The notes under the pieces: model-generated
The model's input: only the letters and a program-made list of their open reading frames with translations
Told to the model about the DNA's origin: nothing
The model's database searches: none
Position numbers and translations under genes: made by a program
In this document: in pieces, positions 1 through 64,000 of the stretch
Layout: every line of letters starts with the position of its first letter
How positions within the stretch are numbered: the first letter of the stretch is position 1
Origin: an uncultured candidatus Porisulfidus sp.
GTDB lineage: Bacteria; Pseudomonadota; Gammaproteobacteria; Poriferisulfidales; Oxydemutatoraceae
NCBI GenBank assembly: GCA_965215125.1
Contig: OZ244052.1
Coordinates: 1,280,001 to 1,344,000 of the forward strand
Reading direction: 5' to 3'
DNA length: 64,000 nucleotides

Positions 1-195
1 TCGCAATGTCGTAAATTGCTTGCCTAGGGTGAAAAAGCTAAACCGGCTCTCGCCATAATACTCGTATTCATCCTTTAACTCAGCTACAAAGTGATTCCAA
101 ACATAACGACACGCTCCGGCAGTTCCGTGTAATTGCCGATGCTTTTCATAGGTCGCTGGATACAAGCGATATCTGATTGTTCTATGAGTTTTCAT
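1..195 (-). CDS. tnpB: RNA-guided endonuclease TnpB, N-terminal part (runs off the window edge)
   Basis: Manual translation MKTHRTIRYRLYPATYEKHRQLHGTAGACRYVWNHF... is 59/65 identical to the N-terminus of the 11239..12432 TnpB. Confidence 0.9.
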   Translation of the reverse strand, partial: MKTHRTIRYRLYPATYEKHRQLHGTAGACRYVWNHFVAELKDEYEYYGESRFSFFTLGKQFTTLR

Positions 196-240
196 CGATG
201 TAATTTAACATTTCTTTGTCAAGTTATCTATATAATTCCC
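1..240 (-). mobile_element. TIR-bounded tnpB element, copy 1 (partial)
   Basis: TIR tgtcaagttatctatataattccc at 217-240 matches the TIR at 12454-12477. The spacing from element end to ATG is the same 45 bp. Confidence 0.85.
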
Positions 241-308
241 CACTCATTTATCCGAGAATTATATACTTTAAGTATGTAAATCATGTTTTACCGATTTCCA
301 CTTTGTTT

Positions 309-1102
309 TTAGTTCCTTTTAAGCCACTTACATGCTAATCCATAAGTTGTAACTTGAGGCTCAACATTCTTCTTAGGGTGGATATTAGATTTTAGTATCT
401 CAAATACAGGTTCGCTATCTAACCTAAACTTGATTTGTTTATAATGGCTTTTGCTATCATGTCTATCCTCAATCTGCCCTATTTGCTTATTATGCAATAA
501 TGAAAAAAACACTACTTTTTGATCATCCATTTGTTTACTGTGCCTGGCTTTAGAATTGCGGAGCGAGACATTAGTGCATAAAGTGTCAACTACTTTATTC
601 TTGTGGAATACATGAAAATGTTTTTTCTCTTTCAAGTCTTTTGCGAGACCAGGATATATACTAAGATAATCGGCATTCCCACCATCAAATAATGCCTTAG
701 CAAGTAATGATGCTAACATTTTTGGTTTGTTTAACTCTTCTAAGAGTCTTCTCATGTGTGGCTGAAGTCGTAGCTTTGCAGCTGTTTTATTAGAAAGATA
801 TTCATCATAAGTTGTTGGGTATGCATCAAGACAATCAATCATTATGTTTGCAATGTTCCCTAATCCTTGAAAGATAGTGTTAGTTTTAAGGCGATTTTAC
901 TGTATAAGAAAATCTGCCACCGCTCCCCAGCTTTTACTGAGTGATACCTGTCTTGTTCATCCGCAACATCTTTTTTGTCTGTATGATGCCCTCTTTGTAC
1001 ATGACCACCAATTAGTTCAGCAAAATGCTCTTCATTTGCATGCCCAGCTCTTTTTACCATGCTTGCGTGTTCGCTGGTCATAGCTCTTCGTTTGGGCATC
1101 AT
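309..1102 (-). pseudogene. Putative type II restriction endonuclease, frameshifted
   Basis: ORFs 860..1102 and 309..842 join into one frame (SKNRLKTNTIFQGLGNIANIMIDC) if 1 nt is added to the A4 run at 895-898. The gene overlaps the MTase stop codon. Function is inferred from context. Confidence 0.6.
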
Positions 1103-2025
1103 CCCAACACCAAGAGTTCATGTGAATGTTTTATATGATTGTTTGTTCCGTTCTCTATTCTATTCTTACCTATCCTTGTTTCACCTTGCCCTAGGGTGTA
1201 TTGCCACTTTACTTCTATAATATTAAAATCAGAATACCAGTCTCTTATCGTCTCACAATCATTATATGAAAGAATAAACCCGCCCTCATGCTGATATAAT
1301 AAATCGCGCAACAGTTCATGATTGAATTGGTTATGGTGAACAGGGAAGTTTCTTTGTGGATATATTCCCTTAAACATCTTGCTATTACCATTCAAATAAT
1401 AAGGGGGGTCACAATACATGAACGAATCTATGTGTTGAGGTATAGTTCTACTAAAGTTCCCCGAACATACCGATAGATTGGGACAAGTGAAGTTTCTAAC
1501 TTTATCAAGCAACCTAATATATCTGCTCTCTTCTTCGTATATTTTTGACATCCAACCTAAAAAACCAGGTCCGTAAGATAGATTATGATTAAACCAATAA
1601 TGGGCAGCTAAAGATACTTTGTCCTCTATTTTTTGTGACTTGTCCCAATGCTTACGAAGTCTGTTCTTTACTTGTGAATATTTACTCTTTGTTGGTTTCC
1701 ATTTGCACAAGCGGCTATATAGTTCTAATGGTTTCTTTAGTTGTATTTGCCAGTAATTTGTTAATATATTGAAAACATCATAACCTTTGACTTTTAACCC
1801 TAGCTCTTTGGCGCAAGCAATTTCAACACTTCCACCACCAAAAAACGGAGATACTAATGAAGTAATATCAGGTGGCAGATGTTCTATTATGTGTCCAACA
1901 GCAAGGGTTTTACCACCAGCATATCGCAATGGTAGCCCATTATACCTAGAATACTTATATTTGCCTTTTCCATTAAGCCTATTTAATAAAAGGCTTTGCC
2001 TAGTGTCCGGCTTTAATGCAAACAT
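1099..2025 (-). CDS. DNA adenine methyltransferase (Dam/D12 class)
   Basis: LRYAGGK, PFFGGGSV (motif I), YCDPPY (motif IV) and FILSYND motifs. Confidence 0.9.
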   Translation of the reverse strand: MFALKPDTRQSLLLNRLNGKGKYKYSRYNGLPLRYAGGKTLAVGHIIEHLPPDITSLVSPFFGGGSVEIACAKELGLKVKGYDVFNILTNYWQIQLKKPLELYSRLCKWKPTKSKYSQVKNRLRKHWDKSQKIEDKVSLAAHYWFNHNLSYGPGFLGWMSKIYEEESRYIRLLDKVRNFTCPNLSVCSGNFSRTIPQHIDSFMYCDPPYYLNGNSKMFKGIYPQRNFPVHHNQFNHELLRDLLYQHEGGFILSYNDCETIRDWYSDFNIIEVKWQYTLGQGETRIGKNRIENGTNNHIKHSHELLVLG

Positions 2026-2054
2026 GGTGACTACTTTATCAGTTTTTTATAAAG

Positions 2055-2455
2055 TTAATCTCTTGCCTCACGGACACGCCGAAGCATAAACCAAAACGAC
2101 TTCTGAGTAATACCTAGTTCCTTTGATAGCTGTAAAGACGATATACCCTTTCGCGCGGTCACTACCAAATAAATCGCTATATCCCAGCATTGCAAAGGTA
2201 GTAGCGATCTGTTCATTTCGCTATCGGTTTTTATCGTAAATGCTCTGCGACAACGATTGCAGTAATGATTGTACTTTCTAGGTTTGTATATTTTAACCTT
2301 CTCTATTTTTTTACATTTAGGACAGATAGGTTTGCTTCCCAAATCACACCTTCAATCTACCTAACTGCTTTTGTTTCAGTAGAAAATATTTTAAGTAATT
2401 CAGCTATGCTGATTGTTTGAGTCGTGTGTTTCAATTTCATCTCCATATTTTGCAT
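2055..2455 (-). pseudogene. IS1595-family transposase remnant (Zn ribbon + HTH only)
   Basis: CPKC...CNRC and KGISSLQLSKELGITQKSFWFMLRRVREA motifs. The upstream part ISIAELLKIFSTE.. carries an in-frame stop and a frameshift. The DDE domain is absent. Confidence 0.85.
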
Positions 2456-2559
2456 ACTAAAATATCAAAAATGGAAATAGTGTCAAGTGTCTTACAGATT
2501 TTATTTTCAATATTTTTAGTAGGATTTTTACATACTTAAGTATATGATTCTATTTATTT

Positions 2560-3420
2560 TTAACGGGGTGTGTCGGTTTTTGCGTTTTTCCATCGCCAGC
2601 GAGGTTGTCCCCAATACCAGTTTGCAGGAGCCTGTTTTAAGCCTTGTGCTAACTTTTGCGTGTATGATGTCAGCAAGGCTCTTTCGTGTCCTTCGCCTTG
2701 GTTTTCAATAGGTTCAAGATAGATTCTATAATATCCCTTTTTAATTTTTTCGGTTCTTACGAAGAACACAGCGCATTGTGCCGTGCAGGCAAGCTGTGCG
2801 GTGCCCGAGTAAAAATCGGTATGTTGTCCTCCTAGCCATTTCAATTCAATGGATTTTTGGTGACGATCGGGTTCACGGTCCGATAATACATAAAAAAAGC
2901 ATCGTTGCTTGCGATGTTTTACTAGCGTTTTCACAAATTGTTTATGGGGTAGCGGCGTGCCACCGAAGCAGCTTCTTATGGTATACACCAAACGCTCCAG
3001 ATGAGGCGATCTTAGGGGTTTGTAGACACCGTAGAAAGGATGCCCGCAATGCAAAAATAGTACTTGAGCCGCCCATTCCCAGTTGCTTTGATGGCTGGAT
3101 AATAACAGCACCGGTCGGTTTGTATCGACATCGTCTAAGAGGTCGGGATTCATCAAACGAGCACGCTTTTGCAACCATTGTTTTCTGCACGATAACAGTT
3201 TCACCGTTTCAACCAAAAACTCGGTTTGTAAGAAATAATATCTTCTGCATAAAGCACGAATCTCGTTTGCGTCATACTCGGGGAATGCTCCGTACAGATT
3301 ATTTAATACTACCGTACGTTTAGCGCGTAGGATATAGCAATTAAAGGCGGCTAATAACCAAGCAATCGCATAGAGCAACGATAACGGCAGGCGAGATATA
3401 AGAACAGCTAAGCGCATCAT
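2560..3420 (-). CDS. Lipid A late acyltransferase (LpxL/HtrB family)
   Basis: N-terminal membrane anchor, HQSNWE (H-x4-E) motif, YKPLRSP and C-terminal PANWYWGQPRW. Confidence 0.85.
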   Translation of the reverse strand: MMRLAVLISRLPLSLLYAIAWLLAAFNCYILRAKRTVVLNNLYGAFPEYDANEIRALCRRYYFLQTEFLVETVKLLSCRKQWLQKRARLMNPDLLDDVDTNRPVLLLSSHQSNWEWAAQVLFLHCGHPFYGVYKPLRSPHLERLVYTIRSCFGGTPLPHKQFVKTLVKHRKQRCFFYVLSDREPDRHQKSIELKWLGGQHTDFYSGTAQLACTAQCAVFFVRTEKIKKGYYRIYLEPIENQGEGHERALLTSYTQKLAQGLKQAPANWYWGQPRWRWKNAKTDTPR

Positions 3421-3649
3421 TTGTTATATTTTAAGCCATAGCGGTTTGCGCAAAGTGATTTTTATTGCAACCCGATGAATAGGCAGCTATTGGTTTGGGA
3501 AATCCTATAGGTGGGGTATTTACCGGCGAGTTTTTGTATGTATAACGCTTTTGAGCATAGAAAATTGTCTGTTCGTATTGAATCATCGTCGTTTAACTGG
3601 TATATTCATCAATACTTTTTCACAACTTAACAAAAAGGAGGATATTATA

Positions 3650-4012
3650 ATGAGTGAAGCAAGTTTATACGAACGCCTAGGCGGACCGGATAAAATACGC
3701 GAGATTTGTACGGATATATACGATAACCATGCAAGCAACCCTAGAATTAAGAGTCGCTTCGTGGATAGTAATCGTGATGAAGTTATCCAGAGAGTCTGGG
3801 AATTTTTCTGTTCCGGTATCGGCGGACCCGAAAGCTATAGCGGCCAAGATATGAAGACTGCACATCGCGGGATGAATATCGCTGCCGATGAGTTTGTAGA
3901 GGTCTGCGATGATGTCATCGCAGCCTTAGATAAACATAATGTCGGGCAAAAAGAGAAAGACGAAGTGCTGTGCATTTTGTATTCTATGAAACCCGATATC
4001 GTCGGTGGCTAA
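3650..4012 (+). CDS. Group I truncated hemoglobin
   Basis: SLYERLGG, GGPESYSGQDMKTAHRGMNI motifs. SD aaggagg precedes ATG 3650. Confidence 0.9.
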   Translation: MSEASLYERLGGPDKIREICTDIYDNHASNPRIKSRFVDSNRDEVIQRVWEFFCSGIGGPESYSGQDMKTAHRGMNIAADEFVEVCDDVIAALDKHNVGQKEKDEVLCILYSMKPDIVGG

Positions 4013-4119
4013 AGCCTCGATATAAAAACTGCCCTAGCCATGGAGTATTTAAGTCCACAACATAGTTAAACTATGTTCATTATTTATGGAGGGAGGCTAG
4101 GGTCAGCTTAAGCGAACCG

Positions 4120-5394
4120 ATGGAGTGGCAGGTTTCACAGTACCCTCGATTATCGGCACAAACCGTTGAGTTTGCTAATAAGCTAACTCATAAAGCATCA
4201 AACCATTTAGAATTTATCTCGGGTGGGCAGCCGTATGTGCTATGCCCCGATACCACAGTACCGTCTGCCGAGTTTCCTGCCGCCGTGCAGTGCAGTATCA
4301 ACGGACACAGTGTGCGGTTCGGTCTTGATTCCGGTGTGTGCGCTTTCCTGTTGTCGGATTGGCTACCGCTAGAGGATGTTGCGGCGTTGCCGGATAATTT
4401 GAAAAAATCGGTCATAATAGCCGTCTTAAATCCAATTGCCGATTTTTTTTCTCAACATTCCGTCGGAAGTTTTAATGTGGAAGACATTGAATGTCAATCT
4501 GCCTATCCGTCCCACTCAAGTTTATTTTTTAACCTATCGTCCATGAACGGAACTGTAGTTGGTCGGATATTTGTCAATGTTGATGAGCAAACGACGGACA
4601 TGCTACATAAAATATGGCAGGCTACTGCGAAACCTGCACCGCTCGGCAATACCGAAGAATTACCTGTTTGGGTTGAAGTTATTGCTGCCGGCACAAAGCT
4701 GAGCTTGAATGAATTTAGTGAATTAAGGAAAGACGATATTATTTTGCTCGATATGGCATTTTCGGAACTAAAAGAAGTCTATGCTAGAATTAGTGATAAT
4801 ATATGCTTTTCATCCGTAATTGATGGAAACAAGTTAATAATTCAAAAACCGGGAGGGGTCGTAATGGCAAGTGACACACAACCGCCGATAGACCGAAATA
4901 TTGAAGATCAGGCAATTGATGAAGAGATTGCCTTAGGCGAAGACCAAATGCCATTTTCTAATGAAGACGAACCCGACGAGGAATCGTTGGATGAGCCTTC
5001 TATGGGTGCGGAAAATTCCGACGAGGAATCGCTGGATGCGTCTTCTGTGGAAACAGAAAATTCTGTTGAAGAGCCTTTTGATACACTACTTTCCGGCGAG
5101 ACATCCCCAGCTGTATCCGAGGCTGCCGATAGCAAACGAACCGTCTCTCAATTGAACGATCTAGGAGAGTTGCCGGTAGAATTGTTGTTCATCGTAGATC
5201 AATTCAAGACGACCGTGAAAGAGGTTGAGCGTATCAAGCCGGGCTATGTATTTGAATTGAAAAATAAAGCGATAGGGCAAGCCGAGATTCGTGCCAACGG
5301 GACACTCATCGGTGTCGGTGAGTTGGTACAAATCGAGGACCGTGCGGGCGTGCGCGTCATAAAGTTGTACGGACAGACGAATACCGAAAAATGA
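4120..5394 (+). CDS. sctQ: T3SS cytoplasmic ring protein SctQ (YscQ/HrcQ family)
   Basis: Two SpoA domains (ELPVWVEV..; ELPVELLF..ANGTLIGVGELVQIEDRAGVRV). Lies immediately upstream of sctRSTU. Confidence 0.85.
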   Translation: MEWQVSQYPRLSAQTVEFANKLTHKASNHLEFISGGQPYVLCPDTTVPSAEFPAAVQCSINGHSVRFGLDSGVCAFLLSDWLPLEDVAALPDNLKKSVIIAVLNPIADFFSQHSVGSFNVEDIECQSAYPSHSSLFFNLSSMNGTVVGRIFVNVDEQTTDMLHKIWQATAKPAPLGNTEELPVWVEVIAAGTKLSLNEFSELRKDDIILLDMAFSELKEVYARISDNICFSSVIDGNKLIIQKPGGVVMASDTQPPIDRNIEDQAIDEEIALGEDQMPFSNEDEPDEESLDEPSMGAENSDEESLDASSVETENSVEEPFDTLLSGETSPAVSEAADSKRTVSQLNDLGELPVELLFIVDQFKTTVKEVERIKPGYVFELKNKAIGQAEIRANGTLIGVGELVQIEDRAGVRVIKLYGQTNTEK

Positions 5395-5513
5395 CTAATC
5401 AACCACTGCCGGTGGCAAAGTGCTACTTAATTAAAAGACGACACTAGTCGCATGATAAAGGGGGGGAAATTCTTGTATATACTCGTTGAGCGAGCTTGTG
5501 GAGGGGACTTCTG

Positions 5514-6164
5514 ATGGAAGGTCTGCCTTCTCCTTTTACGTTAATCCTGATTATAGGTGCGATAGGGATCATGCCGTTTGTGATTGTTATGGCAACTTCT
5601 TTTGCCAAGTTAGTTATAGTCTTTTCATTGATACGCAACGCTTTGGGTATTCAACAAATACCTCCGAATACGGCTTTGAACGGTTTGGCTCTGATATTAA
5701 CGGTATATATCATGATGCCGGTCGTTATCGCAAGCTACGAAGTTATTGCGAGGGAAGACCTACGCTTGGACGATAAAGAGTCGGTAATACAGGTTTTTAA
5801 GGAGGCGTCGGAACCGTATCGCAACTTTCTGCGCAAACACAGCGACCCTAGAGAGAGAGAGTTTTTTATGGAGACTGCATACAATTTGTGGGGATACGAA
5901 CATGTAGAGGAAATGACGGAAGACAATTTATTAATTCTAATGCCGTCTTTCACCGTGAGCGAGTTGACCACTGCCTTTGAAATAGGTTTTTTAATTTACC
6001 TGCCGTTTATAGTTATAGACTTGATCGTGTCCAATATCCTTTTGGCGATGGGTATGATGATGGTCTCACCGATGACTATATCCTTGCCGTTCAAGCTACT
6101 TTTGTTTGTTTTTCTTGACGGCTGGACCTATCTTATTCACGGTTTGGTGCTTTCTTATCAATAG
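5514..6164 (+). CDS. sctR: T3SS export apparatus SctR (YscR)
   Basis: TSFAKLVIVFSLIRNALGIQQIPPN, AFEIGFLIYLPF and MMMVSPMTISLPFKLLLFV..DGW. SD ggagg precedes ATG 5514. Confidence 0.95.
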   Translation: MEGLPSPFTLILIIGAIGIMPFVIVMATSFAKLVIVFSLIRNALGIQQIPPNTALNGLALILTVYIMMPVVIASYEVIAREDLRLDDKESVIQVFKEASEPYRNFLRKHSDPREREFFMETAYNLWGYEHVEEMTEDNLLILMPSFTVSELTTAFEIGFLIYLPFIVIDLIVSNILLAMGMMMVSPMTISLPFKLLLFVFLDGWTYLIHGLVLSYQ

Positions 6165-6166
6165 TC

Positions 6167-6436
6167 ATGACCGAAGGTGAAATAGTCCAACACGCCAGTA
6201 ATGCGATGCTACTCGTGCTGATGTTATCGATGCCGCCGATTGTCGTAGCGGCGTTGGTGGGTTTGATAGTTAGTCTGATTCAGGCTTTGACGCAAATACA
6301 AGAGCAGACTATATCTTTTGCATTTAAGCTCATCGCAATAGTCGTCACGATGTTTTTAACTATGGGTCAATTAGGAGAGGAATTGTTTGCCTACGGTGAG
6401 ATTTCCTTCCGCAAGATTTCCGAGGTTGTCTTTTAA
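6167..6436 (+). CDS. sctS: T3SS export apparatus SctS (YscS)
   Basis: GLIVSLIQALTQIQEQTISFAFKL motif. Confidence 0.95.
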   Translation: MTEGEIVQHASNAMLLVLMLSMPPIVVAALVGLIVSLIQALTQIQEQTISFAFKLIAIVVTMFLTMGQLGEELFAYGEISFRKISEVVF

Positions 6437-7236
6437 TGGAAGTGTTGACTGCTCTTTTCAAAGACTATATCGCTATCTATAGTTTGGCGTTACCGAGGCT
6501 TATCAGTATCTTTGCCATGCTCGCCTTTTTAAGCCAGCAGACTCTAGGCGGTGCTTTGACGAGAAACGGCATACTGCTTAGTTTGGCACTGGTGTTGCAT
6601 CCTGTAGTTTCTGCCGAAATGGAAACTTTGGATTCACTACCGCACGGGATTTTGTTATTAATTATTATTAAAGAGACACTTATAGGTGTGGTTATGGGTT
6701 TTTCGGTTGCCTTAATATTTTGGTCGGTAGAGGCGGTCGGTGCTTTTATAGACAACCAGCGCGGTGCCACTATGGCAAGTTCTATGGATCCTCTGAGCGG
6801 CGATCAATCCTCACCGATGGGTACTTTTTTTGTCAACACGATTACCGCAATATTTTTCGTCACCGGATTATTTTCCATGTTCATGGCAAACGTTTATGCG
6901 AGTTATAAGATATGGCCGGTTACATCTTTTTTCCCCGATCTGAATTTTGATTTGGTGATTTTTTTACTCAAGCATTTCGGGCAAATTGTCCTTCTAGCCG
7001 TGCTGTTGGGCGCGCCGATAATTATTGCGATGTTTGTGGCAGAATTCGGTTTGATGCTAATCGGTCGTTTTGCACCGCAGCTCAATATCTTTTTTATGTC
7101 TATGTCTATAAAGAGCGCGGTATCCAATTTTATGTTGGTGATATTTTTGGGAATAATGGTTGCCTTTTTTAGTACCAAGTTGGGAACTATAACCGAGATT
7201 TACGCAGAATTGAACGAAGTATGGAGTGAACGATGA
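6436..7236 (+). CDS. sctT: T3SS export apparatus SctT (YscT)
   Basis: KETLIG, GAFIDNQRGATM and GRFAPQLNIF..SMSIKS motifs. Confidence 0.95.
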   Translation: MEVLTALFKDYIAIYSLALPRLISIFAMLAFLSQQTLGGALTRNGILLSLALVLHPVVSAEMETLDSLPHGILLLIIIKETLIGVVMGFSVALIFWSVEAVGAFIDNQRGATMASSMDPLSGDQSSPMGTFFVNTITAIFFVTGLFSMFMANVYASYKIWPVTSFFPDLNFDLVIFLLKHFGQIVLLAVLLGAPIIIAMFVAEFGLMLIGRFAPQLNIFFMSMSIKSAVSNFMLVIFLGIMVAFFSTKLGTITEIYAELNEVWSER

Positions 7237-8276
7237 GCGGTAGTAGCGGTAATAAGACCGAACCTCCTACGCAGAAAAGGCTGCGCGACGCGCGTAAAAA
7301 GGGGCAAGTTGCCAAAAGCAAAGAGGTGGTTAGTGCTTCGCTAATTATTTTTCTACTCGGTTATTTGTGGCTCTCCAGCGATTACTACATGGAGAAATTT
7401 CGCCAGCTGATCGCCCTGCCGGTGACTACCTATGGTATTGATTTTGACGCGGCACTGGGCGAAATAATAGTAGAGACTTTCAAGTTTGCAGTTGTTTTGG
7501 TTTTGCCGGTAGTCGGTATCGCGCTGATAGTCGGTATCGCCGCTAATTTTTTGCAAATCGGTGCGTTGTTTGCACCGGAAGTGATTAAAGAGGCCCCTAA
7601 AAAGCTCAATCCCGGCAAGGCGTTGAAAAATATATTTTCTAGAAAAAATTTCATTGAATTAATTAAATCTATTCTCAAGATTGTATTTCTAGGGTATTTG
7701 ATCTACTTGGCATTGCGCCACAATATTGGTAATTTAATCGGAATCCCAAACTGCGGATTAGCATGTTTGTTGCCGATATTCGGTAACCTGATGGGAAAGA
7801 TTATCACCTATGCAATCATCGCATTTATAATCGTTGCGGTTGCCGATTATTTTTTTCAGAAATTCGATTACATCAAAAACCTGAAGATGACCAAAGACGA
7901 AGTCAAACGGGAGTTTAAGGAAATGGAGGGCAGCCCGGAAATAAAAAGCCATCGTCGCCAATTATTTCAAGAAATCGTCAACAGCCAAGTTGCTAATAAT
8001 GTGAGCCGCTCAAGCGTTATTATCACCAACCCCACCCGCATGGCAATCGGCATCTATTACGATGAGGAAGAGACACCCTTGCCCGTGGTGACCCTGAAGG
8101 AACAAGGGACGATGGCAAAACGCGTCATAGAAATCGCCCGTGAAAAGGGCATCCCGGTGATGGAAAATGTGCCGCTTGCACATGCACTGATGGATCAAGC
8201 CGATATCAACCAGTACATTCCGTCCGATTTAATCAAACCGATTGCCGAAGTGCTGCGTGTTATAAAAGAGCTCTAG
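7233..8276 (+). CDS. sctU: T3SS switch protein SctU (YscU)
   Basis: KTEPPTQKRLRDARKKGQVAKSKEV, MTKDEVKREFKEMEGSPEIK. The autocleavage motif reads NPTR. Confidence 0.95.
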   Translation: MSGSSGNKTEPPTQKRLRDARKKGQVAKSKEVVSASLIIFLLGYLWLSSDYYMEKFRQLIALPVTTYGIDFDAALGEIIVETFKFAVVLVLPVVGIALIVGIAANFLQIGALFAPEVIKEAPKKLNPGKALKNIFSRKNFIELIKSILKIVFLGYLIYLALRHNIGNLIGIPNCGLACLLPIFGNLMGKIITYAIIAFIIVAVADYFFQKFDYIKNLKMTKDEVKREFKEMEGSPEIKSHRRQLFQEIVNSQVANNVSRSSVIITNPTRMAIGIYYDEEETPLPVVTLKEQGTMAKRVIEIAREKGIPVMENVPLAHALMDQADINQYIPSDLIKPIAEVLRVIKEL

Positions 8277-8280
8277 CAAC

Positions 8281-8453
8281 CCTCTTGAAGGGATGGCAGG
8301 CGCGATAGAACCGCCGTTTGTTGCAGTAGCACAAACGGCGTGACATTGTGCAGAACCTTAACACATATTGCAAAATGTAAAGCCTTTCGCCGGGGTGGTC
8401 TTCCCATTCTATGGAAGGGTGGCAGGCGTAACCTGACGGGAGGATCACAGCTG
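8281..8453. repeat. Dispersed REP-like repeat family A (degenerate copies)
   Basis: ggaagggtggcaggcgtaacctgacggg matches the copy at 54255-54301. Confidence 0.7.
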
Positions 8454-8484
8454 CCACACGCTTCCAATTTTGGTTTCCGTAGGT

Positions 8485-9051
8485 TCAATCGCGCGCCACT
8501 AAAGCGAGCAACGGTTCAATCTGCGAGACGAGTGTTTGCTTGTCAAGTTCACCGGCTTTGATGTAGCGGATCGTGCCTTGCCGATCGAGTAGCACACTGT
8601 AAGGGAGTCCACCCGATTGGTTGCCGAGCACCGATGCGACTTTCAAAGCATCGTCGTAGCCTATCAGTTGAGGATACTGCACTTGAGGAATAGATTCTAG
8701 AAACTCCAAGACTTCTTCTTTTTCATCAATCGCAATGCCGACGACCTCAAAGCCGTCGTCGTGGAAAAATTCACGGACTTCGTTGAATACCGGAATTTCT
8801 CGGCGACACGGTGGACACCACGCTGCCCAAAAATTTAGTAGCACAATTTTTCCGTCCCAAGTTGAGACCGAGGTGTAGTTTTCATCTAAATCATAAAGAC
8901 TGAAGTCGGGGCGCACGGTGCCGATTAACGGATGGTCTGTTGTCGTCGTAGCTTCGGGCAGGAGGTAGTAGTTTATATAAAAAGCGGTAAAAGCACCGAT
9001 TGCAGCGGATAGTAGCGCAGTGATTAGTATTAGACGGCTACGGATGGTCAT
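8485..9051 (-). CDS. TlpA/ResA-like thiol-disulfide oxidoreductase
   Basis: N-terminal TM segment, LLNFWAAWCPPCRRE and GLPYS motifs. Confidence 0.9.
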   Translation of the reverse strand: MTIRSRLILITALLSAAIGAFTAFYINYYLLPEATTTTDHPLIGTVRPDFSLYDLDENYTSVSTWDGKIVLLNFWAAWCPPCRREIPVFNEVREFFHDDGFEVVGIAIDEKEEVLEFLESIPQVQYPQLIGYDDALKVASVLGNQSGGLPYSVLLDRQGTIRYIKAGELDKQTLVSQIEPLLALVARD

Positions 9052-9056
9052 CGTTT

Positions 9057-10895
9057 TTAAGTATTTGTTTTATTTACAGTGCGGTGACTTAGTTTGTGCG
9101 CATCTCCTAAATGTTCTACAAAAGAATCGGCACCGATAAAACCGACGATGCGCATCTGCGGAATTTCTTCGCCTCTGGTGTCGAAAAACAAAATGGCCGG
9201 CGGTCCGAACAAACCGAATTGCTTGAGCATCTCTTCGCTATTCGCATCGGGTATGGTCACATCGGCTTCAAAGACCGAAAAGTCGTTCATTGCTTGTTGC
9301 ACCGAAGAGTTTGCGAAAGTGAAATTTTCAAGTTCTTTGCAACTGATACACCAGTCGGCATAAAAGATGAGTATTGCGGGTTTTTCTACTGCTTCCGCTT
9401 GAGTAATCGCCTCGCGCACCTCTGCTAGTGCGGTGTAGCGCACAAAGCGATGGGGTGTTTCGGATGCGTGTAGGTTGTCCGCCTGTATCATCCAAGGTTG
9501 CAGCCATAGACTGCTTCTCCCGACAATTGCATTCACCGACCATAGCGTTCCGTAAAGAGTCGCGACAAGCGTAATCATTATCACAGACAACCGTGCCGGT
9601 GGGGTGGCAAGTTTTAAGTTCATCAGATAGACGGCAAAGGAAAGTAGTAGTATGCCTGCCAACAGCATCGTCGCATAACCGGTGGCGATGCGGTCTAGAA
9701 GCCATATCGCAAAACCCAGCATAATAAAGCCGAATATGTTTTTGAAGATGTCCAATGCGGGTCCGGGTTTGGGCATTAACTTCGACAGCGAAGTGCCTAC
9801 CAATAAAAGCGGTGCCCCCATTCCTAGGCCTAGAAAGAGCAAGGCGACACCGCCGGTTGCGATGTCACCGCTTTGGGCGACGAATAACAATGCGCCGATT
9901 AGCGGCGGGGTCACACACGGGCTAACGACCAGAGAAGATAAAAGCCCCATTGTTGCAGCACCGTATAGGCTACCTTGCCGGTTTTGACCGACTTGACTTA
10001 AGCGGGTTTGCAGCGATACCGGTAGCCTGAGTTCATAAGTACCGAACATCGCCAATGCGAGCAATACGAAGACTGCGGCGAACGGCACCAGTACCATGGG
10101 TCTTTGGAACCACGCCTGTATATTTTGCCCGTATAGTGCAACCGCAATACCGGCGATACTAAATGTGATTGCCATAGACAACACATAGACGAGAGACAAG
10201 GTAAATGCTTTGTGCGGCGACGCACTTTGTTTTGCCATAGTGATAACCATAGAAAGAATCGGCACCATAGGCAACACGCAGGGTGTAAATGCCAATAGCA
10301 ACCCCATGCCGAAGAAAGCAATTGCCGCAAGCCATAGCTTAGTATCACGCAAGTAGTCGGCAAGCGACTGCTGTTCGGATTTTTGTGCGCTACCGCCGCC
10401 ACCGTCACTCATCGTTGCGCCGCCGACTGGGGTTGCGCCGCCGACCGGTGTGGCATCGGCGAGTAGGAATTGTTTGGTTTGCACGGGGTAGCACAACCCG
10501 GCATCGGCACAACCTTGATAAGAGAGTGTCACCGCCTCGCCTTGAGCTATAAACGGCACCGAAAGCACATCGCGATAGACTTCGGTTTTACCGAAGAAGG
10601 GATCCTCCAGTATCTCGCCTGCCGGCATTTGGTATTGGCTCGGACGATTGCCATCCTGCTCGACAATGGTTGTTTTATCTCGGTAAATATAGTATTCGGG
10701 CGCAATCCGCCACTGTGCGACATAACGCTCGGAAGAGATACGCTCGACACGCAACGCAAACGCTTCGTCGGGTGGCAGGAATTCATCCTGTTGTTGGACG
10801 ATGACAGAGTTCTGCGCAAACACGGCATCTGCCGATACAAGCAAGCAAAGCACCAACAGATTTCTAATGCAAGACATCATTGATTGCAAACCCAC
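9057..10895 (-). CDS. dsbD: Thiol:disulfide interchange protein DsbD
   Basis: QGCADAGLCYP, FTPCVLPM, VSPCVTPPL and ADWCISCKE motifs. Confidence 0.95.
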   Translation of the reverse strand: MGLQSMMSCIRNLLVLCLLVSADAVFAQNSVIVQQQDEFLPPDEAFALRVERISSERYVAQWRIAPEYYIYRDKTTIVEQDGNRPSQYQMPAGEILEDPFFGKTEVYRDVLSVPFIAQGEAVTLSYQGCADAGLCYPVQTKQFLLADATPVGGATPVGGATMSDGGGGSAQKSEQQSLADYLRDTKLWLAAIAFFGMGLLLAFTPCVLPMVPILSMVITMAKQSASPHKAFTLSLVYVLSMAITFSIAGIAVALYGQNIQAWFQRPMVLVPFAAVFVLLALAMFGTYELRLPVSLQTRLSQVGQNRQGSLYGAATMGLLSSLVVSPCVTPPLIGALLFVAQSGDIATGGVALLFLGLGMGAPLLLVGTSLSKLMPKPGPALDIFKNIFGFIMLGFAIWLLDRIATGYATMLLAGILLLSFAVYLMNLKLATPPARLSVIMITLVATLYGTLWSVNAIVGRSSLWLQPWMIQADNLHASETPHRFVRYTALAEVREAITQAEAVEKPAILIFYADWCISCKELENFTFANSSVQQAMNDFSVFEADVTIPDANSEEMLKQFGLFGPPAILFFDTRGEEIPQMRIVGFIGADSFVEHLGDAHKLSHRTVNKTNT

Positions 10896-11191
10896 TTTGC
10901 ATAATCCTCGCTTGCGTCGTCTATGTGCAGAACGATGATTTCCGGTAAATCATAAGTATGCAGTTGCATCAAACGAGTTTTGCATGCCGAGACTTTAGCC
11001 CGCGCCGTTTTAGCACTGAGCAGATATTCTTGGTCGTTGACGACGCGTCCGTCCCAGCGATAAATAGAAGTCATAGGTCCTACAATATGAATACACGCAC
11101 AAAGTTTCTCCTCTATCAGTGTGTCGGCAATACGCTCTGCTTGTTCGTATTTATCTATACTGCTTTGCACCAAAGAAATTAAGTTGTCCAT
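10877..11191 (-). CDS. cutA: Divalent cation tolerance protein CutA
   Basis: LCACIH, SIYRWDG and HTYDLPEII motifs. Canonical position upstream of dsbD. Confidence 0.95.
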   Translation of the reverse strand: MDNLISLVQSSIDKYEQAERIADTLIEEKLCACIHIVGPMTSIYRWDGRVVNDQEYLLSAKTARAKVSACKTRLMQLHTYDLPEIIVLHIDDASEDYAKWVCNQ

Positions 11192-11345
11192 CCGTATTCT
11201 TAGCTAATGGGAATTATATAGGTAACTTGACAGACTTTTTAGCCTGCCTTGCCCACCCTATCTTTTTGACGCTTCATTGACCGACTTGTGTTGCCACTGT
11301 CGCCGTCTCCACACCCGGTTGCAGTACTCCCAGCCGCCAAAACGT
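11189..11345 (-). ncRNA. Candidate TnpB omega-RNA overlapping the tnpB 3' end and the TIR (boundaries approximate)
   Basis: By analogy with IS200/IS605 reRNA. A visible hairpin ATAGG..GGCAGGC-taaaaa-GTCTGTC..CCTAT has its 3' arm inside the TIR. Confidence 0.5.
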
Positions 11346-12477
11346 TTAATGCAGCATTTACATCCGCATTGTCCTCGTGTCCACAATACCGACACTTGAA
11401 AATTGATCGGGTCTTACGGCTTGCTTTATTTACGCTTCCGCATTGATTACAGGTTTGACTCGTATAGGCCGGATTGACCTTTTCTATACATGCCTTGTAG
11501 CTTAAGCATTGCTCCAGTTTATACCAGCCACTCTTTAGTATCTCCCTGTTCAAACCTGATTTTGCCCTCACATTCTTACCCGGGTTGTCTATCGTCCCCT
11601 TCGCCGACTTCGTCATGCCGGTTGTATTCAATCCTTCCATATACACAATGTCGTATTGGTCTGCTATTAACCGGCTGGTTTGATGACACCAATTCGCCCT
11701 CGCAAACCGCTCCGCTTGATACGCTTTCCGTAGCCTATGTTTTGCTAGTTTGCGCCTGTTGCTCCCCTTCACCCGTCTAGCAACCATTCGCTGATAACGC
11801 CTACGCCTTGCCTCCTTACGCTTTAAGTCGGGCAGGTGATACATCGTTCCGTCCGACAATGCCACCTGACCACAATTCCTATCTAGTCCTACTGCTGCCA
11901 CTGGATGCGACCTGCTTGGCACTTCCACTTCATAGGTGATATATGCATACCATTTACCACATTCATACTTGACTTGACCGGATACAAACTTCTCACCTTT
12001 ATACCTATCGCCACCGGCAAACTTCATCCAGCCTAGCTTCTGTATATACAAGTGACAACCCGATATCTTTGCCGATTGATAATTGATCGGGAATGACGGG
12101 CTATGCGTATATTTGCCGTGAAACTTCGGCAATACGTTGTTGCCCTTGAAAAATCCTTTGTATGCTATCTCTATCGGTTGTAATGATGATTTGACTATAT
12201 AAGTGGAATAACCTTGCAACCACTGGTCGCAATACTTTCTTAATGTCGTAAATTGCTTGCCTAGGGTGAAATAGCTAAACCGGCTCTCGCCGTAATACTC
12301 GTATTCGTCCTTCAGCTTGGCTACAAAGTGATTCCAGACATAGCGGCATGCGCCTGCTGTGCCGTGTAATTGCCGGTGTTTTTTCTGTGTCGCCGGATAT
12401 AAATGGTATCTAATTGTTCTATGGGTTTGCATTGATATAATTTAACATTTCTTTGTCAAGTTAACTATATAATTCCC
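11209..12477 (-). mobile_element. TIR-bounded tnpB-only element, copy 2 (1269 bp)
   Basis: 24-bp TIRs with 23/24 match (11209-11232 and 12454-12477). The 8-bp flanks tagctaat/tcgctaat match 7/8. Inserted between cutA and fxsA. Confidence 0.9.
11239..12432 (-). CDS. tnpB: RNA-guided endonuclease TnpB
   Basis: RuvC-I VGLD, RuvC-II VYMEGL, Zn finger CNQC..CRYC and RuvC-III NADVNAALN are all intact. Confidence 0.95.
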   Translation of the reverse strand: MQTHRTIRYHLYPATQKKHRQLHGTAGACRYVWNHFVAKLKDEYEYYGESRFSYFTLGKQFTTLRKYCDQWLQGYSTYIVKSSLQPIEIAYKGFFKGNNVLPKFHGKYTHSPSFPINYQSAKISGCHLYIQKLGWMKFAGGDRYKGEKFVSGQVKYECGKWYAYITYEVEVPSRSHPVAAVGLDRNCGQVALSDGTMYHLPDLKRKEARRRRYQRMVARRVKGSNRRKLAKHRLRKAYQAERFARANWCHQTSRLIADQYDIVYMEGLNTTGMTKSAKGTIDNPGKNVRAKSGLNREILKSGWYKLEQCLSYKACIEKVNPAYTSQTCNQCGSVNKASRKTRSIFKCRYCGHEDNADVNAALNVLAAGSTATGCGDGDSGNTSRSMKRQKDRVGKAG

Positions 12478-12512
12478 TCGCTAATTTTCATGATTTATTA
12501 TATTGTAACGTC

Positions 12513-12932
12513 ATGCGTTTATTACTCGGAATTATTTTTATTGCTCTCCCTCTGCTTGAGATTTATTTATTCATCGTCATCGGTGCCGAAATCGGTGCAT
12601 TATCGGTGATTGCGTTGATATTGATCACTGCGCTCATCGGTATTTTGGTGTTGCAAAATCAAGGATTTGCAACGATGAGAAGATTTAGAGAAACCGTAGC
12701 CCGAGGCGAGCCGCCGGAGATAGCGTTGGCAGAGAGTTTCTTATGTTTGGTAGGCGGATTGTTATTGATCGCACCCGGATTTTTCACCGATGCTGTCGGT
12801 CTTTTGTGTTTGTTGCCGTTGACACGCCGTTTTTTCATTATCAGATATTTGATGCCGTATTTGAATGTTAGACGGGTTTCCCGTTTTAGATGCAAAACAT
12901 CGGGGCGCATCATTGATATAGAAAAAGATTGA
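12513..12932 (+). CDS. fxsA: FxsA family membrane protein
   Basis: PLLEIYLFI and GGLLLIAPGFFTDAVG motifs. Confidence 0.95.
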   Translation: MRLLLGIIFIALPLLEIYLFIVIGAEIGALSVIALILITALIGILVLQNQGFATMRRFRETVARGEPPEIALAESFLCLVGGLLLIAPGFFTDAVGLLCLLPLTRRFFIIRYLMPYLNVRRVSRFRCKTSGRIIDIEKD

Positions 12933-12950
12933 AGCGAGGGTTGTCAAAAA

Positions 12951-13499
12951 TTGACATACAAAATACTTATCCTATAGATATTTGTGTTGTTTGCTATGCC
13001 GTGGCAGTTTGCCACGACGCAGACATCGCCGTTATCCCTTTGTTCGTTGACCGATATAGACAAGGATAACGATAACTGATCGATATTTGCGACTTGGAGC
13101 GATTGAATGCCATTCGCTATCAACCGGACGGCACCGGTTATAGAGCCAACGAGTCGGCAGAGTTACTAAAAGCTATGCGACAGGTCGTGTGAGAAGAGAT
13201 ACGAATACCGGTGGCCTAATCGGAGAGAATAGGGACGGTCATGTTGAAAAAAGTTATTGGAATAAAACCAATAACCCTACTGTAGTAAGTGCCGGTGGCA
13301 TTTCTAGGACCAGCGTAGAGATGCAAACACCTACGCAACCGGTCTTTTAGTAGAAGGTGGCAGCCTATTTCGCGTCAAAGTAACTTATACAGATGGTCAA
13401 GACCATAGCGAAGAGGTGTCTTTGTCAGGGCGTGTTTATACAACTCGTCCGCTGCTTAAGATTCTCACCAAAGTATTTTTAGAAGGCCCTCTCCAATAA
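12951..13499 (+). pseudogene. Internally deleted relic of the giant GLUG/Ig protein gene
   Basis: Three joined segments match ~16353-16565, ~20532-20720 and ~25370-25526. The relic ends in KVFLEGPLQ*. Confidence 0.9.
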
Positions 13500-13589
13500 A
13501 TGATACTTATGTCGGTTAGCTACATAAAACTTGCAGTTGCGAAACTGTTTTTCTTATAATAGTATTATGAAGTCATATAGAGTTATAAA

Positions 13590-16328
13590 ATGTTAGAACA
13601 CTACAACGGATGTTATTATAAGTCTTACATCAAAAAAATGTTGTTGGGGGGAGCAGGTGCACAGTTTCACTCCCACGATAAGCAATTTTACCCGCTTGTT
13701 TTGATCTTTTTGAGTTTATGGACTAGCCCGGTTTACTCGCAATGCGAGGTTGTGAACAACAATCGGGGTAAAATTGTAGAATGTGATATTTCGTATTCAA
13801 TGCATCCAGCTGATCCTTCGGAGTGGGAAGGAGAGGCCAGAGATGCTGTGAACGAAGAGATTAGACAATTTGCGGATTCTTGGTGTCAATCCTCTGTGGC
13901 TAATTCAAGGATACGCAGGGTTTCTATTTATACGGATGGACGTCCTGCCGATGTCACTTACCGTAATTCTGCAGGAATATCAAGTGCCTCTCTAGGAGGG
14001 TTTACTTATGGAACATCTATCACACAACACATTTATGATAATGTTGGTGGTCTGGTTATGGCCCACGAACTAGGCCATAGTCTATGGTCTCTATACGATG
14101 AATATACTTTTGCCTTGGCAGCTTCATGCCAAATAACCGTAACAATGCATGATCAACTGCCTACTCTAATGGGGGTAATAAACGAAGATTTTCGTAGGTT
14201 TAGTCATCCCGGAGATTATCCGAAGGAAGGAAATATCATCACTGTGCAATCAGATTGTTACGGGAAATCGGCATGGGAAGTCCTTATACAACCCGCCTAC
14301 CTTGATCGTATTAGGGCAGCCCAACTGAACGCACGTTTCCCGAGACAAGACTATTTATTCCAAGCAGGTGTCGGTTTGCCGGATTTTGATCGGCTATTCG
14401 ACTCTTATACCTGTACGCCGCCGACAATCGATTGGGTTTCAAGTGCCGGCACCGTTGTTATGATGATGGATCATTCTGCGAGTATGGGGGATAATCAACG
14501 GTTGGCAGTGGTAAAACAAGCTACCAAAGATGTAGTAGAGGTACTCTATGCAGAGGCTCCTCCGATAGAACTGGGAATTATTGGTTTTGACGACATTGCC
14601 AGAACCGAGGTGATGCCGAGCCGATTGGATGCTATAGAAAACCTGAGGATGATCCAGTCGGTGATTGATTCATTGGTTGCCGACGGTGGCACCGACTATG
14701 AAGCGGCTTTGGCGGAGGCACAGACACTTTTTGCGAATGTAGCGAGCGACGGTCACCACGCCCTGGTCATCATTTCCGACGGCGAGACCGGGCAGTCGGA
14801 CTACGGGTATTTTAAGGACAACGGCATATCGGTCTACACGGTGGAACTGGACACCGACGGTCGGGTGCTTTTGCAGGATGCCACGCTAAAGACGAGAAAC
14901 CGATTCAAGATGGAAGTAGACTCACAAAGATTGCCTAGCTTTTTGCCTAGTGTGTTCAGAAACGAGTCGTTAATCCGCAATGCCCAGTTGGCAAAATCGG
15001 TATCGTTGCATAACCGCATCATTGAGGATGTGGTGACGACCGATACGGTCATATCGGAGATGACCGAGTCGGCAAGTTTTATTTTGAGGTGGGATGATGA
15101 TGCTTACTTTGACAGCTTTACGCTACAAGACCCGACCGGTGTGATCATAGATCAAGCATACGCCGACAACTTAGCAACCGACGGGGTGCGTTATTTAGAA
15201 AGCGATACACAAGCAATCTATTATATCGGTTCCCCGACACCGGGTATATGGGAAGTGCGCATTACCGGTACCGGCAACTTTGCGTATGAGGCGGCGGTGC
15301 GTAGCGATATCGTTGTCGGCATCAATGCCGGTGCGGAAATTATCGTTCAGGAGGTTCCGAGCGAGGTGGTCACCTATCCCGAGCCTATCCCGATTTTGGT
15401 CAATGTCGCCGGTGGGTTGCCGATAACCCGTGCCGATGTGAAGGCGGATATTACGATGCCGGATGATTCTACGATGTCTGTTGTATTGACCGACGACGGC
15501 AATGCGCCGGATGAGACTGCAGCCGACGGTTTGTATTCGGCGATGTTGGCGGATTATTCTCAAGACGGGATATGCGAGATTAAGGTGACCGTAAGCAACC
15601 TTGACGGTCATGCATTGTTGGACGATACGAGTTTGTTATATCATCCGGTGCTGTCACCGGGCGACTCGCCGATTTTCAATGTACCGACGGTGCTGCAACA
15701 AGCCCCGATATTTGAGCGGGTTGTTTATGACCAAGTGGATGTGGTGAATACCGAAGAGAAGCTGATGCCACCGCCGTTGTCGGTTCAACCGACGACGATT
15801 ACGAGCATACCGTATTTGGATAAAAGTTCAATCGAGCGTGCCGGCCAGGTGAATTGGTATGTGTTTAATACGATGCGCGAGGGTGAAAGCTATTATCTAC
15901 AGACGAGTAATTTAATGGGCTACGATAATACCCGAATGGCGACGGATTTGAGCTTATACGAGCCGGACGGGACGAGTTTAATAGAGCGAAGTGTGCGTTA
16001 TCGTGGCAGCGATGTATCGAGCATTGAATGGATTGCCCCTAGAGCGGGTGATTATTTGGCATCGGTTGCCCATGCCGAGGGGGGTAGAGGGTATTATGAG
16101 TTCACGGTCAGCGGTGAGAACCTTTTGTCGGAGAGTGAGATGAGAGAAGCGGAGAATCGTAGTAGCAACGAGAACCTTTTGTCGGAGAGTGAGATGAGAG
16201 AAGCGGAGAATCGTAGTAGCAGTAGCAGTGGTGGTTTTGTGGGTTATCCGTTGTTGCTACTCTTATTGCTTGCGATAGTTTTGTTATACCGCATGCACAC
16301 GGCTTTCTCAAATCGTCCGACACCATAA
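13590..16328 (+). CDS. Secreted CLCA-like zinc metalloprotease / vWA protein with GlyGly-CTERM-like tail
   Basis: HELGHSLWSLYDEY, MIDAS DHSAS, LTDDGNAPDETAADGLYS, PPC-like domain and SSSSGG + hydrophobic helix + basic residues at the C-terminus. The true start is uncertain. Confidence 0.75.
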   Translation: MLEHYNGCYYKSYIKKMLLGGAGAQFHSHDKQFYPLVLIFLSLWTSPVYSQCEVVNNNRGKIVECDISYSMHPADPSEWEGEARDAVNEEIRQFADSWCQSSVANSRIRRVSIYTDGRPADVTYRNSAGISSASLGGFTYGTSITQHIYDNVGGLVMAHELGHSLWSLYDEYTFALAASCQITVTMHDQLPTLMGVINEDFRRFSHPGDYPKEGNIITVQSDCYGKSAWEVLIQPAYLDRIRAAQLNARFPRQDYLFQAGVGLPDFDRLFDSYTCTPPTIDWVSSAGTVVMMMDHSASMGDNQRLAVVKQATKDVVEVLYAEAPPIELGIIGFDDIARTEVMPSRLDAIENLRMIQSVIDSLVADGGTDYEAALAEAQTLFANVASDGHHALVIISDGETGQSDYGYFKDNGISVYTVELDTDGRVLLQDATLKTRNRFKMEVDSQRLPSFLPSVFRNESLIRNAQLAKSVSLHNRIIEDVVTTDTVISEMTESASFILRWDDDAYFDSFTLQDPTGVIIDQAYADNLATDGVRYLESDTQAIYYIGSPTPGIWEVRITGTGNFAYEAAVRSDIVVGINAGAEIIVQEVPSEVVTYPEPIPILVNVAGGLPITRADVKADITMPDDSTMSVVLTDDGNAPDETAADGLYSAMLADYSQDGICEIKVTVSNLDGHALLDDTSLLYHPVLSPGDSPIFNVPTVLQQAPIFERVVYDQVDVVNTEEKLMPPPLSVQPTTITSIPYLDKSSIERAGQVNWYVFNTMREGESYYLQTSNLMGYDNTRMATDLSLYEPDGTSLIERSVRYRGSDVSSIEWIAPRAGDYLASVAHAEGGRGYYEFTVSGENLLSESEMREAENRSSNENLLSESEMREAENRSSSSSGGFVGYPLLLLLLLAIVLLYRMHTAFSNRPTP
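16116..16223 (+). repeat. 54-bp tandem duplication in the stalk (ENLLSESEMREAENRSS x2)
   Basis: Units start at 16116 and 16170. Confidence 0.9.
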
Positions 16329-16352
16329 ACAAGCACGGCAGCCATTAAAAAA

Positions 16353-19300
16353 TTGGCACACAAAATATTTATTCTATTGGCATTTTTTCTTTGTGCTATG
16401 CCATGGCAGTTTGCCGCGGCACAGACATCGCCTTTATCTCCTTGTTCGTCGACCGATATAGACAAGGATAACGATGGGTTAATAGATATTTGCGATTTGG
16501 AGGGATTGAATGTCATTCGTTATCAACTGGACGGCACCGGTTATAAAGCCAACGAGTTGGCAGAGAAGATCACCGCAGGTTGTCCCGGTAATCGTTGTAG
16601 GGGTTATGAGCTGATGAGAGATTTAGATTTTCTAGATGCTAACAGTTATCGCAGTGGAGTAATTCGGAGGGATTGGGTGGTAGGTTCGGGTTGGCTACCG
16701 ATCGGGAGTGTTGTAGCACCTTTCGGGAGTGGGAATGTGATCCAGGATAGTATGTTCGAAGGTAATGGTTATGCTATCCGAAATTTGATGATCAATAGGC
16801 CTAATAGCGATAATGTCGGTCTATTTGCTGTTAATGGTTTGGGGGGGGGAATTAAGGATATTCGGCTACTGGATGTGAATATTCAGGGGAAATCAAGAGT
16901 AGGGGCTTTGGTTGCTCGTAACGAGCCCGGAAAAATTAGAAATAGCTATGTTAGCGGCAGTATAAGAGGTGTTTCTCGGATAGGTGCACTGGTTGGTTAT
17001 AATAGTTTTACATCTCTTGCATCTCCCGTTCTTGAGAACAGTTCTGCCACCGGTGTTGTGATAGGAACAGGCGATAAAGTGGGTGGTTTAGTAGGTAGCA
17101 CTTATTCCACAATTAAAAATAGTCAAGCATTCAACACCGTATCAGGAGTTGCGGAAGTAGGTGGGTTAGTCGGAACAACTGCCGAAACTAGCCTCAGAAC
17201 CGGTCAAATCATTAATAGTCGTGCAGTCGGGAATGTTACCGGAGTTAATAGCGTAGGTGGACTAATAGGTAGGGCTGGGACAGCATTCGGTTCTAATCCA
17301 GATAGCCCGTGGAGAATTATTAACAGTCATGCCACCGGGACGGTGGAAGGGCAAATCTGGGTAGGTGGATTAGTTGGTAATGCCGATATTATACACATTG
17401 AGAATAGTTCTGCTCATGGTGAAGTGATCGCAACAGGCTCGGCACAGTGGGCAGGTGGCCTAGTAGGTCTTATCAATAAAGAAGGCGGAAGGATTGATAA
17501 AAGCCATGCAACCGGAAGTGTGACAGGAATAAGGAGAGTGGGCGGTTTTTTGGGTGGGGCTACTGGAGTCCGTTTTGATGACAGCTATGCGACCGGTCGT
17601 GTGCAAGGAGGTCAGGGAAGCAGAGATGTTGGTGGTTTTACCGGAATTAGTTCAGGTGGTAGTATTACCAATAGCTATGCAACCGGTATGGTGCAAGTAC
17701 GCGGAAAAAGCGAAGACATTGGCGGTTTTATCGGGGAAAATGTGGGAACACATATTATGAATAGTTATGCTATCGGTAATGTACGAGGAGGTCAAGGAAG
17801 TTCAGGAGTAGGCGGCCTTATCGGGAGTACTGAGAGGGTAAATATTATCAATGGCTATGCGACCGGTCGTGTGCAAGGAGGTCAGGGAAGCAGAGATGTT
17901 GGTGGTTTTATCGGAATTAGTTCGGGTGGTATTATTAGAAATAGTCATGCTACCGGCGATGTGGAGGGAGGCGGTAGAGTCGGTGGTTTTGTCGGACAAA
18001 GTGAGGGAACACGCATTATGAATAGTTATGCGGCTAGCCATGTGCGAGGAGACGGAACCGTTGGCGGTTTTATCGGAGATAGTTCAGCTGTTATTACCAA
18101 TAGTTATGCGACCGGTCATGTGGAGGGAGGCGGTAGAGTCGGTGGTTTTGTCGGATTTCATGACAATGGTAGTATTACAAATAGCTATGCTATCGGCAAT
18201 GTGGCATCGGGGCGCGATGCTGGCGGTTTTGTCGGATTTCATAACAATGGTAGTATTACAAATAGCTATGCTATCGGCAATGTGAAAGCGGAACGCGCTA
18301 GCGGTTTTAACGCAGGTGGTTCAGGTTTTATTACAAATAGCTATTGGGATAGGCAGACCAGCGGTAGAACGAGTAGTGTCGGTGGCAGAGGCAAGACGAC
18401 TTCGGAGTTGCAATTGCCCACGACATCGACCGGGATATATAGTAGCTGGGATGACGATGTATGGGATTTCGGTACATCCGAACAATACCCTGCTCTCAAG
18501 TATAGTGATGGCACATTGCAGCCGAACCAGCGTTTCGGTTTGCTCCGAGTAGGTTTGCCGAGTGGCTTGATATTGTCGCCGTCTTTTAAGTCCGAAGTAT
18601 TAAGTTATCGCGTTATAGGCGAGACCGGCATAAGGCAAATCCGTCTGACCCCAATTGCTGCTAACTTTGATGCCGATATTATTATTGAAAGTAGTGGAGG
18701 TTTCAGAGAACGGATGCCGAGTGGTACTACGAGTTCCGAGATTTCATTGAACACCGCCGGTGTTACCACGGCTACCGTTGAAGTGCGAACACCCTATGAT
18801 GTACCGATCCGATATACACTTGCCTTTAACGATAGAACTTTTAACGAGGGTGAGCGCATTATATTAGAGAGAATAACCGCTCGAGATGTAGATGACAGTG
18901 TATTGCGTTATAAATGGACACAAACATCGGGAATGCTTCGTCTACTACCGGTGGAAGGAATTAGTCAAGCGGTTTTGGATGTACCGATACCCGAGCTTTT
19001 CCTGAGCGAAACCGAAGATGATCGTGAGATTACGATTAGATTGGAAATCAACGATGGCACGAAGACTGAGACTAAAGACCTAAGATTGACAATCGCTAAG
19101 GCGGATAATGGTACCGCAGTACAGTCGGATCCTATTATTACACGATCGGATAGAACATTAACTGCCCCCGAAGTAGACTTGTCAACAGACCCGGACGGTT
19201 CCGGCACGATAAATAGTTATTTGTGGCAACGGCGAGCGAATATAAACGCCGATTGGATAGACATAGAAGGTGTTACCGGCAATATGTATCGTGTTCCCGA

Positions 19301-22300
19301 AGATACGGCCTACGCCGAGTATCGCGTACAGTATGCTTATACCGACGGGCAAGGCTATATACAAGCACTTATATCCGAAGTATTTATTTTTATATCAGAT
19401 GTTGATATAGACAACAACGGCTTGATAGAAATAAATGATTTGGAAGGTTTGGATGCCATTCGCTATCAACCGGACGGCACCGGTTATAGAGCCAACAAGA
19501 CGGCGGATAAGATTACCACAGGTTGTCCCGATGCGGGTTGCGAGGGCTACGAACTAACACGGAGTTTAGATTTTGAGCAAGGCACAAGTTATCGCAATGG
19601 AATTATCGGCACGGCTTGGACGACGGGTTCGGGTTGGCTACCGATCGGTACTTCGGAAGCACCTTTTGATGCCACATTCAATGCAAGTAGTCATACAATT
19701 TCTAATTTGCGAATAGATAGGAGTAATGCTGCCAGAGGTGTTGGTTTATTCGGTATCACGGCAAGTAATGCCGAGATAGCAAATGTCGGCTTATTAGATG
19801 TGGATATTTCGGGTAATCAAGGTGTAGGTGGATTAGTCGGGTACAAACAGGGCGGTTCTATCATCGGTAGTTATGTAACAGGACAAGTGAAAGGGAGTGG
19901 CACGTACGATGTGGGAGGATTAGTCGGTTGGCATCGTGGTGGGACGATTTCCGATAGTTATTCAAGCAGTACGGTAGTGGGATTTCGTCGCAATGTCGGT
20001 GGTTTGGTGGGTGATAACGACGGTGGCACAATCAGCGATAGCTATGCAAAAGGGAGTGTGAACGGTGAGGAAGAAGTCGTCGGTGGTCTGGTTGGCAGGA
20101 ACAGCAATACGGGGATTATCATGCGTAGCAGAGCGGAAGTCAAGGTGGACGGAGGCGGTAGAGTCGGTGGTTTGGTTGGGGAAAATAGCGGGATTATTAC
20201 AAATAGTTATACCCGAGAGCGCATCATAGGCATGGCGGATGTGGGGGGGATGGTTGGTTGGAATTTGGGCGATATTACGAATAGCTATGCTCTCGGATTT
20301 GTAAAAGGCGATAACGGAGTCGGAGGCTTTGTCGGTAATAATCTTCAGGGTACGATTACGAATAGTTATGCTAGAGGTAATGTGGACGGTGCGAATCGCT
20401 ATGTCGGGGGCTTTGTCGGATGGAGTGCAAGAGGAGCCATTATAAACAGCTATGCTCAAGGTAATGTGAGAGGCAAAGACGGGGTCGGAGGATTAGTCGG
20501 GGTTAATCTAGGTCTAGCTAACAACTCGGGTGTCGGCAGAGTTACTAAAAGCTATGCGACAGGTCGTGTGAGAGGAGATACCAATACCGGCGGACTAATA
20601 GGAGAGAATAGGGACGGTCATGTTGAAAAAAGTTATTGGAATAAAACCAATAACCCTACTGTAGTAAGTGCCGGTGGCATTTCTAGGACCAGCGTAGAGA
20701 TGCAAACACCTACGCAGCCGGGCAATAATGCGACAGAGATTTATTACGATTGGAGTCCTGCCGATTGGGATTTTAGCGCAACCGATCAATACCCGACGCT
20801 CAAAAACGCAGTGGGACCCGATCAAAGTCAACCGGCATGTGGCACTGCCGAAGATCCGGATTGCGGCACACCGTTAACCGAGCAACTTCAAATCGTACGC
20901 ACATCACCTATAGAACCGATATCGGATATCAGATTATTGACGGGATTCGTGAAAGAATTGAATGTCGTATTAAGTGTCGGTATTGGCGACGGTCCGACCC
21001 AATTCAAGACCAGTGTTAAGTCTAGCAACCGCAACATTGCAACGGCGAGCATAGCCGAAGGCGGCGGTTTAATTCGTACACTTCGTGTTTTAACCGGTTC
21101 GGATATCGGTAGGTCGGAGATTATGGTGTCGGTGAACGACGGTGAAGGTTTAGCCGATTCTGTAAGTAGTACGGAATTTGTGGTGACCACAGAAACGAAC
21201 GATGCCCCTAAAATTACAATCACATCACTGTCCGAATTAGTACCGGTGGATGACAGGATAGTGATCTCGGTCGAAGTGATGGATGATAATTTTGATGCCG
21301 GCGATAGAGTGCTCTTAACATCATCCGTGGTGCCGGAAGTGTTGGTGGAGCCGAGACAAATTGTCGGAATAAGTAGTAATAAGACGGAGCGCATTACGCT
21401 GAAGGGTGTTAGAGGGGGTACTGCGATGGTTGGGTTTACTGTAATCGATAGCAAAGGGGCGTCCGATAGTGAAACCGTATCGGTGCGTGTTGATGCGAAG
21501 CCGACCGGTAGTGTGCGCATAAGTTTCACTAATAAATGGTTATTGGGTTCGACTTCAACGATAGAGGATGCGGGCGGTATAGCCGAGGTGAATTATCGGT
21601 GGTATAGAAACGGCGTTGCTATAGCGAATGCAACCAGCCGAACCTATATGATAGCGGATAATAAAGCGGGACGCGCTACCGGCACAAGCTATCGCTTAGA
21701 ACTGACGGTTATAGACAGTATAGGGCAATCGGTAGTTATTCAATCCAACTCGCTTAGAGTTGCGAATGAACGGCCGGTTATCGCAAGCACTACTGCAACG
21801 GAGATGATCGATGAAGGCGATACGCAAGATATTAGCGTCAGTGCGAGCGATCCGAACTATGACGACTTAATGTATCGCTGGAGCGAGGACTCCGGGGTAT
21901 TGATTAATGATAATCGCAACCCGGCAACACTCGGTATTCCACCCGACTATATAAAAGATGCCGCATCCTCGCAGACAACAGTTAATTTAGAGGTGAGAGT
22001 AAGCGACGGAGATCTCGCTACGACCGGGACGGTATCGGTGGTGGTCAACAAGCAGAACAATGGTTCTGCAACTTTAGGAAATCTCATAGAAATAGGAAGC
22101 AGAGAGACGACATTAACGGCGACGGTATTATCCGACGATCCCGACAATGGAGTTAGTGGGGCTGTAGGATATCAATGGCAAGTCTGTGAAGGGAATGAAG
22201 GGAGTTGTCCATCGGAGAGTAATTGGATGAATATTAACGACGCCGGCGGAACACAATACATCATATCGGATTCTGGTATTTTGTTGGAAGGTGGCAGTAC

Positions 22301-25300
22301 ATTTCCCTTAGTACGGAATGGCAGTCTATTTCGCGCAGCAGGGACTTATACCGATGGTCAAGGTTATCGCGAAGTAGTGTATTCGCAAGGCTATAGTTAT
22401 TCGGGGCGTGTCAATGCGTCGCCGACGATTAGCGGCCTACCTGCGCAACGGATCAGGCTGTTTGAAGGCACAGAGACCGAGTTTGAGGTGGAACTAAACG
22501 ATCCCGATGCCGACGATATTTCCGGCGATCTAGTATTCGGTGTTCAATCCGACACAACCGAAGTTGCAAGGGTTGATGTAGAAGGAGCGGGTACGACCCG
22601 TACGATTAAGATTACCGCTATCGGTGTCGGTATGGCGACAATCACTGCGACGGTCAACGATGGTAGAGGTGTGTCGAACTCCGAAGTCTCGGAACGGTTT
22701 GAGGTGGAGGTTGAAGGGAATGAAGCCCCGATGCTTGAGATTTTTGCCGCACCCAATCGAACGATAGGGCTGGGCAACACCACGCAAGTAATGGTTTTGG
22801 TGTCGGATGCCGATTTTGATGTGGGCGATCGTGTTGTTCTGGAGGCGGTGTCGTCAAGCCGATCTATCGTATCGGTGAGACCGACGAGAACCGACCCTAT
22901 AGCGACCGATATGAGCGTACCCTTTACACTAAGCGGTATTAAAGCAGGAGTAGCGACTATTGTATTCACTGCAACGGATAGGAGCGTGTCAACCGATAGT
23001 GTATCTTTGCTGATATCCGTTGATGCGAAGCCGACCGGTGGTGTGCGCATAGAACCGGATAGCAGTAATCAATGGTTACTGCGTGTGGCTTCAACGGTAG
23101 AGGATGCGAACGGCATTGTTGAGGTAAATTATCAATGGTATAGAGAGGGTGTTGCTATAGCGAGTGCTACCAACCAAACCTATATGATACCGGACAATAG
23201 AGATGGACGTGCCGCAGGCACAAGCTATAGTTTAGAAATGACGGTTATGGATAGTCTAGGGCAATCGGTAGTTATTCAATCGAACTTCTATAGAGTTGCA
23301 AATGAACAACCTGTTATTACCGTTCCTGTAGCAGAGATCAGTGAGGGTGACAGGCAGGATATTAGCGTGACAGCGGGTGATCCGAACTATGACGACTTAG
23401 TGTATCGCTGGATTGGGGACTCCGGGGTATTAAGCAATGAGAATAGCAACCCGGCGAGATTAAGCATTCCACCCTACTATATAAGAGATGCCGTATCCAC
23501 CCAAACAACACTCAATCTAGAGGTGGAAGTAAACGACGGGGAGCTCTTTACGACAAGCACGGTATCGGTCGTGGTGAACAAGAAAAATAATGGTTCTGCG
23601 AGATTAGGAGCCTCCCTAGACGAAATAAATGGAGATACGGCAATCATGGCAACCGTATTCTTAAATGATCCTGACGGAGGCACCGGTGGAGCTGTGGCGT
23701 ATCAATGGCAGGTATGTGAAGGGAACGAATTCTTTTGTCCGTCGGTGAATAATTGGCTGGATATTGATGGAGCTAACGAAGCACAGTACATCATATCGGG
23801 TTCTAGTATTTTGGTGGAAGGTGGCAATAGATTTCAGATCGTAAAAGATATCAGTGTATTTCGTCCAGAAGTGACTTATACCGATGGTCAAGGTTATCGC
23901 GAAACGATTGACGCGCCGGGGTATACTCATTCACAGCGTGTGAATAATTCGCCGACGATTAGCGGTCTACCTGCGCAACGGATTAGGCTGTTGGAAGGGA
24001 CAGAGACCAAGTTTGAGGTGAAACTGAACGATCCCGATGCCGACGATATTTCTAGCAATCTAGTATTCGGTGTTCAATCCGACACAACCGAAGTTGCAAG
24101 GGTTGATGCAGTAGGAGAGGGTACGACCCGCACGATTAAGATTACCGCTATGAGTGCCGGTATTACGACAGTCACTGCGATGGTGAACGACCGCAGAGGT
24201 GTGTCGAACTCCGAAGTCTCGGAACGGTTTGAGGTGGAAGTCGAAGAGAACGAAGCCCCGATGTTTGAGGTTATTGCCGCACCGCAGCCGGCGATAAGGT
24301 TGGGTAACACCACACAGGTCGTGGTGTTGGTGTCGGACACTAATTTTGATGTCGGCGATCGTGTCGTTTTGGCGGCGAGGTCATCAAGCCGGTCTATCGT
24401 ATCGGTGATACCGATGCAAACCGATGCGATAACGACTAATGCGAGTATAACCTTCACACTGACCGGTGTTACAGTAGGAACAGCCACTGTCGTATTCACC
24501 GCAATGGATAGCAGAGGATCAACCGGCAATATATCTTTGTTAGTGCGTGTTGGTGCGCATCCGACCAGTAGTGTGCGCATAGAACCGGATAGTAGCAATA
24601 AATGGTTACTGCGTGCGACCTCAACGATAGAGGATGCGGACGATATCGTTGGGGTGAATTATCGGTGGTATAGAAATGGCGTTGCTATAACGGATGCTAC
24701 CAGCCGAACCTATATGATAGCGAATAATAGAGCGGGACGTGCGACCGGCACAAGTTATAGACTAGACCTAATAATCATGGATAATCTAGGACAATCGGTG
24801 GTTACTCAATCCAACTCCTATATCGTTGCAAATGAACGACCGGTTATCACAAGCACTACTGCAACGGAGGTGATCGGTGAAGGCGATACGCAAAATATTA
24901 GCGTGAGTGCGAGTGATGCAAACTATGACGACTTAATGTATCGCTGGAGCGAGGATTCCGGGGTATTTAGCAATGACAATAGCAACCCGGCAACACTCGA
25001 CATTCCACCCGACTATATAAAAGATGCTGCATCCACCCGAACGACGCTCAATTTGGAGGTAGAAGTGAGCGACGGGGAGCTCGCTACGACAAGTGCGGTA
25101 TTGGTAGAAGTGAGGAAGAAAAATAATGGTTCTGCAACGATACGAATCTCCGTAGAAATAGTAAGCGGAGGGACGACATTAACGGCGATGATATTATCCG
25201 ACGATCCCGACGGAGGCACTAGTGGGACTGTGGTGTATCAATGGCAAGTCTGTGAAGGGAATGAAGGGCGTTGTCCCTCGGAGAGTCATTGGATGAATAT

Positions 25301-25526
25301 CGACGATGCCGGCGGGATACGGTACATGATATCGGGTTCTAGTATTTTGGTGGAAGGTGGCAACAGGTTCTCTGTAGTAGAGGATGGCAGTCTATTTCGC
25401 GTCAAAGGGACTTATACCGATGGTCAAGGTTATCGCGAAGCGGTTTATTCGCCGGAGCGTGTTTATACAACTCGTCCGCTGCTTAGGATTCGCACCAAAG
25501 TATTTTTAGAAGGCCCTCTTCAATAA
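16353..25526 (+). CDS. Giant secreted surface protein/adhesin (GLUG-motif repeats + cadherin/Ig-like repeats)
   Basis: Signal peptide, two DxDxDGLI-led GLUG blocks (VGGLVG..NSYATG), ~510-aa repeats spaced 1530 bp apart (22421 vs 23951), and C-terminus KVFLEGPLQ. Confidence 0.85.
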   Translation: MAHKIFILLAFFLCAMPWQFAAAQTSPLSPCSSTDIDKDNDGLIDICDLEGLNVIRYQLDGTGYKANELAEKITAGCPGNRCRGYELMRDLDFLDANSYRSGVIRRDWVVGSGWLPIGSVVAPFGSGNVIQDSMFEGNGYAIRNLMINRPNSDNVGLFAVNGLGGGIKDIRLLDVNIQGKSRVGALVARNEPGKIRNSYVSGSIRGVSRIGALVGYNSFTSLASPVLENSSATGVVIGTGDKVGGLVGSTYSTIKNSQAFNTVSGVAEVGGLVGTTAETSLRTGQIINSRAVGNVTGVNSVGGLIGRAGTAFGSNPDSPWRIINSHATGTVEGQIWVGGLVGNADIIHIENSSAHGEVIATGSAQWAGGLVGLINKEGGRIDKSHATGSVTGIRRVGGFLGGATGVRFDDSYATGRVQGGQGSRDVGGFTGISSGGSITNSYATGMVQVRGKSEDIGGFIGENVGTHIMNSYAIGNVRGGQGSSGVGGLIGSTERVNIINGYATGRVQGGQGSRDVGGFIGISSGGIIRNSHATGDVEGGGRVGGFVGQSEGTRIMNSYAASHVRGDGTVGGFIGDSSAVITNSYATGHVEGGGRVGGFVGFHDNGSITNSYAIGNVASGRDAGGFVGFHNNGSITNSYAIGNVKAERASGFNAGGSGFITNSYWDRQTSGRTSSVGGRGKTTSELQLPTTSTGIYSSWDDDVWDFGTSEQYPALKYSDGTLQPNQRFGLLRVGLPSGLILSPSFKSEVLSYRVIGETGIRQIRLTPIAANFDADIIIESSGGFRERMPSGTTSSEISLNTAGVTTATVEVRTPYDVPIRYTLAFNDRTFNEGERIILERITARDVDDSVLRYKWTQTSGMLRLLPVEGISQAVLDVPIPELFLSETEDDREITIRLEINDGTKTETKDLRLTIAKADNGTAVQSDPIITRSDRTLTAPEVDLSTDPDGSGTINSYLWQRRANINADWIDIEGVTGNMYRVPEDTAYAEYRVQYAYTDGQGYIQALISEVFIFISDVDIDNNGLIEINDLEGLDAIRYQPDGTGYRANKTADKITTGCPDAGCEGYELTRSLDFEQGTSYRNGIIGTAWTTGSGWLPIGTSEAPFDATFNASSHTISNLRIDRSNAARGVGLFGITASNAEIANVGLLDVDISGNQGVGGLVGYKQGGSIIGSYVTGQVKGSGTYDVGGLVGWHRGGTISDSYSSSTVVGFRRNVGGLVGDNDGGTISDSYAKGSVNGEEEVVGGLVGRNSNTGIIMRSRAEVKVDGGGRVGGLVGENSGIITNSYTRERIIGMADVGGMVGWNLGDITNSYALGFVKGDNGVGGFVGNNLQGTITNSYARGNVDGANRYVGGFVGWSARGAIINSYAQGNVRGKDGVGGLVGVNLGLANNSGVGRVTKSYATGRVRGDTNTGGLIGENRDGHVEKSYWNKTNNPTVVSAGGISRTSVEMQTPTQPGNNATEIYYDWSPADWDFSATDQYPTLKNAVGPDQSQPACGTAEDPDCGTPLTEQLQIVRTSPIEPISDIRLLTGFVKELNVVLSVGIGDGPTQFKTSVKSSNRNIATASIAEGGGLIRTLRVLTGSDIGRSEIMVSVNDGEGLADSVSSTEFVVTTETNDAPKITITSLSELVPVDDRIVISVEVMDDNFDAGDRVLLTSSVVPEVLVEPRQIVGISSNKTERITLKGVRGGTAMVGFTVIDSKGASDSETVSVRVDAKPTGSVRISFTNKWLLGSTSTIEDAGGIAEVNYRWYRNGVAIANATSRTYMIADNKAGRATGTSYRLELTVIDSIGQSVVIQSNSLRVANERPVIASTTATEMIDEGDTQDISVSASDPNYDDLMYRWSEDSGVLINDNRNPATLGIPPDYIKDAASSQTTVNLEVRVSDGDLATTGTVSVVVNKQNNGSATLGNLIEIGSRETTLTATVLSDDPDNGVSGAVGYQWQVCEGNEGSCPSESNWMNINDAGGTQYIISDSGILLEGGSTFPLVRNGSLFRAAGTYTDGQGYREVVYSQGYSYSGRVNASPTISGLPAQRIRLFEGTETEFEVELNDPDADDISGDLVFGVQSDTTEVARVDVEGAGTTRTIKITAIGVGMATITATVNDGRGVSNSEVSERFEVEVEGNEAPMLEIFAAPNRTIGLGNTTQVMVLVSDADFDVGDRVVLEAVSSSRSIVSVRPTRTDPIATDMSVPFTLSGIKAGVATIVFTATDRSVSTDSVSLLISVDAKPTGGVRIEPDSSNQWLLRVASTVEDANGIVEVNYQWYREGVAIASATNQTYMIPDNRDGRAAGTSYSLEMTVMDSLGQSVVIQSNFYRVANEQPVITVPVAEISEGDRQDISVTAGDPNYDDLVYRWIGDSGVLSNENSNPARLSIPPYYIRDAVSTQTTLNLEVEVNDGELFTTSTVSVVVNKKNNGSARLGASLDEINGDTAIMATVFLNDPDGGTGGAVAYQWQVCEGNEFFCPSVNNWLDIDGANEAQYIISGSSILVEGGNRFQIVKDISVFRPEVTYTDGQGYRETIDAPGYTHSQRVNNSPTISGLPAQRIRLLEGTETKFEVKLNDPDADDISSNLVFGVQSDTTEVARVDAVGEGTTRTIKITAMSAGITTVTAMVNDRRGVSNSEVSERFEVEVEENEAPMFEVIAAPQPAIRLGNTTQVVVLVSDTNFDVGDRVVLAARSSSRSIVSVIPMQTDAITTNASITFTLTGVTVGTATVVFTAMDSRGSTGNISLLVRVGAHPTSSVRIEPDSSNKWLLRATSTIEDADDIVGVNYRWYRNGVAITDATSRTYMIANNRAGRATGTSYRLDLIIMDNLGQSVVTQSNSYIVANERPVITSTTATEVIGEGDTQNISVSASDANYDDLMYRWSEDSGVFSNDNSNPATLDIPPDYIKDAASTRTTLNLEVEVSDGELATTSAVLVEVRKKNNGSATIRISVEIVSGGTTLTAMILSDDPDGGTSGTVVYQWQVCEGNEGRCPSESHWMNIDDAGGIRYMISGSSILVEGGNRFSVVEDGSLFRVKGTYTDGQGYREAVYSPERVYTTRPLLRIRTKVFLEGPLQ

Positions 25527-25533
25527 ATGATAC

Positions 25534-25981
25534 TGACGTTCTCCCCGAATTTAGTACCAATGTTTAAGTTGGTTTTTCCGATAAACTAGAGAAGTTAAAA
25601 ACATTACAGGAGAACTTAATTGATAGAACGGCTCGACGCAAAGCCGGTACGCATCGTCTGCGACAATGGCACTGAGTTTAGATGCAATGCCATGTTCCAC
25701 TGGAACCGAGACCAGCAGGTGGAATTGGACTTTATCCAACCCGGCAAACCGACCCAGAATGCCTTTGTAGAAAGTTTCAACGGCAAGTTCCGAGCTGGTT
25801 GCCTGAGCCAGTTCTGGTTTCGTTCAATAAAAGAGGCCAGAGAGATTATAGAAGACTGGCGCATAGATTATGATGAAGTCCGTGCGCACCGCGCATTGAG
25901 GTATCAACCTCCGAGTGTATTTGCGGAGGCAATAGCATGAAAACTGACATTGCAGGTGGCCCTAAAAATGGGGTAACGTCA
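25534..25981 (+). mobile_element. Internally deleted IS3-family element (448 bp)
   Basis: Ends TGACGTTCTCCCC and GGGGTAACGTCA. Contains a C-terminal integrase-core fragment DNGTEF..PGKPTQNAFVESFNGKFR. No TSD. Confidence 0.9.
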
Positions 25982-26324
25982 GGCTATGATAATACCCGAA
26001 TGGTGACGGAGTTGAGCTTATATGAGCCCGACGCGACGAGTTTAATAGAACGGAGTGAGCGTTATCGTGGCAGCGATGTATCGAGCATTGAATGGATTGC
26101 CCCTAGAGCGGGTGATTATTTGGCATTGGTTGCCCATGTCGAAGGGGGGAGAGGATATTATGAGTTCACGGTCAGCGACGAGAACCTTTTGTCGGAGCGT
26201 GAGATGAAAGAAGCGTAGTAGCAGTGGTGGTTTTGTGGGCTACTCGCTGTTGCTACTCTTATCGCTTGCGATAGTTGTGTTATACCGCATGCGCAGGGCT
26301 GTCTCACATTGCCCGAAACCATAG
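25982..26324 (+). pseudogene. 3' relic of a second copy of the CLCA/vWA gene
   Basis: Closely matches 15918-16328. A small deletion and stop precede the GG-TM tail. Confidence 0.9.
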
Positions 26325-26360
26325 ACAAGCACGCCAATTTAATTTTTTTAACTTTTTTTA

Positions 26361-26387
26361 TTGAATTTTTAGAGATTACCCTTATAT
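26361..26387 (+). promoter_or_regulatory. Sigma32-type heat-shock promoter of groESL
   Basis: TTGAA-N13-CCCTTATAT resembles the RpoH consensus. Confidence 0.6.
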
Positions 26388-26466
26388 CTATGCCTAATTA
26401 GGTATAAAATGCGATACCTTAATTAAAATCATTGAAATAAACATTATAAATAGGAGTCTACGAAGA

Positions 26467-26757
26467 ATGAATATTCGACCTTTACACGACCGTGTCGTAG
26501 TAAAACGCACGGAAGAAGAGAAATTAAGCCCTGGTGGCATTGTCATTCCCGACAGTGCTACTGAAAAGCCTATGAGAGGAGAAGTCGTAGCAGTCGGAGA
26601 GGGCAAACTGCTGGATGACGGCACGGTTCGTGCTTTAACCCTCAAAAAGGGCGATAAGATTTTGTTCGGTAAGTATTCAGGTACCGAAATCAAGCTGGAC
26701 GGAGAAGATATAGTCGTTATGCGTGAAGATGACGTGTTGGCTATTCTTGAGTCTTAA
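26467..26757 (+). CDS. groES: Co-chaperonin GroES
   Basis: [21 protein letters not shown] motifs. Confidence 0.99.
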
Positions 26758-26768
26758 ACCGACATTAG

Positions 26769-28421
<1,653 letters not shown>

Positions 28422-28444
28422 CTCGTAGCAACATCTGTTGAAAC

Positions 28445-28473
28445 AAAAAAGCCCTGCTCCGCAGGGCTTTTTT
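28445..28473. terminator. Intrinsic terminator after groEL (bidirectional form)
   Basis: aaaaaagccctgc-tcc-gcagggctttttt. Confidence 0.9.
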
Positions 28474-28608
28474 ATTATATCGTTGACATGTATCAGATGG
28501 TGTTAGATTGCAGTTGTGCAAACGCAACATGACGAGACTACCGCCTACCCCTGCAACTTTTCTGCAGGAGGAGAATAATCCACCCCACAAGCTCAATCGG
28601 CGGTTTAA

Positions 28609-29385
28609 TCACATTATGGGTAAAACGCCTGTTTTGGCTAGACGGTAACCGCCTTGATTGTTAGCTTGTCCTTGTTGGGATAAAAAGTTGCGCACCAGTG
28701 TATGCCCGCTTTCAACATCAATGTTGTATCGATATTCCCCCGCCTTGTTCAAGCCTGCCACACCTTGTGCGTTAAAGAGTTCTCCGCTTCCTGTTATTTG
28801 TGCATTTAACTCTTCGTTTTCATCGGAGCTTAAATCGAAACGGAAATTACCCAGATTGAAGATGCCGAGAATCAAGTCTTGTAATACGATTTCACCTTGT
28901 ATGCGGCTAGGAAACGGTGCGTCTAGCGGTATGAAGATATTAGCGAGCGACAGCTGTAGATTCCCGCTGATCTCCATCGTATTGTTTGCTATAGGCACCG
29001 GTAGACGTTTGACTTCGCTGGTGAGCGACACATCGTATAGTTCGGTTGCAACGGGTGAAATCACGGTCTTTAAGGCAGCCTGCACGAGTTCGGTGTCGGC
29101 TTCTACGCACATGGTTGATAGTCCGATATCGAAGCTGGGGCACCATCGCCAAGAAACCGCGAGCGTCTTTAATTTGGAATTTATCTCGGGTGAGAACGGT
29201 AAATCTTGTAAAAGCAACAGTATGTTGCCGTCGGGTACGGTACCTTGCACATGATTGATTTGTATCGGTAGCGGTACGGCAGGCACATTGTCGACGATAA
29301 AACGCAGCGGTATCGTTGCCGCAAAAGACAATATTATAAGCACCAGCAACACGAAGAACGATAGTATTTTAAGGATTAACCACAT
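28609..29385 (-). CDS. gspN: T2SS protein GspN-like
   Basis: N-terminal TM, TIP..VQGTVPDG, position after gspM. Confidence 0.65.
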   Translation of the reverse strand: MWLILKILSFFVLLVLIILSFAATIPLRFIVDNVPAVPLPIQINHVQGTVPDGNILLLLQDLPFSPEINSKLKTLAVSWRWCPSFDIGLSTMCVEADTELVQAALKTVISPVATELYDVSLTSEVKRLPVPIANNTMEISGNLQLSLANIFIPLDAPFPSRIQGEIVLQDLILGIFNLGNFRFDLSSDENEELNAQITGSGELFNAQGVAGLNKAGEYRYNIDVESGHTLVRNFLSQQGQANNQGGYRLAKTGVLPIM

Positions 29386-29399
29386 GACAATTTATACGA

Positions 29400-29909
29400 C
29401 TAGTTATCGGATTGTTTTAACTCGAAGTAAGCAACCGCCGACACCTTGCCATCCCCTTTATGATTCAGATCAAAGGTATGCAATAGGTGGCCGTTTTGCA
29501 TGCTCTCTTCGAGCCATTTCAACACCTCGCGTCCGCCGGCATCGTCTAGCTTTATTTCTATAAGTTTACCGCCCTCCTCTTCGTCTATGAGTGCGACATC
29601 GGCTTTAAGTTTGTGTTTCTGAAGGCTTTGATCTATCTTCGTGCGTAGTCCGCCGATTCCTCCCATTGCTAAATCGGCACCGCGGGCGGTGTTTTTAAGT
29701 CCGGCAATGGTTGCTATTTGGCTGCGTAGCCAGCGATAGTCTTTATCGGCTTCCCGGTATTGTATCTGAGCCTGTGCATATTGGTTTTGCAGCGGTTGAT
29801 AGACCATCGTATAAAATATTGCAGAAACCACAAAAATAAATAGGGCAATCAGCATAACCTTCTCTCGAGGTTCTCTTTCGTTCCATAATCCGTTAGGTAA
29901 TAACGACAT
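29400..29909 (-). CDS. gspM: T2SS protein GspM
   Basis: WNEREPREKVML, TM, coiled coil and VLKWLE motif. Confidence 0.85.
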   Translation of the reverse strand: MSLLPNGLWNEREPREKVMLIALFIFVVSAIFYTMVYQPLQNQYAQAQIQYREADKDYRWLRSQIATIAGLKNTARGADLAMGGIGGLRTKIDQSLQKHKLKADVALIDEEEGGKLIEIKLDDAGGREVLKWLEESMQNGHLLHTFDLNHKGDGKVSAVAYFELKQSDN

Positions 29910-29938
29910 AGCTTGATATCCGTATGAATTCGGCGCGA

Positions 29939-31045
29939 CTAAGATCTCGCCTCGCTTAACTTAAACTGCATAAGACTGCGTCCCTCGTCGGTATCGGGAA
30001 GTTTCTTAGATTCCACATCAAAATCCACTAAACTTTCAATCTTATTCTTAAAATCGTTGCTCTCTTCGGTAAAACTCACATCCAGTTTGAGGCTGTCACT
30101 GTTTAATTCAAGTTTTTCTACACGGCAAAGCAAACAATTGGATAGTAGTTTATCAACTCGCACCAACATAGACCAAGCATTCTCCTGTCGTTGCTCGCTA
30201 TAAGACCTCAAGTATTCTATGTAGCGTGCTACCTGAGCTCGCACATCCGATACCTCGCCGCCCGGTATTTTTAATTGTTCAACCAACTGCTCGGATTGAA
30301 GTCGGGCATTCTCGGTATATAAATCGTAGCGTTGTGTATCAAAAAACATTATGGTTAGGTGTGCGCCAAAGGCGATAAATGCCAATCCTATCGCTGTTCG
30401 CCAAGGTTTGATGTATGTCGTAGCGGCATTGCTTGTGGCGTATTCGCCTTGTAGTAGGTTGATCGCATCGGGAGGTGCACCGCCGCCCATCATTTCATCG
30501 AGCGGTGCGGGTAAAGCATGAGCATCCTGTTGCCATGCATCGGGTAAGGCTTGTGCGTTATCGCTATAGATATTAAGGTGGCTGGCATGTACATGCACGG
30601 AAACCAAGGACGCGATCCAGTCTATGCTACCGGCACCACCCGAATGAAAGCTATCTCTCATCAAGCAACGTTCACCTTCGTGCCAAACCGTCAGTTGTTC
30701 ATCGGTGTACGGCAAAGCGTATAGTTCGGGAATCATTTTACGAGGCTGTACTTGTTGTTCTCGGGCCAATGCTAAGTAGTCGTCTAACTGTTGTTTGGAG
30801 ACGGCGATAACCGAAACTTGTTCGTCTGCATTTTGGTCAAACGCAAAATGTGTTTTTTCTACCGAAGTGATAAGCGAGTCTTCTAATGCAAAAGGTATAG
30901 TTTGACGCCATGATTTTTTGCTTTTTGCCGGCATGGTGGGTTGGAAAAAAGCGAATTCGTCTATCGGCAACCAAAGTATATCTTTACTTTTGCCGCTTTT
31001 TCCCGCTATTTCTACAAGTTCCGAATCCGGTGTTATTTTCCACAT
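29939..31045 (-). CDS. gspL: T2SS protein GspL
   Basis: IPFALEDSL, PELYALP and INLLQGEY..PWR + TM. Confidence 0.9.
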   Translation of the reverse strand: MWKITPDSELVEIAGKSGKSKDILWLPIDEFAFFQPTMPAKSKKSWRQTIPFALEDSLITSVEKTHFAFDQNADEQVSVIAVSKQQLDDYLALAREQQVQPRKMIPELYALPYTDEQLTVWHEGERCLMRDSFHSGGAGSIDWIASLVSVHVHASHLNIYSDNAQALPDAWQQDAHALPAPLDEMMGGGAPPDAINLLQGEYATSNAATTYIKPWRTAIGLAFIAFGAHLTIMFFDTQRYDLYTENARLQSEQLVEQLKIPGGEVSDVRAQVARYIEYLRSYSEQRQENAWSMLVRVDKLLSNCLLCRVEKLELNSDSLKLDVSFTEESNDFKNKIESLVDFDVESKKLPDTDEGRSLMQFKLSEARS

Positions 31046-31114
31046 TGCTCTGGTGAAGTTTCTTTGCTCAAATTTCCTAAAATACAGCCTTAAATATATA
31101 AATAACTATGCGAT

Positions 31115-32530
31115 CTAACTCTCATAACAACTATCATTTAAGGACATTGCACTCGCCATAATCTCGTAAGGATTGTACCCTATATAATGCCGTTCAAGTA
31201 CATAAACCTTATAAGGCGCGTTCAACGCCTCACGGTAAAATAAACTGTGCATTTGCGTCGTAGTCTGACTTTCGCCTCGTCCTATGCCTAATTCTATATA
31301 AGCGGCAAAAAATCGGCTCTGCACATCTAGATATTCTTTATACCATTGGCGTTTTTTATTATCTTCTATATAAGGCTTTAAGAGGTTGTTTATGGCTTTT
31401 CTATTTCTCAACGGTTCTTTGCGTATATCTCTATAAAGTTCCTCTGCATTGGAACTGCCTATATATGGTAGTGTTGCAAGCACGGCAATTGATGCATTAT
31501 TGATATTAATCCGTTTACCGTTGGGGGCATCGGTAGGTAGCGCAACGAGATAAGCTAGTATATCATCCATTCCCAATTCAAAATCACCGTCGTCGGGATG
31601 TCCGCTGCTTTGCATCGGGAATTCTCTGAACACTTTAATAAGATAGAGCTCTTGTATAGAAGCGATAGGTCCGTTGGCTGCGCGATAAGAGGGTTTTTCA
31701 AAACTATAGTCGGAACTTTCGGCACCTTTAGGTCTGTAGTCATCGTTATAGTCCAACCAGTCGCGTAAGTTGTCCAAAAACTCCCCCACATCACTCTGGT
31801 CCAAGTCTATATCCTCTCTGGAATACAATTCTCTGAAACGCTGTGTATACCAGTCTGCCCGAGCCGGTGGGTTTTCCTCGGTATCAAAGTAACTGTTATC
31901 AACTTTGTTGACACCTTCTATACGAGTTACCTGTCCGCCGAGTAGCATATTATTAACATTGAGCATAGCCTGCAGGTCATAAATACAAAGTTTGGTTTTT
32001 TGCAACCCTAAGTTCTCAAATTTCGCAATCATGGGAGTTATTTTTTCCGCCAGCTGGTCGGTATCCGACCAACTTTGATTTTTATGTTCCTCTTCCTCTT
32101 CTTCGTCTTCTTCGTCATAGTAATCATCGTCGTTTTCGTCGTCTTTCTCATCCTCTTCGTCGTCATCACTATTGTCATTTTCCTCATCCGTTATGTCTTC
32201 TACATCGTCGTAGTAATCGTCGTCGTCATCCGGCGACCAGTCGGGATTTACTAAAGTGGCATAATAATCGTAACCTTGTTCACCCTGTTCCGAGCGATCT
32301 TCCTCCAAGATATCCGCAGCCACTTTCTCCAGCGACAAGGCAAGTAAAACAGCTTGTTCTTTCTCTAAAACACGAGTCATGCGAGCGGTATCCAAATTTT
32401 GACCGTAGAGCAACCACGAGGCGGTTGCGGAAACCGAAGCCACTACAATCATCACGGTAATCAATGCGATACCCGAGTTTTTTTTATTACGGTCGGCAAG
32501 GATCATATCTTGATACCGGTTATTGTTCAT
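31115..32530 (-). CDS. gspK: T2SS minor pseudopilin GspK with a long acidic insertion
   Basis: SGIALITVM, DLQAMLNVN, DWLD..GAE..Y and ININNAS motifs. Confidence 0.9.
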   Translation of the reverse strand: MNNNRYQDMILADRNKKNSGIALITVMIVVASVSATASWLLYGQNLDTARMTRVLEKEQAVLLALSLEKVAADILEEDRSEQGEQGYDYYATLVNPDWSPDDDDDYYDDVEDITDEENDNSDDDEEDEKDDENDDDYYDEEDEEEEEEHKNQSWSDTDQLAEKITPMIAKFENLGLQKTKLCIYDLQAMLNVNNMLLGGQVTRIEGVNKVDNSYFDTEENPPARADWYTQRFRELYSREDIDLDQSDVGEFLDNLRDWLDYNDDYRPKGAESSDYSFEKPSYRAANGPIASIQELYLIKVFREFPMQSSGHPDDGDFELGMDDILAYLVALPTDAPNGKRININNASIAVLATLPYIGSSNAEELYRDIRKEPLRNRKAINNLLKPYIEDNKKRQWYKEYLDVQSRFFAAYIELGIGRGESQTTTQMHSLFYREALNAPYKVYVLERHYIGYNPYEIMASAMSLNDSCYES

Positions 32531-33191
32531 CTGTCAACCGCCACGGATATTCCCCGAGCCCCGGAAAACGTCGAGTAAACGCCCGTTCGTTGTCGTTTTG
32601 GTCTCTTAGCACAAGTTCTACTTCTATACCGGTGCCTTCGTCTCCTTCGTTGGTAGGTAACGATTCAAGGTAGGCGCGGCTATTTTGATCTTGTTCTCGT
32701 ACCAAACTCCAATAGGGGCGCACATCGAAGGAAACAACGTCTTCCAACAAAATACTAACAATCGGTTGACTATCTTGTGCCCTATCTAGGACCGGCCACG
32801 ACAAACGATAGAGCTTATCTTGTTGCTGACAATAAGCGACTCGGTGAAGTCCCGAGCGTATCAATCCTCCCGGTTCCAATCCGGCGCGGCTAAACGAAAC
32901 CTCGCAAAAGTAACTATTGTCGCTGGTGTACTCGTTGCTGTCTTCTTGAAATGCCGGAAGACGTTCCTCGCCCAATGCCGGTAATATCGGGCGGCGCGTG
33001 ATATTCAAAAAGTCGTCTAAAAGCAATGTCATAACCAATTGAATGTCGTTCAGCTGGGCGGAGCGTTCCTCCGCCTTTTGTTGCACCATCATCGAAGTTT
33101 GCAAACCCTGAAAAGTCATCGCCGAGATGACCGCAAATATCGCCATAGCAATCAGTACTTCTATCAGAGTGAAGCCGACTGATTTAAGCAT
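32520..33191 (-). CDS. gspJ: T2SS minor pseudopilin GspJ
   Basis: GFTLIEVLIAMAIFA, RSGLHRVAY and WPVLDRA motifs. Confidence 0.9.
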   Translation of the reverse strand: MLKSVGFTLIEVLIAMAIFAVISAMTFQGLQTSMMVQQKAEERSAQLNDIQLVMTLLLDDFLNITRRPILPALGEERLPAFQEDSNEYTSDNSYFCEVSFSRAGLEPGGLIRSGLHRVAYCQQQDKLYRLSWPVLDRAQDSQPIVSILLEDVVSFDVRPYWSLVREQDQNSRAYLESLPTNEGDEGTGIEVELVLRDQNDNERAFTRRFPGLGEYPWRLTDEQ

Positions 33192-33194
33192 TTT

Positions 33195-33653
33195 TTAGCA
33201 AGCGATGATACTCAAAGTCGCCGCTGGACGTACCTTGTCGGGATCGGCATTAGGCACATAGACTTCTACCGAGAACAGCGGTGGTATTTCAATCTCGTCG
33301 TCGCCGATTATAGAACTGTCGCTATCACCTACAATGCTGATGACTTCAACGCTTTGTAGCCAATTCCATTGTGCTCCTGCCTGTTCTTCGTAGCCTTCGG
33401 ATGAACCGACATTTTCGCATTGATCGCCGATATTCTGATTATTGTGTATGTTAATCAGTGTATTCCAAGCGACCAAATGTGCCATATAACGCTCGCGCAA
33501 GTGCGATTGGGCGGCGGAGTAATTGGAAAGCGCATCCAGCGATGCGCCCAGTGCAATTGCCAATACCACCACCGCAATCAATACCTCAATCAGAGTGAAA
33601 CCGAATTGGCGATGTTGCATCTTTCTGTTGTACGAGTAGTTTGTAGAGCGCAT
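33195..33653 (-). CDS. gspI: T2SS minor pseudopilin GspI
   Basis: GFTLIEVLIA and G.EEQAGAQWNW motifs; operon position. Confidence 0.85.
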   Translation of the reverse strand: MRSTNYSYNRKMQHRQFGFTLIEVLIAVVVLAIALGASLDALSNYSAAQSHLRERYMAHLVAWNTLINIHNNQNIGDQCENVGSSEGYEEQAGAQWNWLQSVEVISIVGDSDSSIIGDDEIEIPPLFSVEVYVPNADPDKVRPAATLSIIAC

Positions 33654-33663
33654 AAGATGTGAC

Positions 33664-34383
33664 TCATCGATAATCTTTTGCTTCGCCGAAACGTACGCGT
33701 CCGGTTGCCGTCCAACTTAAACTGAGATGTTTTTTTTCATCGAAGACTACGCGCATCGTTCCACTAGGTTCCCAAAGGCCGGTGGGATGAAATTGCACAA
33801 GCGGTCGCCATTGTGGTTTGTTTCGTTCATCGTCTTCATCTTCATATAGACTTAAATCGTCATCGTCCGGTTGTTCTTGTGCTCTGAGGTTCACATATTC
33901 GCTAACCGAACTAAACTCGCTACCTTCGGCATCTTGAAATAAGAGTTTCCAACCTGTTTGTAATGAAACTTTTATGTTATTGCAACCATTCGGAAAGCAC
34001 GATTTGCTACATTCCCAATCTCGCCGTTCTTCGTTTCTGCACAAAGGCTGTAAATAATGCGATTTCTCGTCCCATGCCACCGCATAACGACGACCACTGA
34101 GTATCGCTTCGTCGGCCATAGCGTTCATCATGCTTACCGTATTGCGCATTGCTTCTTGAACCCGTCCGCGATCACCCACCGATACAGACAAAATGCCCGC
34201 CCCGACGATAATAGAAACGATGAGTACTACGGTGAGCAGTTCTATTAACGTAAAACCTAATACGCTTGTGTGATGATGAGAGTGGTAGCTACTTCGTTTA
34301 TTGGTCGAGATTCCAGTTGCCAATATCTTTGTCAAAGTCATTGCCGCCTTCCCTGCCGTCTTTACCGTAACTGTAGATATCAA
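33664..34383 (-). CDS. gspH: T2SS minor pseudopilin GspH (start uncertain)
   Basis: GFTLIELL, DEAILSG and QFHPTG motifs; operon position. Confidence 0.8.
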   Translation of the reverse strand: MISTVTVKTAGKAAMTLTKILATGISTNKRSSYHSHHHTSVLGFTLIELLTVVLIVSIIVGAGILSVSVGDRGRVQEAMRNTVSMMNAMADEAILSGRRYAVAWDEKSHYLQPLCRNEERRDWECSKSCFPNGCNNIKVSLQTGWKLLFQDAEGSEFSSVSEYVNLRAQEQPDDDDLSLYEDEDDERNKPQWRPLVQFHPTGLWEPSGTMRVVFDEKKHLSLSWTATGRVRFGEAKDYR

Positions 34384-34705
34384 ATTTGCCGGGATTACGG
34401 CCGCCGGGATTGCGATATTGATAGTCGTTATTCCATGGATCTTTCGGCACCTTATCTAAATAGCCCCCGGACGCGAGTTCGGATAAATCGGACGGATAAT
34501 CAAAATTATCCAAACGGTATAGATTAATCGCATTGACCAGAGTGCGTACATCTTGTTTGGCGCGTACCTGTCGTGCATGCTCCGGCCGTTCCATAATAGA
34601 CGGTACAACCAACGCCGCCAACACGCCGAGTATAACCACCACTACCATAATCTCTATTAAGGTGAAACCTGCTTGCTTTTTTCTACGCAATCTATATCTA
34701 TTCAT
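34298..34705 (-). CDS. gspG: T2SS major pseudopilin GspG
   Basis: GFTLIEIMVVVVILGVLAALVVP, LYRLDN, PKDPW and DIGNW motifs. Confidence 0.97.
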   Translation of the reverse strand: MNRYRLRRKKQAGFTLIEIMVVVVILGVLAALVVPSIMERPEHARQVRAKQDVRTLVNAINLYRLDNFDYPSDLSELASGGYLDKVPKDPWNNDYQYRNPGGRNPGKFDIYSYGKDGREGGNDFDKDIGNWNLDQ

Positions 34706-34711
34706 TTTTCC

Positions 34712-35911
34712 TCATATTAATTGATTCATTTGTATTATAGGCACTAATACCGCCATCACGATGAGTAGCACCACGCCACCCATCATTATAACCAACAACG
34801 GTTCGAATAGCTTTAGTCCGGTATCAATTACCGTCTTGAGTCGTTGGTCGTAGTAATCGGCTACTTTTAGGAGCATTTTGTCTAAAGCACCGCTTGATTC
34901 GCCACTACTTACCATGTGAATTAAAAAAGGTGGGAAACGATCGGCTTTGAGTAGTGCTTGGTGCAGGCTGTCGCCTTCTCGGACGCGATTTGCGACCTCG
35001 TCTAAATCGCTTTTGAGTGCTAGATTATCAACCCGTTCCGAGGCGATTTTCAAAGAGTCCAATGCCGGCACACCGCTACCCAGTAGCATCCCCAAACTGC
35101 GTGCCCATCCCGACACATTACCGACGACGAACCAATAACCCAAGCGCGGAACTTTGAGTAAAAAACCGTGCCATTTCTTCTTTTTTTCGGCATCGCGTAG
35201 CATCAGCAAAAAAATAACCAAGCTGCCGGTCAACAACACAAAAAGATAGAACCCGTAATTTTTCAACCAATCGCTGATTGCCAATAACGCGATCGTCAGC
35301 CCGGGTAATTCCTGATCCATTTGACCGAAAACTCGCGTGACCTGCGGGACCACATAAATAAGCAACAGGATAATCACGGTGATGGCAACGGTCATCATAA
35401 GCAACGGATAGATCAAAGCGGTCATCATGGACTGCTTTGCTTTGCCGCTGTGTTCTACATCGTCCGCCAATCGCTCTAGCACCTGTTCCAAGTGTCCGGT
35501 TTCCTCTCCCGCCGAGATCGTTGCAATATAGTCGGACGGGAAAATCGCCGGTGCTTTCTCTAAGGCATGCGCTAGCGATTGCCCCTCTGCGACTTGGCTT
35601 CTAATCGCGCTGACCAGTCGCTTAATCGTCACATTCTCGGCTTGTTCCGCCATCAACCTCAAACTTTGTTCAAGCGGCATGCCCGAACCGACTAAGGTTG
35701 CTAGTTGCCGCGTCAATAACATTAGATTATTGCCTTTGAACTTACTTTTGAATTGAAATAAGGAACGGCCTACACTCACCGGCGCGACTTCTATGGGCAT
35801 CAAACCCCTTTCACGCAACAGTTGACGAAGGTGTCGCTCCGAATCGGCTTCTAGTACATCCTTACGGATTTTTCCCGACTTGTCGTACGCTTTGTAGTTA
35901 TACGCTTGCAT
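34712..35911 (-). CDS. gspF: T2SS inner membrane protein GspF
   Basis: TRQLATLVGSGMPL, AGEETGHL and SGESSGALD motifs. Likely start is MQAYNYKAYD. Confidence 0.95.
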   Translation of the reverse strand: MQAYNYKAYDKSGKIRKDVLEADSERHLRQLLRERGLMPIEVAPVSVGRSLFQFKSKFKGNNLMLLTRQLATLVGSGMPLEQSLRLMAEQAENVTIKRLVSAIRSQVAEGQSLAHALEKAPAIFPSDYIATISAGEETGHLEQVLERLADDVEHSGKAKQSMMTALIYPLLMMTVAITVIILLLIYVVPQVTRVFGQMDQELPGLTIALLAISDWLKNYGFYLFVLLTGSLVIFLLMLRDAEKKKKWHGFLLKVPRLGYWFVVGNVSGWARSLGMLLGSGVPALDSLKIASERVDNLALKSDLDEVANRVREGDSLHQALLKADRFPPFLIHMVSSGESSGALDKMLLKVADYYDQRLKTVIDTGLKLFEPLLVIMMGGVVLLIVMAVLVPIIQMNQLI

Positions 35912-36075
35912 AATCGTAGTATATACTATCTGCCGTTGCAAGCGATGATTTATTACCTTTCCTGTGCAGAGCACAGCCTGACGGGGTGGTCAACAAAAGC
36001 TACATCATCCGATTCTGATTTCTATCGTGTTATACTCGTGCCTCACGATTATCTATATCAATAAGGAGAAAAATT

Positions 36076-36426
36076 ATGGCAATGAAGTATCTTTCGGGTG
36101 CGCAAAATAAAGACATTAAATCATTGGGAATAGAAGGCATAAACGCTTTCTTGGAAGATGTTGTTTCCTCCAACAATGAGGAAGCACCGATTAGCGCAGG
36201 ATTTTTTAGAATGGAAGCCGGTAACCCACTGGAATACACCTATAGCTACGATGAATGTAAAATTATGCTTGAGGGTGAAATGACGATTACCGAAGTAGGA
36301 GGAGAGACGGTCTCCCTGAAGCCCGGCGATGTCGTTTATTTTGATGCCGGCACGAAGGTAGTTTTCTCGTCCGAGACCTCCGGCACTGCATTTTATGTGG
36401 GGCAGAGGAAGCAAGGTGTGCTATAG
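36076..36426 (+). CDS. EutQ-like cupin protein
   Basis: ISAGFF, YTYSYDECKIMLEGE and KPGDVVYF motifs. Confidence 0.75.
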   Translation: MAMKYLSGAQNKDIKSLGIEGINAFLEDVVSSNNEEAPISAGFFRMEAGNPLEYTYSYDECKIMLEGEMTITEVGGETVSLKPGDVVYFDAGTKVVFSSETSGTAFYVGQRKQGVL

Positions 36427-36643
36427 ATTTATGGCTATCAGCCGAGTCTAGCCGCCCATTTAACGAACAAAAACACCGACTTATGTTCTTTGCTTTCTAT
36501 TAACGCACAGGATGTTCGTTATTTTTTGCTAACGAACAAAAAAGACCATTTATGTTCTTTATATTAATGGAAAACAACAAATAGGCATTATAATCCTCTA
36601 AAATATGTTTATTAACGAACGAATTATTGTATAAATATTCTTT

Positions 36644-37816
36644 ATGATGGGAAAAGCCGACAGAATAGGGCAAATGATTAAAGGTTCTGCCGTAGCAGGT
36701 GAAACCTATCAGGCTTATATACCTAATCCGTTGCCACCCAATCCACCCCTAAATTTAGACAATTTCCACAAAGTGATTGAGCAGGCTAGCAACACCTTGG
36801 GTAGGTTGGACGGTATGAGTGCACTTTTACCCGATATATCACTTTTTTTGAAGATGTGCGCGCGCAAAGAAGCAGTTTTATCATCACAGATTGAAGGAAC
36901 GCAGTCTTCGCTTTCCGACCTATTATCATCGGAAAGTTTGAAATTACAAGAAACCTCTGCTGATGATGTGGAAGAGGTGAAGTGTTACATAGCGGCGATG
37001 AATTACGGTTTAAGCAGACTGAAAGAAATACCTTTATCGTTGCGCTTAATCCGAGAGATACACGCAAGGCTCATGCATAATTCTAGAGGTAGGAATAAAC
37101 AACCCGGAGAGTTTCGAAAGTCGCAAAACTGGATTGGAGGAAGTAGCCCGAGTAAAGCAACTTATGTTCCACCACCGCCCGAACGGCTGATGGAATGTTT
37201 AGATTGCTTTGAGAAATTTTTGCACGACGAGAACATACAATTGCCTGTATTAGTTAAAGTCGCTCTGGTGCATGTCCAGTTTGAAAGCATCCATCCATTT
37301 TTAGACGGCAATGGGCGGCTAGGACGATTACTTATTACTTTCATGCTATGTGTGGAAGGCATGATCAAGGAACCGCTACTCTACCTAAGCCTATATTTTA
37401 AGACTTATCGCCAAGCGTATTACAATCATTTGCATGCTGTGCACGAAACCGGTGATTGGGAGGGGTGGATCAGATTTTTTCTAGAAGGTGTTATTGATAT
37501 AGCCAATCAGACAATGGAAGCGGCACAAAGTATCAGAAAGTTATTTAGTGATCACCGTAGGCTTATTGAGAGTTTGGAACAATCGGCGGCATCGGTTTCA
37601 ACTATTAGTACGATATATGCCGATCTGCAACGACACCCTATATCTAACACTGCGTCAATACGTAAAAATACAAGATTGTCACAACCTACTGTGACGCGTA
37701 GTCTCTCTGCATTAGAAAGACTCGGTATTATTAAGGAAATCACCGGCAAATCGCGCCACAAAGTATTTGTTTACAGTGTCTATTTAGACATACTGAACAA
37801 AGGCACAGAATTATGA
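36644..37816 (+). CDS. Fic family protein with N-terminal autoinhibitory motif and C-terminal HTH
   Basis: HPFLDGNGRLGR and SSQIEG motifs. Confidence 0.95.
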   Translation: MMGKADRIGQMIKGSAVAGETYQAYIPNPLPPNPPLNLDNFHKVIEQASNTLGRLDGMSALLPDISLFLKMCARKEAVLSSQIEGTQSSLSDLLSSESLKLQETSADDVEEVKCYIAAMNYGLSRLKEIPLSLRLIREIHARLMHNSRGRNKQPGEFRKSQNWIGGSSPSKATYVPPPPERLMECLDCFEKFLHDENIQLPVLVKVALVHVQFESIHPFLDGNGRLGRLLITFMLCVEGMIKEPLLYLSLYFKTYRQAYYNHLHAVHETGDWEGWIRFFLEGVIDIANQTMEAAQSIRKLFSDHRRLIESLEQSAASVSTISTIYADLQRHPISNTASIRKNTRLSQPTVTRSLSALERLGIIKEITGKSRHKVFVYSVYLDILNKGTEL

Positions 37817-37878
37817 CATCAAAGTTATTGCTGTTACCAAGTATCTTGCGCAATAGCTAAGTTCGGGGCAGTTCTAGA

Positions 37879-37958
37879 AATAATAAACCAACAGCAACAC
37901 CGAAAGCACGATGCCCATGACGATTATCAGTGTGGTGGTGGATACATCTCGTCCGTAT
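37879..37958. repeat. 80-bp perfect direct repeat (island boundary)
   Basis: Identical to 41625-41704. Confidence 0.95.
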
Positions 37959-38963
37959 ACGGTGGCAACATTAAGAATAAGGTCAGTTGCTATCAAAAAG
38001 AGATTTTCTTAGTTCTTTATTGTATCGTTCCATTCTACTTAAAAGAGAAGGACAAAAATCTGCATTAACGCCTCGTTTTGCCATAACCGGTGCGCCGCCG
38101 GGGTTATGCCTATCTCTAAAATAAACTTTTGGATCATTATGGGTAAAGATCATTTGATCTTTTTTTATTTCCTTATGTTTATCTTTACGCAGATAAATTA
38201 AATTTCGAGAATCGTCTATTAACTTATATTCTTGTTGATTTCTGGCATAAAGTAATGGAACAATGTGGTGCAGTTCATAATTTTCCTGTTTTTTTATTTT
38301 ATGTTTCTTAAAATATCTACTTTTTGGTTCTTCGTTTCTTCTCATTGCAAATATACCGGATGCCTTTCCTGTGTTTAGGGAAAACCATTTATCATGAACT
38401 TGGAAATATATTGTCGTCTTAAATAAAGACATGAGTTGTTGGGTTTCGTTTCTCCAGTTGTGGTAATCTCTTTTGTCGGTTTTATTTCCTGAAAATCTTT
38501 TAGGGTTGCAATATTCTTTTATTAATCTTCGGGCATTATCTCGTTGATTTCGAGTAAGTGAACGCCAAGCATGCAACATTTCGATTTTCTCGATACCATT
38601 TAGTTCATGATCACTAAATATCAAAGTATATTCGTCAAAATAAAATTTATCTTTTCTATACTCGCTTAGCTCTATTGCCGAAACTAAATCAACTAAGGTA
38701 TTTTTTAGTAATTTTTCTAGTCCATCGGTAAATATTTTATATTTTTCAAATAGTCTCTTTTCCTTTATAAGCCTAATTCCTTCTGCCGAGAGTCGTGCAG
38801 TTGAGATTTTTTCCGATTACAAAATGGATCTAGCTCATCACCTTTTTGGCCAAATCTTTCGAGAAAACCGGCTCTAGAGAAGTCTACAAAAAGATTTTTC
38901 TTTAGTGGATTCGGTCCATTTAAGATTTTACTTGATTTCAAACGTTCATATATCTCATTAAAC

Positions 38964-40279
38964 GAGACTGTAATTTAAATTGTGTAAGTTCTAATTAAGA
39001 TAAACTAGGTGGCAACACCAAACTAATAAAGGAGAACTTATGAAAGATATAAAAAGCATCGGGAAAGAATTATCCCGTCATGTAAAGACCCAACAAGAGA
39101 TGACCGATATCATCGGTCAGTTGATTAAGTCAATGATGGAAGGCATACTCAATGCGGAGCTGGACGACCATCTCGGCTATGAGAAAAACGACAAAGCATC
39201 CAAGCGTAGAAAGAATACCCGCAACGGGCATAGTGCCAAGACCTTAAAGACCAATTATGGGGATATAACGATACAGACACCGCGAGATCGGGAGGCGTCG
39301 TTTGAACCGATGATTGTGCCGAAAGGGAAAACCCGTTTAGACGGATTTGAGGATACGATATTGGCACTCTATGCGCAAGGGATGACGGTGCGACAGATAC
39401 AAGAGTCGATTAAAGAGTTGTATCATGGTGCGGAGATTTCTACTGCGGTTATCTCGAATGTCACCGATGCGGTGATAGACGAGGTGCGGACTTGGCAGAG
39501 CCGAGTGTTAGAGTGCCTCTATGTGGTGATGTATCTGGATTGCATCGTCGTCAAAGTGCGAGAGCAAGGCCGTATCATTAACAAGTCGATCTATGTTGCA
39601 CTGGGCATAAAGCGCAGTGGACGCAAGGAATTACTCGGGTTGTGGATTGCCGAGACCGAAAGTGCTAAGTTCTGGTTAGCGATATTAACCGAGCTACAAA
39701 ATCGGGGTGTGAAAGATATCTTGATCTGTTGCATAGATGGTCTGAAGGGTTTCGCAGAGGCGATTGCCAGCGTCTATCCGCAGGCAAAAATACAACTGTG
39801 TCTAGTCCACATGATGAGAAACTCGCTACGCTATGTTGCGACTAAAGATAAGAAAGCAGTCTCGGCAGCGTTAAAGAAGATATACAATAGTCCTACGGCG
39901 CAGGCTGCCGAGCAGGCGTTAGATGAGTTTGCCGATTGCTGGTCGGCAAAATATCCGAGTGTTGAGCGGTCGTGGCGCAATAACTGGGACAACCTGATTA
40001 CGTTATTTGATTACCCGCCGGAGATTAGAAAAATTATCTATACAACGAATGCGATAGAAAGTCTCAATAGCGTGATTAGAAAATCCATCCGCAACCGGAA
40101 GATATTCCCGAGCGACCAATCGGCATTGAAAGTAGTTTATTTGGCAATCAAAAAAGCCTCTGCTCGCTGGACGCTGCCGATACGAAATTGGATACCGGCG
40201 ATGAACCGATTAGCTATTGAATACGAAGGTAGATTTGATATTGAGGAAAACGAAGTTACACAAAATAGTTAACAGGCTC
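38964..40279 (+). mobile_element. IS256-family insertion sequence
   Basis: Imperfect IRs gagactgt..tgtgtaa and ttacaca..acaggctc. Perfect 8-bp TSD cattaaac at 38956-38963 and 40280-40287. Confidence 0.95.
39040..40272 (+). CDS. IS256-family transposase
   Basis: RNG, PRDR, YLDCI, DGLKGF, QLCLVH and YTTNAIESLN motifs. Confidence 0.97.
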   Translation: MKDIKSIGKELSRHVKTQQEMTDIIGQLIKSMMEGILNAELDDHLGYEKNDKASKRRKNTRNGHSAKTLKTNYGDITIQTPRDREASFEPMIVPKGKTRLDGFEDTILALYAQGMTVRQIQESIKELYHGAEISTAVISNVTDAVIDEVRTWQSRVLECLYVVMYLDCIVVKVREQGRIINKSIYVALGIKRSGRKELLGLWIAETESAKFWLAILTELQNRGVKDILICCIDGLKGFAEAIASVYPQAKIQLCLVHMMRNSLRYVATKDKKAVSAALKKIYNSPTAQAAEQALDEFADCWSAKYPSVERSWRNNWDNLITLFDYPPEIRKIIYTTNAIESLNSVIRKSIRNRKIFPSDQSALKVVYLAIKKASARWTLPIRNWIPAMNRLAIEYEGRFDIEENEVTQNS

Positions 40280-40536
40280 CATTAAACTTGGGATGCTCTT
40301 TTCGCATCTCTTTTAATTTTTTCTCTTCTTTATTGCCAATATCTCCACTAGGAACACTAAAACTATTTTCCCCGACAACTTTGTATATTGTTTTTAGGAT
40401 ATTATCTAATTTATCAATATCGTATCTATTGTGTTGTGATAAATGTATGCCTCTGTAATCCTTTCTCTGAACACGACGGACGATATATTTTAGAAACTTA
40501 TTACCTTTTTCTATGTCTAGAATGTTTTGCAGTAAT

Positions 40537-41427
40537 TTATCCATACAATTCTATTACCTCTTCTTTTACGGAACCGTCCGAGAACAATATTATCTGTTGT
40601 ACCTTTAATGGTCTGACATCGGTATTTTTTTCTGTTGCAGGAATCTCTCCTTTTGTTGCGGATAGTCTTCTATTGGCTAGTTCAACGAATTCTTTGCAAT
40701 TATCGGCACACAAGAAATTCCTGTTTAATTTCTTTGCTGCAACTGCTGTCGTGCCGCTACCGACAAAGCAATCAAAAATTAGATCACCCTCTTTACTACT
40801 CGCTTTAATTATTCTTTCAATCATTTCTAACGGTTTCGGTGTTGCGTGTTCCATAGGTACGGTTTTGCCGTTAATTTTATTCTTATGGCGCTCGCTTGTT
40901 ATATGCCAAACATCGCCGCATAATTTACCTTTTTCATTAGGAAACCAACGCTCGCCGTTTTTTTTAAGAATACCCTTTTTTTGTGCGTGCGCTATTCGTT
41001 CGGTTGAATCATACTCAATTCTCACATCGTCCGCGTTAAAGGTCTTCGGGTTGTCTTTAGAAAAAAATAGGATTGTTTCTTGATTGGGTATGAATTTTTT
41101 TTTGGTATAACAAAAGCCGTCCCGTTTATCCCAGGTGAGCCAATTTTGGAAAATCATTCCCTTCTCTACAAGATGATTTAATATGAAAGCGGAGTGATAC
41201 GGCGTGTTAAAAATATAAATACTTGCTCCACTACTTAATTTCGGAATGAGTGCATCTATCCACTTAAAAGTGAAATTGAAAAATGCCTTTTCGTTATGAA
41301 AAGTGTCCCAATCACCCTTGTTGAGAAAATACGGTGGATCAATAATAGCTAGATCTATGGTGCTATCGTCTATATCTGATATAAAATCAAAACAGCCTTT
41401 TAGTATTATTTTATTTAAGTTCACCAT
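40537..41427 (-). CDS. Beta-class N6-adenine DNA methyltransferase, M1.MboII-like
   Basis: IDPPY, FQNWLTWDKRDG, KGILK..RWFPN and HATPKP..DCFVGSGTT closely resemble M.MboIIA as recalled from memory. Confidence 0.9.
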   Translation of the reverse strand: MVNLNKIILKGCFDFISDIDDSTIDLAIIDPPYFLNKGDWDTFHNEKAFFNFTFKWIDALIPKLSSGASIYIFNTPYHSAFILNHLVEKGMIFQNWLTWDKRDGFCYTKKKFIPNQETILFFSKDNPKTFNADDVRIEYDSTERIAHAQKKGILKKNGERWFPNEKGKLCGDVWHITSERHKNKINGKTVPMEHATPKPLEMIERIIKASSKEGDLIFDCFVGSGTTAVAAKKLNRNFLCADNCKEFVELANRRLSATKGEIPATEKNTDVRPLKVQQIILFSDGSVKEEVIELYG

Positions 41428-41556
41428 GTTTTTCCGCTTGCTTTAATTTTGCGTTTATAATTTTTGAGTAGGTTTTTACCGTTTCATGTTTCTTGCATCA
41501 CCGAAGAAAATTTTATTTTCGAAAGTATCTAATGTGTTTCTTTTAGAGGCTGGCAT
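41411..41556 (-). pseudogene. Internally deleted second methyltransferase (M2-like) relic
   Basis: MPASKRNTLDTFENKIFFGDARNMK is fused out of frame to ETVKTYSKIINAKLKQAEKHGELK*. These look like MTase N- and C-termini. Confidence 0.6.
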
Positions 41557-41607
41557 AAAGCGATTATAGCACCTGCCGGACACCCCAATTTACATGATTT
41601 TGCAGAT

Positions 41608-43287
41608 TTAGGTATATAGCTCCCAATAATAAACCAACAGCAACACCGAAAGCACGATGCCCATGACGATTATCAGTGTGGTGGTGGATACATCTCGTCC
41701 GTATGCATGGAGGTATTTCCCGCCTCTCTCCAGCGTGTATAGTCCTTGCTCGTGGATACGGCAATATAGTTTTTCTATACGCAAATACGGTGGTTTGAGA
41801 TAATGCCATAGGCATGTCGGCAGACGACGATACAGCCAATCAAGGTCTAGGGTGATGGTTTGTGTTCGTTTGAGCAACGGCAACATTAAGAAGAAGCCGA
41901 TTACGGCGAACAGTAATAGCTGGGATTGCGACACGACACGGACAAAGGTATACGGCTGATAGTCGACAGGGTAAGGGAGTAGTTGGTAGAACAGGTGAGG
42001 AAATATACCCACACCGATACACAGCACCGAGAAAAAAACCATTGCCGCTTTCATGTTGGTCGGCACTGCAATAACCGAATGAGGTTGTGGCTTGTTTTGA
42101 AAAAAAACGAACCATGGAAACATAATGCCGGCGTGCATAATCCCGGCCGAGGCAATCAGCAAGGCACTCCAAACCCAAGTCATTCCCGCTTCGAGCGCAG
42201 CGTCGCCGACCAGTGATTTTATAACGAAACCCGAAGTCAAAGGTACTGCCGAAATAGAGACCGCACCGATTAGCCCGCAGATCATCGTCAAACGCATGAC
42301 CCGATGCAGTCCGCCGAGATTGGAGCATTTTCTTTGTCCGGTTGCGTATAACACGCTACCTGCCGACATAAACAATAAAGCCTTATAGAGGATATGCACC
42401 GAGGCATGGGCAGCTGCGCCGTTGATTGCCATCTCGCTACCGATACCGGCACCTGCGACCATAAAGCCGACCTGATTGACGATACTATATGCAAGGATCC
42501 TGCGCATATCGTTTTCCAATAGTGCGTAGATGATGCCGTAGAAAATCATATACAATCCGATCGGAATCAAAATCGTCGTTCCGGCGAATACGACCAGCAA
42601 GGCGAAGACTGCCGATTTCGTCGTAAACGCCGATAGAAAGACACTACCGCTGATACTTCCTTCGGGATAGGCATCTGCAACCCAAGCCGACAGCGGTGGT
42701 GCGCCGGCGTTGATTAGGAAACCTATGAGTATCAACCACTCGTAAATGGACGATAAACCGAGCAAACGCAAACCGGCATCGCCGCTGTGTTCGATCAAAC
42801 CGACGATACCCCACAGTAAGAGCATGCCGGAAAATAAATGTATCAGGGCATAACGCATCGCCGCATTAAAAGAGGTCGCCGTACCGGTTGAGAACAGAAT
42901 CCAAGTTGAACCTATTGCCATAAGCTCCCAGAATATAAAGAATGTGATGAAGTCCCCGCAAAACACCAAGCCGATTGAGCTACCTGCGTACAGCTGTGCG
43001 GCGGATAATTCGGTGCGAGACGCTTGTTTCAATGCGAACCATAAGCCGCCTAAAGCCATCACTGCGAAGGTCGTTGCAAAGAGCAATCCCAAGCTACTTT
43101 TTTGGACGAGGATCAATTCATATCCCATCAACTCGACGACCACCGAGTCCTCGCCCAGCCATATCATTGCCAGACACAGCAGCGGTAGCAACAACAAAAT
43201 AATCCTGCTGCGCCCTCTTAAATAGTAGGCGAGAACGGCACCGCCGAACAAGATCAGCCCCGGCGACATTAACCAATCAACGCTCAT
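41608..43287 (-). CDS. Mrp/Mnh antiporter subunit, D/A-like
   Basis: FWELMA, WVADAYPE, FTTKSA and LAYSIVNQVGF motifs. Confidence 0.9.
   Translation of the reverse strand: MSVDWLMSPGLILFGGAVLAYYLRGRSRIILLLLPLLCLAMIWLGEDSVVVELMGYELILVQKSSLGLLFATTFAVMALGGLWFALKQASRTELSAAQLYAGSSIGLVFCGDFITFFIFWELMAIGSTWILFSTGTATSFNAAMRYALIHLFSGMLLLWGIVGLIEHSGDAGLRLLGLSSIYEWLILIGFLINAGAPPLSAWVADAYPEGSISGSVFLSAFTTKSAVFALLVVFAGTTILIPIGLYMIFYGIIYALLENDMRRILAYSIVNQVGFMVAGAGIGSEMAINGAAAHASVHILYKALLFMSAGSVLYATGQRKCSNLGGLHRVMRLTMICGLIGAVSISAVPLTSGFVIKSLVGDAALEAGMTWVWSALLIASAGIMHAGIMFPWFVFFQNKPQPHSVIAVPTNMKAAMVFFSVLCIGVGIFPHLFYQLLPYPVDYQPYTFVRVVSQSQLLLFAVIGFFLMLPLLKRTQTITLDLDWLYRRLPTCLWHYLKPPYLRIEKLYCRIHEQGLYTLERGGKYLHAYGRDVSTTTLIIVMGIVLSVLLLVYYWELYT
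41625..41704. repeat. 80-bp perfect direct repeat within the 3' end of the antiporter gene
   Basis: Identical to 37879-37958. Confidence 0.95.
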
Positions 43288-43495
43288 AATGATTATCCTT
43301 TCGCTTTATTATTTTCCCGAGCATTAAGGCGGTTACGATTAATCCGATGCAAGCCAAAAAGCCGACCCCGGCATAAAACCCGGTTATTTGAGTGGCGTGT
43401 TCACCGAGCTGGAATTCCAACAGCAGTAGTAATCCGGCAAACAGCAATAAAATAGAGAGCAACCGACGCACGCTACGCGACCAATGTTCTTTCAT
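43277..43495 (-). CDS. Small membrane protein of the Mrp cluster
   Basis: Two TM segments with GFYAGVGF..KRKDNHYE. Overlaps both neighbours. Confidence 0.7.
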   Translation of the reverse strand: MKEHWSRSVRRLLSILLLFAGLLLLLEFQLGEHATQITGFYAGVGFLACIGLIVTALMLGKIIKRKDNHYER

Positions 43496-44940
43496 AATAT
43501 GTTCCCGACTAAAGAGATAATGTTCCGGTTATAAAAGAATAGCAGTACGCAAATCAACACCGGAACAAGCATCGCAAATCGCATCACCAGCGGTGCCTCG
43601 CTGCCGCTTAGATTAACTCTAGACCTGAAAAATGCCCGATGAATAATCGGCAATAAGTAGGCGGCACTTAAAACACTACCGACGACGAAAACACCGATTG
43701 CGACATAGGTGTCGGAGGCAACGGCACCTTCCAATAAGAACCATTTACTGGTCAATCCTATCAGCGGCGGCATCCCGATAATGGAGAGGGCTGCCACCGT
43801 GAACAATCCCATCGTCCACGGCATCGTGCGCCCGATACCGTCGAGTTCTCGCACCTGACTATAACCGTTCGCCGTGTAAATCGCACCGGCACCGAAAAAC
43901 AAGGTGATTTTGGCAAAACCGTGGGCGACCAGATGTAGCGTGGCACCCAACAACGCAATAGGATGCAATATCGCAATGCCCAAAACGATATAAGAGAGCT
44001 GGCTGATCGTCGAGTAGGCCAACAGTTTCTTTAACTGCGCTTGCCGCATCGCAATAACCGATGCCGCCAAGACGGTGAAGCCGGCAAGATAAACAAACCA
44101 GTCGGCTCCTACCGCTGTTAGGGTATCTATCCCGAATGTATACACCACGAGTTTCATAATCGTAAATACACCCGCTTTGACGACTGCGACGGCATGGAGC
44201 AGAGCACTGACCGGCACCGGTGCCACCATCGCACTCGGCAACCAGCGATGCAACGGCATAATCGCAGCTTTAGACGCGCCCAAGACAACCAAAAGTAACA
44301 ACACGGTAATCTCCAAGTCGCTCGCATTACCTTGCATAATACCGCCTTTCTCAAAATCCAAGGTGCCGGTGTTGAAGCCGATCCAAATAATAGCGATTAG
44401 TAGAAATAGCGATGTGCCGACCAATGTCAGCAAATAAAGCCACCCGGCTTTTAGGGCTTCGGCACTACGGCTATGGACAACCAACGGGTAGGTACTGAAA
44501 CTCAATATCTCGTAGAATATAAAGAGCGTGAGTAAATTGTCGGCAAACGCAATGCCCAAGGCACTGCCTATCGCAAGGCTATAACACGCAAAGAAGTGCG
44601 TGGTACGTTTCAGCTTATTCCCGTACATATAGCTCATTGCGTACAGCGAACTCACCGGCCACAGTATGCAAACCAATCCGGCAAATATCAACCCCAAGGG
44701 TTCTGCCGAAAAAGCGATGCCGATATTACCGACGATATCCAACAACACAACATTTGAATCGATCATCGGCGTATAGTCCATTGCAAACAATATCAAAGCA
44801 AGCAAGGAAATAAACGGTGCGACGGTATTGATTGTATTGATCAGGTTTGGTTTTTTATAGCTCAATACAATCAACGCAGCTGCCGCAAACGGCACTGCAA
44901 GACACCACAACAAGGCTCCCGATGCCATTATTGCCTCCAC
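43492..44940 (-). CDS. Mrp/Mnh antiporter subunit D family
   Basis: FYEILS, PLHRWLPSAMVAPVPVSALLHAVAVVKAG and LAYSTISQL motifs. Confidence 0.92.
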   Translation of the reverse strand: MEAIMASGALLWCLAVPFAAAALIVLSYKKPNLINTINTVAPFISLLALILFAMDYTPMIDSNVVLLDIVGNIGIAFSAEPLGLIFAGLVCILWPVSSLYAMSYMYGNKLKRTTHFFACYSLAIGSALGIAFADNLLTLFIFYEILSFSTYPLVVHSRSAEALKAGWLYLLTLVGTSLFLLIAIIWIGFNTGTLDFEKGGIMQGNASDLEITVLLLLVVLGASKAAIMPLHRWLPSAMVAPVPVSALLHAVAVVKAGVFTIMKLVVYTFGIDTLTAVGADWFVYLAGFTVLAASVIAMRQAQLKKLLAYSTISQLSYIVLGIAILHPIALLGATLHLVAHGFAKITLFFGAGAIYTANGYSQVRELDGIGRTMPWTMGLFTVAALSIIGMPPLIGLTSKWFLLEGAVASDTYVAIGVFVVGSVLSAAYLLPIIHRAFFRSRVNLSGSEAPLVMRFAMLVPVLICVLLFFYNRNIISLVGNIL

Positions 44941-46388
44941 AGCTGATTACCGACCTGCAAGCAAATCTCGGTTAACCAAGTAGGCAGGATGCCGATATTG
45001 ATGATAATGAAAACCAGCGCATAGACGGCAATGTTCATGCTAAGCGGAGCCTCTTCGACGGCAACCGACGGCCCTTTTTCAAAATAAGCGGCTTCTATCA
45101 AACGCCAGACATAAACCAAGCCGAGCAAAGAACCTATCAGCACTACGATCACGATATGCCAAGCATCCGCCTCCAGAGCGGCAGCGATTAAATACCACTT
45201 GCTTATGAAGCCCGAGGTCAACGGGATGCCGATGAGTCCCAAACCGCCGATCACCAATGCCGCAGTAGTCAGCGGCATTTGCTTGGATATGCCGCGCAGG
45301 TCGGTGATTGTGCAGTCTCCCATACGATACACCACACTGCCCAACGCTAAAAACAGCATGCACTTTATAATTGCATGATTAAACAAATGTATCAATGCCG
45401 CACCGAGTCCGGCGGCACTCAGCAGCCCCATCGCAACGACGATATAACCCAGTTGTGCGATGCTCGAATAAGCCATCATTCTTTTGAGATGCTCTTGCCG
45501 GCAAGCGACGAACGAACCGAATAAAATAGAAAGGCTACCCAAAAGCAATAGGATGTTGCCTAAGTGAGCCGAGAACGTAGAGCCGCCGAACACATCAAAA
45601 TAAAAGCGGATTAACAGATAAAGCGAAACCTTGCTACTTATTCCGGAAAATAGCGCACTGATCGGCGACGGTGTGTGAGTATAAACACGAGGTAACCATA
45701 AATGCAAAGGGAAGATAGCACTTTTGAACAATAAACCGATGCCGATAAAGGCCAATGCTGCCAGCCCCGCCTTTGTGTCCAGCAATGCCGGTATACGCGT
45801 CGATAGGTCGCTTAGGTTTAGTGTGCCGCTCAACACATACAAATAGCCGATGCCCAGCAATAAAAATACCGCGCCCAGAGTGCCCAGCAACAGATATTGA
45901 TAAGCCGCATTCAAGTCATTCGGTTTGCCTTTGGCGGCAGTCAACCCGTAGCTGGCGAGCGATGCCATTTCCAAAAAGACATAGATATTGAACAAATCGT
46001 CGGATACGACAACACCCATAAAGCCGGCTTGCACTATGAACAGCGCACTATAGACGGGATACCGATGCCGTTCTGCAAGTTCTACGGCAAAACTCTCGGG
46101 AATGTACAAAAATACCGCCAGAAAGACGATGCTTAATAAGAAAGCCACCAGTGCGTTGAGCGTATCAACCTGATAAGCGATACCGAAGGGCGGTACCCAG
46201 CCGCCTAAATAATAGGGCATTTTTTCCGTATTGGGGATGTATGCCAGCATCCAATCACACGCTGCGAACAACAGAATGCCGACGACTAAAGACAAAATGT
46301 AGAGATGTTTAGGGTTGCGCAGCAATAAGCATAGCGGGGCGCAAAGCAACGGCAATGCAACGATCAACACAGGGATGTATATCAGCAT
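44928..46388 (-). CDS. mnhD: Mrp/Mnh antiporter subunit D
   Basis: GGWVPPFGI, DLFNIYVFLE and FPLHLWLP motifs. Confidence 0.92.
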   Translation of the reverse strand: MLIYIPVLIVALPLLCAPLCLLLRNPKHLYILSLVVGILLFAACDWMLAYIPNTEKMPYYLGGWVPPFGIAYQVDTLNALVAFLLSIVFLAVFLYIPESFAVELAERHRYPVYSALFIVQAGFMGVVVSDDLFNIYVFLEMASLASYGLTAAKGKPNDLNAAYQYLLLGTLGAVFLLLGIGYLYVLSGTLNLSDLSTRIPALLDTKAGLAALAFIGIGLLFKSAIFPLHLWLPRVYTHTPSPISALFSGISSKVSLYLLIRFYFDVFGGSTFSAHLGNILLLLGSLSILFGSFVACRQEHLKRMMAYSSIAQLGYIVVAMGLLSAAGLGAALIHLFNHAIIKCMLFLALGSVVYRMGDCTITDLRGISKQMPLTTAALVIGGLGLIGIPLTSGFISKWYLIAAALEADAWHIVIVVLIGSLLGLVYVWRLIEAAYFEKGPSVAVEEAPLSMNIAVYALVFIIINIGILPTWLTEICLQVGNQLWRQ

Positions 46389-46408
46389 CGGGATTTAGTA
46401 AACGGCTC

Positions 46409-46774
46409 CTAATCGGAGGTGTAATTCTTTTCGGTCTCGGGTGATGCCGTTTGCGCCTCTGCCGAAGAAGATTTTTTTATTTTGATAATCAAGGCGAGCC
46501 CGACCGCAGTCATCGAAACATTGACAACGATTGCGGTGAGTATCAGCACATGGGGTAAGGGGTTTGCATAAATATCGTAGTAGGGAGACAATAGCGGTGC
46601 GGTACTACCGACGACCGTGCTTGCCGATATGAAAAAAATAAAAACGGAGGTTTGCAATATGCCGATGCCGATTAATTTTTTAATCAGATTATCGTAGGCT
46701 ATGGTGATATAAAGCCCGATTGCGAGGAGTGTTGCGATTAGCAAGTGCATATAAGGCTGAAAAGAAGCATCCAT
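46409..46774 (-). CDS. mnhC: Mrp/Mnh antiporter subunit C
   Basis: NLIKKLIG and NPLPHVLILTAIVV motifs. Confidence 0.95.
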   Translation of the reverse strand: MDASFQPYMHLLIATLLAIGLYITIAYDNLIKKLIGIGILQTSVFIFFISASTVVGSTAPLLSPYYDIYANPLPHVLILTAIVVNVSMTAVGLALIIKIKKSSSAEAQTASPETEKNYTSD

Positions 46775-46776
46775 AG

Positions 46777-47202
46777 CTATTTGTCGACCTCCTCCATCAA
46801 TAAGTAAAATATCAACATTACAACCCCGACTATGGTGATGCCGACCCCGAGTTCAATCAGTACGATACCTAGATGTTGTGCCGACAGCGGTTGCTCCAGT
46901 AGCACCGAATAGTCCAGGAACTGTCCACCCATCACCAAACCGGCAAAACCGACCAAAAGATAAAGGCTGAGCCCCAGGCTTGCCAATATCTGTGCGGTGC
47001 GTATAGAGATAACGCGCCGAGCTCTTTTCACCCCGTAGCTTAATGCGTAAAGCACCAAAGCGATTGCGAATATCACGCCGGCTTGAAAACCGCCACCCGG
47101 CCCGTATTCGCCGTGGAATTGCACATAAAGTGCGTAGAGCAATATCGTCGGCACCGAGGTATGTACGGTTTCCCGAATTATCGGATTTTTTCTAATGATC
47201 AT
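46777..47202 (-). CDS. mnhB: Mrp/Mnh antiporter subunit B
   Basis: HGEYGPGGGFQAG and ELGVG motifs. Confidence 0.95.
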   Translation of the reverse strand: MIIRKNPIIRETVHTSVPTILLYALYVQFHGEYGPGGGFQAGVIFAIALVLYALSYGVKRARRVISIRTAQILASLGLSLYLLVGFAGLVMGGQFLDYSVLLEQPLSAQHLGIVLIELGVGITIVGVVMLIFYLLMEEVDK

Positions 47203-47740
47203 CGCGTTTCCTGTTAACTACACGGCTACCCAATATAATCAATACACCGACACCGGCGGTGAAAATAACCGCGACCTCTCCCAGCGTATCCATGCCGCGA
47301 TAACTTGCCAATATGGAGGTCACCACATTCGGTATGCCGATATCGTGCATTGAATGTTCCAAATAATAGCGCGCGACATAAGCGTGCAGTGCCGCGTCTG
47401 CATCGCCCAATTCGGGTAAGTCGAGCATAGAGTAGTAGACCAAAGCACCGACGGCAAAAGACACGATGAGCGCAGGGATTTTCATCGCTACAACATAAAC
47501 CCGCTCCTCTCCTACGGCAGCGATTGCCTCTAAGAACAGTACGGTGCTGATACCGGCACCCACGGCAGCCTCGGTAAAAGCAACATCGGGCGCGTGTAAT
47601 ATCATATAAAGCGATGACGCCAGTAGACTCAAGATGCCGGCTAGGAAAGCGACCGAGAACAAATTTTTTGTGCGGGCAATAATAAAAGCGGTTAACACGA
47701 GTAGCAACAAGATCAACAAGAGGATATAGTCTTCTATCAT
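47192..47740 (-). CDS. Mrp subunit B-related (DUF4040 / MrpA C-terminal) protein
   Basis: APDVAFTEAAVGAG and NVVTSILASYRGMDTLGE motifs. Likely start is MIEDY. Confidence 0.9.
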   Translation of the reverse strand: MIEDYILLLILLLLVLTAFIIARTKNLFSVAFLAGILSLLASSLYMILHAPDVAFTEAAVGAGISTVLFLEAIAAVGEERVYVVAMKIPALIVSFAVGALVYYSMLDLPELGDADAALHAYVARYYLEHSMHDIGIPNVVTSILASYRGMDTLGEVAVIFTAGVGVLIILGSRVVNRKRDDH

Positions 47741-48018
47741 TCCGCTCTCCCGGATTGGTGGATATTGAACAGTGCATGTATTGCAACGGGAGAGGTGATC
47801 ACTAGGAACAATATGATCAAAGCGAGTTTCAGCGAGACTATAGACCAACCGTATTGTAATATCACCGCGATGATAATCAGCGATGCACCGAATACATCCA
47901 CGAGGCTTGCGGCGTGTGATCGGGTTTCAAAGTTCGGCATGCGCAACATACCGATGGCACCGATGACTACGAGTATGCCGCCGGCTACGGCAAAACCCCA
48001 ACTTAATATCTCAATCAT
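47737..48018 (-). CDS. mnhG: Mrp/Mnh antiporter subunit G
   Basis: GMLRMPNFETRSHAA and TSPVAIHAL motifs. Confidence 0.92.
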   Translation of the reverse strand: MIEILSWGFAVAGGILVVIGAIGMLRMPNFETRSHAASLVDVFGASLIIIAVILQYGWSIVSLKLALIILFLVITSPVAIHALFNIHQSGRAE

Positions 48019-48310
48019 CGGGTGCCTTCTCGTGTTCGGTTTTGGAGAACGATAGCCAATCCCGCCCTTTCTTATCGAACAGCCGCAACAAAGTAACGAT
48101 GCTTACAAAATTGACCAGTGCGTACAACAATGCGATATCTATGAAATAATCGCGTCCCGACAATCCGCCGATGACGACAATCAATAATATAGTGATCGTG
48201 CCGAAAGTATTGATTGCAAGCACTTGGTCGAATATCTGCTGGGCAAGGGTAGCGTGCAGTAGAACCAGCAACATCGCAAATAGCAACAAGCCCGCCATCA
48301 CCTCAATCAT
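48011..48310 (-). CDS. mnhF: Mrp/Mnh antiporter subunit F
   Basis: FDQVLAIN and DIALLYALVNF motifs. Confidence 0.9.
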   Translation of the reverse strand: MIEVMAGLLLFAMLLVLLHATLAQQIFDQVLAINTFGTITILLIVVIGGLSGRDYFIDIALLYALVNFVSIVTLLRLFDKKGRDWLSFSKTEHEKAPDD

Positions 48311-48785
48311 CGTGCTTTCCTTGTAGCCACCGTATTTTCTCCGTCATTTTGCCGTCGAGCAGATCACGGACATTCGCATCGCTTAACGCGTGTACATGTA
48401 TAAAGCCGTCTTCGATATCTGCACTAATCGTGCCGGGAGTAAGCGTGATGGAGTTTGCGTGTATTAGATGTAATAAGGGATGCTTACCGACGAGTTTTAC
48501 TTTTAGATATTGAGGCTTTATAGGTAGGCGTGGATGTATAATGCTATATGCGACTTGCAGATTGCTTAAAATTATTTGCCAAATTAGCCAAACGGCATAG
48601 ACGGGTAGCTTTAGATAGAGTGTCGGGCGATGTTCACCGGTACCTATGACGCGCATCCGCATCGATAAATAGATAACGAGTGCTACGCTTGCAATACCGA
48701 GTGCTATCGTTAATACACTATAGTATCCCGATAGTGTCAACCAAAAAATAAAGAGCAATATAGCAATTAGTAACTGTGCGCGCAT
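48303..48785 (-). CDS. mnhE: Mrp/Mnh antiporter subunit E
   Basis: FWLTLSG and ANSITLTPGT..HVHAL motifs. Confidence 0.95.
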   Translation of the reverse strand: MRAQLLIAILLFIFWLTLSGYYSVLTIALGIASVALVIYLSMRMRVIGTGEHRPTLYLKLPVYAVWLIWQIILSNLQVAYSIIHPRLPIKPQYLKVKLVGKHPLLHLIHANSITLTPGTISADIEDGFIHVHALSDANVRDLLDGKMTEKIRWLQGKHDD

Positions 48786-48996
48786 CGAATCTTTTAGTGT
48801 ATTATGGTTGATTTTCTATAATTAAGTTTATTCATTATCAACTAAGTATAAATTATTTACGGTAATCTTCTATATTTAAGTTTTGCACGATTGATAAATA
48901 TCGCAAACTATTATAGTCATAATATCTTCTACAACAGACGGTAGAAAAGGATTATATAAAATATACCGAACTACCTCCCCATTTCTAATTTATCTG

Positions 48997-49080
48997 CGTT
49001 AAAACGTGGTAGGCATAAGCGACGACTTTAGCCTATCGTGAGCAGATATTTCGTTGTCTGCTAAAATAACCGCTTTAACG
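48997..49080 (+). promoter_or_regulatory. Candidate structured cis-regulatory RNA in the ppc leader
   Basis: A three-stem junction is visible and ends 10 nt before the ppc ATG. Confidence 0.4.
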
Positions 49081-49090
49081 AGTTTCTATT

Positions 49091-51931
49091 ATGTCATTTA
49101 TCATGTCCGACGACCGCCATCTACGAGCCCGCGTCAAGCTATTAGGCAGGATGCTGGGCGATGTTATTAAGGAAAATAACGATGTGCGTACATTCAACAC
49201 CATAGAAAAGTTGCGCAAGGAATTTATTGGCTTGAGCAAAAAGAAAAACGATAAAAAAGTCCAAAACCTTATTGCCGTAATTGACACCTTAGAACCGGAT
49301 ATGATCTTCACGATTATTCGGGCTTTTTCTACTTATTTTAATTTAGCGAATATCGCCGAGGAGATTAGTCAGTATAAAGGTGTTCACCGACGTCTATCAT
49401 CGGTCGACAAATCCAGCTTAGAGACCGGCATACCCATTGCGGTACTTGCATCACTTAAGGAAACAGGTATTAACGCTGCCGATGTACAGAAACTTTTTAA
49501 CAAACTAAAATATATACCTGTTTTTACCGCGCATCCGACCGAAGCGACGCGGCGCACGATTATGCAACTACAAAAGCGTATCTTTGAGATTGCCGAACAA
49601 ATGGAAAAGAACCTATATAGCAAGGAAGGAAAAGAAGAGAAAGAACATCTATTGCGCAAATTATTTAACGACATACGGGTTTTGTGGAAAACAGAAGAGG
49701 TTCGTCTGAGCAAGCCTAGTGTTGAATTAGAAGTTACCAACGGACTTTATTATTACAAAACCTCCCTATTCGAAACGGTCCCACGAGTATATAGAATGTT
49801 GGAAACCGCAGTTGCCGAAGTTTATTCGGGGGAGGAAATCATAATTCCTAGTTTCATCAATTTCGGTTCGTGGATCGGCGGCGATAGGGACGGTAACCCC
49901 TATGTAACACCGGCGGTGACTATACACACCGTGAAACTACAATCTATGTTAATACTTGAACATTACATAGATTGCGTCGAGCAACTTCTAGGTACTTTGA
50001 CGCACTCAATCAACCTAGTCGACCTTTCCGAGAATTTTATACTCGAGCAACGCAAGGACAAGGAAGAGGGTGTGGTAGCAAAAGCATATAAGGATACCGG
50101 ATATAACTTTGTTAAAGAACCTTATCGTTGTAAATTATCCGTCGTCCTTTACCGGTTACGATGTAAATTGCGATTGATTAAAGGCAAAAGCTCAAGTGCC
50201 GACGATAGAAAGTATGCGTACCGACACGAATACGAAATGCTTGACGATTTAAGGTCAATATCCGAATCCTTATTTCATCACGGTGATCGTATTATTGCCG
50301 AAGCCGAGTTGAAAGACTTAATCCGATTGGTTGAGACTTTCGGTTTTTATCTGGCACGTTTGGATGTTAGAGACGAATCCAAGCAACACGCAATGGCGAT
50401 AACCGAAATAGTAAAACAATGGGGGTGTTCCGACTATTTGTCAATGACTGCGGCACAAAAGGCGGATTATTTAAGCAAGAAAATAGACGAAGATACCGAA
50501 CCGAACATTAGTAAAAGTCGCTTGAGCGATGAAGCAAAACGTATTCTGGAAGTCTTTGAGTGTATGGTAAAAGTGCAGAACGAGATTAGCCCCGAAGCAA
50601 TCGGCAACTATGTCGTATCTATGACGCACAACGCCAGCGATGTATTGGAGGTGATCCTGTTAGCTAAAATGAACGGTTTAGTCGGGAAAAACTCGGATGG
50701 CGATTTTTATTGCAATATCAATGTTTCACCGTTGTTTGAAACGATAGACGACTTATCGCGAACCAAAGACATACTGGAGGATTTATTCGGCAATCCGGTC
50801 TACAACAAACTTTTACAAGTTTCAGATAGCTTACAGGAAATTATGTTAGGTTATTCCGACTCGTGTAAGGACGGCGGTATTCTTGCATCTAAATGGCAAC
50901 TATACCAAGCGCAAAAAAGCATCATCGGTTTGATGATTAAATATAGGATTACTTGCCGCTTGTTTCACGGACGCGGAGGCACTATCGGGCGCGGCGGCGG
51001 ACCGACTTATGAAGCAATTACCTCACAACCCCCCGGCACGGTGAACGGCCAAATTAAAATTACCGAGCAGGGCGAGGTGTTGTCTTATAAATATAACAAA
51101 CGGGAAGCTGCGGTTTATCATTTATCTACCGCAATCGCCGGATTAATCAATGCGAGTCAGCATCTAGCGAGATCACATTCCTTTGATCTTTCGTCCAGGC
51201 CTAGAGACGAGCAGGAACATCTGGAAATCATGTCTCGAATATGCGAATCGGGTGAGCGTTATTATCGTGATCTTATCGATAGTACCGAAGGTATAATGGA
51301 TTATTTTTACGAAGCGACACCGGTTGTTGAAATCGGGCAAATGAATATCGGGTCTCGCCCCACGCATCGTCGCACTGCCGATAGGTCGCGTCAATCTATA
51401 CGCGCAATACCTTGGGTATTCGGTTGGTCTTTATCTCGCCATACTCTTCCGGCTTGGTTCGGAATCGGTAGCGCACTGGAAGATTTTGTAGCAGGCCAAG
51501 CCAAGAATATGGAAAAACTAACAAGCCTATATAGAGAATGGCCTTTTTTCCATAGCTTGATGGAAAATGTGCAGATGGCATTGGCCAAAGCTAATATGGA
51601 TATTGCCGAGGAATATGCAAACCTATGTTCCGACCAAGAAAATGCTATGCGAATATTTAAGACTATTGAAGCCGAGTATCACAAAACGGTCGATCATGTA
51701 TTGCGAGTTAGTGGTTGTAGACAATTATTGGAACATCAACCTTCTCTGATGCTTTCGCTGCAAAGGCGAGAACCTTATATACGTCCTATTAATTACATAC
51801 AGATTATGTTGCTTAAAAAGTATCGCCGCACGCAACAGCACGCCGAAGCACACAGTGAGGAAAACGAATACCTAGAACTCGTACTGCGCTCCATCAGTGC
51901 AATCGCATCGGGTATGCGCAATACCGGCTAA
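49091..51931 (+). CDS. ppc: Phosphoenolpyruvate carboxylase
   Basis: FTAHPTEA, GGDRDGNP, GYSDSCKDGG, RAIPWVF and C-terminal MRNTG motifs. Confidence 0.98.
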   Translation: MSFIMSDDRHLRARVKLLGRMLGDVIKENNDVRTFNTIEKLRKEFIGLSKKKNDKKVQNLIAVIDTLEPDMIFTIIRAFSTYFNLANIAEEISQYKGVHRRLSSVDKSSLETGIPIAVLASLKETGINAADVQKLFNKLKYIPVFTAHPTEATRRTIMQLQKRIFEIAEQMEKNLYSKEGKEEKEHLLRKLFNDIRVLWKTEEVRLSKPSVELEVTNGLYYYKTSLFETVPRVYRMLETAVAEVYSGEEIIIPSFINFGSWIGGDRDGNPYVTPAVTIHTVKLQSMLILEHYIDCVEQLLGTLTHSINLVDLSENFILEQRKDKEEGVVAKAYKDTGYNFVKEPYRCKLSVVLYRLRCKLRLIKGKSSSADDRKYAYRHEYEMLDDLRSISESLFHHGDRIIAEAELKDLIRLVETFGFYLARLDVRDESKQHAMAITEIVKQWGCSDYLSMTAAQKADYLSKKIDEDTEPNISKSRLSDEAKRILEVFECMVKVQNEISPEAIGNYVVSMTHNASDVLEVILLAKMNGLVGKNSDGDFYCNINVSPLFETIDDLSRTKDILEDLFGNPVYNKLLQVSDSLQEIMLGYSDSCKDGGILASKWQLYQAQKSIIGLMIKYRITCRLFHGRGGTIGRGGGPTYEAITSQPPGTVNGQIKITEQGEVLSYKYNKREAAVYHLSTAIAGLINASQHLARSHSFDLSSRPRDEQEHLEIMSRICESGERYYRDLIDSTEGIMDYFYEATPVVEIGQMNIGSRPTHRRTADRSRQSIRAIPWVFGWSLSRHTLPAWFGIGSALEDFVAGQAKNMEKLTSLYREWPFFHSLMENVQMALAKANMDIAEEYANLCSDQENAMRIFKTIEAEYHKTVDHVLRVSGCRQLLEHQPSLMLSLQRREPYIRPINYIQIMLLKKYRRTQQHAEAHSEENEYLELVLRSISAIASGMRNTG

Positions 51932-51943
51932 GTAAATGATATT

Positions 51944-52354
51944 TTAATCGGGCATTGCCGATAAATGCGGATATGTAATGTCGGAGTTGATTTTGATAAT
52001 CCGATTATCTTTGTCCAAGTAGACCAATATCGGCTTGTGTGTTTCCGCTTCGGCTTCGGATAAATGCGCGTAGGCGCATATAATAATTCGGTCGCCTACT
52101 ATGCCGCGATAAGCAGCGGCACCGTTTAGAGAAACTGTGCGACTACCGGCTTCCGCCTTAATCACATAAGTTGTAAAACGATCTCCGTTGCGCAGATTAT
52201 AAATTGCTATTTGTTGGTACTCGCGAATACCTGTAGTCGACATGAGTTCGGCATCCAAAGCACAAGAACCGTCGTATTCAACTTCGGTTTGTGTGACGCA
52301 AGCTCGGTGTAATTTACTTTGCAGAAAAGTTAATTCCATATTCGGGTACCCCAT
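51944..52354 (-). CDS. panD: Aspartate 1-decarboxylase
   Basis: SKLHRA, YDGSC, RFTTY and NGAAA motifs. Confidence 0.97.
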   Translation of the reverse strand: MGYPNMELTFLQSKLHRACVTQTEVEYDGSCALDAELMSTTGIREYQQIAIYNLRNGDRFTTYVIKAEAGSRTVSLNGAAAYRGIVGDRIIICAYAHLSEAEAETHKPILVYLDKDNRIIKINSDITYPHLSAMPD

Positions 52355-52391
52355 AAGTGCGTTTATTCTAACAGATAGTAGAATCTATAAC

Positions 52392-52468
52392 CGGTAGCGG
52401 GGGCAGGATTTGAACCTGCGACCTTCGGGTTATGAGCCCGACGAGCTTCCAGACTGCTCCACCCCGCA
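52392..52468 (-). tRNA. Initiator tRNA-fMet (CAT)
   Basis: TGCGGGGTGGAGCAG..TCGGGCTCATAACCCGA..GGTTCAAATCC, with three anticodon-stem G:C pairs and a 1:72 mismatch. The 3' end is encoded as CCG. Confidence 0.97.
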
Positions 52469-52538
52469 TCGGTAAATAGAAATGCATTCTATCATATAAT
52501 GTGGCATTCCCCTCGTGTGGAGGGGTGGTTCGCAAATG

Positions 52539-53468
52539 TTATTGGCTTGCGTGATAGGAGGAGCGCACCAAAGGCCCGCTTTGCACCCGTTTGAAGCCCA
52601 TCGCATAACCTAATTCTTCTAAATCTTTGAATTCACTCGGGCTTAAATAGCGTTGCACCGGCCAATAGCCTGAACCGGGTTGCAGATACTGCCCTAATGT
52701 AAGATGGTCTACGCGATGAGCGATTAAATCATACATAACGGTTTTTATTTCGGACAAGTGCTCTCCGAGTCCGAGCATCAAACCCGACTTGGTCGGGATA
52801 TCGGGGAAGCGGATCTTATGTGTGCGCAATAGATTCAGAGAACCATCGTAATCGGCTCCGCGGCGCACATCCCTATAGAGGCGCGGCACCGTCTCTAAGT
52901 TATGGTTAAAAACATCGCAGGGTGCTTTGCTCAGTGCCGAGAGCGCGTGGTCTACGCGTCCTCTAAAATCGGGTACCAGTATTTCTATTTTGATATGTTT
53001 GACTTTTTGCCTGATTGTAGAGATGCAAGAGACGAAATGACTTGCACCGCGATCGTCAAGATCGTCTCTGTCTACCGAAGTGATGACGACATAATCTAAA
53101 TTTAAGTCGGCAATCAGTTGTGCTAGGCGATGAGGCTCTTCGGGATCGGGTGGCGAAGGACGACCATGTGCAACATCGCAAAACGCACATCGTCGGGTGC
53201 AAATATCTCCTAAGATCATGAATGTCGCCGTAGATTGTGCAAAACATTCAATGAGATTGGGGCACTTTGCTTCCTCACACACAGTATGCAGTTTTCGTTT
53301 TCTTATCAGGGTGCGCATCGCATCGATGCGCGGGTTATTGTGCAACTTGATGCGCAACCAGGACGGCTTTTGTTTGACAGCTTGCGGCTGGACGGAGGCG
53401 ATATAGCGAGCGGGTATTTTATCAATGCCGCGGCGATGGGTTTTCGGTTCAAGACGAGAAGGAATCAT
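52539..53468 (-). CDS. lipA: Lipoyl synthase
   Basis: [20 protein letters not shown] and RSSYHA motifs. Confidence 0.98.
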
Positions 53469-54112
53469 GGCTTTGATAGTTCACGATTTAACTCTTGTGC
53501 CAAGATGTCGGCTAATTGATAGCACACATCCGATATGTTTGCTCGAACACCATAATCCGATATTTGGGTCATTTTGATTCCTGCAAGCCCGCACGGAACG
53601 ATTGAGTCAAACGGCATTAAATCCATATCTACGTTGAGTGCGATCCCATGATAGCAACAGCCTTTATAGACGCATAAACCTAAGGAGGCAATTTTTGCTT
53701 TTGATACATACAGTCCCGGTGCACCACGAATACGCTCTGCTGTAATGCCGTAGCGCGCCAGCAAGATAATAACGGATTCTTCCAGTATGTTGATATAGGT
53801 TCTTAATGCGATACGCATGCGCCTTAAATCGAGCAGAGTATACAAGATTGCCTGACCGGGCCCGTGATAACTCGTCAACCCACCCCGATCGCTGTATACC
53901 ACAGGGATGGGATGATTACTCTTCATCGAATCCGATTTTGTTTGTCGCCGACCTTGGGTGTAGACAGGTTCGTGTTCCAATAACCAGAATTGATCGCAGC
54001 TTTGTGCATTGCGGTTATGCGTATACCGACGCATCTCTCGGTAAATAACGTTATATTCGCATCGCCCCCGATAGAGGTAATCAAAGTCTGGAGCATTATT
54101 AATAGTCATCAT
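53465..54112 (-). CDS. lipB: Octanoyltransferase
   Basis: [22 protein letters not shown] and PCG motifs. Confidence 0.97.
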
Positions 54113-54177
54113 TACATATTAAACTATTAAACGGGGTTTTGCTCCAAAATGTCTGCTGCTCACCCGTAGGAGGCGGT

Positions 54178-54301
54178 ATTCCTCTCCTGTGGAGGGATGT
54201 CAGCGAAACCTGCCGGGTGGTTGCGTTGTATCTGCATGAGTATAGTGCCGGTACATTCCCCTCCTCTGGAGGGGTGGCAGGCGTAGCCTGACGGGGTGGT
54301 T
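54178..54301. repeat. REP-like repeat family A, two copies
   Basis: attcccctcctctggaggggtggcaggcgtagcctgacggggtggtt and a degenerate upstream copy. Partial copies occur near 35975 and 52506. Confidence 0.8.
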
Positions 54302-54776
54302 GTCAAATATGGAAACCATAATCGGGCGGCGCAAAGCGATTGGGTTCTTGCAAAACGGGACTTTTTCAACAGCCCTAGAAGTGTCTGCACAACGTTACGC
54401 CGATTGACCTACTGTCTCAATCGGCAGGTATTGCATTTTGTAATGTATGCATTATCCAATGGTTGGGGTTCCGCACAACAAATTTAAAGTATATTTAATC
54501 AATTTTTCAGTATAATGATGAACACTCAAGTAGATTTACAGTACCTAGGAAGTCGGAGGTGACACGCCGCAGACAACTTTGGCATTAAAGCCCGTATATC
54601 ATATTAGGTTTAAAGCACCAGAGTTTATGATATAAAACTTAGCGAGACCTCCGGCGTTTCTTATTGCCAAGATTCAATTTGCACTAGTGCAGTACTTACT
54701 CGTCGCAAAATAGGATACAATACACGCCATAGTAAGATTATTAAAGAAACTATATTAAAGAATTAGGAGAGATTGT

Positions 54777-54854
54777 ATGACTTTATATCGTGTAGTAGCA
54801 GCGGTTGTCGGCTTGGCTTTGATGATAGCTGCCTATCTTTTAGCACAGCAATAA
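54777..54854 (+). CDS. Small 25-aa single-TM peptide
   Basis: MTLYRVVAAVVGLALMIAAYLLAQQ*, preceded by SD aggaga. Not in the ORF track. Confidence 0.5.
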   Translation: MTLYRVVAAVVGLALMIAAYLLAQQ

Positions 54855-54884
54855 TTCTTACACTATTAAAGATAAAGCGAAGAC

Positions 54885-55529
54885 GTGCGGTTAATTATCA
54901 AACACCCACGGTGCTTGTTGCTATGTGTACTGCTGGTTCTGGTTAGGGCTGCGGGCGCAGAGTCCGTTGTCGTCTCGGAGCAGGCAACGGTTCAAAACGA
55001 CACTATGGAGGTGCTTTTCGTAGCTAAAGTACTCAGTGGTTCCCCCGAGTCTGCAATACTGGATGTAGAGACGCTAACGGACTGGGCTTTTTCTTATCAA
55101 AGTAGCTATCCCGAAGTAGCTATGTTGCAAGCAACGCCGCAAAGGGCGCAATACTACGACCCGAAGAAACGGTTACAGGAATGGTCGGCATCGCAAGAAA
55201 TCAAGCTCAAGAGTGAAAATCTAGAAGAGATACGCGCGCTAACGAGCGAGTTACTGGATAGGTTGGATCCGGTGAGGGTACAGTTTCTTTTATCCGAGAG
55301 GGAGCGTGCGAAGATAGAGAAGATATTGCTGGCTAAGGTTTTGCAACGCTATGAAGATAAATCCGCTGCGCTTTCGGTTAAGCCGCAACACTATATCAGA
55401 ATCACTGCAAACAATCTCGCAAATGATACCAGCAGTGCGTTATCCAAGACTCTTTTAGAGGCGAGGTCTCTGGATGTGAACTTCCAACCGGGGTTCAGCA
55501 TTATCAAAGTAGAACTGGTCGGTATCTAG
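54885..55529 (+). CDS. Exported protein, weakly SIMPL/DUF541-like
   Basis: Signal peptide, VQNDTM, WSASQEIKL and VQFLLSE..R patterns. Confidence 0.5.
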   Translation: MRLIIKHPRCLLLCVLLVLVRAAGAESVVVSEQATVQNDTMEVLFVAKVLSGSPESAILDVETLTDWAFSYQSSYPEVAMLQATPQRAQYYDPKKRLQEWSASQEIKLKSENLEEIRALTSELLDRLDPVRVQFLLSERERAKIEKILLAKVLQRYEDKSAALSVKPQHYIRITANNLANDTSSALSKTLLEARSLDVNFQPGFSIIKVELVGI

Positions 55530-55613
55530 TTTTTTAACCGTTCATCGCTTATATAGGTCGTTTGGTACCGAATGTGTTGCCATACGCAACTGACCGATTA
55601 AACTTTAATCGCT

Positions 55614-56537
55614 ATGAAAGCGATAAAACGACAAATCTCAACACGTGGTTTCACATTAATAGAACTATTGCTGACATTGGCATTGGGTGCCTTTGTCGTT
55701 GCAACCTCCGTTGCGTTATATCAATACATCAAAGATGCCTACATAGACAGCGGCAAACGATTATTAACCACCGAGAGGCTGATTGTATCGCAGCGTATAT
55801 TTAAGGAAGCCTTAGCGGGTTCCATTGAAAGTTGCAACACCGCACCTGTCCGGTTGAGCTTGGTTAATAGTTCGCAAATTTGGCTGCAGGCGAGAAAATC
55901 GGCAGCGGAAGTTTACTCCGCTCATAGCACTATCGGGGACTTAAAAAAGATCGGCAATCAGATCGGCGAGCGCGAAGCCACCAGCGATGTATTGTTACTG
56001 AGTCCTGCGGTATTGCCTGCTACTCCGATTATGCTACACGATGTGGGAAACGATAAATTTGTCGTCCAAGACAGCATCGGTTTGACTCGCGGCGGACTGG
56101 CGGTTGTTTGTGATGAGAATGCCGCAATCATTTTTCAAGTGGCTTATACAACCGGTCGCCACATACATTATGCGGGTAGCGGTATTGCTCCCGGCAATTG
56201 TCCGAGTGCATTCACCTCCGAGCAATGCGGCGGCAATTATCGTTTTGATAAAAATGCGTTGTTGGCACACTACGCACCGTCGCTCTTTTATATTGCGCAC
56301 GGTCACGCAGGGTTGGCATTGTATCAACAAAAGCCGATTATTTTTCGTCAAAGTCATAATCGGCGTTTATCAATACGCGCTCGGGAGATTGTCTCGGGCA
56401 TTATACAACTGCAAGCTACAACGAACCGTACGGATGCCGGCCACGGCACCGGACTAGTTGTGCAGCTTACGGTTGCAGGCGATGCCAATACAAACCACCG
56501 GTATCATGAGAAACACCTGTATACCCTACCGCTTTAG
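55614..56537 (+). CDS. Type IV pilus minor pilin PilW-like
   Basis: GFTLIELL prepilin site, Cys pairs and EIVSGIIQLQ. Confidence 0.75.
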   Translation: MKAIKRQISTRGFTLIELLLTLALGAFVVATSVALYQYIKDAYIDSGKRLLTTERLIVSQRIFKEALAGSIESCNTAPVRLSLVNSSQIWLQARKSAAEVYSAHSTIGDLKKIGNQIGEREATSDVLLLSPAVLPATPIMLHDVGNDKFVVQDSIGLTRGGLAVVCDENAAIIFQVAYTTGRHIHYAGSGIAPGNCPSAFTSEQCGGNYRFDKNALLAHYAPSLFYIAHGHAGLALYQQKPIIFRQSHNRRLSIRAREIVSGIIQLQATTNRTDAGHGTGLVVQLTVAGDANTNHRYHEKHLYTLPL

Positions 56538-57186
56538 GAGGCGAAACTGCGGCGCGATTTTGGTGCTGATGTTGGTGTTGGCAGGGCTGATCAGTTTGTT
56601 GGCAACGAGTAATCTCGAGCGTAGCAAATACCGCACCTTGCTCAATGATGCAATGGCAACCCGCGCGCAAGTTGACGATGTGTTGATGCACACCTTGCAA
56701 CACGGGCTTGTTCATATAAACGAGCGATTGAGAAGAGAAGATTTTAATGTTGCACAACGCGGTCTGTACGAAACCGTTATGCCCGAGCGATTGGAAAGCG
56801 ATTATCGCCGGTTTGCTCGTCCGGTGCCAAGCCCAATTTCAGGTATGGACACCGGCTATTGGATAGAACTATTTTCCGAAGGCTCTTTCATTCAAACTGC
56901 GCCAAGTAGATTCTATTTAAGTTGTAGTCTGTTGATCAGTACTTATGCACAAAGCTCCGATATGCCTACGTTATTTTCACAGGCACTGGTTGAGACTACG
57001 CTACCTACTTTAAGTGTGCCGACGACGGATACGAATGTAATCAAACTTGGCACCTTACCCGAGACCAAAGTTATTGCAACTAAAACCTTGTACAATGCCA
57101 GATACATATTGGACTCTTTAGAACCTAATCTTTCCACTAGGAAAAGTACTTTTCCTAGTGGAAAAATACCTCTTAAATCAAAGTAG
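56506..57186 (+). CDS. Type IV pilus minor pilin PilX-like
   Basis: GAILVLMLVL (no Glu5). Lies between pilW and pilE. Confidence 0.65.
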   Translation: MRNTCIPYRFRRRNCGAILVLMLVLAGLISLLATSNLERSKYRTLLNDAMATRAQVDDVLMHTLQHGLVHINERLRREDFNVAQRGLYETVMPERLESDYRRFARPVPSPISGMDTGYWIELFSEGSFIQTAPSRFYLSCSLLISTYAQSSDMPTLFSQALVETTLPTLSVPTTDTNVIKLGTLPETKVIATKTLYNARYILDSLEPNLSTRKSTFPSGKIPLKSK

Positions 57187-57191
57187 CCGAC

Positions 57192-57572
57192 ATGATGCAA
57201 AGAGGATTTACCTTATTAGAGCTCATCGTGGCAATTGCGATTTTCGGGCTGTTACTTACGATTGCACTGCCTAACTATCATCGTCACGGCGAGAAACTTG
57301 CAATTATCGATGCCAAACATAAGCTAGTGGAAATAATGCACTTAGAAAATAAATATTTTTCCGAACATGCCACCTATACCGTCGGTATCACATCGGACTT
57401 AGGTGTGGGAAGCTCCGCCTCCGACAGGGGCGATTATCAAATTGTTGCGAATGCCTGCGGTGTTGGAATACATCAATGTGTAGAACTCAAAGCCGTTGCA
57501 GTAAAGGGAGACAAGCCGGAGTTAGTGATAGATTCTTTAGGCAACAGACACCCGGAGGTATTATGGAAATAA
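57192..57572 (+). CDS. pilE: Type IV minor pilin PilE-like
   Basis: GFTLLELIV..IALPNY and ENKYFSEHATY motifs. Confidence 0.8.
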   Translation: MMQRGFTLLELIVAIAIFGLLLTIALPNYHRHGEKLAIIDAKHKLVEIMHLENKYFSEHATYTVGITSDLGVGSSASDRGDYQIVANACGVGIHQCVELKAVAVKGDKPELVIDSLGNRHPEVLWK

Positions 57573-57628
57573 CGATAGATTGAACCGGAACCGCAATGTA
57601 ACCGACATATATAGGGGCAGAATAGAGC

Positions 57629-57811
57629 CGCCGATTGAGCCAGTAGGTCAATCAGCCATATAAAGTCGCCGATTGAGCCAGTAGGTCAATCAGCCATATA
57701 AAGTCGCCGATTGAGCCAGTAGGTCAATCAGCCATATAAAGTCGCCGATTGAGCCAGTAGGTCAATCAGCCATATAAAGTCGCCGATTGAGCCAGTAGGT
57801 CAATCAGCCAT
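57629..57811. repeat. 38-bp tandem repeat x4 plus a 31-nt partial unit (palindromic REP-like family B)
   Basis: Identical units cgccgattgagccagtaggtcaatcagccatataaagt. Confidence 0.95.
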
Positions 57812-57824
57812 TATGACTCCGCCC

Positions 57825-58805
57825 TTAAACTGCGCGTTTTGTAACGAATCGGCTCAGCATAGCGAGTGAGTCTTTATAAGGAGACGGAGGTATCGATTCT
57901 AGACTTCGGTATGCTTGCTCGGCATAATGTCGCGCTTGATTTTGGACATAAGCGAGTGCCCCGATTGTCTCTAGTAATTCTCGTACTTGTGCAACAGCCT
58001 CGCCGTTGCACAAGGTTGATTCCAAAAACTTGATTTGAGAGGCATCTCCGTTTTCAAACGCATATATCAACGGTAGTGTGAGTTTCCCTTCGGCTAAATC
58101 TTGCCCCCAGTTTTTATCGGTATTTTGGTTATAGTCTATGAGATCGTCCACTAGTTGAAAAGCGAGCCCTAAATTTAATCCGTAAGAGGTCATTGCTTCT
58201 GCAATCTCAGGTTCCCGCTCGCTAAGCATCGCACCCGTTCGGCACGCCACTTTGAACAAAGTTGCCGTTTTGCGCGTGATGATTTCCATATAGATAGCCT
58301 CGCTAAGATCCCTGCGATTTAAGTTGATAAGTTGCTGCACTTCTCCTTCGGAAATCGTGTTGGTCGCATCCGAAATGTCTTTTGATATGGCGGCACAATT
58401 GATACCGTATAGAATCTGGAAAGCCCGAGAATAGAGAAAATCACCGACCAGCACGCTTGCACTATTACCCCATAGTGCTTTTACGGTTTTTTTACCGCGC
58501 CTGAGCGACGCATCGTCAACCACATCGTCATGTAGCAAAGTTGCGGTATGAATAAATTCAACGACGGTAGCTAATGCGATGTGGTCGTTTTTTTCCGAAC
58601 GATAACCGCTTGCCAATGCCGACAATAACACCAGTATCGGGCGTATTCGCTTACCTCCCGCACCGATGAGATGATTACTGAGCTCAATAATGTACGACAA
58701 ATTGGAGTCCAGTCGTCTTTCTATTAGTTGTTCTAGTTTGCTTAGTTCATTCGCAATCGGGGTAGTTATTTTCTCGGGTGTTTTCGTCATCGGTGTTCGT
58801 TTCAT
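57825..58805 (-). CDS. ispB: Octaprenyl-diphosphate synthase
   Basis: GGKRIRP, LLHDDVVD, FQLVDD and DLAEGK motifs. Confidence 0.93.
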   Translation of the reverse strand: MKRTPMTKTPEKITTPIANELSKLEQLIERRLDSNLSYIIELSNHLIGAGGKRIRPILVLLSALASGYRSEKNDHIALATVVEFIHTATLLHDDVVDDASLRRGKKTVKALWGNSASVLVGDFLYSRAFQILYGINCAAISKDISDATNTISEGEVQQLINLNRRDLSEAIYMEIITRKTATLFKVACRTGAMLSEREPEIAEAMTSYGLNLGLAFQLVDDLIDYNQNTDKNWGQDLAEGKLTLPLIYAFENGDASQIKFLESTLCNGEAVAQVRELLETIGALAYVQNQARHYAEQAYRSLESIPPSPYKDSLAMLSRFVTKRAV

Positions 58806-58956
58806 TAAGTGTATCGGTTTTCAATAATGTCTAATACGCGGTGATTACTCTATCAAAATATTATTATAGCTTTATATTCTGTTTTTGATTTTCGGTGTAT
58901 AATCTGCCGCATAGTCAGACTGTCATACACAGAATTACTTTTAATCAAAATTAATA

Positions 58957-59688
58957 ATGTCGGATAATAATAAACGCCCGAGTGGACGAGCCTGTGACAG
59001 GTTACGTAACATTAGATTTGAGAGGCATTATACCCGCTATGGTGAAGGCTCGGTGTTGAGTTCTTTTGGTGATACTAAAGTGATATGCACTGTGAGCATA
59101 GATGACAAAGTACCCAAGTTTCTTAAAGGCAAAAATCAAGGATGGTTGACGGCAGAATATAGCATGCTACCGCGAGCGACCGACGAGCGCAATACCCGCG
59201 AATCCATCAATGGAAAGTTAAAGGGGCGTACTCATGAGATACAAAGAATGATCGGACGTTCGCTCCGTGCATGTCTGAATATGAAGGCCTTTGGCGAACG
59301 TACAATTTTAATAGATTGCGATGTTATACAAGCCGACGGTGGCACGCGTACGGCAGCTATCTGCGGTGCTTATGTTGCACTATGCGATGCGATCGCGTAT
59401 ATGTTGAAACATCGGAAAATAACCGAAAACCCTATACATAGTATGGTTGCTGCGGTCTCCGTGGGGATCTATAAAGGCCTGAAAGTATTAGACCTTGATT
59501 ACAGAGAGGATGCCAACGCCGAGACCGATATGAATTTGGTGATGAACGAAGCAGGTCATTTTATAGAGATACAAGGTACTGCCGAAGGACATGCGCTACG
59601 CCTCGATGAACTGCACGAACTATTAGATCTGGGGCAGTCGGGTATACAAAAGATACTTGAATTACAAAAACACAGCCTTTCGTCATAA
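58957..59688 (+). CDS. rph: Ribonuclease PH
   Basis: [14 protein letters not shown] and [14 protein letters not shown] motifs. Confidence 0.98.
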
Positions 59689-59689
59689 G

Positions 59690-60283
59690 ATGCAAACTCT
59701 CATCGTTGCAAGTGCTAATTCTTACAAGCTCCGAGAATTAACGGCTATTTTATGGGAACTTGATGTGGCGTTGCAATCTCAATCCCAACTGGGGGTTACG
59801 CCCGTAGAAGAGAACGGCATGAGTTTTTTAGAGAATTCTTTAATAAAAGCCCGCCATGCCAGTAAGGCAACCGGTTTACCGGCATTGGCCGACGACTCGG
59901 GCTTAGTTGTAGATATTCTCGACGGTGCGCCGGGCATCTATTCTGCGCGCTACGCCGGTCGTAATGCAAGTGATGAGGACAATCTTAAACAACTGTTGGA
60001 ATCGCTATCCGTACACGAAGGCGAGCAATTTAGCGCGCATTTTCATTGTGCGGCGAGCTACGTACGTAGCCCGCAAGATCCTATTCCCATTGTTGCCGAG
60101 GCAAACTGGCACGGATGTATCATTGCCGAACCTAAGGGAAGCAATGGTTTTGGGTATGATCCGGTGTTCTATGTTCCCGAATTAAAAAGCACGGTTGCAG
60201 AGTTGTCGGAAGCGACTAAAAATAGGTTTAGCCACAGAGCAAAGGCCTTTAAGAAATTATGTACCAAAATGCAACGATTGTAA
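59690..60283 (+). CDS. rdgB: dITP/XTP pyrophosphatase
   Basis: LADDSGL, PGIYSARY, GFGYDP and SHR motifs. Confidence 0.97.
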   Translation: MQTLIVASANSYKLRELTAILWELDVALQSQSQLGVTPVEENGMSFLENSLIKARHASKATGLPALADDSGLVVDILDGAPGIYSARYAGRNASDEDNLKQLLESLSVHEGEQFSAHFHCAASYVRSPQDPIPIVAEANWHGCIIAEPKGSNGFGYDPVFYVPELKSTVAELSEATKNRFSHRAKAFKKLCTKMQRL

Positions 60284-61437
60284 GGCAAACAGCACAATAT
60301 CGTCTGCCGCCTTTATCGTTATACATACATTTACCTTGGTGCGTGTCCAAATGTCCTTATTGCGACTTTAATTCTCATACAACATCGAAGCCCCTTAACC
60401 AAAAGGGATATACCGATGCACTGATTGCCGACTTGGAATGTGATTTACCGTATGTGCAGAACCGCATTTTGAATAGTGTGTTCATAGGCGGTGGCACACC
60501 GACTTTGTTCGACGCCGACACGATAGCATGGTTGCTTCAGTGTATAAAAGCTCGTATTAATTTCGGGACACGATGTGAAATCACCATAGAAGCCAATCCG
60601 GAAAGTGCCGACTTGTTAAAGTTAAAAAAGCTAAGAAAGGCGGGGATCAATAGAATCTCAATTGGTATGCAAAGCCTGAATGACCGTTTGCTTGAACGCA
60701 TAGGGCGCGCCCATAATGCAGAACGCGCCTTGCATGCCTATGAAAATGCTCGTCTGGCAGGTTTTTCAAATATCAATTGCGATTTGATGTTCGGTTTGCC
60801 CGAGCAAACCGAAGAGCAGGCCATGTCCGATCTGACGCGCGTTATGGAACTTCAACCCGAGCATATTTCGTGGTACCAGATGACTATTGAACCGAATACG
60901 TTCTTTTATACCCATAGACCTCGACTGCCCGATGACGATAATATTTGGCAGTTGCAGTCGGCAGGGATACAACTACTTCAAGAGCATGGTTATAAGCGTT
61001 ATGAAGTATCGGCGTATAGCCGTTCAAGACCCTGTCAACATAACTTAAACTATTGGCAATTCGGTGATTATTTAGGCATTGGTGCAGGTGCCCACGGTAA
61101 GCTCACACTGGCAACCGAGAATAAAATTGTGCGCACCCGCAAACACAGATTGCCCGAGCGATATATGGAAAAAGCTATGGACGAGGGAAACTGCGTGGAG
61201 ACTCGCCGACTAAAAGCATCCGAGACCAGCTTTGAGTTTTTACTGAACGCATTAAGGCTAACCGACGGTTTCGCCAAGGAGCTATTTAGCCGAACCGGGC
61301 AGTCCGATACCATATTAGAGGAGAAACTTGCTCCTTTTATAGATAAAAGGTGGATTATATCCGACGAACGGTATCTAAAACCAAGTTCGTACGGCATACG
61401 ATTTTTGAATGAAATCCTAGAGTATTGCTTGCCCTAA
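60259..61437 (+). CDS. hemW: Radical SAM heme chaperone HemW
   Basis: LYIHLPWCVSKCPYCDFNS and HNLNYW motifs. rph-rdgB-hemW synteny. Confidence 0.95.
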   Translation: MYQNATIVRQTAQYRLPPLSLYIHLPWCVSKCPYCDFNSHTTSKPLNQKGYTDALIADLECDLPYVQNRILNSVFIGGGTPTLFDADTIAWLLQCIKARINFGTRCEITIEANPESADLLKLKKLRKAGINRISIGMQSLNDRLLERIGRAHNAERALHAYENARLAGFSNINCDLMFGLPEQTEEQAMSDLTRVMELQPEHISWYQMTIEPNTFFYTHRPRLPDDDNIWQLQSAGIQLLQEHGYKRYEVSAYSRSRPCQHNLNYWQFGDYLGIGAGAHGKLTLATENKIVRTRKHRLPERYMEKAMDEGNCVETRRLKASETSFEFLLNALRLTDGFAKELFSRTGQSDTILEEKLAPFIDKRWIISDERYLKPSSYGIRFLNEILEYCLP

Positions 61438-61449
61438 CGATAACGAGGC

Positions 61450-61660
61450 ATATTGTTTATACACAGATTGTTGAATTACCGAGGTGGATTATGGTATCTC
61501 TTAGAATATAACGATATATTTAAGGTTATAGAATTTATTATGGTAAAACAATAACTTAAATGATTTTCTGATAAGAGTAAAGTAATTGCTTAAGTAAAAC
61601 AATATATTTTATACAACTACCTGATAAGATTTCCACAGAGTTATCCACACCCTTATTCAA
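61450..61660. other. Candidate replication origin (oriC)
   Basis: DnaA boxes TTATACACA (61457), TTATCCACA (61641) and ATTTCCACA (61629) flank an AT-rich tract with an IHF-like site. Confidence 0.5.
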
Positions 61661-61726
61661 GGTAATATATTCGCCTTCTGCCACCCAATTACGCAAACCA
61701 CTCGGCGATATCGGATATCAAAAATA

Positions 61727-61751
61727 ATACTTGCGTAAAATACTAAAGTAT
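61727..61751 (+). promoter_or_regulatory. IscR type-1 binding site
   Basis: atacttgcgtaaaatactaaagtat, a 25-bp imperfect palindrome upstream of iscR. Confidence 0.7.
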
Positions 61752-61791
61752 TATATGATGTACCGCTTAAAGCTAAAAATGTGGAGGATTT

Positions 61792-62274
61792 ATGCGCTTA
61801 ACTAATAAAGGTCGCTATGCAGTGACGGCAATAGCCGATCTCGCTATTCACGGTAGCCGGATGCCGGTATCGTTGGCGGATATTTCAATCCGCCAAGATA
61901 TTCCTATATCTTATTTGGGACAATTATTCATGCCGTTGCGCGAGCGCGGTTTGGTGAAAAGCCAGCGTGGTCCTAACGGTGGTTATCGCTTGGCAAAAGA
62001 GAGTTCGGAGATTTCTATTGCCGATGTAATCAATGCGGTCGATGAAAAAATTAATACGGTGCGTTGCGGTGGCCGGACTAATTGTCAGAAGAACCAACAA
62101 TGTCTAACGCACACCTTATGGGAGGAAATGGAAAACCGAATAAAAGATTTGTTTGCGGAGATTTATATCTCCGATATCGTTTCAAACGATAAAGTGATGG
62201 AGATTTCCGCTAGACAAGATGCCTATCTAGCGAGGCAACAAGAGAATTTCTCGTTCAAAGTAGCGAGAGCATGA
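61792..62274 (+). CDS. iscR: Fe-S cluster regulator IscR
   Basis: [20 protein letters not shown] and C-x5-C-x5-CLTH motifs. Confidence 0.95.
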
Positions 62275-62290
62275 TTACAAGGAGAGTATT

Positions 62291-63514
62291 ATGAAAGATG
62301 TCAAATTACCTATTTATTTAGATTATAGTTCTACGACACCGGTTGACGAGCGCGTTGCGGAGAAAATGATGCAGTGTCTGACCCCGAGCGGAGCTTTCGG
62401 CAATCCGGCATCGCGTAGCCACACTTTCGGCTGGCAAGCGGAGAAAATGGTGGAACGCGCCCGAGAACAAGTAGCCGAAATGGTTAATGCAGACCCACGC
62501 GAGATCGTTTGGACTAGTGGTGCGACCGAGTCGGACAACCTTGCCATTAAAGGTGCTGCGCACTTCTATGTCAAAAAGGGAAAACACATCATCACCGTCA
62601 AGACCGAACATAAAGCGGTGCTGGATACCTGCAGACAGCTGGAGAAAGAAGGCTATGAACTGAGCTATCTAGACCCCAAACCCGACGGCTTGCTGGATTT
62701 AGACGAATTAGCGCATGCCATACGCAACGACACCATATTGATTTCGGTGATGCATGTCAACAACGAAATCGGTGTCATACAGGACATTCAAAAGATCGGC
62801 GAACTGGCGCGTGAAAAAGGCATTATTTTTCATGTGGATGCTGCGCAAAGTCCCGGCAAAGTACCTATAGACTTGCAATCCTTAAAGGTGGACTTGATGA
62901 GCTTTTCGGCACATAAGATATACGGTCCCAAAGGCATAGGTGCGCTGTATGTGCGGCGTAAGCCTAGAGTGCGGGTAGAGTCGCAAATGCACGGCGGCGG
63001 TCACGAACGCGGCATGCGTTCGGGCACTTTATCCACCCACCAAATAGTCGGCATGGGTGAAGCGTTTGACATCGCCCGGCAGGAGATGGACGACGAACGC
63101 GACCGCATTCTTTCTTTACGCCAGCGGCTGTGGGACGGCATCAAGACTATGGATGAAGTCTATTGCAACGGCGATATAGAACACCGTGTTGCCGGCAACT
63201 TGAATGTTAGTTTTAACTTCGTGGAAGGAGAATCATTGATTATGGCACTGAAAAACATTGCCGTATCTAGCGGTTCTGCTTGCACTTCGGCATCTTTAGA
63301 GCCGAGTTATGTGTTGCGTGCGTTAGGACGCAACGACGAGCTAGCTCATAGCTCGATTCGTTTCACGGTGGGTCGTTATACGACTGCCGATGAGATTGAC
63401 TATACGATAGAACTCGTTAGAAATTCTGTCGAAAAGTTACGCGAGCTTTCACCTTTATGGGAAATGCACCAAGACGGCATAGACCTAGACAAGGTGGAAT
63501 GGGCAGTACATTAA
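62291..63514 (+). CDS. iscS: Cysteine desulfurase IscS
   Basis: [10 protein letters not shown] and [14 protein letters not shown] motifs. Confidence 0.99.
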
Positions 63515-63535
63515 TTAAAGACGTGGAGGATTACA

Positions 63536-63922
63536 ATGTCTTATGGAGAAAAAGTCTTAGACCATTACGAGAACCCTCGCAATGTGGGTAGCTTGGATAA
63601 AAGCGACCCGCAAGTAGGCACGGGAATGGTCGGTGCGCCGGCTTGTGGCGATGTGATGAAGCTGCAAATCAAAGTCAACGACAAAGGCGTTATACAAGAT
63701 GCCAAGTTCAAGACTTATGGTTGCGGTTCGGCGATTGCATCGTCCAGTTTGCTAACCGAGAAAGTGATAGGCAAGACGCTTGATGAAGCACAGCAAATCA
63801 AGAATACCGAAATAGTCGAGGAACTATCGCTACCTCCGGTGAAGATACATTGCTCGGTTTTAGCCGAGGATGCAATCAAAGCGGCACTGAACGACTATCA
63901 TAGCAAAAAAGCCAAAGCCTAA
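63536..63922 (+). CDS. iscU: Fe-S scaffold IscU
   Basis: APACGD and LPPVKIHCS motifs. Confidence 0.99.
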   Translation: MSYGEKVLDHYENPRNVGSLDKSDPQVGTGMVGAPACGDVMKLQIKVNDKGVIQDAKFKTYGCGSAIASSSLLTEKVIGKTLDEAQQIKNTEIVEELSLPPVKIHCSVLAEDAIKAALNDYHSKKAKA

Positions 63923-63928
63923 GGCTTG

Positions 63929-64000
63929 ATGTCTATTACGCTGACCACTGCGGCGAAAAGCCACATAGGGCGTTTTTTACAAAAGCGCGGCAAAGGATTG
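63929..64000 (+). CDS. iscA: IscA, N-terminal part (runs off the window edge)
   Basis: MSITLTTAAKSHIGRFLQKRGKGL, following iscU. Confidence 0.85.
   Translation, partial: MSITLTTAAKSHIGRFLQKRGKGL

Follow-up and report, generated by a model that had tools for sequence, protein, structure and literature searches.

TnpB is understood as the homing device of scarless Y1 and serine transposons. In the genome of an uncultured candidatus Porisulfidus sp., however, a tnpB gene between cutA and fxsA lies within an element that is bounded by TIRs and a TSD. This locus in the window (the whole stretch of 64,000 nucleotides that was analysed) raises the question of what TnpB gains from a cut-and-paste carrier of the DDE type, and of how a TSD is accommodated by its guide and TAM. 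Prokaryotic TnpB on DDE elements has been called rare in a 2026 review (PMC13565253). A sequence-only reading of this DNA had proposed that the 3′ TIR forms part of the omega-RNA scaffold and that the guide, made of the TSD and the adjoining flank, would be directed against the empty site.

The element and its candidate transposase

The features of the element, and of a second copy at the start of the window, are as follows.

11209–12477, minus strand: whole element, a tnpB-only, non-autonomous IS1595-type transposon of 1269 bp, delimited by its TIR pair and by empty sites
11239–12432, minus strand: tnpB ORF, 397 aa, C-terminus shortened by a +1 G frameshift
11209–11232, minus strand: 3′ TIR, at the omega-RNA end, reading GGGAATTATATAGGTAACTTGACA on the plus strand, with the architecture of IS1595 TIRs
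12454–12477, minus strand: 5′ TIR, on the promoter side, with TTGACA inside
11201–11208, minus strand: 3′ TSD copy, sense ATTAGCTA, predicted to be the first 8 nt after the scaffold
12478–12485, minus strand: 5′ TSD copy, sense ATTAGCGA, with one mutation
1–248, minus strand: copy 1, 5′ end, with its TIR at 217–240, its TSD at 241–248 (sense AATGAGTG) and the upstream flank GGATA

The TIR pattern (24 nt, with an 8-bp TSD for the window element) has three matches in the window compared to none in 100 shuffles, and seven elements with both TIRs are present in the genome. Natural empty sites agree with these boundaries: the 8-mer ATTAGCTA stands once at the empty site in three genomes of the same genus (G036, G034 and G035), and in one metagenome contig 1277 nt (1269 + 8) are missing, the two aligned parts overlapping by 8 nt, so that this empty site too carries the 8 bp once. 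Deletion derivatives of the element also occur, one of them 588 bp long. A longer element, E965, was considered as an autonomous form and rejected, since the additional 1.3 kb come from an insertion of IS3 type nested within it. By MAG assignment, the TnpB-element family is found in Gammaproteobacteria, Thermodesulfobacteriota, Dadabacteria, Caldilineaceae and Poribacteria, a spread which hints that it has moved horizontally among inhabitants of a single habitat.

The tnpB gene is the sole ORF of the element of at least 60 aa with a family assignment; two other ORFs overlap it, and the DDE transposase gene of an autonomous IS1595 element is absent. The Pfam matches of the protein (HTH_OrfB_IS605, OrfB_IS605 and Cas12f1-like_TNB) are all above cut-off, and so is the match to NCBIfam NF040570 guided_TnpB (198.9, with the cut-off at 100), whereas IS607_TnpB scores 76.5, far under its cut-off of 350. 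Alignment with ISDra2 TnpB is full-length (residues 9–376, E about 5e-28) and places the RuvC D/E/D residues opposite each other; these are invariant in the five own copies. We take the ISDra2 triad to be D191/E278/D361, D191 having been confirmed by counting in the alignment. For RNA-guided, TAM-dependent DNA cleavage, a presumed activity of this TnpB, the one indication is indirect, namely the TAM-like flank signal described below.

Between the tnpB stop (11239–11241) and the inner edge of the TIR there are 6 nt, as had been pointed out from the sequence alone. However, this spacing is peculiar to the window copy, whose reading frame is altered by an additional G near 11252. In the other four full copies of the genome an ORF of 402–405 aa enters the TIR and stops 5 nt before the element end; an unframeshifted copy is located at genome positions 1725104–1726371. 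Contigs without the extra G were found in four of four read sets. The frameshift, the deletion derivatives and the many related loci without clean TSDs could indicate that TnpB no longer acts as a nuclease or in homing, its copies being mere passengers in decay or under domestication, and that the flank bias described below is a founder or sampling effect. We consider this highly doubtful, because the D/E/D triad is kept in five full ORFs of the genome and copies at 97–100% identity point to recent movement. A founder effect is also unlikely given that the 59 sites analysed represent independent insertions in several phyla.

To find transposases, we used self-BLAST and repeat-protein clustering of the genome. 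Neither a Y1 transposase (PF01797) nor a serine recombinase (PF00239) is encoded in this 99%-complete, single-contig genome. IS200/IS605 elements are defined by a Y1 HUH transposase and subterminal hairpin ends, without TIR and without TSD (PMC13565253). The element described here thus falls outside IS200/IS605, including the tnpB-only IS1341 type, and likewise outside IS607, whose members have a serine recombinase as TnpA and lack both TIR and TSD.

IS1595 elements, on the other hand, are present in the genome in two copies, recognised by Pfam PF12762 and, above its cut-off, by NCBIfam NF033547, with transposase genes at genome positions 285852–286835 and 769578–770561 and with the TIRs GGGACTTATAGCGATTAGTTGACA / GGGAACTATAGCGATTAGTTGACA. 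As these are only about 17/24 identical to the TIR of the window element, mobilisation in this genome can only be inferred. Among relatives, cognate IS1595 elements share their TIRs with the TnpB elements: those of L102 and L103 equal the TIR of the window element except at one variable position, those of L104 and L128 agree at 23/24 with our own copy E880, and that of L137 is 2–3 bases off the TnpB loci L020–L022 of its own genome. The TIRs are thus common to elements that encode an IS1595 (ISXO2-like) DDE transposase. Within the genome, no autonomous partner with an identical terminal 12-mer was found, only solo ends with no partner within 6 kb. The TSD is 8 bp long and A/T-rich at 59 unique sites (at least 7/8 matching) and at empty sites, and an IS1595-family member has been described to make 8-bp A/T-rich repeats (PMC12561309). 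Therefore, the lack of Y1 and serine recombinases, the resident IS1595 elements with similar TIRs and the matching TIRs in relatives together identify a non-autonomous IS1595-type transposon, in keeping with the DDE assignment of the sequence-only reading. From the shared TIRs and the TSD length, an IS1595 transposase would mobilise it in trans.

The 3′ end and the predicted omega-RNA scaffold

TnpB scaffolds need a pseudoknot just before the guide. A comparative model of the 3′ end predicts the following parts.

11209–11337, minus strand: predicted omega-RNA scaffold, about 129 nt, overlapping the last tnpB codons
11321–11337, minus strand: hairpin P1, with arms 11334–11337 and 11321–11324 and the loop GGGAGU at 11326–11331
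11268–11315, minus strand: long-range stem P2, pairing 11311–11315 with 11268–11272 and enclosing the variable hairpin P3
11218–11261, minus strand: terminal hairpin P4/P5, with its 3′ arms in the TIR
11209–11214, minus strand: pseudoknot 3′ strand AUUCCC, the outermost six TIR nucleotides, pairing with the P1 loop

Helix support was assessed on 58 non-redundant 3′ ends, with cells counting sequences and not independent events. Overall, 96.7% of cells pair compared to 83.0% in shuffles, with 0/500 of the shuffles reaching the observed value, and when partners were slid along the sequence at most 51% of cells paired. P1 is paired in 100% of cells with changes on both sides in 2/4 pairs, P2 in 99.3% with changes on both sides in 3/5 pairs, and P3 is supported too. 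The pseudoknot is paired in 92.2% of cells; only one of its pairs covaries (A-U in 33 sequences, C-G in 13, G-U in 6, unpaired in 6) and a neighbouring pair is broken in 13 sequences. Its general form across relatives is a pairing of the last six TIR nucleotides with a GGGAAU loop about 115 nt upstream.

The terminal hairpin had been noticed from the sequence alone, and its arms are indeed found as described: ATAGG at 11257–11261, GGCAGGC at 11242–11248, GTCTGTC at 11229–11235 and CCTAT at 11218–11222, the last two overlapping or lying within the TIR. Two G-U pairs mean that the inner stem forms on the transcribed strand only. Since the MAFFT alignment across subfamilies was too poor here for column-wise counts, this hairpin was assessed by per-sequence folding instead; the helices backed by covariation are P1, P2 and the pseudoknot. 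A terminal hairpin that takes in at least six TIR nucleotides is predicted in 57/58 relatives, with the inner TIR as its 3′ arm. The sense strand is the more stable one in 54/58, and a control segment from the 5′ end shows no such fold, with a median z near 0 compared to −2.24 at the 3′ end.

For the window copy itself, folding gave −41.3 kcal/mol (z −1.97) for the sense strand and −24.9 (z 0.10) for the antisense strand. The inner stem proposed earlier is kept and lengthened to 8 bp, whereas for the outer stem a GGGUGG/UUACCU pairing is preferred over the one first described, the two being near-equivalent. The 5′ half of this single-sequence minimum free energy structure is unlike the comparative model. 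An Rfam search returned five matches, all below the gathering score (E 0.79 or worse).

Taken together, these comparisons support a 3′ TIR that is built into a predicted omega-RNA scaffold, much as the sequence-only reading had envisaged. The fold is confined to the sense strand and to the 3′ end, and a predicted pseudoknot immediately precedes the guide. With the TIR end in the pseudoknot and the inner half in the hairpin, the scaffold would end at the element boundary. We also considered a scaffold ending before the TIR, with the TIR itself as guide, and rejected it, because the TIR terminus is taken up by the pseudoknot and because the sequences just inside the two TIRs are not alike.

Insertion sites, flank bias and the predicted guide

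A scaffold that ends with the TIR would place the guide in the TSD and its flank, and on the other side of the insertion the bases adjoining the TSD become of interest.

11189–11208, minus strand: predicted guide, sense ATTAGCTAAGAATACGGATG, reaching the cutA start codon (11189–11191), placed by the scaffold end and the TAM-like signal
12486–12488, minus strand: TAM-like position, the upstream-flank bases adjoining the TSD (sense ...AAA, with A at position −1)

The guide string and the flanks upstream of the TSDs (TGAAA for the window copy, GGATA for copy 1) are present as they had been read earlier. Insertion sites were retained where at least 7/8 TSD positions matched, which gave 34/80 related loci, 5/7 own elements and 22/40 further loci, in total 61 sites of which 59 are unique; the loci left out because their TIR pair or TSD was not clean numbered 46/80, 2/7 and 18/40, respectively. 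The base composition next to the TSD, which had been put forward as a check, is strongly one-sided. Position −1, upstream of the TSD in tnpB sense, is a purine in 59/59 unique sites (G 38, A 21), whereas the mirror position is a pyrimidine in 28/59. At the sites of autonomous IS1595 elements, a small control of 18 sites with 8 from one genome, position −1 is a purine in 10/18 (Fisher p = 2e-6). Within the TSD, 56/59 sites begin with A or C compared to 10/18 in autonomous IS1595, and A alone accounts for 42/59; at position −2, C occurs in 3/59. Without the TSD filter, a purine is found in 52/57 unique 5′ junctions and is lacking in 5/57. The signal is short, with about 2–3 informative positions (−2, −1 and +1 only), and TSD positions 4–8 have an information content of 0.02–0.53, the slight content mirroring the A/T preference of the transposase. 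A promoter or UP element as the cause of the upstream bias was discarded, as the signal appears specific for purines and not for A/T.

This one-sided bias fits a TAM located before a guide that starts at the TSD, or 1–3 nt into it; the latter may apply because the first TSD base is possibly part of the TAM or a linker. Together with the predicted scaffold end and the natural empty sites, it lends indirect support to the earlier proposal that the guide, consisting of TSD and flank, would match the empty site.

Two other readings of these data were weighed. For Fanzor1 and Fanzor2 in TIR/TSD transposons, a layout has been reported in which the scaffold spans the whole 3′ TSD, the guide follows after the TSD and the 5′ TSD copy is the TAM (PMC10711439, PMC13565253). 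The biased first TSD base would suit a TAM or scaffold role, yet we consider such a layout unlikely here: the TSD is 8 nt long and variable, the informative positions are few, and positions 4–8, being nearly information-free, cannot serve as an invariant TAM or scaffold segment. The Fanzor solution, in which a fixed TSD serves as TAM and scaffold, cannot apply to a TSD that is long and variable.

It is even less probable, in our view, that the 3′ structure acts as DNA or in regulation, for instance as a terminator or as a subterminal repeat bound by the transposase, and that the bias reflects IS1595 target preference. IS1595 elements do favour A/T-rich targets and many insertion sequences have TIR-adjacent hairpins. 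However, the fold is strand-specific, with G-U pairs, and is restricted to one end; P1, P2 and the pseudoknot extend far outside the TIR, covary and have an ISDra2-like layout. Furthermore, a transposase preference should be mirror-symmetric, whereas the bias is asymmetric and missing at the 18 autonomous IS1595 sites.

A proposed mechanism and its relation to known systems

The explanation we favour, and regard as probably correct, is that a TnpB/omega-RNA module took the place of the transposase in an IS1595-family DDE transposon, with a scaffold that ends in the TIR and a guide to the empty site. An IS1595 transposase acting in trans would recognise the 24-nt TIRs and make the 8-bp A/T-rich TSDs. 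The 3′ TIR would have a dual role, in that its outermost six nucleotides (AUUCCC) would form the pseudoknot with the GGGAAU loop before the guide, while its inner half would supply the 3′ side of the final hairpin. Transcription would continue past the TIR through the 3′ TSD copy into the flank, which together would yield the guide, and the presumed target is the empty site, made up of upstream flank, single TSD and downstream flank, where the upstream flank would provide the TAM (a purine at −1, then A or C as first TSD base). Since the occupied site has the CC of the TIR end at the TAM positions, the element would not cut itself. Empty alleles could arise by precise excision or be found on a sister chromosome or an incoming one; they would be cut, and their repair from an occupied copy would keep or spread the element. 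Only insertions beside a usable TAM would benefit from such homing, which would explain a one-sided bias at surviving insertions. Alternatively, RNA-bound TnpB may help to choose or license the IS1595 insertion site, so that the purine/A signature is not only survivorship. We give this TAM-coupled integration a slim chance; if true, it would be a minimal CAST-like partnership of TnpB and a DDE transposase in which each new copy adjoins a usable TAM.

Among characterised systems, ISDra2 TnpB-omegaRNA of IS200/IS605 (PDB 8bf8, 8exa, 8h1j) is alike in protein size, in its RuvC D/E/D, in a scaffold of about 116–130 nt with several stems that overlaps the 3′ end of the gene, and in a pseudoknot between pre-guide nucleotides and a site about 100–120 nt upstream (−5..−3 with −103..−105; PMC10097598). 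ISDra2 moves with a Y1 transposase and lacks both TIR and TSD, and the site that its transposase targets doubles as the TAM, TTGAT (PMC10097598, PMC13565253), whereas the window element has IS1595 TIRs, an 8-bp TSD and a predicted pseudoknot strand that is the TIR terminus itself. Fanzor1 and Fanzor2, of eukaryotic and viral TIR-TSD transposons, are likewise TnpB-type nucleases in cut-and-paste elements, with the TIR as a predicted part of the scaffold and an RNA that reads out across the TSD (PMC10711439, PMC13565253). According to these sources, the Fanzor TSD is short, fixed and absorbed in scaffold and TAM, and Fanzor1 is without a pseudoknot. Here, in contrast, the host is prokaryotic, at most the first base of the variable 8-nt TSD looks fixed, and a pseudoknot appears to be retained and formed from the TIR end. 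In IS607 TnpB, the re/omega-RNA scaffold takes in a neighbouring nucleotide that the transposase prescribes (PMC10711439), and a similar part could be played here by the almost invariant A at TSD position 1, although the genome has no serine recombinase and the IS607_TnpB score is far below cut-off. With the IS1595 family (e.g. ISApl4), the element shares TIRs that start with GGG, 8-bp A/T-rich TSDs and the presence of ISXO2-like DDE partners; it differs from this family, including its non-autonomous derivatives, in having tnpB and a predicted RNA gene instead of a transposase and in the one-sided flank bias.

DDE-associated branches of prokaryotic TnpBs flanked by inverted terminal repeats have been described by Altae-Tran et al. 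(2023, PNAS; PMC10691335), where solo TnpBs sharing these ends are presumed to depend on a transposase supplied in trans and IS630 is named as the associated DDE family; the 2026 review (PMC13565253) lists ISL2, IS630 and IS1031. No mention of IS1595, of an overlap between scaffold and TIR or of a flank bias was found in passages from PMC10691335 and PMC13565253, and the supplements of the former may list the clade. Those supplements aside, we found no description in the literature searched of this family, whether as TnpB with IS1595 or as a prokaryotic TnpB with TIR, TSD and TAM.

The family offers a testable bacterial case of a TnpB carried by a DDE transposon and of the way in which guide and TAM deal with a TSD, and its compact proteins (about 400 aa) and predicted scaffold boundaries make it practical to test. 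If the proposed scaffold is correct, a single 24-nt sequence must serve a DDE transposase as well as an RNA pseudoknot and hairpin, and the one-sided motif at surviving insertions looks like the outcome of selection by a nuclease.

A tnpB gene between IS1595-type ends

The interval between cutA and fxsA is occupied by a tnpB gene enclosed in a pair of terminal inverted repeats (TIRs):

10877-11191, minus strand: cutA
11209-11232 and 12454-12477: TIR pair, 24 nt each, flanking the tnpB ORF
11239-12432, minus strand: tnpB, 397 aa, the single ORF between cutA and fxsA
12513-12932, plus strand: fxsA

The TIR pattern matched three times in the window and in none of 100 shuffles, and an 8-mer lies in two copies immediately outside the TIRs, reading ATTAGCTA and ATTAGCGA in tnpB sense. 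The element boundaries and the target-site duplication (TSD) are settled, because one low-depth contig (from one of four runs) jumps exactly 1277 nt (1269 + 8), with eight ambiguous letters at the joint, and because in three congeneric genomes (G036, G034 and G035) the site is empty, cutA adjoining fxsA with a single ATTAGCTA. The source genome (2.22 Mb, a single contig) holds five full copies (identity to the query 100, 97, 86, 84 and 79%), as well as deletion derivatives; both TIRs are present in seven elements in total. One 588-bp derivative (genome 1627104-1627691) has lost neither TIR nor any of the 3' RNA region and is flanked by a perfect TSD (AACTAATA), making it a candidate stand-alone guide-RNA element. 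Another (genome 965778-967676) contains a nested IS3-type insertion (orfA plus rve-type orfB), and the two copies of its 8-bp TSD still agree at 7 of 8 positions. A second internal-deletion form, with a joint at window 11347->12174, appears in three of four read sets.

The 397-aa product carries three TnpB Pfam domains, scores 198.9 against a cut-off of 100 for NCBIfam guided_TnpB, and aligns with ISDra2 TnpB over residues 9-376, the RuvC D/E/D residues being kept. The sequence-only reading placed the stop codon 6 nt from the TIR; this is borne out at the window copy, and is limited to it, being caused by an extra G near 11252 that shifts the frame. In the other four full copies the ORF enters the TIR and stops 5 nt before the element end, so that TnpB is 402-405 aa long (versus 397 aa in the window copy, whose tail is cut by the frameshift) and its C-terminal tail is encoded across the RNA hairpin and the TIR. 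Contigs without the extra G were found in all four read sets. Residues ~270-300 of TnpB (in L002:1546-2763) hold an insertion, SAKGT..PGKNV..KSGLNR, that is absent from ISDra2 TnpB and has a close version in PDB 9j09_A, a 540-aa chain labelled 'Transposase' (E 2e-29, residues 208-366); this similarity may point to the subclade from which the TnpB derives.

Neither a Y1 transposase nor a serine recombinase was found in the source genome (99% complete), and therefore, as regards transposition, the element is not of the IS200/IS605 or IS607 type. Among the repeated transposase genes of this genome is an IS1595-family DDE transposase (two copies, PF12762 match; NF033547 score 186 against a cut-off of 75), whose TIRs (GGGACTTATAGCGATTAGTTGACA / GGGAACTATAGCGATTAGTTGACA) agree with the TnpB-element TIR in length, in beginning with GGGA and in the inner box TTGACA, without being identical to it. 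In relatives, the IS1595 elements L102 (G035) and L103 (G034) have the TIR GGGAATTATATAG[A/T]TAACTTGACA, which is that of the window element to the base, bar one variable position. The TIRs of two others (L104 and L128, G024) are identical at 23 of 24 bases to that of E880, a diverged own copy in the source genome, and that of L137 (G034) differs at 2-3 of 24 bases from those of the TnpB loci L020-L022 in the same genome. An IS1595-family member is reported to make A/T-rich 8-bp direct repeats (PMC12561309). Since its TIRs match those of relatives' IS1595 elements and 8-bp repeats are reported for a member of that family, the element can be placed as a non-autonomous transposon of IS1595 type, with tnpB in place of the transposase gene. 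Its mobilisation would be in trans.

Other IS1595-type traces are present. A solo end (GAGAATTATATACTTTAAGTATG) at window 254-277, 5 bp past the TSD of copy 1 (another own copy, at the window start), is similar to the TIRs of a relative's IS1595 elements L138 and L139, and an IS1595-like transposase fragment (window 2064-2351, minus strand; 37% identity to aa 50-146) lies ~1.8 kb beyond it; together they may be what is left of an earlier IS1595 insertion. There are more solo G[G/A]GAATTATATAC termini, at genome 597941, 1127796, 1174941, 1196843 and 1380536, all lacking an inverted partner within 6 kb and with inner sequences similar to the TIRs of other TnpB or IS1595 subfamilies in relatives. 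Insertion sequences abound in the source genome (two IS110-type kinds, IS3-type, IS256-type, DDE_Tnp_1_4-type and rve-type), which also carries 11 copies of a PD-(D/E)XK (PDDEXK_2) putative transposase and very large, repetitive ORFs that look like surface proteins.

Scanning one genome per species gave 136 relatives, and 80 of these were retained. Their hosts are uncultured MAGs labelled Ca. Oxydemutatoraceae, Ca. Porisulfidus, other Gammaproteobacteria, Rariloculaceae, Thermodesulfobacteriota, Dadabacteria, Caldilineaceae and Poribacteria. These host groups are in general sponge symbionts, and one relative's record names a sponge. The GGGA[A/C]TTATA terminus and 8-bp TSDs are kept down to ~40% protein identity.

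The TIR in the predicted omega-RNA scaffold

To examine the 3' end as RNA, we built an alignment from 58 non-redundant 135-nt 3' ends, all in tnpB sense. The resulting model comprises:

P1: 4-bp hairpin
P2: 5-bp long-range stem around a variable hairpin
Pseudoknot: P1 loop GGGAAU with the element's final 6 nt (window copy, 11209-11214 with 11326-11331)

With the pairs of P1, P2 and the pseudoknot read off this same alignment, and sequences rather than events counted, 96.7% of cells in the whole model were paired versus 83.0% after shuffling (0/500 shuffles as high), and at most 51% when partners were slid by 1-3 columns. P1 is paired in 100% of cells, with both-side changes in two pairs, and P2 in 99.3%, with such changes in three (e.g. 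G-C 30, C-G 27). The pseudoknot is paired in 92.2%; its sole covarying pair is A-U in 33 sequences, C-G in 13, G-U in 6 and unpaired in 6, the adjoining pair is broken in 13, and another has seven unpaired cells, probably reflecting a bulged C in one subfamily. P3, the variable hairpin inside P2, shows compensatory changes in 7 of 16 predicted pairs (24-sequence gammaproteobacterial subset). The single-sequence minimum free energy fold of the window copy is unlike the comparative model in its 5' half. Rfam has no family for the predicted omega-RNA.

From P2 to the pseudoknot strand the sequence forms a hairpin in which at least 6 TIR nucleotides pair with upstream non-TIR sequence in 57 of 58 cases. 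Its median z is -2.85, and in 54/58 the sense strand gives a more stable fold than the antisense (means -11.3 vs -6.4 kcal/mol). The matching stretch at the 5' TIR has no surplus of folding: its median z is near 0, and the 6-nt mark is reached in 16/52 (sense) and 31/52 (antisense), against 50/52 and a z of -2.24 at the 3' end in the same comparison. Confinement to one strand and one end fits an RNA, and speaks against a transposase-binding DNA feature as the nature of the structure. The sequence-only reading had proposed that the TIR is built into the scaffold, and the comparative model supports this: the predicted pseudoknot takes in the element's terminal 6 nt, with covariation, and the terminal hairpin uses the TIR in 57/58. 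The arms it drew lie where it placed them and form the scaffold's terminal element; the inner stem is exact, G-U pairs included. For the outer stem the window copy offers two near-equivalent pairings, and the drawn one agrees with a family-wide AUA(C/G)/(G/C)UAU pairing.

A one-sided bias at insertion sites

Empty sites were rebuilt wherever an element had TIRs and its TSD copies agreed at no fewer than 7 of 8 positions; those without a clean TIR pair or TSD were left out. This filter passed 34/80 loci, 5/7 own elements and 22/40 further loci from the order, i.e. 61 sites, 59 of them unique. Autonomous IS1595 loci put through the same kind of filter (18/50 passing) served as a control, a small set in which one genome dominates. 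The flanks noted from sequence, TGAAA at the window copy and GGATA at copy 1, and the proposed guide string are present as written, and the comparison of bases next to the TSD that the same reading suggested was made over all usable copies. The base before the TSD in tnpB sense (position -1) is a purine at 59/59 sites (G 38, A 21), while the mirror position is a pyrimidine at 28/59; in the small control, -1 is a purine at 10/18 (Fisher p = 2e-6). TSD base 1 is A at 42, C at 14 and T at 3 of the 59, with an unbiased mirror position, and is A or C at 10/18 autonomous sites. Position -2 is C at just 3/59, versus 5/18 autonomous sites. With the TSD filter off, the purine was kept at 52/57 unique 5' junctions, and the first flank base was A or C at 68/73 unique 3' junctions; a purine followed by A also occurs at the three same-genus empty sites. 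The A/T preference at TSD positions 2, 3, 6 and 7 is symmetric and common to autonomous elements, and is therefore the transposase's own.

The synaptic complex of a DDE transposase is symmetric and therefore unable to impose a motif that follows cargo orientation, whereas a target-adjacent motif (TAM) requirement could do so. As the predicted scaffold ends with the TIR, the RNA would run into the 3' TSD copy and flank, its match would be the empty site, and the TAM would lie in the upstream flank. At the occupied site, positions -2 and -1 hold the CC of the TIR end, the bases excluded there, which would shield the element from its own nuclease. The A that is almost fixed at TSD position 1 may belong to the TAM, or may act as a linker in the manner of the ISDra2 -1A (PMC10097598); it could also resemble the flank nucleotide that IS607 absorbs (PMC10711439). 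The predicted guide, proposed earlier to start with the TSD, may therefore begin 1-3 nt into it.

Known systems and a proposed homing cycle

ISDra2 has a 116-nt scaffold with four stems and a pseudoknot (-5..-3 with -103..-105) just ahead of the guide (PMC10097598), and the predicted layout here mirrors these stems and the pseudoknot before the guide. Fanzor scaffolds include TIR and TSD (PMC10711439); in Fanzors the TSD is TAM plus scaffold (PMC10711439, PMC13565253), whereas here TSD positions 4-8 are too poor in information for a TAM or a fixed scaffold. TnpB is known from DDE-flanked, symmetric-ended elements, the solo copies being thought to be mobilised in trans (PMC10691335), and a review lists ISL2, IS630 and IS1031 for DDE-associated TnpB (PMC13565253). 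In the literature we found no description of TnpB in IS1595-type elements, nor of a TIR-terminus pseudoknot or a one-sided flank signature; supplementary tables might list the clade. Papers naming both IS1595 and TnpB have other subjects, going by titles and the start of abstracts.

We propose that an IS1595 transposase moves the element in trans. Precise element loss, or a sister or incoming chromosome with an empty allele, would expose the purine, TSD and flank, and TnpB, with an RNA transcribed across and ending beyond the junction, would cut this empty site. Repair off the occupied copy would then restore or spread the element by homing. Such a benefit would be confined to insertions next to a usable TAM, which would account for the flank bias.

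Follow-up and report, generated by a model that had tools for sequence, protein, structure and literature searches.

A TnpB-only element with IS1595-type ends and a predicted omegaRNA-like scaffold in a candidatus Porisulfidus genome

Results

A tnpB gene between inverted repeats and a target duplication

The stretch of DNA analysed here (hereafter the window, 64,000 nucleotides of contig OZ244052.1 from an uncultured candidatus Porisulfidus sp.) carries, between the genes cutA and fxsA, an element of 1269 bp (positions 11209-12477) in which a tnpB gene on the minus strand (11239-12432; 397 aa) is the only substantial ORF. Each end of the element is a 24-bp terminal inverted repeat (TIR) of IS1595 type, the right one lying downstream of tnpB (11209-11232) and the left one upstream of it (12454-12477), where the start codon is 45 nt from the element end; the two arms are complementary at 23 of 24 positions (96%), with 1221 nt between them. 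When up to three mismatches are allowed, the window contains three occurrences of the TIR 24-mer, where 100 shuffles predict 0.00; the third (217-240, minus strand) belongs to a second copy that is described below. The flank on the tnpB 3' side reads tagctaat (11201-11208; TAGCTAAT, or ATTAGCTA on the tnpB strand), while that on the other side reads tcgctaat (12478-12485; TCGCTAAT) and matches the first at 7/8 positions, with one substitution. In four of four congeneric genomes (G001-G004), the cutA-fxsA spacer is uninterrupted and holds TAGCTAAT a single time, the flanks of the empty site being 97-99% identical in G003, the closest of the four. This single copy at the empty site indicates that the 8-bp repeat is a true target site duplication (TSD); the insertion between cutA and fxsA is precise and duplicated 8 bp. 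The original prediction, which had described a TnpB-only element of this length with 24-bp TIRs and an 8-bp target duplication, is borne out on both counts.

The insertion appears with both junctions in contigs from three of the four DNA runs compared with the region, and no contig bridging an empty site was found in the four. One recurrent joint in these contigs, from 11347 to 12174, corresponds to a known deletion copy at genome position 965778. A scan for promoters and terminators returned one promoter-like site against 3.0 expected.

An intact TnpB between ends that are not of IS200/IS605 type

The tnpB product displays, in order, the Pfam domains HTH_OrfB_IS605, OrfB_IS605, and Cas12f1-like_TNB, the domain order of ISDra2 TnpB and of the IS200/IS605 TnpB-only elements, with which it shares its protein family, and it matches the NCBIfam model guided_TnpB with 193.8 bits (cut-off 100). 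The RuvC D-E-D triad and the zinc finger are intact: D184, E266, and D357 as well as C331, C347, and C350 are invariant across 21 aligned relatives, C328 is kept in at least 90% of these 21 sequences, and the catalytic and zinc residues line up with those of solved TnpBs, the ISDra2 structures (8bf8, 8exa, and 8h1j) aligning to residues 9-376 with an E-value of 2.7e-27. Compared with 405-aa sister copies, the gene has a 1-nt indel at about 11252, by which just its final few codons are shifted. With dN/dS values of 0.07-0.18 in eight of nine pairs, this TnpB lineage is under purifying selection.

A typical TnpB would suit an ordinary IS200/IS605 TnpB-only (IS1341-type) element, which a Y1 TnpA would move in single-stranded form and whose terminal repeats would be incidental. 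IS200_TnpB is the second-best NCBIfam match, at 165 bits under a cut-off of 425, and the plasmid collection holds only distant TnpB relatives (at most 35.5% identity), of which three of the five inspected adjoin a Y1 tnpA gene. We nevertheless find this reading hardly conceivable. According to passages of a 2026 review (PMC13565253), IS200/IS605 elements have no TIRs and no TSD, carry subterminal hairpins, and depend on Y1 TnpA; none of these four traits is found here, where 24-bp TIRs and 8-bp TSDs are accompanied by four empty sites and by 55 perfect TSDs in relatives. The Y1 TnpA profile (PF01797) has no match in the window's own 99%-complete, one-contig genome, the same search returning matches in 6 of 14 genomes as a control, and no hairpins beyond those of shuffled controls were found at the element ends (end-fold z-scores of -0.5 to +1.5), so that the ends belong to neither the IS605 nor the IS607 type. 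Moreover, a quick tree separates all 43 TnpBs of the IS1595-end type from five plasmid TnpBs, three of which adjoin Y1 tnpA, by a long branch with an SH-aLRT of 100.

Autonomous IS1595 partners in related genomes

A DDE_Tnp_IS1595 transposase is absent from the element, tnpB being its only ORF; lacking an encoded transposase, the element is a non-autonomous IS1595 derivative and not an insertion sequence proper. A DDE transposase with matching ends had been anticipated somewhere in the lineage, and it was found: G004, a genome of the same genus, encloses an intact 306-aa transposase in a 1276-bp IS1595 element whose TIRs match those of the window element at 24/24 positions. The IS1595 element of G001 has the same TIRs and a transposase with two stop codons, and neither this copy nor that of G004 has a recognisable TSD. 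G006 contains eight copies of a 1382-bp IS1595 element with a TIR match of 22/24 and perfect 8-bp TSDs in all eight, and both partners are present in one Rhodothermales genome. The window's own genome yielded no IS1595 element with the window element's TIRs; its only two intact IS1595 copies match at just 18/24 positions, which counts against asserting present-day mobility there. The ends of the element presumably resemble those of the ISNwi1 subgroup of ISfinder. In keeping with what is reported for the IS1595 family in part of PMC8101967, the TIRs begin with GG and the TSDs are 8 bp long, and the TIRs match autonomous members in G004, G001, and G006; unlike IS1595 insertion sequences, the present element has no transposase, its whole length being tnpB with an embedded, predicted RNA.

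Near the start of the window, another IS1595-derived element (254-2551) begins with GAGAATTATATAC, has related TIRs and flanks that match at 6/8 positions, and contains two further ORFs. It holds a truncated IS1595 transposase (2055-2342, minus strand), a 95-aa N-terminal remnant whose match to NF033547 (E 1.9e-10) is below the cut-off, as well as a D12 methyltransferase (1099-2025, minus strand).

Copies in the same genome

Beside it lies the left end of the second tnpB copy (1-248, minus strand), with tnpB codons 1-65, a TIR at 217-240, and a TSD copy at 241-248. This copy continues upstream of the window (genome 1278982-1280240) with a TSD of 8/8, and an orthologous insertion exists in G003 (L031). 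Altogether, seven TIR pairs occur in the genome, five of them full-length with an open tnpB and two deletion derivatives; the TSDs match at 8/8 in two pairs and 7/8 in three, and are degenerate in two. A junction shared by both deletion derivatives would have proved transposition after deletion; their junctions differ and the deletions are independent. One of the derivatives is broken by another insertion that carries ORFs.

These copies are diverged, with 77-95% protein identity, and the genome has no matching transposase, as one would expect of an immobile, domesticated TnpB (e.g., an RNA-guided regulator) lodged within old IS1595 remnants. We hold such a domestication to be highly improbable, given that the catalytic triad is intact, that several copies, every one with a separate TSD, are scattered over unrelated sites, that the closest pair in the genome has a dS of only 0.055, and that the window copy is absent from all four congeners, including G003 with its near-identical flanks. 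Nor was the pattern seen that would favour domestication, namely a single copy fixed in synteny together with a conserved guide.

A large family across phyla

The same architecture recurs widely, at least 591 of 609 scanned stretches being relatives. A first survey of 66 loci in relatives found the end motif on both sides in 59, with TSDs of 8/8 in 26 and 7/8 in 10; a second survey added 78 loci of named MAGs that belong to several phyla and found it at both ends in 58, with TSDs of 8/8 in 29. Taken together, the surveys yield 117 TnpB loci from several phyla with GGGAATTAT-type ends, 55 of which have perfect 8-bp duplications (seven sites are common to both surveys, so that the 144 loci examined represent 137 distinct ones). 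The expectation that other copies would have consistent TIRs and 8-bp TSDs is thereby confirmed, both in these surveys and among the seven pairs of the own genome. Among the 144 loci, none showed a single TIR pair enclosing both an IS1595 transposase and tnpB; an IS1595 transposase lies within 3 kb in only 2 of 78 loci (L120 and L130), as adjoining but separate elements. Other cargo is present in the elements of L173 and L024, and cargo-bearing IS1595 elements in the same genomes carry methyltransferases. G003 contains two mini-elements of 224-226 bp with TIRs and the RNA scaffold, without tnpB.

A feature that we count as new is that in most cases the right TIR contains the tnpB stop codon: it is 5 nt from the element end in 42/59 and 30/58 loci of the two surveys and 30 nt from it in the window copy.

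A predicted omegaRNA-like scaffold that reaches the transposon end

An omegaRNA-like scaffold is predicted on the minus strand at 11209-11340, where it overlaps the 3' end of tnpB as well as the right TIR. Three helices (11337-11334/11324-11321, 11315-11311/11272-11268, and 11307-11299/11285-11279, minus strand) are predicted from a covariation alignment (A1) of 31 sequences, in which 97.4% of cells are paired and 11 of 22 pairs have changes on both sides; none of 500 shuffles reaches this pairing, and controls in which the pairing was slid give 28-58%. Computation of the end fold adds a putative terminal hairpin at about 11248-11229 (minus strand). In the predicted loop, the hexamer GGGAGU (11326-11331, minus strand) is proposed to form a pseudoknot with the terminal AUUCCC (11214-11209); the two hexamers pair in 31/31 sequences with two compensatory changes, and in an extended set of 78 rows they pair at 6/6 positions in 46 and at 5/6 in 29. 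The single mismatch in these 29 rows weighs against the pseudoknot; 20 of them are near-identical copies belonging to a single Rhodothermales lineage. A search of Rfam with permissive thresholds over 11100-12600 returned no family. Because the scaffold region doubles as coding sequence and the terminus as a transposase site, part of this conservation has other causes. We propose, as a second new feature, a covarying omegaRNA-like fold over the last ~130 nt whose putative pseudoknot engages the six terminal nucleotides of the TIR. Like the guide RNA of ISDra2 TnpB, the predicted RNA lies at the 3' end of the gene and has a putative pseudoknot close to its junction with the guide.

A purine next to the insertion site

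If the guide follows the scaffold directly, as inferred from TnpB biology in passages of PMC10691335 and PMC10711439, its predicted template is 11189-11208 (minus strand), that is, the TSD and downstream flank. The candidate target-adjacent motif (TAM) is GAAA on the tnpB strand (12486-12489, minus strand), which would have stood directly 5' of the duplicated octamer before the element inserted. Across 63 non-redundant sites, the base at position -1 is a purine in 61 and never C, and the other side shows no mirror bias. The orientation-specific purine just 5' of the duplication, the third feature we list as new, may be the TAM; this flank bias bears only indirectly on the RNA-guided, TAM-dependent DNA cleavage that is predicted for this TnpB.

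The same purine could instead reflect a target preference of the transposase, IS1595 mobilising the element while TnpB does not serve retention or homing and, with its RNA, is a selfish passenger or has another role such as regulation or interference with competing DNA. Autonomous IS1595 insertions outside G006 also have a -1 purine in 7/8 cases, IS1595 elements here also bear other cargo, the methyltransferases mentioned above, and a review argues, in the part drawn on here, that OMEGA systems bring cut-and-paste DDE elements little benefit (PMC13565253). Several observations make this explanation rather unlikely in our eyes. The bias of TnpB elements greatly exceeds that of autonomous insertions (61/63 versus 10/16, Fisher p 6e-4), with the reservation that this control is small, 16 sites with three registers set by hand, and so leaves room for a transposase preference. 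It is asymmetric although the two TIRs are nearly identical; the preferred base varies with the TnpB clade, being A in 8/8 in the window's clade and G in 10/11 in a Rhodothermales clade; C, the base that the element's own end supplies, never occurs at -1; and across sequences of 44-100% identity, both the nuclease residues and the RNA fold are kept.

Discussion

The element between cutA and fxsA is very probably a TnpB/omegaRNA element with IS1595 ends that is mobilised in trans, in other words a non-autonomous IS1595 (DDE) transposon. The earlier proposal that a TnpB had been re-housed in IS1595-type ends and moved in trans is largely supported by the ends, the TSDs, and the transposases of relatives, with the reservation that the cognate transposase is not in the own genome. 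As read from the shared ends, mobilisation by the IS1595 transposase of another element is most likely. The C-terminal indel and the mutated TSD of the window copy count against this interpretation.

We picture the life cycle of such an element as follows. The cargo would be the OMEGA module only, tnpB and an omegaRNA encoded in the 3' end of the gene, and an IS1595 transposase provided in trans would bind the TIRs and move the element. Transcription of the tnpB 3' end would give the ~130-nt scaffold, the last 6 nt of which, the AUUCCC of the TIR terminus, would fold back onto the internal GGGAGU loop as a pseudoknot. Read-through into the flank would then endow each copy with a guide made of its own TSD and downstream flank. 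More speculatively still, the guided TnpB might cut the empty or precisely excised allele, composed of TAM, TSD, and flank, and recombinational repair from an occupied copy might restore or spread the element, while the element's own end (...TTCCC), presumably a non-TAM, might shield occupied sites. Whether such a retention or homing step operates seems to us almost evenly balanced, leaning slightly towards no. A wider version of this scheme, which we advance with more reserve as a tentative possibility, is that of an ancient cross-phylum TnpB lineage with a permanent IS1595 housing, gene and ends being merged at the level of single nucleotides, with one TIR terminus acting at once as transposase site, stop-codon context, and pseudoknot strand; the lineage would persist by homing into or restoring TAM-bearing empty sites, leaving the -1 purine as a trace, and would spawn RNA-only mini-elements that borrow both transposase and TnpB.

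The general kind of element has already been published. Altae-Tran 2023 (PNAS; PMC10691335) reported DDE-associated TnpB branches, DDE-1 to DDE-6, with inverted ends and with solo copies inferred to be trans-mobilised. As described in passages of that paper, those TnpBs lie, like ours, within inverted terminal repeats with the tnpB 3' end less than 250 bp from the transposon end, and solo TnpBs have the same ends as relatives that bear a transposase. In contrast, the main text names IS630 only and contains the word 'IS1595' zero times, the partner here being IS1595, and none of the 137 distinct loci here yielded a two-gene member; those passages are silent on a stop codon within the TIR, on a pseudoknot that uses the TIR terminus, and on an asymmetric flank, and the supplementary branch lists may hold the present TnpB branch. 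The DDE partners of TnpB given in the corresponding part of the 2026 review are ISL2, IS630, and IS1031 (PMC13565253). Our literature search, which extended to the main text of PMC10691335, found no paper describing a TnpB-IS1595 pairing. The suggestion that this pairing is undescribed therefore stands only in part: IS1595 as a partner is not named in the texts consulted, while DDE-associated, trans-mobilised solo TnpBs were reported in 2023.

A parallel exists among eukaryotes. In passages of Yoon et al. 2023 (PMC10711439), Fanzor1 and Fanzor2* are TnpB-type nucleases of cut-and-paste DNA transposons that often stand alone in non-autonomous elements with TIRs and short TSDs, and the TIR forms part of a guide-RNA scaffold with the RNA extending past the transposon end, as is predicted here. 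Unlike the present bacterial family, they are eukaryotic or viral and have longer proteins, and pseudoknots are reported absent from Fanzor1 RNAs in the same passages, whereas covariation argues for one here. Unlike in Fanzor elements, the TSD here probably does not belong to the scaffold, as it is 8 bp long and variable.

TnpB gave rise to Cas12 and serves as a compact genome editor, and what is known of its biology rests on IS605 and IS607, with their scarless excision. Bacterial pairings of TnpB with DDE transposases are called rare in the part of the 2026 review used here (PMC13565253), and the present family could help to address the question of how, or whether, TnpB helps cut-and-paste DDE transposons that make TSDs. 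Being large and compact, with identifiable partner transposases and natural RNA-only derivatives, it offers a directly testable bacterial system, and it constitutes a set of ~400-aa nucleases with a predicted guide scaffold that ends in a fixed hexamer. If the wider scheme is true, this family would be the first case in bacteria to show what an OMEGA nuclease does for a DDE transposon that makes TSDs, and would give Fanzor1 a prokaryotic counterpart.

TnpB element and target site

The element lying between cutA and fxsA (window 11209-12477) is bounded by a 24-nt inverted repeat whose arms (11209-11232 and 12454-12477) are 96% complementary and 1221 nt apart. With up to three mismatches allowed, the window has three matches to this terminal inverted repeat (TIR) 24-mer, where 100 shuffles predict 0.00; the third (217-240) marks the end of a second copy, which extends beyond the start of the window. 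The sole substantial ORF (12432..11239, minus strand) encodes a 397-aa protein with all three TnpB domains and an NCBIfam guided_TnpB match exceeding the cut-off; ISDra2 TnpB structures align to its residues 9-376 (E 2.7e-27), and an alignment of 21 relatives shows no variation at D184, E266, D357, C331, C347 or C350. The original prediction of a 1269-bp element holding tnpB only between 24-bp TIRs is thus borne out. A 540-aa chain deposited as 'Transposase' (PDB 9j09_A) matches residues 208-365 (E 7.8e-30), is closer to the window protein than ISDra2 TnpB, and its match spans an insert (SAKGT..NPGKNV..KSGLNR) conserved in the TnpB family of IS1595-type ends.

The flanks, tagctaat and tcgctaat, had been proposed as an 8-bp target-site duplication (TSD). 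In all four congeneric genomes searched (G001-G004), the cutA-fxsA spacer is uninterrupted and bears a single TAGCTAAT octamer exactly at the junction, the flanks in G003 being 97-99% identical to those of the window. These empty sites imply that the element inserted precisely, duplicated 8 bp and afterwards acquired one substitution in the right-hand copy; the duplication is therefore real.

The genome of origin, a single contig of 2.22 Mb, contains 14 TIR matches forming seven plus/minus pairs. Five pairs (1259-1269 bp) enclose open tnpB frames of 397-405 aa, one (588 bp) is an internal-deletion copy, and one (1899 bp) combines a different internal deletion with a further insertion of ~1.3 kb. 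Their TSDs match at 8/8 positions in two pairs, 7/8 in three, 5/8 in one and 4/8 in one. The TnpB copies share 77-95% protein identity, and dN/dS ranges from 0.07 to 0.18 in 8 of the 9 tnpB pairs compared (0.40 in the closest), which indicates that selection has maintained the nuclease. The same genome harbors a ~130-bp REP- or MITE-like repeat (locus L001, 2420-2560) with well over 100 matches of 75-100% identity, among them window 8305-8399 and 54384-54425.

IS1595 elements sharing the TnpB ends

TnpB normally travels in IS200/IS605 or IS607 elements. Elements of IS200/IS605 and IS607 are described as devoid of both TIRs and TSDs (PMC13565253), which are present here; no Y1 TnpA (PF01797) was found in the genome of origin, which is 99% complete, while the same search was positive in 6 of 14 control genomes; and the terminal 80 nt, folded as DNA at both ends and on both strands, are unremarkable (z -0.5 to +1.5 against shuffles). 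This end type is accordingly ruled out.

The lineage does possess a DDE transposase with matching ends. The genome of origin carries two intact genes for an IS1595 transposase (PF12762, E 1.1e-39). Both sit in 1294-bp elements of identical sequence, one of them with a perfect 8-bp TSD; a comparison by eye, without gaps, finds 18 of 24 positions shared between their TIRs and that of the TnpB element. In a pattern scan, the TnpB-type TIR was present in 11 of 19 family genomes, with no match for the reversed pattern. In G004, two TIR matches (C2:89680 and 90955; 24/24 at one end, 23 at the other) delimit a 1276-bp IS1595 element encoding an intact 306-aa transposase; in the G001 copy of this element, two TGA codons interrupt the transposase frame, and neither copy displays a recognizable TSD. 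In G006, a further genome that gave no TnpB match in the search of 61 related genomes, a 1382-bp IS1595 element occurs in eight copies, all with perfect 8-bp TSDs and a 22/24 TIR match, its 311-aa transposase being 59% identical to that of the window genome. Likewise, one IS1595 element of a Rhodothermales genome rich in TnpB elements bears the TIR of the TnpB left end, and other TnpB subfamilies share subfamily-specific TIR interiors with IS1595 elements (e.g., loci L060 and L173). Altogether, the shared TIRs and interiors show that TnpB elements follow autonomous IS1595 elements in their ends, a behavior typical of non-autonomous elements, and support, on sequence grounds, the proposal of a TnpB housed in IS1595-type ends and mobilized in trans.

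Other IS1595-related elements were encountered. The one at window 254-2551, correctly recognized beforehand as IS1595-derived with related TIRs, retains a 95-aa transposase remnant and carries a D12 adenine methyltransferase and two ORFs (80 and 177 aa) that match no family and may represent a split restriction enzyme. A gap of 13 bp separates the element from the second TnpB copy (window 1-248), and this junction recurs in G003 (L031). A 2534-bp IS1595 element of G010 (L173, 1369-3902), with a perfect 8-bp TSD, encodes a transposase and a 401-aa ORF whose sequence, on inspection by eye, resembles a DNA methyltransferase ending in an HNH-like region. Finally, G001 contains a 223-bp MITE (L027, 201-423) with the TIR type of the TnpB element, a perfect 8-bp TSD and a purine at -1 in neither orientation; outside the TIRs, it is not similar to the TnpB element, and it may derive from an autonomous IS1595, its left subterminal region resembling by eye that of the own-genome IS1595.

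Distribution and possible origin of the family

TnpB relatives (E 1e-20 or better) were found in 21 of 61 related genomes, the genome of origin included. A first survey gathered 66 loci (7 from this genome, 59 from relatives), of which 4 had no TIR in the first pass, 3 had no end motif and 59 had a GGGAATTAT-like motif at both ends, with TSDs of 8/8 in 26 and 7/8 in 10. A second survey, with peptide patterns and one genome per species, confirmed at least 591 relatives among the 609 matching stretches listed; the 78 best loci belong to MAGs whose titles include Ca. Porisulfidus, Arenicellales, Ca. Oxydemutator, Rhodothermales, Caldilineaceae, Dadabacteria, Thermodesulfobacteriota and Dehalococcoidia, several of the titles pointing to sponge-associated bacteria. 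Among these 78, the motif stands at both ends in 58, with TSDs of 8/8 in 29 and 7/8 in 5. Perfect TSDs are hence found in 26/59 and 29/58 loci, seven sites being common to both surveys, and the ends and TSDs are consistent well beyond the window. One 5.9-Mb Rhodothermales genome (L120, L124-L158) holds more than 30 copies in long (~1457 bp) and short (~1278 bp) forms, distinguished by two nested left-end TIRs ~180 bp apart. In a TnpB subclade of the family, from Arenicellales MAGs (L093, L095, L113, L150), the right-end motif is present, and the 220 bp preceding tnpB yielded none for the left end, which may differ or sit further out.

In a quick tree, 43 family TnpBs are separated by a long branch (SH-aLRT 100) from the five nearest plasmid-borne TnpBs, chosen as the top plasmid matches; these are at most 35.5% identical, and three of the five lie beside Y1 tnpA. 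The tree fits, without proving, a single old capture of an IS605-type TnpB.

Predicted guide RNA and flanking signal

The tnpB gene starts 45 nt from the left end, and its TAA stop falls inside the right TIR, 5 nt from the element end, in 42/59 and 30/58 loci of the two surveys; the window copy differs in its last few codons, shifted by one additional base at about 11252, and its stop lies 30 nt from the end. Over the last ~130 nt, a conserved fold pairs in 97.4% of cells across 31 sequences (shuffled mean 89.7%; 0/500 shuffles exceed the observed value), a conservation to be read knowing that the region doubles as coding sequence and its terminus as transposase site. Both sides have changed in 11 of 22 pairs, and sliding the partners by 1-3 columns lowers pairing to 28-58%. 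A pseudoknot helix joins a loop hexamer (GGGAGU in the window, GGGAAU in most) to the terminal AUUCCC, the outermost 6 nt of the TIR, and pairs in 31/31 sequences with two compensatory changes. In a larger set of 78 distinct rows, 46 pair at 6/6 positions and 29 at 5/6, and GGGACU loops accompany AGUCCC or AGCCCC termini; a single Rhodothermales lineage accounts for the largest 5/6 group (20 near-copies). The inner TIR also overlaps with a variable hairpin. Rfam gave no match to this region, whose geometry recalls the ISXfa1 reRNA pseudoknot, formed between positions -130 and -3 (PMC10711439). The covariation suggests an omegaRNA-like guide scaffold.

The predicted scaffold outlives the nuclease gene. 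The 588-bp copy keeps 16/16 helix and 6/6 pseudoknot pairs, and G003 holds, at different loci, two TIR-bounded elements of 224-226 bp (L025, 201-424; L026, 201-426) without tnpB or recognizable TSD, 90.7% identical over their whole length, which retain 12-14/16 helix and 5-6/6 pseudoknot pairs.

We oriented by tnpB the 63 non-redundant sites whose TSD matches at 7/8 or more positions. In 61 of them, a purine stands immediately 5' of the left TSD copy (-1), the base counts being G 44, A 17, T 2 and C 0; at the mirror position, just past the right copy, only 30 of the 63 have a pyrimidine. No TSD begins with G. The -1 base is A in 8/8 window-clade sites and G in 10/11 sites of one Rhodothermales clade. 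As the guide would equal the TSD plus downstream flank, -1 would occupy in the empty site the place of the TAM, the motif flanking a TnpB target; in the occupied site, this position is the C of the element's own end, ...TTCCC. As a control, we took 16 insertions of autonomous IS1595 elements that have perfect TSDs and used the transposase gene to orient them: -1 is a purine in 10 (3/8 in G006, 7/8 elsewhere; Fisher p 6e-4 against the TnpB sites), three registers having been corrected by hand, one of them in a poly-A run. Since these insertions are few and those outside G006 show the same tendency, we treat the -1 purine as part of a candidate TAM at the level of a hypothesis, to which we would give slightly less than an even chance.

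Relation to known systems

The suspicion that this pairing was undescribed holds in part. TnpB in DDE-type ends is a known kind of element: published work distinguishes six branches of DDE-associated TnpBs, each showing inverted terminal repeats, and also reports solo TnpBs with the ends of transposase-bearing relatives, for which mobilization in trans was inferred (Altae-Tran et al. 2023, PMC10691335), and Fanzor1 elements offer a eukaryotic analogue (PMC10711439). As for the partner, the main text of PMC10691335 names no DDE family other than IS630 and does not mention 'IS1595'; ISL2, IS630 and IS1031 are the families given in a 2026 review, according to which pairings of this kind are rare in bacteria (PMC13565253). 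For IS1595 elements, 8-bp TSDs and a transposase with zinc-finger and DDE parts have been described (PMC8101967). We found no description of a TnpB-IS1595 pairing in the full-text literature searched, the supplements of PMC10691335 aside. The observation is hence confirmed and its interpretation supported. Four features appear to be new: the IS1595 partner, the putative fusion, at the nucleotide level, of TIR, stop codon and predicted guide-RNA pseudoknot, the RNA-only derivatives, and the asymmetry of the flanks. Within this family, the two mini-elements of G003 could be guide-RNA-only parasites of both TnpB and transposase.
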